28,583 bases of DNA from Oligoflexus sp. (GTDB lineage Bacteria > Bdellovibrionota_B > Oligoflexia > Oligoflexales > Oligoflexaceae): NCBI GenBank assembly GCA_041736305.1, contig JBGSTX010000020.1:1-28583 (forward strand), given 5' to 3'. The notes beneath the pieces were generated by a model. It was not told the DNA's origin and ran no database searches. It saw only the letters and a list, made by a program, of their open reading frames with translations. Positions within the stretch are counted from its first letter, which is position 1; each line of letters starts with the position of its first letter. This document shows, in pieces, positions 1-28,583 of this stretch. The translations under genes and the position numbers were made by a program.

Positions 1-141
1 GAGTCGCCCGAAGGGACTGATAGAGCGAAGGGTAAGTCTTCGCCAACGAAAGAGCCCTAGCAATAGGTAAGAGGGGACGTTTATCATATTCAATAAGAAG
101 CCTTCGAATTTTCTGACGATGATCGCTGTAAAATCCCCACG
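1..141 (-). CDS. tnpB: TnpB exon 2 (C-terminal part, runs off the window)
   Basis: Joining 2014 to 141 gives CAT G|CG TGG GGA TTT = H-A-W-G-F. The frame stays open (YSDHRQKIRRLLIEYDKRPLLPIARALSLAKTYPSLYQSLRAT) to base 1. Confidence 0.75.
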
Positions 142-2013
142 GGTGAGTAGACAGAGGGAGTTTCACCCCTAGCCCCTCGCAAAACGGTGCGGGAACCTCT
201 CGATTCACACCGCTTCCATCAGTAAACATGAAATTGACTCCAATGAGCAAATAACTTCGGATTTTTACTGAACACAGATTTTAGCCAGTCTCGCGAGGCA
301 TTGTAATTCCGCTGCAGGGATTTGTATTTATTTCTAGCCCATTTCATAAGTTGCTTATCTATGAAAAGCGCAAGAAATTGCAATCTTTTTAGGTTGAACA
401 ACCCGTAGTAGTTCAACCATCCTCTGACTACCGGATTCACTTCAGACGCCAAGTCTTCTAACGACTTATCCACTCGAAATCCAAGACGCCATTGACGTTT
501 GATGATATTCCTCATTGATTTAAGGGTATCATTGCTGATCGCAGGCTGAAATTTCATAAAGAGGGTTTTATTTTTCGGGCTATACGTAAGTCTTTCCTTG
601 AACTCGTATCCCAGAAATTTGAAGGATATTGGCGCTTTGTTAAGCCTCTTACGACTGTCGCTGCAATAAATAATTCTTGTTTTTAGCGGATGAATTTCGA
701 GCCCACATTCGGCAAACCTTGTTGTCAGCTTGTGAAGGAGCATCTTAGCCTGGTTTTCAGATTTACAGTGAATTAAGCCATCATCTGCAAAGCGACACCA
801 CAAGACACCTGGGTGGTTGATCCTCATCCATTTATCAAATGCATAATGAAGAAAGAGGTTGCTCAATAGAGGTGATATACATCCCCCTTGTGGGGTTCCC
901 TTTTTCCGCTCTATGGTGCTTCCCCTGCAGTCCAGCATAGGCGCTCTCAACCATCTTTCGATGTAGAGAATAACCCATTTGCTATCAGTATGGAGTTTGA
1001 GTGCTTTCAACAAGAGATCGTGAGGAATTTCATCAAATAGACCTTTTATATCGAACTCTAGTACCCAAGAGTATTTCCAACATCTCTGTCGCGTCACAGC
1101 AATCGCCTGATGCGCAGATTTGTTAGGGCGATACCCATAGGAGTCTGGTAAAAATATTTTATCCAGATCTGACTCTAATAAATTCTTTACAGCCGTTTGT
1201 GCTACTCGATCAGAAACTGTCGGTACTCCTAAAATTCTTTCACCGCCGGACTTCTTGGGTATTGCCACAGCCTTAACGGGCGATGGAAAGTAACTTCCAG
1301 AGGACATGCGATTCCAAATTTTATAGAGATTTGACTTTAGTTTTGATTCGAATACCTCGAGGCTCTCCCGGTCTACTCCTGATCCGCCTTTATTGCTTCT
1401 AACCTGCTTCCATGCCTCCCATATTAGTCTTTTTGGAATCTCAAACTGTTTGGTTGACATCATGGTTCGTCCTTATTTCTAAGTTGACCATAACATTTCC
1501 CGTACTGACTCTGTCCCTTTGCTCCAGCTGAATTACCAGCCTTCATTGCTCGTACGGACAGATCCGCCCCATCTGCTACCTTCCCTACTATCAGCCTTGA
1601 TGTTTTTGCATCTTGTGCCTTTCGGTTAACATGCAGCAGGATGGTTCCCGTAGTTCCACAGAAGAGCCAAGATAAAATTCGCGCCACCTTTACACCGGAC
1701 ACCACTTGGCCAGTAAACAGATTCCCGCCAAATTTATCCCAGGGTAGGCATGCGACCCTGGTTTTGATGTCGTCGTCGGATATCGATGCGTTCATCAGTG
1801 GTTCACCTTCGTTCGCCTCTTTTATCTGTACCTGCCGTCTAATTTGACGACTTTTGCCTTGTTGCTCACGACCAGGAATTTTGTTCCAAGCCGCACAAGT
1901 TGGTTTGAAACCAGCTTCTGCAAGCCGATTTCGAAGGACCTACCTTCATCTCTCCTGTAGCTTTTGCAAATTCAAGTCACATAGTGACTCCTTCTTTTGC
2001 GCCTACGGCGCAC
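142..2013 (-). mobile_element. Group II intron, bacterial class D (RmInt1-like), 1872 nt
   Basis: 5' end GTGCGCCG at 2013. Domain V GAAGCGGTGTGAATC-GAGA-GGTTCCCGCACCGTTTT at ~181-216 has an AGC triad and GAGA loop. Domain VI ends ...CTACTCACC at 142. EBS1 CATGCCT (1752-1746) sits in a CAGGGT/ACCCTG stem-loop and pairs with the exon end AGGCATG (2020-2014). The 3' boundary could be 143, but only 142 restores a long frame. Confidence 0.93.
219..1463 (-). CDS. ltrA: Group II intron reverse transcriptase/maturase, no endonuclease domain
   Basis: Motifs NLYKIWNRMSSGSYFP, IPKKSGGERILGVPTVSDRVAQ, EFDIKGLFD, GTPQGGCISPLLSNLFLH, RFADD, and X domain NPVVRGWLNYY. 414 aa with no HNH tail. AAGGA RBS at 1470-1474. 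Confidence 0.97.
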   Translation of the reverse strand: MMSTKQFEIPKRLIWEAWKQVRSNKGGSGVDRESLEVFESKLKSNLYKIWNRMSSGSYFPSPVKAVAIPKKSGGERILGVPTVSDRVAQTAVKNLLESDLDKIFLPDSYGYRPNKSAHQAIAVTRQRCWKYSWVLEFDIKGLFDEIPHDLLLKALKLHTDSKWVILYIERWLRAPMLDCRGSTIERKKGTPQGGCISPLLSNLFLHYAFDKWMRINHPGVLWCRFADDGLIHCKSENQAKMLLHKLTTRFAECGLEIHPLKTRIIYCSDSRKRLNKAPISFKFLGYEFKERLTYSPKNKTLFMKFQPAISNDTLKSMRNIIKRQWRLGFRVDKSLEDLASEVNPVVRGWLNYYGLFNLKRLQFLALFIDKQLMKWARNKYKSLQRNYNASRDWLKSVFSKNPKLFAHWSQFHVY

Positions 2014-3586
2014 CATGCCTCGTTCCGCCTTCAAATTGAAGCCGTTCCGTCATCATAGCTTGCGACGGGAGGGTGCCTTGGAAGACTTTTAGCCCTTCGG
2101 AATATCCTTGGGCACGGCGAGCGATCGCCAAAGCGGCTTTCTCATGACTAGAAATATTGAGGCCCTGGTATTTGTAGGCTCCAACGAGACTCGTATAGGC
2201 TGGATTTATGGAAATCAGGCCGATACCCCGTGAGCGAGCCCGAGAACTCACGGCCTTATGAAAATGTGCGTAAGCGAATGCCGATAGAAAGCGACGCCTC
2301 TCTCTGGGCAACTCCCTCAGAGCTTTCTTCTTTTCTTCAAAATCTAAGTGTTCGATCACAATCGGTTTGCCGAGCTTATCGGCTTCGGCAGCTATCAGAG
2401 CTGAGATATCGCCGAGCATGGCTTCGGTCTGATGCGTACTAAGACCATCCAAATCGAAGGGCACAATAAAGCTGTCGACATAGTTCCCGCTGCGATCTGT
2501 CTCTGTTACTGCTATATGATCCGCATTAAGGTCGACTCCCACGGCTCCACGACCGATGTGAGTGCTGACCTCTGGAGCTGGAACGGCGAAGCTGGCCTGG
2601 AGATAATACGCTTTTTCGCCAGCGTTTTTGTTGTGGCGGCAAAGTAATCGATAGGCGACGGGCGAGACTGTTTTTTGATTCTTTTTCTTATCTTTTCCTG
2701 GTTCTGCGAGAGCTGCACAGAACTGCTCCCAAAGGTGACGCGGGAAACTTACGTGAGCTAGCTCCAGATGGGAGCCATAGGGGAGAAAGATCTTGGCATT
2801 AGGTAGGCGAAGCCTGAGGGTCTCTGCCTCGGGGTCATATTGAACGGTCTGATTGCCGGCAGTTTCGTCAGAAGAGCCGATGAAAAAGACCTGTGAGGAG
2901 CGGCGCAGGCGAAAGTCTTCAAGCCACTCGTGGTGCGATGTGAAGCTTGATTGTTCAAGATTGAACTGCTTCTTAAACTGGGCTTTTCCCCCGAAGCACA
3001 AGCTAGGGGCAGCCTTTTGCTTTAAGACAGCGAGTTTATGCTGAAGAATCCCGAGACGCCGCTTTTTCTGATGGATTACAAATTTATTTTGACTGATTTC
3101 AGCCTTGATCTGCTCCCGATGCTGACCTTTGATAGCGGCTGGCATAGGAGGCTTTTTTCGGGGCTTTTTAAGATCATTCGCCGCAGCTTTCCACGCCCTT
3201 ATGCGATCTTTGTAGGTCTCAATAGCTTTTAACTTCGCAGAACTCGCCTTAAGATCTTTTTGCAGCTTGCTTACTTTTTGTTCCGCGACTTTTATGCTGG
3301 TAGCTAGCTTAGCGATTCTCTCCTTTTTGATTTCCTCAAGGGAGGCTCGCTTTGCAGAAATTTCATTGGCCAAAGAATTGAACTGCCGTGCAGTAAGGCC
3401 ATATTCGGCTATATATTCTTTTTTAAGCTCATTGATCGTGCCTTTTTTTACCACTAGATCACGCCAAAGCCGATGTCTTATCTCTGCCATAAATGCGAGG
3501 AGTATCTCGATGACTCCATAAGCCTGAGGATGACTGAGCCTCGTCTCAATAGTTCGCGACTCTGTCTCAAGCTCGTCAGGCTTCAT
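2014..3586 (-). CDS. tnpB: TnpB-family RNA-guided nuclease-like protein, exon 1 (the ORF-track end at 2003 reads into the intron)
   Basis: RuvC-I VGVDLNADH, RuvC-II IVIEHLDF, INPAYTS, and HEKAALAIARR at the RuvC-III position. Directly downstream of IS607 tnpA. Confidence 0.9.
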
Positions 3587-4185
3587 GCGACTGCCTTTTT
3601 GCGATTCTGCTGCGATCGACGGCCATAGAGCCTCGACGAGAACACTGTCATCAGCTCAATTACATCGGCGGCCAGCTCTTCCTCGAAGTTTTTACTGGGT
3701 GCAGCTTCAATAATGATGACTTTTATTCCAAAATGCTCACATAAATCAAAGATAATTTCGGATCCAAAGCGCAAAAGACGGTCTTTATGATTAATAACAA
3801 GATGGGTAATTTGTTGCTGAAATATAAGCCGGAAAAGTTTTCTAAGGCCCGGCTTTTTATAATTTAAACCACTGCCCAAATCTTCAATGACTTCGAAATT
3901 TGCAAAATGCTGCTGGCAATAGAGGCTCAGCTTCCTTACTTGCGTTGCCAAATCAACTTTTTGATTGGAACTCGAAACTCGACAATAGGCGAGAGCACGG
4001 CATGCGCTCTTTTCCAAGGAAGGTTTTTTGTCGAAGAAACGTTCTTCAAGGTAGTGCAGGTCATAGCGCCGATGACCACCCATTGTTCTGAACGAAGGCT
4101 TCAAATAACCGTCCTTATCCCATCGGCGAAGAGTCCCAATAGATATTCCGAGTAGAGCGGCTACTTGACTGACTGAGAGTTGCAT
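3583..4185 (-). CDS. tnpA: IS607-family transposase (MerR-type HTH + serine recombinase)
   Basis: N-terminal VAALLGISIGTLRRWDKDG...GGHRRY, catalytic YCRVSS, DLGSGLNY, HKDRLLRFG, FSSRLYGRRS. Confidence 0.96.
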   Translation of the reverse strand: MQLSVSQVAALLGISIGTLRRWDKDGYLKPSFRTMGGHRRYDLHYLEERFFDKKPSLEKSACRALAYCRVSSSNQKVDLATQVRKLSLYCQQHFANFEVIEDLGSGLNYKKPGLRKLFRLIFQQQITHLVINHKDRLLRFGSEIIFDLCEHFGIKVIIIEAAPSKNFEEELAADVIELMTVFSSRLYGRRSQQNRKKAVA

Positions 4186-4539
4186 GGCCCTTGAATCCTT
4201 AAAGATTAGCAGGCGCCATACAAATGTATTAAATGATAAGATTTGTCAAGAAAATTTGAAAACTGCTTCAGCCCTCGGTTTCGAGCGCATAGATAATTGT
4301 TTGCGCAATCACATCCTCATCCTCGACGACTAAGACTCTAGGCATGTCTATAGCGCCTTATATGGTGGAGTGCCTAAGTTATGAGAGAAGAAAGTGTGAG
4401 TCAAGTCTCTGACTCACTGTCGTCTGCGCGATGATACTTTCTTAATGTCGTATTTATGAAATCTGCATTTGACTTCTTACGCGCAAATATTCAACTTGTA
4501 GGCAACTCAAGCGCTCAGCTCTAAAAATTTGGAGTCCAC

Positions 4540-5397
4540 ATGCTAAGCAAGTCTGCTCTGTTAACGTTTTGCGCTACTATCGCTGCGTCTCTCAGCTTCA
4601 CTGCAACTGCAAGCGCTACCCAGTCTTTCGCTATAATTGGCGATGCCGGGCTATGGAATGGCAACACTGAATCTGTCAGAGATTCGATCAGAAGAAACAA
4701 GGTCACGCAGCTAGTTCTGCCAGGAGACAATGTATACTGGGGAACTTATGATCAACAATGGAAAGCGTGGACTGGTTTTGATTTCTCGGTCGTAGCCATC
4801 GGTAACCATAACAATGGCTATAAGAGAGAAATCGACTACTTTAAAATGAGCGGAGAATATTTCAGTAAGACTTTCGCTGACGGCGTTCGCTTCTTAGTTC
4901 TAAATTCAGATAATGATAGAAATGTCGAAGAGCAACGAGTTTGGCTGGAGAAGGAGCTGGAAAAAGACAGCCCCATGACCTTTGTAGTCTGGCATCACCC
5001 GCCATACACAGTCACTAGCCTCCACAGATGGGAGGAAAAATACAAGTTTCAGGTGGCTATGCGCTCTATTCTCAAGCGCTATGAAAACAAGATTACAGCA
5101 CTTCTAGTCGGCCATGATCACATCGGCGCCTTCTACTGTCTCGACAAAATGCCTATGATTGTGTCCGGAGCCGTGCAAGAAACTCGCTTTCCAGAAACGA
5201 AGAATTACCAAGCTAACGATAAGGTCAACGTCAACGCTAAGTGGGTCTTCCCCTTCAACACTCCCGTCTGGGCTCGCCTTGATATCGAGCCTAATAGCGA
5301 GAAGTTTTCCGTGAAGTTTATTCGAGCCTCTGATGACAAGGTTCTCTTTTCGAGCGAGCTGAGCGAAAATCCTCGTAAAAATATCTGCCAAAACTGA
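4540..5397 (+). CDS. Secreted calcineurin-like metallophosphoesterase (purple acid phosphatase-like)
   Basis: Signal peptide. Metal motifs IGDAG, PGDNVY, IGNHN, WHHPPY, GHDH. GGAG RBS. Confidence 0.88.
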   Translation: MLSKSALLTFCATIAASLSFTATASATQSFAIIGDAGLWNGNTESVRDSIRRNKVTQLVLPGDNVYWGTYDQQWKAWTGFDFSVVAIGNHNNGYKREIDYFKMSGEYFSKTFADGVRFLVLNSDNDRNVEEQRVWLEKELEKDSPMTFVVWHHPPYTVTSLHRWEEKYKFQVAMRSILKRYENKITALLVGHDHIGAFYCLDKMPMIVSGAVQETRFPETKNYQANDKVNVNAKWVFPFNTPVWARLDIEPNSEKFSVKFIRASDDKVLFSSELSENPRKNICQN

Positions 5398-5744
5398 AAT
5401 TCAGCAGAGCAAGCTCATGGAAACGAGACACGCTTCTGAGTTAATCACAAACGCTGAACTTAATCAGATTTTGTGAGATTTGAAGAAGCGGTTATGGGCG
5501 CAGAGTTATGGGCGATAAAGAAAGAGGAAAAATGCCGAGAAGTGACGTCTGAGTAAAGCCTGCCTTATAATCGCGAAAGCGAGCTTCGATCTCAGAGTTC
5601 AAGCTCTTAGATTGCTCGCAAGTCAAAAATAACCACCTCATCTGGGCTGCTGCTTGAGATTGCCTTTGCCAGTCGACACCTGCAGCTGCTCCAGATGCTG
5701 TAAACGCTCAGTAATCCAATCCAAGCGGTCAAGCTCAAAGAGGC

Positions 5745-6179
5745 TTACTTACCAAACTGCCGTACATACTGGACAACGTTCTTAATTTCGTCATCAGGTA
5801 TTGCCGCACCCCAAGGAGCCATGGAGGCGCTGAGTCCAACAGCGGGGCCGCCTTCTTTAATCACTTTGAAAATATGGCCATCATCAACCTTAGCCTGCCA
5901 GTCTTTCTCGTGGAAGTTGCGCGGCCTCGGATTGAGAGCCAAAGCGCTAGGTCCATCGGCTTTGCCATCGATTCCGTGGCACGCTGCACAGTAGGTCTCG
6001 TAGGTCTGCTTGCCGGGTGCTGCAGCCACTGCCGCGCCGCCGGTACCCTTCTTAGCTTCTTCCTGCTTGGCTAGGAAAGCCTGAAAATCCTGCTTGGGAT
6101 TGTAATCCGCGGGGGTATTCCAGTCACAGCCCGCTAAGGCCAAAGTGGCAAGGGTAACTGCGGCAAGTCTCGATCTCAT
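5745..6179 (-). CDS. Monoheme c-type cytochrome lipoprotein
   Basis: Lipobox LAGC, heme motif CAACH, and distal Met in SMAPW. Confidence 0.92.
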   Translation of the reverse strand: MRSRLAAVTLATLALAGCDWNTPADYNPKQDFQAFLAKQEEAKKGTGGAAVAAAPGKQTYETYCAACHGIDGKADGPSALALNPRPRNFHEKDWQAKVDDGHIFKVIKEGGPAVGLSASMAPWGAAIPDDEIKNVVQYVRQFGK

Positions 6180-6601
6180 GCATGCTCCAAAATATGCGAC
6201 TGCAGGTTCTTCTAACCTTTTGACATCCCGATGTGGTGCCCAGAAGGGGCCATCTTTCGCAGGTTTGCCATGAAGTTTTTAACATTCCTTACCTACGCTG
6301 ACAAGTCTGAGCTTGCTTGTATAGCTGGCTCTGGAGCTCAACTGTCCGAGCATGAGACAAGGTGTGAAGGCGTGGCGCAACTTGGGCTAGGTGAAAAAAT
6401 TGCACGCAAAACTTGGCACGCAGAGGACGAAAAGCTTATCATAGCCGAAGAAGCGCGCCCGGCGCCTCATAGCTTTTTTAAAAAAGCGTAAGAATCCGTG
6501 GATAAGTTTGCAGACAATGACGCTACGCGCTAGCTTTGATAGCGTAAAGTCACCAGGTCCATAACCACTGATTTAACCTTCATATAAGAAGGCTTTGCTC
6601 T

Positions 6602-8788
6602 ATGCGTGCCACAGCTTCCATTCGGCCACGCGAGACGATACAGGACTTCGACGTGACTGCCGCCGTCCTCTATCTCGTCAGCTGGTCGCTCCTCGATCTT
6701 TTGCTCTATTTTCAACATCCTCTTGGTACGATCGCCCCCTGGTATGCGTCCCATGCTTTGAGTCTCGCCTTCCTCGCATTTTTGGGTCTCCGCTTCTGGC
6801 CACTTATATTTCTAGGTTCCTTTCTCAACGGCTACTTCCTCTGGTTCGACGGCCGCGTTGTGCCGGTGACGCTGCTAGCTATTGCCCTGGCGGGAGCTTA
6901 TGGAGCCTTCGCCGTATTCTGGGAAAATTGCCAGCAGCGCTACCCGAAGAGTCTCAAGCTCGGTCCACTCTTTGTCGGTCTCTCGCTTGTTCTGACGTTT
7001 TCGGTCGCCGGTGCTGCTTTTCTCATTCTTTCGCGCGACAGCCTCATCAGTACTCCACACGCCCTCAGCTGGATAGCCCATCTTGCGATTCGAGACAGTC
7101 TCGATATCTGGTTTTTCTACCCCTTCGCAATTTCCTGTCTCATGCCGCTGGGGCGTCGTCTGATTTTCGCTCAGGACGAAGCACCAGAGCCTAAGCTGGC
7201 CTCCCTGCAAAATCAACTGCTGCCCGGCAAAGCCGGTACGGGTGCGCTCGTTCTGCTCTCTTTGAGCCCTATCCTCGCATGGTCTCTGCACAACACCTGG
7301 ACCTTTCATTTCCCTCTCTACTTTGCTCTCATCCCCCTCCTCGCACTGACTCTGCTCTTTGGATTTCCAGGGGCAGCCGCAGGAGTGTACGGACTCTATG
7401 CGCTCTTCTATCCGGAGATCGTACCCGATGGTACGAGCTGGTTGAGTGAGGCTATGGTGATCCTGATGATTATGGCCGCTAGTTGCTTTACCCTGGCCCA
7501 CCTGCTGCAACAGCAGCGACACCTGGTGAAAGAACGCTTGGCTGAACTCGAGAAAAAGCAGGCGGACCTCCAGAAAGGGCTGCAAAATTCAGAAACTTCG
7601 CGGCAACAGATGCAGCAGCTGCACGAGAACATCGAACGCATGATTCTGCGCTCCTCGCAAGAGATGCGCACACCGCTCACACCTATCTTCATCTGGGCTC
7701 AGATGCTGCGCGAGTCGACCAATCGCAAGACTGTCGTCGAAGCATCGAATGCCATTCAGGAAAATATCGAGCGGCAAACCCGATTGCTCGATGAGTTGAA
7801 CGATACTCTGCGCCTCAGCACTGGTAAGTTGAAGCTCAAGATCGAGACCGTAGAACTCAACAGTCTCTTGCAGCATATCGTAGGTACGCTGCGACCTTTG
7901 GCCGAGCAAAAATCTTTGCGCATCTTCGTGGGCCCTGAGACGAGTCCCGAGTATGTGCTGGCAGACAAGGAGCATTTGCAAGCGGCTTTGACTAAGCTGC
8001 TCGATCATATCCTTCGCTACGGTCAGGCCGGCTCTTCGATTTCGATCATCTTCTCCCGACAACACCACGAGACCCTCCTGCATATCAAGCACGTGGGTTA
8101 TGGGCCTGATCAGAAAAACGTTCTGCAGTTGCTCAATGCCGGGGCCGGTATGGACGAGGAAAGTTTCCTTACCGCCGCCAACTTCGATCTGGGTCTCTAC
8201 GTGGCGCGCAAGCTCATTGAAATGCAAGGTGGCTATCTGACAGCTGCCAGCCTGCAACCCAAACCCGGCATGCTCTTCTCTCTCACGCTGCGCAAAGCCA
8301 ATGCGCGTAGCACAGCGCATATGCCGCCACCTTCGAACATTCCTCTAGCTGTTGAAGAGTTGAGCACCGCGCCCTTGCAGCTCTTGCCACCTTATTGGCA
8401 GAATCAGCATTTACTGATCGTTGAAGACGATCCATTTACGCTGACTCTCCTCGAGCAGGTGCTGCAGGCTGAAGGTCTTAAAACGGTCGCCTGTCTCAAT
8501 TCCACGCTGGCGCTCGAAGCTTTCCACCGGGTGCAGCCGGCGCTCGTCATAGCCGATCTCGGCTTGCCCGACATGAATGGATTCGAACTGATTCGTCGCT
8601 TTAAGAAAACCGCTAGGCGTGATTTCATTGCCATTGCCTTCTCAGCGTGCGTATCCCCGGAAGCGCAGACTAAGGCCGTGGAGGCTGGTTTTTCAGCCTT
8701 TTTGGCCAAACCCCTGCAAGTTAAGGAATTACTGCAGACCCTGGATCAGCTTTTGGCCCAGGCGCCTCCTGAAGTGAAACGGGGCTGA
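6602..8788 (+). CDS. Membrane hybrid sensor protein (MASE1-like TM region, degenerate HisKA/HATPase, receiver domain)
   Basis: Multi-TM N-terminus and coiled coil. H-box position reads SQEMRTPL. C-terminal receiver has IVEDD, IADLGLPDMNG and LAKP. Confidence 0.85.
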   Translation: MRATASIRPRETIQDFDVTAAVLYLVSWSLLDLLLYFQHPLGTIAPWYASHALSLAFLAFLGLRFWPLIFLGSFLNGYFLWFDGRVVPVTLLAIALAGAYGAFAVFWENCQQRYPKSLKLGPLFVGLSLVLTFSVAGAAFLILSRDSLISTPHALSWIAHLAIRDSLDIWFFYPFAISCLMPLGRRLIFAQDEAPEPKLASLQNQLLPGKAGTGALVLLSLSPILAWSLHNTWTFHFPLYFALIPLLALTLLFGFPGAAAGVYGLYALFYPEIVPDGTSWLSEAMVILMIMAASCFTLAHLLQQQRHLVKERLAELEKKQADLQKGLQNSETSRQQMQQLHENIERMILRSSQEMRTPLTPIFIWAQMLRESTNRKTVVEASNAIQENIERQTRLLDELNDTLRLSTGKLKLKIETVELNSLLQHIVGTLRPLAEQKSLRIFVGPETSPEYVLADKEHLQAALTKLLDHILRYGQAGSSISIIFSRQHHETLLHIKHVGYGPDQKNVLQLLNAGAGMDEESFLTAANFDLGLYVARKLIEMQGGYLTAASLQPKPGMLFSLTLRKANARSTAHMPPPSNIPLAVEELSTAPLQLLPPYWQNQHLLIVEDDPFTLTLLEQVLQAEGLKTVACLNSTLALEAFHRVQPALVIADLGLPDMNGFELIRRFKKTARRDFIAIAFSACVSPEAQTKAVEAGFSAFLAKPLQVKELLQTLDQLLAQAPPEVKRG

Positions 8789-8792
8789 TATT

Positions 8793-9785
8793 CTAGGGCA
8801 TGGTGTGTGAGAAACTGAGGCTCCATCGCGAGCTGGCTTTATCGTATATTACATAGTCGTCGAAACCAGGCTGCAGAAGAGTGCTCCCCATGCTATAGGA
8901 CAAGCCCAGCTTGCTACGTAAAGTGAGGGACCGACTCACACCCGCTTCCAAATTATAGCCTTGGTCGGGCAGATCGTAGACGATAGAGTCGCTGGAGCTA
9001 TCGTGCTCAACGGCGTGATAGACCGTCTCGGTATAGACAATACCATAGCGCACGGACCAGAGATCGTTTATCGCGTACTGCAGATCGTGGATCAAAGTAA
9101 AACTGAAATGTGGCAGAGTCTCACCACCATCTCCATCGGACGCTGGGGCTGTCTCAAAGGCGCTCCATATCCAGCCTGCAGCTCCACTAAGGCCAAGTTT
9201 TATAGCAGGATTCAATGCAAAGCTGAGCCCACTACTCACTTCAGCGGTGAGATAGGTCTCATTATAACGACTAGTCCGCGACAAGGGCAGCCCGACTTCA
9301 AAGCCGAGCCCCCACTGAGCTTTCGGAAAAGGCTGGCCTAAGTTTCTCTCTATTCCTAGCGCAGTGTCTCCCCATTCCACTTCGTCTTTGCTAGCATCAA
9401 CCACAAAGTTGATCGCGAGTGTTTGCGCCGCATAGAGGCTATAGTTGGGATCGAGTTGATAGCCACCTCGCGCCAGGAAGCGGCCACTGGAATCTCCATC
9501 GTCGAAGGGACTGAAGTAGGCGAAACGAAAGAGGGCATTCCAATCCGCCGGTTCAGGTTCCGTCTTCAGAGGGTTGAAGCCTTTGATCTCAGCCGGCTTT
9601 TGAATCTTCATTTTGGTGGTATCTTGCTCTGGCTCCAGCTTCGGCTCGCCTTCCACAAAAGGCATTTCGGCCGCATTCGGCGCTTCGCTGACGGGAGGCA
9701 CGACTCCCTCAGCCACAGCCTGACCCGCGCTCATGCAGAAGCTGATCGCTCCTAAGCTCGCAATAATAGCCAGCTTCAACGACAC
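8793..9785 (-). CDS. Hypothetical exported protein, probable outer-membrane beta-barrel
   Basis: Signal peptide and many alternating amphipathic aromatic strands (WGLGFEVGL, WSVRYGIVY, WSLSFSH). GTG start overlaps the upstream stop. Confidence 0.65.
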   Translation of the reverse strand: MSLKLAIIASLGAISFCMSAGQAVAEGVVPPVSEAPNAAEMPFVEGEPKLEPEQDTTKMKIQKPAEIKGFNPLKTEPEPADWNALFRFAYFSPFDDGDSSGRFLARGGYQLDPNYSLYAAQTLAINFVVDASKDEVEWGDTALGIERNLGQPFPKAQWGLGFEVGLPLSRTSRYNETYLTAEVSSGLSFALNPAIKLGLSGAAGWIWSAFETAPASDGDGGETLPHFSFTLIHDLQYAINDLWSVRYGIVYTETVYHAVEHDSSSDSIVYDLPDQGYNLEAGVSRSLTLRSKLGLSYSMGSTLLQPGFDDYVIYDKASSRWSLSFSHTMP

Positions 9786-12673
9786 TCGGGTACCCTGCCT
9801 TCGGTAATCAGGTAGAAATTGCGCTGGCTATTGAGCACTCCAGCGACGTCGGTATTAGCAATCAGAGCCGCTCCGTAAGGGTTCTTAGTTGTACCAGCAA
9901 CGAAGTAATCACCGTTGAGAAGGATGACATTAGCCGCCGTCTCATCGGCGAAATAGGGGTCGGTGTTAGTCCCTGCCGTGTAGGTGAAGCTTCCTGCTTG
10001 CAGAGCTGTGCCGCCAGGCCCTGCAGTATCAGCATCGATTCCGAAAGACGCTTCAAAACTAGCTTTCTTAAAGCAAGCGATCCTGACCAAATCGATAGCG
10101 ACCCGGCCCCCGCCAAAGTCAAAGTTACTAGCGGCATTGATGGCGAAGTACGTGCGCTCGAGATTATCGTATCCCGAGTACATGTCACCACTATTGATAT
10201 AGGCGTCCGAGAGGATGTTATCTATAAAGGTACCGATCAAGGGGTCATCGCGTAGGGGTATGAAGGACACCGGGCCAAAGCCGTTGTTAGGATTCAAGGG
10301 AAAGGGATCGTCGCCCATGAGAAAGCGGGCAGCGAATACTTTATCGTAGCTAATCCCCTGACGAGTCAAGGCTCCATTGAAGTCCTCGTAGCTACTAAAA
10401 TATGGTCGGTCGAGGAAGCTTTGATTCATGACGGCCCTTAAAAAGCTTGCCGAAAGCTTGGCAGCCTGTCTCAGGTCGTTAGCGATCGCATCAGAGATCA
10501 GCTGCGGTACAAACGGATTCAGACCTGGAATATTGGCCAATTCAGCTTGAATCTGCGACTGTTGGAAGGTCAAGCGATAGAGGCTTACAAAGCGCTTCAC
10601 ATCCAGCATGGTCCTAAAGGTTGACCAAGCATAGTTATCAGTATTCCAAAAGGCCCGGCTATAGCGAAAGTTTCTAATCCAGTAGGCTTCGTCATAAGAC
10701 TGAATCATACTGACCAAGATTTCAGAAGGCGACGATCCTCGATCGAAGCGGTTACAGAGAGGATTCACGGAGACGTGCTCGTCGGAGCAGTAAAGGCGTG
10801 GAATCGCGTCCTTGGCCGGGTCGAGCAAACCATCGCTGTAAGCGTAAATCAGAGCAGCCTTGTCGTAGGCTTCCCAGTCGTAGTGTAGACCGATTTCATC
10901 TTTGAGCTCGACATAGTCCATGACAGAGGAGGTAACGAGGCGCTTGGGATCCTTTTCGGTGGCTCGACTGATGCCGGCATCGGTCGTACCGTAGAAGTTA
11001 TGCCGCAGATTGAGATTGTGGCCAAACTCATGGATCGCGACCCGATAGAGTATGTCCTTGGTCACCTGATCAAGGTCCTGTCCCTGCAGCGCTGCTGGTA
11101 GACCAACAAACATTTCGTCACTGAAATTCCAAACCAGGCTCATTTTCTGCATTTTTTGGAAGTTAGTCTTAGCCTTTTCCTCTTCGATGTAGCGGCTGGT
11201 AATTTTCTCTGTTTCCAGAAGGATCTTATCGATTTCAGGAGAATTTTGCGCAACCTGAGCTTTGACTTGCTTGAGACGGGCGTCGGTCGTCAGCATGCTC
11301 CGCTCGGCTTCGTGCTGTGCGAAAGCATTGCCAGCATTTCCGAAAGTGAACTCAGGCAAGAGATAGCGATAATAATTAGCCAGATCGGCGACGGTTAGAA
11401 AAGAGGAGGTCTGGGTCCAGTTGGCCGAATCCTGAGCCATTGTATTCTTGATTTCACGATAGATGGACGAGGTTAAAGGCCGAGTGGGCTGGCGCGCATC
11501 GAATTCCTTTAGGCGTTTCAAATAAGCCTGCATCTGGCTGGTCCAGATTACGGTGTTCGAAGCGATGATTTCGCCTGTCACTGGATTGGCATCGCTGGGA
11601 CCGTAGCCAAAGGGTGCCTGGTAGTCCATGTCTTCGATGAAGTGAATAAAGGAATAGCGGATGTCACCGAAGCGTTTCGATCCATCATTTTCTTTGATCT
11701 GGAAACGAATCGGTAGATTCGCCGTTTCGAAGATTTTGTTGGTCTGCGCCATGATTCCTTTGTCTGGGTCGTTGTAGATCCACTTGTATTTTTCTGGAAA
11801 GTTCTCAGAAAAATAGATTGTATGAGTCTTCTTTGGGTGCCAACGGTTCATCAGAAAAGAGTTTTCCAAAAGACCCGTCGCACCATTGATAAATGGGGTG
11901 ATCGTCTGGAAGTAACCATACTTCTTCATCAGCGGATCATCTTCGCCTGTATACACGTAGGACTTATAACCTTCACTATCATCCTGCTTGAACGAGTACT
12001 TGTAGTGAATTGTATGGGTGAAGTCCTCGCGATAGTACTGAGGAGCGGTGATGCAATTCTCGTTGACCTGATAGTCGACCGCAACGATGAAGCCTACATA
12101 GTTGGCTTCGATCTCCTGGGAATAATCGACCATGCGGGAGGTCTTTTTCGCCCAGCAAGAGTCATCGATGCTAAAGGGAAAAGTTGCCGCTTCCGAGATG
12201 ACCGCCGAGTCCCAGTTCACCCGAAAAAAGCGCTTCTGATCATAGGCAATCTGATCGTTCTCGCTTTCGACGTTGCTCACCCGCCCGCCGCTCACCTTCT
12301 GATGATAGTCGCTGTGCTCGATGCTCCATTCATTGATGATTTTCTCGGGACCGGCCTTGGATTTAAAGACGTCGCTGGTGTCGACGAATTGAAGATGGTC
12401 TTTCGTGAAGCGGAACTGCCCCAGATAGGTCGAGCTCTGCAGACCGACGAAGCCGAAGGCGCTGTTCGAACCGTTGTTCACGATTGTCACTTTGCCCAGC
12501 CAGTTTTTGCCGGTATCAAAGGATGCTTTAGCCCAGCGATTACCTTCGGTTTCCTTCACCCGCTCGACCGGCCGTTTCCGGGCACAGTCTGCGCTGGAAA
12601 ATCCCATGGCGAGAATCAGGCCGAGATTGCTGAGCAGCCTGAAAGAGAAAGAGCCAGAATTTCCGAGAAACAT
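9776..12673 (-). CDS. Large exported zinc metalloprotease (metzincin-like)
   Basis: HEFGHNLNLRHNF zinc motif, SSVMDY Met-turn, GDIRYS and GYGPSDANPVTGEII motifs. N-terminal signal with a Cys (possible lipoprotein). Confidence 0.88.
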   Translation of the reverse strand: MFLGNSGSFSFRLLSNLGLILAMGFSSADCARKRPVERVKETEGNRWAKASFDTGKNWLGKVTIVNNGSNSAFGFVGLQSSTYLGQFRFTKDHLQFVDTSDVFKSKAGPEKIINEWSIEHSDYHQKVSGGRVSNVESENDQIAYDQKRFFRVNWDSAVISEAATFPFSIDDSCWAKKTSRMVDYSQEIEANYVGFIVAVDYQVNENCITAPQYYREDFTHTIHYKYSFKQDDSEGYKSYVYTGEDDPLMKKYGYFQTITPFINGATGLLENSFLMNRWHPKKTHTIYFSENFPEKYKWIYNDPDKGIMAQTNKIFETANLPIRFQIKENDGSKRFGDIRYSFIHFIEDMDYQAPFGYGPSDANPVTGEIIASNTVIWTSQMQAYLKRLKEFDARQPTRPLTSSIYREIKNTMAQDSANWTQTSSFLTVADLANYYRYLLPEFTFGNAGNAFAQHEAERSMLTTDARLKQVKAQVAQNSPEIDKILLETEKITSRYIEEEKAKTNFQKMQKMSLVWNFSDEMFVGLPAALQGQDLDQVTKDILYRVAIHEFGHNLNLRHNFYGTTDAGISRATEKDPKRLVTSSVMDYVELKDEIGLHYDWEAYDKAALIYAYSDGLLDPAKDAIPRLYCSDEHVSVNPLCNRFDRGSSPSEILVSMIQSYDEAYWIRNFRYSRAFWNTDNYAWSTFRTMLDVKRFVSLYRLTFQQSQIQAELANIPGLNPFVPQLISDAIANDLRQAAKLSASFLRAVMNQSFLDRPYFSSYEDFNGALTRQGISYDKVFAARFLMGDDPFPLNPNNGFGPVSFIPLRDDPLIGTFIDNILSDAYINSGDMYSGYDNLERTYFAINAASNFDFGGGRVAIDLVRIACFKKASFEASFGIDADTAGPGGTALQAGSFTYTAGTNTDPYFADETAANVILLNGDYFVAGTTKNPYGAALIANTDVAGVLNSQRNFYLITEGRVPECR

Positions 12674-12702
12674 AAGTTCCCTCCCACCATAGAGGTAAGT
12701 GC

Positions 12703-13887
12703 TTATTGGGCCTGCACTTGGTAAAGCAGAAAGCGCTTATCGCTCGCCGCAGTAAAGACGAAAGTCCCTTTCGTCAATTCGATCACTAGCAATTCACCGT
12801 CGTTTTCATAGCTGCATAAGGGAGTCGGGGTCTGCGTACTGCAGTCGAAGTCTACTGTGGCGCGAGCTTCGAAGTGACGATCGAGCGCCAGCATCAGTTC
12901 ACGCCCATCATCGCTCGCAACGGCATACGAGGCAAATGAATCGCCGATCTTGCGGCTACCAATCGTCGCACCGAAATCCATGCTGCCTTCATAGGTTCTG
13001 AGTGCACCCATAGCTAGAGGGAGCCTGCTCGGTCCCCAAGCGACGCGCACACTGCCCTGATCGTAGTAGGAAAAAGGTCCGCTCACTTGCTCCGGAGGAC
13101 CGTACTTGCTTTCGAAGCTAGTCTTAGACGTATTCAAAGTCAGATCACCGATCGAGCTACCGTAGACGATGGGACCTGTTACGCGGGGATAGAATTTCTG
13201 TTCAGGCAGGAAGTAGACGATCTGGAGTTTGGTTCCAGTTTCTGTTGAAATAATAAAGCCACCTTTCCGAAACTGCAGCTCGTAGCTACCGTTCGAGGAT
13301 AGGAAACGACAGGTGAAGGCTAGCTCGCAGTCATATGCCTGGCCCGTCTTGCCTTCGAAGCTAGCTCCAGCCGCACGCATAAAAGCCTTGAGATCGACCT
13401 CTGTTTTGATCGAGGGAAGCGCTTGCCCGACGGAGAGTTTACCGTAGGGTGCTGGCAGATTCAGCGAGCCGCCATATCCATCATCGACGACGATCAACGC
13501 AGGAACTGGCGCTTCGCCGTCACCCCATTGAATGCGAATATGTTCTGGATAGGCTTCGAGTCCTTGTGAGGCACCGAGAGGAGCGGAGAGTATATTGCGC
13601 GCTTCCTGCTTGGTCGTCTTCATATTTATGCCCGCGACGCTACTTCCGAATTCTATGTTAATAATTTCATTCCGCGTTTTGCGGCGAGCATTTTCTTCGG
13701 GATCGAGGGCGGCTACTTTACCAGGGACTAAGCCACCTTCAGGCCGAGTAGGAAGCCGTGATAGCACAGGCAGGGCATCGTTGTTCTCAAGCATCTTTTT
13801 GTCTAATAGCTCGGTGCTTTCTTTGTCTTTTTTTGAACAGGCGCCGAATATTGTGAGGCTGGCGACTGCTAATATGAGTCCGTACAT
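12703..13887 (-). CDS. Hypothetical lipoprotein with two tandem homologous domains
   Basis: Lipobox FGAC at Cys17, GGAGG RBS, and a visible internal duplication. Confidence 0.8.
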   Translation of the reverse strand: MYGLILAVASLTIFGACSKKDKESTELLDKKMLENNDALPVLSRLPTRPEGGLVPGKVAALDPEENARRKTRNEIINIEFGSSVAGINMKTTKQEARNILSAPLGASQGLEAYPEHIRIQWGDGEAPVPALIVVDDGYGGSLNLPAPYGKLSVGQALPSIKTEVDLKAFMRAAGASFEGKTGQAYDCELAFTCRFLSSNGSYELQFRKGGFIISTETGTKLQIVYFLPEQKFYPRVTGPIVYGSSIGDLTLNTSKTSFESKYGPPEQVSGPFSYYDQGSVRVAWGPSRLPLAMGALRTYEGSMDFGATIGSRKIGDSFASYAVASDDGRELMLALDRHFEARATVDFDCSTQTPTPLCSYENDGELLVIELTKGTFVFTAASDKRFLLYQVQAQ

Positions 13888-13908
13888 ACACCCCTCCGGT
13901 TTCCCCCT

Positions 13909-13935
13909 TTATCGGCCGAAAAGGGGCTAGCCTAG
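13909..13935 (-). promoter_or_regulatory. Putative sigma28 (FliA)-type promoter
   Basis: Perfect GCCGATAA -10 box (13916-13909), 21 nt before the ATG. The -35 match is weak (CTAGG, N14). Confidence 0.5.
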
Positions 13936-14089
13936 AGTTCTAAGGCGCCTATATTTTATGGAAATTTTATAAGATATTGTTATTTAAGGTTTTACTGGGA
14001 ATAAAAACTTTTAAGTGTCGGTGGCGAAAGGCCGGAATAAGGCTAGAAAGAAGGCAAAAATTCCGAAATTAGATCCATACCCCTTATGC

Positions 14090-14560
14090 TTAGTACATAG
14101 TCTGCGCTGCACCGCTATAGCTGATACCTAAAGGACGATTGCTTTCGAGCAGTATTTTTTGCTCGCTGCGATCCGCCTGCGGAACCGCTGCAAGGTCAGG
14201 GACAATGCGGATAGGGTTGAGGGACCTGAAATGATAGATCACGCTTATCCCCGACTGCAGCGTAAAGCGTCGCACGCGCATCGACTGTCTATCGTAGATG
14301 GCTATCGGTAGTGGTTTGGTATTCCCGCTTTTAGCTAAGGTACTCAACTTGAGGACCTGCGCCCTATCATTTGCTTGAACCTGCAGTTGCATCGTCAGCG
14401 GCGCCATCATGTAGGCGGGATGCGGGAGGGTCAATTCTTTACCAGGCGGTAGAACTTGCACATCAAAGGGCTCGAATCCCTCACTATCGTCTTCCGCGCG
14501 AGCCACTGCACTCGTGAGGTTTAAAGCTGTGATCAAGCTGATGAAGAGGCTGGTTCTCAT
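14090..14560 (-). CDS. Hypothetical secreted protein
   Basis: ATG at 14560 with GGGAG RBS 6 nt upstream. Signal peptide ends ARA-E. Confidence 0.75.
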   Translation of the reverse strand: MRTSLFISLITALNLTSAVARAEDDSEGFEPFDVQVLPPGKELTLPHPAYMMAPLTMQLQVQANDRAQVLKLSTLAKSGNTKPLPIAIYDRQSMRVRRFTLQSGISVIYHFRSLNPIRIVPDLAAVPQADRSEQKILLESNRPLGISYSGAAQTMY

Positions 14561-14588
14561 CGGCAACTCCCTTGCTACTGTTCCCTCT

Positions 14589-14618
14589 ATTGTAGAGTCT
14601 CAACTTAAGCTCTGTAAA
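14589..14618 (-). promoter_or_regulatory. Putative sigma70 promoter
   Basis: TTTACA-N18-TACAAT upstream of the 14560 start. Confidence 0.4.
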
Positions 14619-14938
14619 TGGCCAGGACGGCAGCTTTCGCGTTTTTGCGTTTAGATTATCCCGCTTTAAGCTCTGGAAATCGACTGCTCGTGATCAGCGT
14701 GCTGAGAGACAGCCTGACATTTGTCTGATTTTAATTTGGCCTAATCAAAAGAAATCAAATTCATTTTTTTTGGCGCTGTGCATTTCCCTAAGTTTTCTTT
14801 GTCGGCTTCCGAAGCAATGTATGACACTACGATGCTTTGCTCGAAAAAAAGATGTCCATCTAGGACTCTTACATTTCAGAACGGATAGCGAAGATCGTGA
14901 GCCTCGCCAAGATTGGTGAAGCTGTCATTGAATAAAGT

Positions 14939-15147
14939 TATTGCCGGTGACCTTTGCCCTATTTGCCTCGAGTTCATTTGGTCCCATCCAAATTTCTCCG
15001 CATCTGGGTTGTTCCGCAAAGGCCCTGTCACCTTATTGCAGATTCGTTCCGGATTTGCATTCTCTTGGCTGAAGGTAGTCGCATTTAGAGATTTTGCGCA
15101 CGCACCATGCAGCTGTCCGTTTTCAACGGGAGAGGTCACCGGCAATA
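14939..15147. ncRNA. Putative structured RNA or MITE, 209 bp, with 15-bp terminal inverted repeats
   Basis: TATTGCCGGTGACCT (14939-14953) pairs with AGGTCACCGGCAATA (15133-15147) and encloses nested internal helices. Family not recognised. Confidence 0.5.
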
Positions 15148-15278
15148 TCTACCACTCCACGCAAGATGCAAATCCCGTCCCATAGAGCGATTTTGCCTAG
15201 TCCGCGACGTTCCCAAGCAAATCCTTTACAATAGGAGCAGTAGGCATTGAAGCTAGCAGCTTGGTATATGGGGCTTTG

Positions 15279-16352
15279 ATGAATTTAGACAAAATCTTAA
15301 AAGTTGCGGTCAAGGGCGGAGCGAGCGATGTGATCCTCAAAGAGGGTGCCGTTCCGCGTTTCCGCTACCAAAATGAAATTCTCAATCTGACTAACGGCGA
15401 AATGATTGACAGCGAGATGATGCGGGAATGGATATTCCATATGATCCCCTCACATATGCGGTCTCGCCTGCAAAATCTCCAGGATCTGGATTTCGCGTAC
15501 ACCACCTCTAACGGCGACCGATTCCGAGCTAACCTCTTTCGACAAAAGGGGACCTATGCGGTCGTGCTTCGCGTCATCGCTAAGCATATCCGTACGATGG
15601 AGGAGCTCCAGCTCCCTCCCGCCATTCAAAGGCTAGCCGATGAGCGCCGGGGCCTAGTCCTCGTCACGGGTGCCACGGGTAGCGGAAAATCGACGACGCT
15701 CGGCGCCTTGCTCGAAAGCATAAACAGCAACCGTGCCGTTCATATCCTCACTATCGAGGATCCCATCGAGTTTCTCTTCGTCGAAAAAAAGGCGACTATC
15801 AATCAGCGAGAGATCGGCATCGATGCCGAGAATTTCCCTTCGGCCCTTCGCAGCGCCCTGAGGCAAAATCCTGATGTGATTTACGTGGGTGAGCTGAGAG
15901 ATCAGGAAACGGTGGAGACCGCACTGATGGCTGCGGAGACGGGTCACTTGGTCTTCTCAACTCTGCATACGCTCGACGCCACCGAGTCTATCACGCGTCT
16001 GCTCTCTTACTTCCCACCCCATGCTCATTCTTCACTGAAGCTGATGATCTCTCAAACGCTCAAAGCTATTGTCTCTCAGCGCCTCATACCACGGGCTGAT
16101 AAGAAGGGACTAGTTCCCGCCCTAGAAATACTGGTTGCTAATGAACTCGTCAAAGAAGTCATCCAAAAAGGCGATGACTTCAATATGCTCAAAGACGCTA
16201 TTCGAAGCAATCGCAACACCTACGGTATGCAAAGCTTCGATCAGTCGCTCCTCAAGCTCTTCAAGTCGGGAGTCATCGCACGGGCCGAAGCGCTGGACCA
16301 CGCCTCCAACCGGAAGGACCTCGAGCTGGCTATGCAGGGATTTGAGACTTGA
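15279..16352 (+). CDS. pilT: PilT/PilU-family type IV pilus retraction ATPase
   Basis: Walker A GATGSGKST, TIEDPIE, LRQNPDVIYVGELRD, His box TGHLVFSTLHT, GMQSFDQSL. ATG at 15279 preferred over TTG at 15261. Confidence 0.92.
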   Translation: MNLDKILKVAVKGGASDVILKEGAVPRFRYQNEILNLTNGEMIDSEMMREWIFHMIPSHMRSRLQNLQDLDFAYTTSNGDRFRANLFRQKGTYAVVLRVIAKHIRTMEELQLPPAIQRLADERRGLVLVTGATGSGKSTTLGALLESINSNRAVHILTIEDPIEFLFVEKKATINQREIGIDAENFPSALRSALRQNPDVIYVGELRDQETVETALMAAETGHLVFSTLHTLDATESITRLLSYFPPHAHSSLKLMISQTLKAIVSQRLIPRADKKGLVPALEILVANELVKEVIQKGDDFNMLKDAIRSNRNTYGMQSFDQSLLKLFKSGVIARAEALDHASNRKDLELAMQGFET

Positions 16353-17952
16353 AGTAGGCCATCCATTGCGCTTCAGCTCCTGCGCCGAACAGGAGCTCGC
16401 AGGCTCGGTAAAGCGTTTTACTTTTTGATAGCTCGGCGCGCGATACGACGAGCGAGAGTCTGGTTCTGCGCCGAAGAAAGTCCTCCAGATCATAAACCAG
16501 TTCTTCCTTAGCCATGAATGCAGCTTCGGCTAGCAAGACCGGAGCCGACTCAACGATAGGCTCACGGAGCTTCGGCTCGGTTTGAATGAGGCCGAGAACC
16601 TTGACCGCCTCCTCTCCATAATTTCGCCACAGTCTCTCTGCGAGAGTCCCCTCCCCTTGATCCCTGACATTGTGCAGGCCCAAAGCCTCCGCTTCCGAGG
16701 TAAAGCGAGCCTTCGCTTCGCTGCTACCTTCACCATACCAAAGGCCGGGAGTCTTAGCTTTGACGCCGAGCTGAGCTGCTGCTTCGATGAGTTCGCGGCC
16801 TATATTGAGGCAGTCGGTGAGTTTGCCGCCGAAGACGCTGATATGATTCTGGGCCTTGTCTACTTCAATTTCGTGCTTTCTCGAGAGATTGACCCAATCT
16901 TCCTGATCGAGCACCCGGTCTCGGCCAGCCACTACCAGGGGACGCACTCCACAGCGTTCACCGATGATGTCAGCTTCGGTCAGGGGTTCGCTCAGCCGCA
17001 GGCGCTTGTTGATGTTGTCGAGAACGAACTTTCGGTCGGCAGCTTCTATACGCGCAGGTAGCTCTTGCACCCGTGTATCGGTAGTGCCGATGCACGAGCA
17101 GGCACCCATAGGAATGACAAAGAACAGTCGGCCATCGTCCGCAAAGAAGGTCAGGACCCTCTCGTGAGCGGTCAAACGGCGGACGATGAGGTGTATGCCT
17201 TTCGAGAAAATATGTCGGTGCTGAGTCCGAATTCCAGCCAAGGTATTCAGTTGGTCTGTGTAGGGGCCGCCGGCGTTGATGACGAGTTTAGCTCGGACCT
17301 GAAAGCTAGCTGTATCCGCAGGCTTAACTGCAATAGACCACTTGCCTTCATTGTCCCATGCAAGACCTTGCACCTGCGCATAATTGAGAGCCGTCGCACC
17401 CTGGCGAAGGGCACGTCTTATAAAATGGAAAACGAAGCGAGCGTCGTTGTCTTTGAGGTAGCAGTCGGAGTATTCCAAGCCGCCCTGACTCTTCCCAAGG
17501 TCTATCGTCGGTTCTTCCCTCTGAATATCAGAGTTCGAGAGCAGGCGAGGAGCCGCTGTCTTGAAGCGTCCCATCATCCAGTAAAGGACCGCACCTAGAA
17601 AGACCAGAAAGCGCGGCTTGCGAAAGCCTCGCTCAAGAGTGGTGAAGAAGCGGAGTTCTTTCACTTCGTTGGGATAACTCTTCATGAGTTCATTGCGGGA
17701 GCGGCAAAGCTCCCAGACCAATCCAAACTCGTAGCTTTCGAGGTATTTGATGCCTCCCCAGACGAGATTGGACGACTCTTGGCTCGTGCTTGAGGCAAAG
17801 TCCTTCTTTTCGAGCAGCGCAACCTTGAGGCCGGTCGCGCTCAGAGCGGCGGCGGCTACCGCACCGTTGATGCCACCACCGATGATAGCCACATCAAAAA
17901 CTTCTCCCTGCAAGCGCTTTATCAAGGTCTGGCGTAAAGGGTCTATACCCAT
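16330..17952 (-). CDS. glpD: FAD-dependent glycerol-3-phosphate dehydrogenase/oxidase
   Basis: IIGGGINGA, STSQESSNLVWGGIKYL, IGTTD, GVRPL, SRKHEI, GGKLT, LEDFLRRRTRL. Confidence 0.92.
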   Translation of the reverse strand: MGIDPLRQTLIKRLQGEVFDVAIIGGGINGAVAAAALSATGLKVALLEKKDFASSTSQESSNLVWGGIKYLESYEFGLVWELCRSRNELMKSYPNEVKELRFFTTLERGFRKPRFLVFLGAVLYWMMGRFKTAAPRLLSNSDIQREEPTIDLGKSQGGLEYSDCYLKDNDARFVFHFIRRALRQGATALNYAQVQGLAWDNEGKWSIAVKPADTASFQVRAKLVINAGGPYTDQLNTLAGIRTQHRHIFSKGIHLIVRRLTAHERVLTFFADDGRLFFVIPMGACSCIGTTDTRVQELPARIEAADRKFVLDNINKRLRLSEPLTEADIIGERCGVRPLVVAGRDRVLDQEDWVNLSRKHEIEVDKAQNHISVFGGKLTDCLNIGRELIEAAAQLGVKAKTPGLWYGEGSSEAKARFTSEAEALGLHNVRDQGEGTLAERLWRNYGEEAVKVLGLIQTEPKLREPIVESAPVLLAEAAFMAKEELVYDLEDFLRRRTRLSLVVSRAELSKSKTLYRACELLFGAGAEAQWMAYFKSQIPA

Positions 17953-18143
17953 AAGAGCTCCGTGGCCGTAGAGAAGAAAAGAAAAGAAAATTGAAAAGGG
18001 TAGGAGCCTGAGATGATGGCCCCCTGCACCTATTGTAATCCAAGGATAGGCAGAGGCACAGTGGCGCTGGCCGTCCCATTGACGGCTAGAAGAAACTGCG
18101 TCAAAATATTAATAGAAGCGCTCTCAAAATAAAAGGTGTCATC

Positions 18144-18509
18144 ATGGATGAAGACGGGCTGGACAAGTCTCCGCGAAGTTACTTCCGTCTTGAGTATCCG
18201 CATGAAGACCGGCCGGTCCTTTGCATCAACCGAGATCGCTATCCCATCATCAATCTCTGCGAACGCGGCGTTAAGTTTGGTATTTTTAGCAAAGAGACGC
18301 AAGCTGCATTCGCACTCGATGATGAAGTTGCTGCCAGCATTGTCTTTCACGATGCGAGCAGCACCAAAATTGAAGGCAAGATTTTGCGCGTTGACTCCGA
18401 CGCTCTCGTCATCTTACTGAGCGAAGGCATTCCTCTGCAGCGCATTATGGTCGAGCAGCGCTTCCTTCTGGGCAAGTACGGCAATCTTAAACGCCCCTTC
18501 GTCAGTTAA
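18144..18509 (+). CDS. PilZ-domain protein (candidate c-di-GMP receptor)
   Basis: RxxxR motif (RSYFR) followed by NLCERG, a variant of D/NxSxxG, and a beta-rich 121-aa body. Confidence 0.8.
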   Translation: MDEDGLDKSPRSYFRLEYPHEDRPVLCINRDRYPIINLCERGVKFGIFSKETQAAFALDDEVAASIVFHDASSTKIEGKILRVDSDALVILLSEGIPLQRIMVEQRFLLGKYGNLKRPFVS

Positions 18510-18610
18510 ATAAGTTCCGCTTTCTGCAGTCTATTTTCTGTTTTCCTCAGCTGCGTACCGCCGCCGGGTGCTGCCGCGTTGCATGCTTTTAGGCGCAAGG
18601 GCTATCGACT

Positions 18611-19297
18611 ATGGCTTCTCCTGATTCATCATCCCGAACCCACCCCCTGGTATTGCTCACTCTCTTGGGCTGCCTAGGCATTTCTTTTATCATGTTGATT
18701 CGCCGAGGTGATGAGATTCCGGGGGTGAGCGAACGAGGCATAGGCCGCGGCCTCAGCTCCCATGCTGAGACACAGCGCATGAAGCAGGACCTGCACAAGG
18801 CTTTTCTCGGGATCAATGCCTGGGAGGAGCTCTGTCGCGATCCGCAAGCCTTTCTCAGCCGTTTATCCTTGGATGGTGTGCGACATTTGCGTGTGGAAAA
18901 CCCGCTCTGGGAAAAAGCACGACCCAACTTTCCTTCGACTGAACGTGACGCCTCCTTTCGTTGCCGCTCTGCCCACTTTGAACCCGACGAGCTCCGCTCG
19001 AAGTTCTGTTTTAACGTGGCCGGCGCCGCTCCGCTGGAAGCGAATGACGTAAACATGCTCGAACTTAATCTAGAGTGGTATGGGAAAAAAGATCCGCGGC
19101 GCCCCCTAAGCTGCACCGAGGCCCTGGCGAGCGATTCAGATCTCGAATTGGCCGTCTATTACAGCTACTACCGCGCTCTCGATCGGAAGGCAGAGGAATG
19201 GACTTTCCTCCGCTTAGCAGGAGGGATGCGTCTGGTGCCGCTCCGCTTCAAAATGCTTTCTAGTTCTGCGCCGTCTGTTCTCTCGACCGGAGGCTGA
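18611..19297 (+). CDS. Hypothetical protein with N-terminal membrane anchor
   Basis: 228-aa ORF filling the gap, with one hydrophobic segment and four downstream Cys. Confidence 0.6.
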   Translation: MASPDSSSRTHPLVLLTLLGCLGISFIMLIRRGDEIPGVSERGIGRGLSSHAETQRMKQDLHKAFLGINAWEELCRDPQAFLSRLSLDGVRHLRVENPLWEKARPNFPSTERDASFRCRSAHFEPDELRSKFCFNVAGAAPLEANDVNMLELNLEWYGKKDPRRPLSCTEALASDSDLELAVYYSYYRALDRKAEEWTFLRLAGGMRLVPLRFKMLSSSAPSVLSTGG

Positions 19298-19304
19298 GCG
19301 CCAC

Positions 19305-19339
19305 AAAAAAAGCGACGGAGGCTCTCACCTCTCGCCGCT
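19305..19339 (-). terminator. Rho-independent terminator
   Basis: Minus strand AGCGGCGAGAGG-TGAGAG-CCTCCGTCGCT followed by a T-tract, just after the stop at 19361. Confidence 0.75.
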
Positions 19340-19360
19340 CGCATTTTCTTAATCTCTCTC

Positions 19361-20245
19361 TTAGAGCATCGACTTAAACCAGCAGTTGGGGCGTGATCCG
19401 AATTGGATACGTGCACCGGCTCCACAAGAAACGCCTAGAGCTTCGAGTTCGGCCTTAGCGCTGTTGCGCGCGTTGCCTAGGCGCTTGCCCGGGATGACGT
19501 TGCTATCAAAAGCAGCTGCACAGAGAGCGCCGGCCATGTAGGTATCGAGGCGGCATTGTCCAGCAGGATGCGCATGATAAGTCGATTTCACGACTTTAAC
19601 ATCTGGTGTATTCCAGCTGTTTTTAGTGCCCTCTAGAGCAGCCAGGAGGTCAGCCGTTGAACGACCTGCCATCATCAAGCGGTAGCAGAGGTTCTGATCT
19701 TGAGTGTTGCGGTAGATGGTATCGCACTGCGCTTTAGGATAAGCGTCGACAAGGCTACGGAAGCGGGCGTTGGCTTCGTAATCGTCTTTCCAGAGGAGAC
19801 GACCGCAGCTGAGCGTCGCGAAATAATCAGACCCGCCTTCGTTGGAAGCCCAGTTGCTGGCGAATGGATAACCGCCCAGGTGATGACCGACTTCATGGCA
19901 AACAACCATGGCAAAGCCATCAGGAGTTATTTCAGGACGACGGGCTAGGCCACCGTACATGTTCACTTCCCAGCTGCCTCCCCACTGCATAGCACTAGCG
20001 TTGACAGTTGAATCATCCCAGAGGCGACTGACAGTGAATTCAGCGCCGTGATTCTTCTCAATCAGAGGTTTATAAACAGCTTCTACCTGGTCGATAATTT
20101 CATTGAAGACTTCTTCAGTGACCTTGGAATCACGCAGAAGGCCATCTTCTAGGTGGAGATTGTTAGGCGGCAGGAAGTCTGCCCGAGCGACGGAAGCAAA
20201 TAAACAAAAGCCTACCAATACCGACTCGGAGAATCGTAGAAGCAT
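19361..20245 (-). CDS. Secreted Cys-rich zinc metalloprotease (M48-like HExxH...E)
   Basis: Signal peptide ARA-D, VNASA, CHEVGHHLGG, NEGGSDYFA, HPAGQCRLDT. Confidence 0.8.
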   Translation of the reverse strand: MLLRFSESVLVGFCLFASVARADFLPPNNLHLEDGLLRDSKVTEEVFNEIIDQVEAVYKPLIEKNHGAEFTVSRLWDDSTVNASAMQWGGSWEVNMYGGLARRPEITPDGFAMVVCHEVGHHLGGYPFASNWASNEGGSDYFATLSCGRLLWKDDYEANARFRSLVDAYPKAQCDTIYRNTQDQNLCYRLMMAGRSTADLLAALEGTKNSWNTPDVKVVKSTYHAHPAGQCRLDTYMAGALCAAAFDSNVIPGKRLGNARNSAKAELEALGVSCGAGARIQFGSRPNCWFKSML

Positions 20246-20418
20246 CTTCTCTTCCTTTTTAATGGAAACTTACTCATTCCTTTATATACATGAGTTGGTT
20301 GGCCGGCCAGTACAATTTACAAAAATTTAATACTTTTGACGGACGAGTTTTGGCGGTCAGCTACTAAGCTTACACATTATTAGGTGGAAGGGAAGCTTGT
20401 TTGGACGGAGAACGAGCA

Positions 20419-20829
20419 TTATATGCTCTTCTGCACGTTCCGAGCTCTGCTTTTCTTGTGGAGCTGATCGAAGCCTTGGGTAAGGGCTTGCAGATGCGTA
20501 TCGAGTTCGAGTACGCCGTCGGCAAAGCTTTCGAGCGGAATACGGTAGCGCTTGAGCGTTAAAGCGAAGGCTAGCCAATCGAGATTCGCGAGTTGCTCAG
20601 CTTGAATGTCAGCGTAGACGACGCGATCTATCTGTCCGAGACGCACCATTTCGATCATACCTTGCAGGTCTGATCGCTGCGCCTTGTTCGCTTGGAAAAA
20701 GTCTGGCGTGAGGCGCAGCTTTTCCCAGCTGAGTCCTGCCGCCTTCATCCAAGTGCGCACCTGCTCCCAGAGAGCGGGCGAGCTTAATTTTTCTCGTTCA
20801 TTCGGCAGATAGACTACGACAAGGCCCAT
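20419..20829 (-). CDS. Hypothetical protein resembling a degenerate resolvase catalytic domain
   Basis: QRSDLQGMIEMVRLGQIDRVVY resembles the serine-recombinase segment RPGLxxLL...GxIDxVVV. No RxS catalytic motif. GGAG RBS. Confidence 0.6.
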   Translation of the reverse strand: MGLVVVYLPNEREKLSSPALWEQVRTWMKAAGLSWEKLRLTPDFFQANKAQRSDLQGMIEMVRLGQIDRVVYADIQAEQLANLDWLAFALTLKRYRIPLESFADGVLELDTHLQALTQGFDQLHKKSRARNVQKSI

Positions 20830-20900
20830 GGACTTTCGACTCCAAGCTTTCTCAAGCTTCTAGATATTGTCTCGACAAAGATGGGATGTATTCTACCTGG

Positions 20901-20936
20901 AAAAGGACGAGGACTCCAGATTGGAGTCCTCGTCTT
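20901..20936 (-). terminator. Hairpin/terminator downstream of recA
   Basis: Perfect 13-bp stem GACGAGGACTCCA/TGGAGTCCTCGTC (20906-20934) followed by CTTTT on the minus strand. Confidence 0.7.
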
Positions 20937-20952
20937 GAGCACAGGATGTTTT

Positions 20953-22059
20953 TTACTCGACAGCGGCTTTACGGCCCCTTGCTTTGGCTTCTGGCTTGCT
21001 GCCATCGGCCTCTCTTTGTCTTTTGTTATTCTTGCTGTCTTCTCCCGCATCCGCTGGGAAATTCAGCTTGAGTTTGAGCTCAGTCTCTATCGTCTGCAAA
21101 GTCTCAGGATTGTTTTCCAAGAACTCCTTGGCCTTCTCCCGCCCTTGACCCAGACGCTGCTCTTTGTAAGAGAACCAGGCGCCTGTCTTGGTGATAATTT
21201 CATGTTCGCTGCCTAGATCGATCAAATCACCGATCTTCGAGATACCGGCTCCGAAGAGCACGTCGAACTCGGCTTCCCGGAAAGGTGCCGCTACTTTATT
21301 TTTAACCACCTTCACCCGCACCCGATTGCCGACAACTTCTTCGCCTTGCTTGATAGAGGCGACGCGACGGATATCGAGGCGAACAGAGGAATAGAACTTC
21401 AAGGCGTTACCACCCGTAGTGGTCTCGGGATTGCCAAACATCACACCGATTTTCATACGGATCTGGTTGATGAAGACGACGGTACAGTTCGAGCGCGAAA
21501 CCGAACCTGTCAACTTCCGCAGAGCCTGCGACATGAGACGGGCTTGCAGACCCACATGATGGTCACCCATTTCGCCTTCGATTTCAGCTTTGGGAGTCAA
21601 AGCGGCGACAGAGTCGATGATCACGACATCGATACCTTCGCTGCGGACCAGCATATCGACGATTTCCAGGGCCTGCTCTCCGGTATCAGGCTGCGACACC
21701 AAGAGTTCGTCGAGGTTGACGCCGATTCTCTTTGCATAAGAAGTATCCAAAGCGTGCTCGGCGTCGACAAAAGCTGCTACGCCGCCAGCGCGCTGAACTT
21801 CGGCTGCGATGTGCAGAGTCAGAGTGGTTTTACCGCTGGCTTCGGGTCCAAAGATTTCAACGATACGGCCGCGGGGAATGCCACCGACGCCCAGAGCCGC
21901 ATCCAGCGACATGGATCCGGTAGAGATCGTCTGGATGCGCGAAGCCTCCTGCTCAGCCGCGCCTAAACGCATGATAGCGCCCTTGCCGAATTGCTTTTCG
22001 ATCGAGCTCATGGCTGCATCGATAGCTTTGAGGCGTTCGCCGACATTTTCAAAATTCAT
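20953..22059 (-). CDS. recA: Recombinase RecA (368 aa)
   Basis: [65 protein letters not shown] at 22059 with GGAG RBS. Confidence 0.99.
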
Positions 22060-22109
22060 AAAAAACTCCTTTGGAAACTCGTACGCTTTACAAGAAAAGC
22101 TGCTTTTTT

Positions 22110-22811
22110 CTATTGAGGTCGACGAATACGGTCGAGATTCATCAGTGTCCCTCCCACCACGGCGAGAGGTACGAACACAAACTGAGTCAAGGGTATAATC
22201 AGCCAAAGACCAAAACCTAATACTCTCCAAAAATCCTTGAACACATAGGCTAGACGCGTGCGCAGCGCCCAACCGCGGCGGGCCATCGGGTAGTCGTAGA
22301 GATCCCAAGCCACCAAGAAAGCCGTTGCAAATATAGACAGGACATTGAGTCCGGGTATCAAAAACAGGCCCAGTGAACAGATGACGATCAGCAGGACTTT
22401 TTTCAATTCTTCTGGGATCAGCGCCAAGGACCTCCAAAAGGAGATTTCTTCTACCGACCCGTATACATCCCTTTCAACCGCGGATGAGACCACCTCATAG
22501 ATGGGTGCGGCGATGATATTGGTCAAGAGCAGACTAAAGAGCAGCGACATAACCAAAGCTGCAAAATACAAAAGACCCTTGCAGAAGTAGTAGATCAAAG
22601 TCCAAGCCCAGCCCGTTCCTGGTTCGAAAAGCAGCGTCCGAACGATATCCGTCCGATACTCAACGAAGAGGATCCAGCCGCCGATCATCAGCCCCAGTCC
22701 TATGAGACTTGGTATAAAGAGGAGCAAGAGATAAAACGGATGTTTTCGCAGCCACTTCAATCCACTCCAGAAAAATCCACTGCCACGGAACAAATCACGT
22801 AAGGGATGCAT
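22110..22811 (-). CDS. EI24/CysZ-like membrane protein
   Basis: Multi-TM protein with [32 protein letters not shown] and PLAVVGGT motifs. Confidence 0.85.
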
Positions 22812-22981
22812 CGTCGTCTCTCTCTAGGCATTGCTAGTGCAGCCCTTTATAAAGAGCCCATCTCTACCGATAAAGCCTTGTACGTAAATGTAAGGCTCGA
22901 GATGGCTCGCTCAACTCTTGGTATCTCCCTGTCTCTCGCCTTTAATTTACGCATTTTTGGGCTAAAACTAAAGAGACATCC

Positions 22982-24367
22982 ATGCTGTTCAAAAGGGGCC
23001 CACGACGACGAACTGCTCACCCATACATTGATATGGTGAAGATCCTTTGTAATCGTATTTCAGCATTTGGGAAAGATAAATTCACTTGGCAGAAGCTCTC
23101 TTTTGCATTTTTTTCCCGAGCCTCCGTCAAACTTATCTTTTCTCTCTGTCTGCTCCTCCCAAGCCTTCCGGCTCAAGCCATTGAAACGGTCCTTATGCCT
23201 TGGCAGCTCTTCGGATGGGATGCTGAGTTTGTTCTACGTCACAAAGATGCACTCCAAACGATGCATCAAGCCATCAAGACATCTTGGCTCCAGAACAGCC
23301 AGAGCTTCGATCGCTGGGTGTCCGCTCAGGGGCGCACCGCCTCTCTCAACCAGCAGCGCCTCAGTCAAAGCTTAGAGATTGGGTCCCCGCGTCTGACCCT
23401 CAGTAGCGATACCTACCTCATCCCTATACTCTGCCCGGTAGGTGACAATCTGATCTTCGCGCTGCAGCTGGTCGATCTCAAATCTCAGCTTATGCTCGCC
23501 GGTACACAGCTTGTAGCTCCTATTGGCAGCTGGAAGCAGCAGCTAGCGCGAGAGGAGGCTTTCCCTTTGCTCCAGGCCTTACCGAATCTCATGCAAGAGC
23601 TTGAGATCCAGTCTAGCCGCACGTGGCAAGCAGAGCCGACCGATGCTCTGAAGCTCCGCCTAGGCCTCCTCCGCGGCAGTGACGACAGTCGCGAGGGAGC
23701 GCATCAGTGCCTCAATCTACTCCTCGCCCACAGTCTGCTCGCTGAGCAACGCATACTGGCTTCTCTAGCCGGTCTAGAAGCGACTCATATCCACGATCAA
23801 ATGCAGCTGCCGCGACCCCCACAGCGCCACAGCCGTTTCTTGCTGCTCGACTGGGGGCGAATTCCTTTAGGATCTGATTCTTTCAAGTTGGCTGCGCGCT
23901 GGGGTGAAGGAGTTTTGGGGGGTAGTATCGCTCAGGATCTCTTCGATCAGCTCAGTCTCAAACCTCGCCTCAAAGCTCCGCCTAAGCTGCAAAAACTTCT
24001 GCTCGAGGAAAAGGAGCACTTGCGTCTCAGCGATCTTCCTCAGGTTTCCAAGATCTATAAAGCATGGATCTATCTCGATCGCGGGCGAGCTTACGGCCTG
24101 GACCTCGACGACCGCCTCTATCTCAATGAGGGCGGAAGAAGGGTGAAGGGACATGTCGTAGGATTTTTCGGGCCCAAGCTTGGGATCGTCTCACCTCGCG
24201 GCTATCCGGTAAATGAGGGAGCAATCCTCTACATTCGCAAGGGCCAGCGCGACGTGAAAGTAGGCGACACCTTCAGCTTCGATCCCACGCGCTTCCCTAC
24301 TCCCTGGCCACCTGTGGCGCAACCTTCGGCAGAAGCTAGTTCTACCGAGCCAGATGCTGCGCGTTGA
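22982..24367 (+). CDS. Hypothetical exported protein; C-terminal domain resembles FlgT_C; true start probably downstream of 22982
   Basis: Long ORF with a signal-like segment ending AQA-I at about aa 50-67, and C-terminal VSKIYKAWIYLDRGRAYGLDLDDRL. Confidence 0.65.
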   Translation: MLFKRGPRRRTAHPYIDMVKILCNRISAFGKDKFTWQKLSFAFFSRASVKLIFSLCLLLPSLPAQAIETVLMPWQLFGWDAEFVLRHKDALQTMHQAIKTSWLQNSQSFDRWVSAQGRTASLNQQRLSQSLEIGSPRLTLSSDTYLIPILCPVGDNLIFALQLVDLKSQLMLAGTQLVAPIGSWKQQLAREEAFPLLQALPNLMQELEIQSSRTWQAEPTDALKLRLGLLRGSDDSREGAHQCLNLLLAHSLLAEQRILASLAGLEATHIHDQMQLPRPPQRHSRFLLLDWGRIPLGSDSFKLAARWGEGVLGGSIAQDLFDQLSLKPRLKAPPKLQKLLLEEKEHLRLSDLPQVSKIYKAWIYLDRGRAYGLDLDDRLYLNEGGRRVKGHVVGFFGPKLGIVSPRGYPVNEGAILYIRKGQRDVKVGDTFSFDPTRFPTPWPPVAQPSAEASSTEPDAAR

Positions 24368-24501
24368 GCCTATTTCTCTCCCTCGGCAGAAGCTAGTTGC
24401 CGGCGAGATGTTGAACCGTTGCACTCGATGTCCTTGGCTTTTTCGTTGCCCTGGCCTTAGCCTTTGGCGTGATCCTGATCGTCGCCTTGGAGGCTTTGCC
24501 T

Positions 24502-24864
24502 TTGGACAATTTACCTCGACTTAGCCACGAAAAATTAGAGGTCTACCAGAAGTCAATTCAGCTCCTGGTCCTTGCTACTCAGGTTTTAGCGAATACGCCG
24601 CGAGGTCATGCCGAACTCTGTGACCAGCTCAAGCGGGCAGCTCTATCGGTACCCTTGAATATTGCCGAGGCCAGTGGCCGCACTGGATCGCTTGACAATG
24701 CAAAACACTTTTCAATCGCTCGCGGCAGTGCTTTGGAGTGTGGAGCGAGTTTTGACGTTTTTCATGCCCTGCAAATACTCGATGCAAAATTATACCGGCA
24801 AGCGAAGCTTCTCATAGTCGCCGAAGTTTCCATGCTCTCCAAACTATGCATGAAGCGTGGATGA
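24502..24864 (+). CDS. Four-helix-bundle protein (23S rRNA intervening-sequence protein / bAvd-like family)
   Basis: HEKLEVYQKS, DQLKRAALSVPLNIAEASGR, FSIARGSALEC. TTG start 8 nt after GGAGG. Confidence 0.92.
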   Translation: MDNLPRLSHEKLEVYQKSIQLLVLATQVLANTPRGHAELCDQLKRAALSVPLNIAEASGRTGSLDNAKHFSIARGSALECGASFDVFHALQILDAKLYRQAKLLIVAEVSMLSKLCMKRG

Positions 24865-24882
24865 AGCGTGGATGAAGCATGG
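24850..24882 (+). repeat. Tandem 11-bp repeat x3 spanning the stop codon
   Basis: ATGAAGCGTGG ATGAAGCGTGG ATGAAGCATGG. Confidence 0.9.
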
Positions 24883-24984
24883 CAAAGGTACTTGGGCGAC
24901 GATCAGGATCAGGCCAATGGCAAAGGCTATGTTCAGGTTAAAGGCAAAGAACGTCAACGTTCCTATTGCTGAAAAAAATAAACG

Positions 24985-25926
24985 CTAGTTCTGCCGAGCC
25001 GCCTGCAACGCCAGAAGCTGCGCGTTGAGGCAGGCTATTCTCTCATGTCTTCCCAAAGTACTTGGAAACGGCTGCACCTTAAGCCCCCAGGCCTCGAGAT
25101 TATTTTTGCTTAAACGTCGAAAAACTTCCGCGACGATCTCAGGCGTGAGCAATCCGCCTGCGGGGTTCCAGGGCTCCTTTTCGCTGAGTCGGATAGGGGC
25201 GTGATTGTCCTGCCAATCACCATAGACCTGGTCATTGACCGCCGTGCCTGAAAACATAAAGCCCCAAAGTCGACCAGCATCAACCGCCGCTGCGATATGA
25301 TCAAAGACGCCTGCCGCACTACGGGTCTCTATCGCTGACCTCCCCCAATTGAGGGTAAGACCGAGGTCAAGGTCCCGCGCCACTTCCAGTTCGTCCTGGA
25401 GATCAAGAAAGCCCTTGACTACAGCATGGCTAGGATTCCAAGCATCGCAGTGCTCAAGGCAAAGGCGCGCCCCAAACCAATCCTTAGCCAGAAGCTCTTC
25501 GAGCGAGGCACGCAGCGATCGCGCGCTGGCTGACACTCCGGCTCGCCTGGGAGCTGAATGTAGATGCACAGCTTTAAACGGAGGATTTGAGCTGAAACGC
25601 TGATTAGCAGCAATCCAAAGACGCGCCCGCTCAGTAAAAGCAAGGGCAGCCTGCCGCCCACTTTCGTCATCAGAAGCCAAACCGAAATGAGGATTGTGCG
25701 CGAGAAATTGCATGACCCCGGGCAAGAGCGTGAGAATAAAATCCCAGGAACGGGGAAGCTCCGCAAGAGTACCCTCGACAGCCGACTGCCCCTCGCTATG
25801 GAAAGGCAACTCAAGACCTCGGAGGAGTGGCAGGCGGGCAATATCCTGCCAGAACTTTCTCAGTTCGTCCTCGGGCGTGTCCACAGGCAGAGTCGCACTA
25901 GCGGCATAAGCGCCTAGATAGAACAT
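24985..25926 (-). CDS. DUF4862-family protein (TIM-barrel-like)
   Basis: GAYAAS, RGLELP, FGLAS, HLHSAP, LEHCDA, LNWGRSAIE, WQDNHAP. Confidence 0.85.
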   Translation of the reverse strand: MFYLGAYAASATLPVDTPEDELRKFWQDIARLPLLRGLELPFHSEGQSAVEGTLAELPRSWDFILTLLPGVMQFLAHNPHFGLASDDESGRQAALAFTERARLWIAANQRFSSNPPFKAVHLHSAPRRAGVSASARSLRASLEELLAKDWFGARLCLEHCDAWNPSHAVVKGFLDLQDELEVARDLDLGLTLNWGRSAIETRSAAGVFDHIAAAVDAGRLWGFMFSGTAVNDQVYGDWQDNHAPIRLSEKEPWNPAGGLLTPEIVAEVFRRLSKNNLEAWGLKVQPFPSTLGRHERIACLNAQLLALQAARQN

Positions 25927-25987
25927 AGGCGCTTCACTGCTCTACCTGAACATCGTCGCCCACTTCGCAAGATACCGCTAAGCTTCT

Positions 25988-26341
25988 TCACTGTTCGACC
26001 GGAGCATCGTCGCTAGCTTTGCAAGTTACCGCGCTGCTTGAAAAGCTAAGCTTCTTCTCGCAGGCATAAAGCCGCGCGAGTTTCATAGCTTCGCAGGGAT
26101 TGCTCGACGCGAACTTCTGCCCGTTAAAACTACAGCTCGTGGGCCTGTACTCACGCGTGCAAAAGCCTTGGTCTTCGCAGCCAAGCTTGGCTACCGTAAT
26201 TTCATTCCCACCTTGAACCGCAGCCACGGGGGGAGTATCAGCTGGATCATCTACACAGGCCGAAGTCGAAGCAGCCAAAGCCGAGAAGAGGAGGAAAGCT
26301 TTCACAAAACCCATTCTGCTAAAACATCTCTGCTGACGCAT
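25988..26341 (-). CDS. Lipoprotein with Kazal-like protease-inhibitor motif
   Basis: Lipobox TSAC and six further Cys, including CTREYRPTSC...SNPCEA. Confidence 0.7.
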   Translation of the reverse strand: MRQQRCFSRMGFVKAFLLFSALAASTSACVDDPADTPPVAAVQGGNEITVAKLGCEDQGFCTREYRPTSCSFNGQKFASSNPCEAMKLARLYACEKKLSFSSSAVTCKASDDAPVEQ

Positions 26342-26378
26342 GCTGTCTCCTTCTCTTCCAGGCCCAGGGGCCGCTAGA

Positions 26379-28583
26379 TTAAAATCTTTGTGTCACTTTC
26401 GCAAAATACGTGCGCCCCGTAAAGGAGTAGAGGCTTAAATTAACATCTTCCGCTCCAATCGGATTGCCTGAAGGGTCTTTGCCGCCCTGCGTATCGAGCA
26501 GATTGTTAATACCTACCAAAAGAGTGCCATTCCAGGGAAGATTGACCGAATAGGTAGCATCGTATTCCGTATACTCCTCAACATCCACATATTTCTGGCC
26601 AGGTCGGATGTCGTTCGGATCATGCTGCTGCTTTGCTACAGTCCGTGAACTGAGAGTAGCTGACTGATCGCCAGCAAAGCCAAAACTAAAGGAATTTGAT
26701 AGATTCCAGATCGGAAGACCTTTGTAACCTTTGATCTGACGCAGGGGAGCATCTTTGAAATCCTTCACCTTGTAGGAAAGGTAACGAAAATAATTGCCTT
26801 CATAGCCAAGGGAAACGTCGCTTAACTTATAGTTATAGATCAAACGTGTTTCGAGAGCATTGAGCTGCAGTTTACCTAGATTCTGAACGGGCTGACGCAG
26901 GCTGCTCACGATACCTTCAGCGTCGCTGATGACCTCGTTGCCACCGACACTTGCGCCACTGTAAAAGCGATCGACTACATCCTGTGTATCGTCGGTATTG
27001 TGGGTACCGGTGATTGTGACTGCGTGGTAATCGCTGCTAATCGAAAGATCAGGGAGGGGATCGATTACAAAGCCGAGACTGAAGCTCTTGCCTTCCTCTT
27101 CTTTGATGTCCGGATTTCCGGGCCGATCGCGGTAGATCTGGCGCCCGGTACCCTCTTCGCAGACATTCCCTCTCGCTCGTTCGCGGGCACACCATGTTTC
27201 ATCGACTACCTCAACATAGCCCCCTCCACCTTCAGAATGGATGTAACTCAGCAAAGGAGCTTTGAAGGACGTCGTATAGTTGCCCCGGAGCAGCAAGGGC
27301 TCGGCGACTTTGAACTTTCCACCCAGGCTGTAATTGGTCGTGCTACCGAAATCAGAATAGTTGTCGAAGCGAATCGCTGCATCGATCTCAGCTCCCTTCG
27401 CAAGAGGGAGGACGAGTTCACTGTAAAGACTGGTAACTGTTCGATCACCTTTGCCACTGACAGCCGCCGTACCTTCGTAAAGCGGTTCAATCGCACCATT
27501 TGGATCGGTATAGAACAGCTGATCTCGCGCATCAGGGGTTTGTTTATACGCGAGAGTGCTGGCGTTAAAGCCAAGCAGGCCCTGGACTTTCCCAGCGGGT
27601 AGATCGAATAGACTCTTGCCTATGCTGACATCGAAATCTGCGCTGGTGGTTTTTTCCTTAGATTTAAGGTCATCATAGATGCCACCGAGAAGTGCGTTGT
27701 TGCGGTTTGGATCGAACGGAATATAGGCAGGATCGATTGGATTCGTTCTATTGTGGAAGAGCTTAATTTGCTCCTCCTTGTTCAAGACATTGTTAAAGCT
27801 GCGCTTATTTTGCGAAGCAAAATAAGAAAAAGCCGAGCGCACATCGAAATCGTTCCACTCTGAGTCGAGGGCAACCGTCGCTCCTAAAACACTATCTTCG
27901 TTGTCACCTTCACGATCTTCCATGTCCCGCGCATTGGCGAAAATCTCGACGTTCTGATTAGCTTGAACGTTTGGAATACCAAGCTCAGCCGCTCGCGCGG
28001 GAGAAACTAGGATCCCGCGCCCCCCTGGAATAGGATCGTCTACCGTGCTGAGGTAGTTGCCCATGGCCAAGTGGCTACTCTTTATGTCGTAGAGCCCGAG
28101 AGCGCTCACAGTCGTCTTGTCTGAGACTTCATGTTCGACCCGACCGACCAGGAACATTTCCTGGGAACTTGGAAAAGTCCAATTGGGAAGATCTTTTCGC
28201 AGACCTGCACAATATACATCATTAGGGTTTGATGGAACCGTCGCGACGCGATTTTCCGTCGGACAGTTGGGACTAGGCGTCCAGCTGCCATTAACAGGAG
28301 TTCCATTCAGATCATTGACCGTACGATAGCTAAATTGGCCGGGAGGTGGATTAGAGGCGGTATAAGCGCGATCGTCGGTAGACGCTTTCACTTTTCGGTT
28401 ATTCCGAAGGACCTCATTCGTCTTCCGATAGCCAAAAAAAGCAAGTCCACGGGTTGACTCACCGATGTTACCGCCGCCCAAGGCACCAGCTTCGAGGACT
28501 TCTCCTCCACCGTGTTGAGGTACCGAGATTTTGAAAGTACCTTCAACACCGTCAAAATCTTTTTTGGTGATGATGTTCACCAC
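26379..28583 (-). CDS. TonB-dependent receptor (5' part outside window)
   Basis: Plug end VVNIITKK, AIRFDNYSDFG, SFKAP, GNPDIKEE, GINNLLD, GRTYFAKVTQRF with terminal Phe. Confidence 0.95.
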   Translation of the reverse strand: MVNIITKKDFDGVEGTFKISVPQHGGGEVLEAGALGGGNIGESTRGLAFFGYRKTNEVLRNNRKVKASTDDRAYTASNPPPGQFSYRTVNDLNGTPVNGSWTPSPNCPTENRVATVPSNPNDVYCAGLRKDLPNWTFPSSQEMFLVGRVEHEVSDKTTVSALGLYDIKSSHLAMGNYLSTVDDPIPGGRGILVSPARAAELGIPNVQANQNVEIFANARDMEDREGDNEDSVLGATVALDSEWNDFDVRSAFSYFASQNKRSFNNVLNKEEQIKLFHNRTNPIDPAYIPFDPNRNNALLGGIYDDLKSKEKTTSADFDVSIGKSLFDLPAGKVQGLLGFNASTLAYKQTPDARDQLFYTDPNGAIEPLYEGTAAVSGKGDRTVTSLYSELVLPLAKGAEIDAAIRFDNYSDFGSTTNYSLGGKFKVAEPLLLRGNYTTSFKAPLLSYIHSEGGGGYVEVVDETWCARERARGNVCEEGTGRQIYRDRPGNPDIKEEEGKSFSLGFVIDPLPDLSISSDYHAVTITGTHNTDDTQDVVDRFYSGASVGGNEVISDAEGIVSSLRQPVQNLGKLQLNALETRLIYNYKLSDVSLGYEGNYFRYLSYKVKDFKDAPLRQIKGYKGLPIWNLSNSFSFGFAGDQSATLSSRTVAKQQHDPNDIRPGQKYVDVEEYTEYDATYSVNLPWNGTLLVGINNLLDTQGGKDPSGNPIGAEDVNLSLYSFTGRTYFAKVTQRF

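Follow-up and report, generated by a model that had tools for sequence, protein, structure and literature searches.

Whether a group II intron lying within the tnpB gene of an IS607-type element belongs to one composite unit with its host, as the initial annotation had proposed, or is a selfish insertion nested in it, is the question raised by one end of the window, a 28,583-nt stretch of DNA (C157:1-28583) whose first base is the contig end.

The host element and its nested intron

The insertion sequence with its nested intron occupies positions 1..4274 on the minus strand. Its left end was placed at ~4274, where the likeness to two partial copies elsewhere in the genome (C221 and C350) and to locus L006 stops past ...CTGCTTCAGCCC (plus strand), and its right part lies off the contig start. 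As the contig ends at base 1 of the window, ~160 nt of the element, comprising the tnpB stop codon and the right end, are absent, a length estimated from relatives; the right end was placed in relatives only, at a conservation boundary reading ...GA(A/G)CGG. The first gene, tnpA (3583..4185, minus strand), encodes a 200-aa serine recombinase of the IS607 type in which an N-terminal MerR-like HTH precedes a resolvase domain, and matched NF033518 (E 4.1e-56; 189.5 bits, cut-off 110) as well as the Pfam families Resolvase (2.1e-18) and MerR (3.3e-12). It runs from 4185 to 3583 and overlaps by 4 nt with tnpB, which starts at 3586 on the same strand. With a serine-recombinase TnpA and a tnpA–tnpB order, the host element is of the IS607 type. 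At related metagenomic loci, tnpA was present in 56 of 80 cases.

The intron (142..2013, minus strand; 1872 nt) begins with GTGCG (2013..2009), the minus strand reading ...AGGCATG|GTGCG across 2014|2013. Two Rfam models were matched over their full lengths, RF01999 (D1-D4) at 1947..1830 on the minus strand with 103.3 bits, and RF00029 (domains V and VI) at 142..217 on the minus strand with 50.2 bits, the domain VI match ending at 142. The Rfam matches, the NF033518 match of tnpA and the tnpB alignment described below bear out the initial annotation that a group II intron, oriented as the gene and in frame, interrupts tnpB of an IS607-type element in its 3′ part.

The intron-encoded protein (IEP; 219..1463, minus strand; 414 aa) comprises reverse transcriptase (RT) and maturase (X) domains without a DNA-binding/endonuclease (En) domain. 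It matched TIGR04416 with an E-value of 2.6e-120; its Pfam domains were RVT_1 (2.9e-40) and GIIM (6e-14) only, and no HNH or endonuclease domain was found among the Pfam and profile matches of the 414-aa protein. The C-terminus, L-KSV-F-SKN-P-K-L-F-A-H-W, agrees with the class D motif LX3AX3PXLF[V/A]HW (PMC4615759) at seven of its eight fixed positions, the exception being Ala to Phe, and the best plasmid matches, among them multicopy Sinorhizobium IEPs, showed 54–56% identity. A class D-like (IIB3, RmInt1-like) assignment, in line with the endonuclease-less class D intron first annotated, is supported by this C-terminus, by the lack of an En domain and by the ~54% identity to multicopy Sinorhizobium IEPs. 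The RT active-site motif reads FADD, a form that the window IEP shares with one related intact IEP (L027), whereas most relatives have YADD.

Intron junctions and the tnpB reading frame

The unspliced tnpB ORF (3586..2003) encodes 527 aa and ends in ...GGTRHGAP*, and its apparent stop falls within the intron, as had been noted from the start. In-silico removal of 142-2013 joined exon 1 (2014..3586, minus strand; 524 codons plus 1 nt) to exon 2 (1..141, minus strand; 47 codons with no stop before the window edge), giving the predicted frame of 571 aa, which stays open as far as window base 1. The joined frame aligned uninterrupted, through ...RH(V/A)WGFY..., with 23 intron-free homologues, of which 21 are 579–587 aa long and two are partial (438 and 489 aa), and it was also colinear with 10 DNA loci. 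Exon 2 is colinear with the C-termini of the homologues and is also part of a conserved structured RNA, corresponding to columns 78-218 of alignment A2 (see below).

The final 7 nt of exon 1 (AGGCATG; 2014..2020, minus strand) constitute IBS1 and encode the invariant Arg/Lys-His of the R-H-V-W motif. EBS1 (CATGCCT; 1746..1752, minus strand), located in a domain I hairpin loop, forms 7/7 Watson–Crick pairs with it, and in nine of ten related introns the EBS1 loop covaried by eye with the 5′ exon. No convincing candidate for an EBS2 or EBS3 partner was seen in the window intron or the related introns. Among ten close relatives, GAGGCATGT is kept in nine, the tenth (L010) having GAAGCATGT. At exon position +1 the window has C (CATG|CGTGG, Ala) and all ten close intron-free relatives have T (CATG|T.TGG, Val), a substitution and not a shifted junction. 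Intron-free copies with the 141|2014 join agree with the initial annotation, the one departure from its prediction being CATG|T.TGG in the 10 relatives in place of CATG|CGTGG.

A zinc-finger-less TnpB with a putative RuvC-III histidine

Homologues of tnpB numbered 1182. The profile matches of the window tnpB, to NF040570 and TIGR01766, were weak, and it gave no match to the Pfam TnpB domain. An AF2 model of homologue P0002 (pLDDT 85.8) retrieved Cas12k, Cas12f, Cas12e, Cas12g and Cas12m in Foldseek at E-values from 2e-8 to 1e-4, consistent with a TnpB/Cas12 fold. The invariant residues of the family include D, E, H and H; the RuvC-I Asp and RuvC-II Glu correspond to the invariant D353 and E413, and hhalign paired the GVDLN of tnpB with the GIDPG of a canonical TnpB. 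The invariant H482 sits in ...SSHEKAALAIARR..., matched by eye, against the TnpB of L120, to the D(R)DxNAAxNI of canonical TnpB; the hhalign profile alignment stopped short of H482 and the putative RuvC-III region. From PAYTS to the His motif there are ~14 residues without Cys pairs in 36/36 aligned sequences, none of which has a C4 zinc finger between RuvC-II and RuvC-III, and PF07282 was annotated in just 2 of the 120 listed homologues.

A TnpB clade named RIIIr-4, with a RuvC-III Asp to His exchange, is described by Altae-Tran et al. (2023, PMC10691335) as predicted to be still active and as partly associated with serine recombinases. The window tnpB resembles the clade so described in its lack of a C4 zinc finger, its serine recombinase partner and, putatively, an invariant His at the RuvC-III position, and we infer that it matches RIIIr-4, the placement being made by the putative Asp to His exchange and the missing zinc finger only. 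Its product may well be an active RNA-guided nuclease. The idea of a splicing-dependent TnpB put forward in the initial annotation stands for the full-length ORF, which requires splicing; however, exon 1 already encodes 34/34 invariant family residues, the presumed catalytic D, E and H among them.

The intron site lies within a covarying 3′ RNA

Aligned across eight relatives (alignment A2), the final ~330 nt of the element fold into an RNA with strong covariation. It extends ~65 nt upstream of the intron site, overlaps the final ~215 nt of tnpB and reaches the conservation boundary GA(A/G)CGG, which lies 259–270 nt from the equivalent of the intron site in the eight loci. RNAalifold gave 61 pairs, 35 of them with compensatory changes, at −62.1 kcal/mol, from eight related sequences of which two are near-identical, with pairs predicted and counted on the same alignment. 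In this model 92.6% of cells were paired, against 34–42% with slid partners, and 0/500 shuffles reached the observed values. The adjoining upstream 340 nt gave only −14.1 kcal/mol and compensatory changes in 7/39 pairs.

The 5′ module of this omega-RNA-like structure (2014..2081, minus strand) lies in exon 1 and comprises A2 helices 1-3 (columns 10-82), with a hairpin at 2068..2047 (CCGTCG...CGACGG). Helix 2 was 100% paired in the eight relatives, with compensatory changes in 4/8 pairs, and helix 1, which spans the insertion point, showed little covariation (2/10 pairs). In L043, the first ~20 alignment columns are a non-homologous insertion. Neither the 3′ modules nor the right end fall within the window. 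The structured RNA, for which Rfam gave no match, is probably an omega/guide-RNA scaffold. The overlap of such a 3′ RNA with the tnpB coding region, initially cited as frequent for TnpB guide RNAs, is supported here by the structured RNA of the eight relatives.

Intron-bearing and intron-free forms

Logan contigs from runs X1, X2 and X4, representing two studies, join 141 to 2014 exactly, skipping 1872 nt without ambiguity, and we read them as DNA empty sites and not as spliced RNA. These intron-free forms, with ~95% identity, came from the same run as the intron form and from a second study; several IS variants coexist in the run. The intron form was covered by an independently built 1932-nt contig of X1, which spans 112-2041 and both junctions with one mismatch, and short contigs from X2 and X3 run across each intron–exon junction.

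An intron RT was found in 0/80 metagenomic loci of the tnpB family. In the order, the family occurs in 8/95 genomes, and no interruption was found in the site-containing loci of the seven other genomes, the window copy alone being interrupted. None of 15 other IEP loci had tnpB-like exons, and the most closely related introns follow unrelated 5′ exons, at other targets. The intron is present as a single copy in the MAG (92.7% complete, 392 contigs), in which the other IS copies are just 88–89% identical to that of the window at the left end.

Origin of the arrangement

The locus is very probably the result of a selfish class D intron having reverse-spliced into one copy of an IS607-family element, and it is a nested insertion of the RmInt1-in-IS kind, not a co-evolved unit. 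The RmInt1-like, endonuclease-less intron would have entered the IS copy by reverse splicing, its EBS1 matching a very conserved 7-nt target that encodes the R-H of the last conserved motif of tnpB and lies inside the 3′ RNA. As the intron is in the sense orientation, splicing of the tnpA–tnpB transcript would restore the ORF (~585 aa) together with the RNA scaffold, and the intron is predicted to splice. In unspliced RNA, 1.9 kb would separate the two parts of the scaffold, and the protein would stop at 527 aa, three codons past the start of the intron. Since the intron site is inside the scaffold, the window copy would need splicing for an intact scaffold as well as for the full-length protein, and since the 3′ RNA overlaps the end of tnpB and reaches upstream of the site, the integrity of the guide RNA would depend on splicing.

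We consider it doubtful that the relationship goes further, with the R-H-V-W codons and the RNA helix serving as a dedicated homing site. In that case splicing would gate scaffold assembly, as the 5′ hairpins and 3′ modules of the scaffold are in different exons; an IStron-like conflict or coupling between the retroelement and the RNA-guided nuclease could follow; and TnpB with a guide from spliced RNA could cut intron-less or empty sites, favouring the copying of the intron-bearing IS.

It is unlikely that the insertion is instead a dead end, in which splicing has been lost or is poor and the IS copy, deprived of its guide RNA and full-length TnpB, is decaying. The FADD motif of the RT, the lack of a clear EBS2 and the single intron copy in a 92.7%-complete MAG would fit such a state, but the RT motif concerns mobility and not splicing, the Rfam models of domains V/VI and D1-D4 are matched over their whole lengths, maturase domain X is there (GIIM 6e-14), and the IEP (414 aa), tnpA and both tnpB exons are free of stops and frameshifts. 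The same intactness of tnpA, tnpB exons and IEP, together with an intron placed in sense within both the ORF and the structured RNA and the IStron precedent of interplay between intron and guide RNA (PMC10690162), could be taken to favour the composite unit first proposed, in which the intron would be fixed and regulatory, splicing would gate TnpB and its guide RNA, and IS and intron would spread together. However, the intron was seen in one copy, in none of the 80 metagenomic loci and in none of the order's other site-containing loci; ~95% identical intron-free forms exist alongside it in its run and also in another study; the genome's other IS copies are only 88–89% identical at the left end; and the closest intron relatives occupy unrelated sites. 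The composite unit is highly improbable, and this part of the initial annotation is not supported. An assembly chimera, with the intron joined to the IS by repeat misassembly in a metagenome bin, might be suspected from a window whose first base is a contig end within the IS, a MAG of 392 contigs and the several IS variants in the run, but can practically be dismissed given the independent X1 contig, the X2 and X3 contigs across each junction, and junctions that are exact in frame and match EBS1.

Comparison with known systems

Introns living in insertion sequences are an established theme, with RmInt1 as the model case, so the basic finding of a nested selfish intron adds one more host IS family. 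The window intron is like RmInt1, RmInt2 and Sr.md.I1 of Sinorhizobium (class D/IIB3) in its endonuclease-less IEP of ~414–419 aa with the class D C-terminal motif, its IIB-type 5′ GUGYG, and a natural target within an insertion sequence found by EBS/IBS pairing; its IEP has 54–55% identity to multicopy Sinorhizobium IEPs. Those introns home into ISRm2011-2, ISRm17 and IS66-type elements, whereas the window intron is in an IS607-family element; they target DDE transposase genes or the terminal repeats of an IS, and the target of the window intron is tnpB with an overlapping structured RNA. Because one copy of the window intron was seen, there is no sign of RmInt1-like high-copy colonization.

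What the present analysis adds is the RIIIr-4 match of tnpB and the covarying ~330-nt RNA containing the intron site, and the context worth keeping is that the target is the overlap of the tnpB frame and the probable guide-RNA scaffold. We know of no biochemical test of the zinc-finger-less, RuvC-III-His TnpB clade, and the ~330-nt RNA model with its sharp right end is a concrete start for testing whether enzymes of the clade are RNA-guided. Forms with and without the intron make up a natural pair, a simple system in which to ask whether group II interruption of a guide RNA matters.

In IStrons (Tourasse et al. 2014, PMC4227781; Zedaveinyte et al., PMC10690162) a group I intron is fused to a TnpB-bearing IS605 or IS607 element, and as in the IStrons described there, a self-splicing intron, TnpB and guide RNA are on one transcript, so that splicing and guide-RNA formation can interfere. 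In IStrons, according to these sources, the group I ribozyme forms the ends of the mobile unit and splices the whole IS from the host gene, whereas the window intron is a group II retroelement inside the IS that splits the IS's own gene and RNA; IStron membership was rejected, the ribozyme being group II and internal to the IS. The group II introns described in cyanobacterial IS605 transposons encode RT–HNH fusions (Kapitonov et al. 2016, PMC4810608). The window intron is like them in being nested in a TnpB-carrying IS200/IS605/IS607-type element but, relative to that description, its IEP is without a nuclease domain and its host IS has a serine recombinase.

Interruption of tnpB by a group II intron

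We analysed the insertion sequence (IS) at the start of the contig, which belongs to a metagenome-assembled genome (MAG) of 392 contigs and 92.7% completeness. Its tnpA gene (4185..3583, minus strand) codes for a 200-residue protein that combines a MerR-type helix-turn-helix with a resolvase domain; its match to NF033518 ("IS607 family transposase") has an E value of 4e-56 and scores 189.5 bits against a cut-off of 110. The unspliced tnpB ORF (3586..2003, minus strand) overlaps tnpA by 4 nt and codes for 527 residues ending in ...GGTRHGAP*. The exon–intron joint lies at 2014|2013 (minus strand; AGGCATG|GTGCG), and full-length Rfam model matches were obtained for intron domains D1–D4 (1947..1830, minus strand; RF01999, 103.3 bits) and DV–DVI (217..142, minus strand; RF00029, 50.2 bits). 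Upon in silico removal of 142–2013, the tnpB frame extended to 571 residues, open to window base 1, and was colinear with 23 intron-free homologues (21 of 579–587 residues, and two partial ones of 438 and 489 residues) across ...RH(V/A)WGFYSDHRQKIR.... Judged from the closest relative, the contig end cuts off approximately 14–15 codons, the stop codon and a ~115-nt tail.

In sequencing runs X1 and X2, which belong to one study, and X4, from a second study, Logan contigs linked 141 directly to 2014, leaving out 1872 nt without any positional ambiguity. The joined contig of X4 was 563 nt long, of which 141 nt and 346 nt lay on the two sides of the joint, and the depth of this run was nil over 295–1911; a 1932-nt contig of X1 covered 112–2041 with the intron included. 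Since no run was recorded as RNA, we interpreted the joined forms as intron-free DNA copies and not as spliced RNA. These copies were ~95% identical to the window in exon 1. Taken together, the Rfam domains, the colinear joined frame and the independent contigs confirmed that the intron is nested in tnpB. The junction predicted in the initial annotation was correct in its position, as judged by where the intron-free contigs join (141|2014) and not by the letters at the joint, and differed in one base: at exon position +1 all ten close intron-free relatives have a T (Val codon), whereas the window has a C (Ala).

A structured RNA at the 3′ end of the IS

In ten close intron-free loci, conservation extended ~115 nt beyond the tnpB stop and then ended abruptly after GA(A/G)CGG, and two near-identical copies among these loci diverged exactly at this boundary. 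The equivalent of the intron site lay 259–270 nt upstream of the boundary in eight loci. RNAalifold analysis of the last ~340 nt of these eight loci gave 61 pairs, 35 of them with compensatory changes, at −62.1 kcal/mol, whereas the adjoining upstream 340 nt gave −14.1 kcal/mol and seven compensatory pairs out of 39. Predicted and counted on one alignment of eight related sequences, in which the 5′ end of locus L043 is an insertion, the structure had 92.6% of its cells paired compared with 34–42% when the partners were slid, and 36 double-change pairs compared with 8–13; none of 500 shuffles attained the observed values. The structured RNA of ~330 nt occupies L006:1231-1570 (−), L014:1230-1570 (−), L043:650-988 (+) and the equivalent part of five more loci in the alignment. 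No Rfam family matched it in seven related loci at E values up to 1.

In the IS relatives the final ~215 nt of tnpB also belong to the ~330-nt RNA, which continues to the right end. Helices 2 and 3 are located upstream of the intron site and covary despite being coding, helix 1 spans the site and hardly varies, and helices 4–9 are downstream of it. Coding positions within the RNA covary so as to keep the hairpin CCGNNG...CNNCGG. According to RNAalifold, the segment just past the stop pairs with the codons for P-L-L-P; a pairing of CACCCTC with GAGGG just past the stop, proposed by eye, was dropped as it showed no covariation. Among the intron-free relatives the closest is L043, which has 45 nt (15 codons) inserted in frame at L043:555-600 (+). 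This insertion is ~90 nt upstream of the position that corresponds to the intron site and falls in the 5′ strand of predicted helix 1.

We reasoned that the ~330-nt RNA is probably the guide-RNA (omega-RNA) scaffold of a zinc-finger-less TnpB clade with a histidine at RuvC-III. Read in this way, the scaffold would be split by the intron in the window copy, and both the full ORF and the RNA scaffold of this copy can soundly be expected to depend on splicing.

Features of the TnpB protein

The window tnpB product had no match in Pfam, and its NCBIfam matches were partial, running from RuvC-II to RuvC-III (NF040570, E 2e-11; TIGR01766, 39.3 bits with a cut-off of 32). At least 1182 TnpB homologues were found, mostly of 490–590 residues. 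In an alignment of 36 sequences, the invariant residues included Asp353 (GVDLN), Glu413, His482 (in ...SSHEKAALAIARR...) and His525 (R-H-V-W); for the third catalytic residue, the invariant candidates were limited to His482, Glu498 and His525, and no cysteine pairs were present between PAYTS and His482. An AF2 model of the homologue P0002 (pLDDT 85.8) matched Cas12k, Cas12f, Cas12e, Cas12g and Cas12m at E values of 2e-8 to 1e-4, the best match being the naturally nuclease-inactive Cas12k. A PDB sequence search with the family profile reached only E ~0.07, with Cas12f/TnpB-like chains over the region from RuvC-II to PAYTS. When the profile was aligned using hhalign with a canonical TnpB encoded elsewhere in this genome, only WED and RuvC-I were aligned (probability 3.4%), and the mapping of Asp to His was therefore made by eye. 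The RIIIr-4 major TnpB clade is described as having the RuvC-III Asp replaced by His, as lacking a C4 zinc finger and as probably active (Altae-Tran et al. 2023, PMC10691335), and the features of the window TnpB appear to fit this clade.

Exon 1 holds all 34 invariant columns; the last of these, His525, is encoded by the final complete codon upstream of the intron. Beyond H-V-W, the tail is variable across the wider TnpB family. The conserved core is thus retained in the unspliced 527-residue product.

The intron and its encoded protein

The intron-encoded protein (IEP; 1463..219, minus strand) is a reverse transcriptase/maturase of 414 residues (TIGR04416, E 2.6e-120), and as its Pfam matches are RVT_1 and GIIM only, it is without a DNA-binding or endonuclease domain. 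Its RT motif is FADD, as in one intact relative, with YADD in most relatives. The IEP agreed at seven of the eight fixed positions with the class D signature LX3AX3PXLF[V/A]HW, taken from work on RmInt1 relatives (PMC4615759). Its best plasmid matches were 54–56% identical, including an IEP present at nine places on a Sinorhizobium meliloti GR4 replicon. The class D assignment made initially is supported, at the level of sequence comparison, by this signature and by the plasmid matches. Inside intron domains I–IV, a 111-codon ORF at window 1460–1795 (minus strand) runs up to the start codon of the IEP. As it falls in ribozyme sequence that can be aligned with that of related introns, it is unlikely to be coding.

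EBS1, one of the intron sites that pair with the 5′ exon, was located at 1752..1746 (minus strand; intron nt 262–268), where CATGCCT in a hairpin loop can form 7 bp without a mismatch with the last seven exon bases. Domain I was aligned for ten related introns, nine from the same bacterial order and one from a Sinorhizobium plasmid, and by eye the EBS1 loop fitted its own 5′ exon in nine of the ten, in some with wobbles or one mismatch. This match argues that the EBS1 assignment is sound, and the insertion looks like reverse splicing. For EBS2, the part of domain I where this site is expected had no 6-mer complement, and the strongest candidate was 4–5 bp around TCCG(AC); no convincing partner emerged for EBS3. 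The introns with the most similar 5′ ends (GTGCGCCGCAGGCGC), at loci L025 and L031, share a different 5′ exon (…GATGGAA.ATTGA.A), with which their EBS1 loop pairs with one mismatch; as read from these sequences, the two are an example of retargeting within the intron lineage.

A single nested insertion

The initial annotation had taken recombinase, nuclease and intron to form one composite unit, and the distribution did not support this. The tnpB family was found in eight of 95 genomes of the order Oligoflexales, and all of the other loci that include the site aligned straight through it. IEPs (E ≤1e-60) occurred in 12 of the 95 genomes at identities of ≤56% over the full length; no tnpB-like sequence was present at the 15 other IEP loci of the order, and the 5′ exons of the related introns were unrelated to the tnpB target. 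Among 80 metagenomic tnpB loci, 56 had tnpA and none had an IEP match. The genome holds the intron once and has no second copy of this tnpB; two or more further copies of the IS are present, 88–89% identical at the left end, partial and cut at contig ends. A scan of the genome collection with the TnpB returned a single locus, in an Oligoflexus sp. MAG, where the contig end cuts off the 3′ end. Such a distribution points to a single nested insertion.

Homing of class D introns into IS elements has its paradigm in RmInt1 (PMC4615759), and Kapitonov et al. 2016 (PMC4810608) mention that IS605 transposons can contain group II introns. In the titles and abstracts of the matches listed for group II introns and TnpB, the arrangement seen here was absent.

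Other matches to NF040570, of the canonical TnpB type, were present in the same genome (G000) at no fewer than seven places, including G000:C83:10848-11849 and C150:4848-5975, three of them exceeding the cut-off. Thus several TnpB lineages are present in the host.
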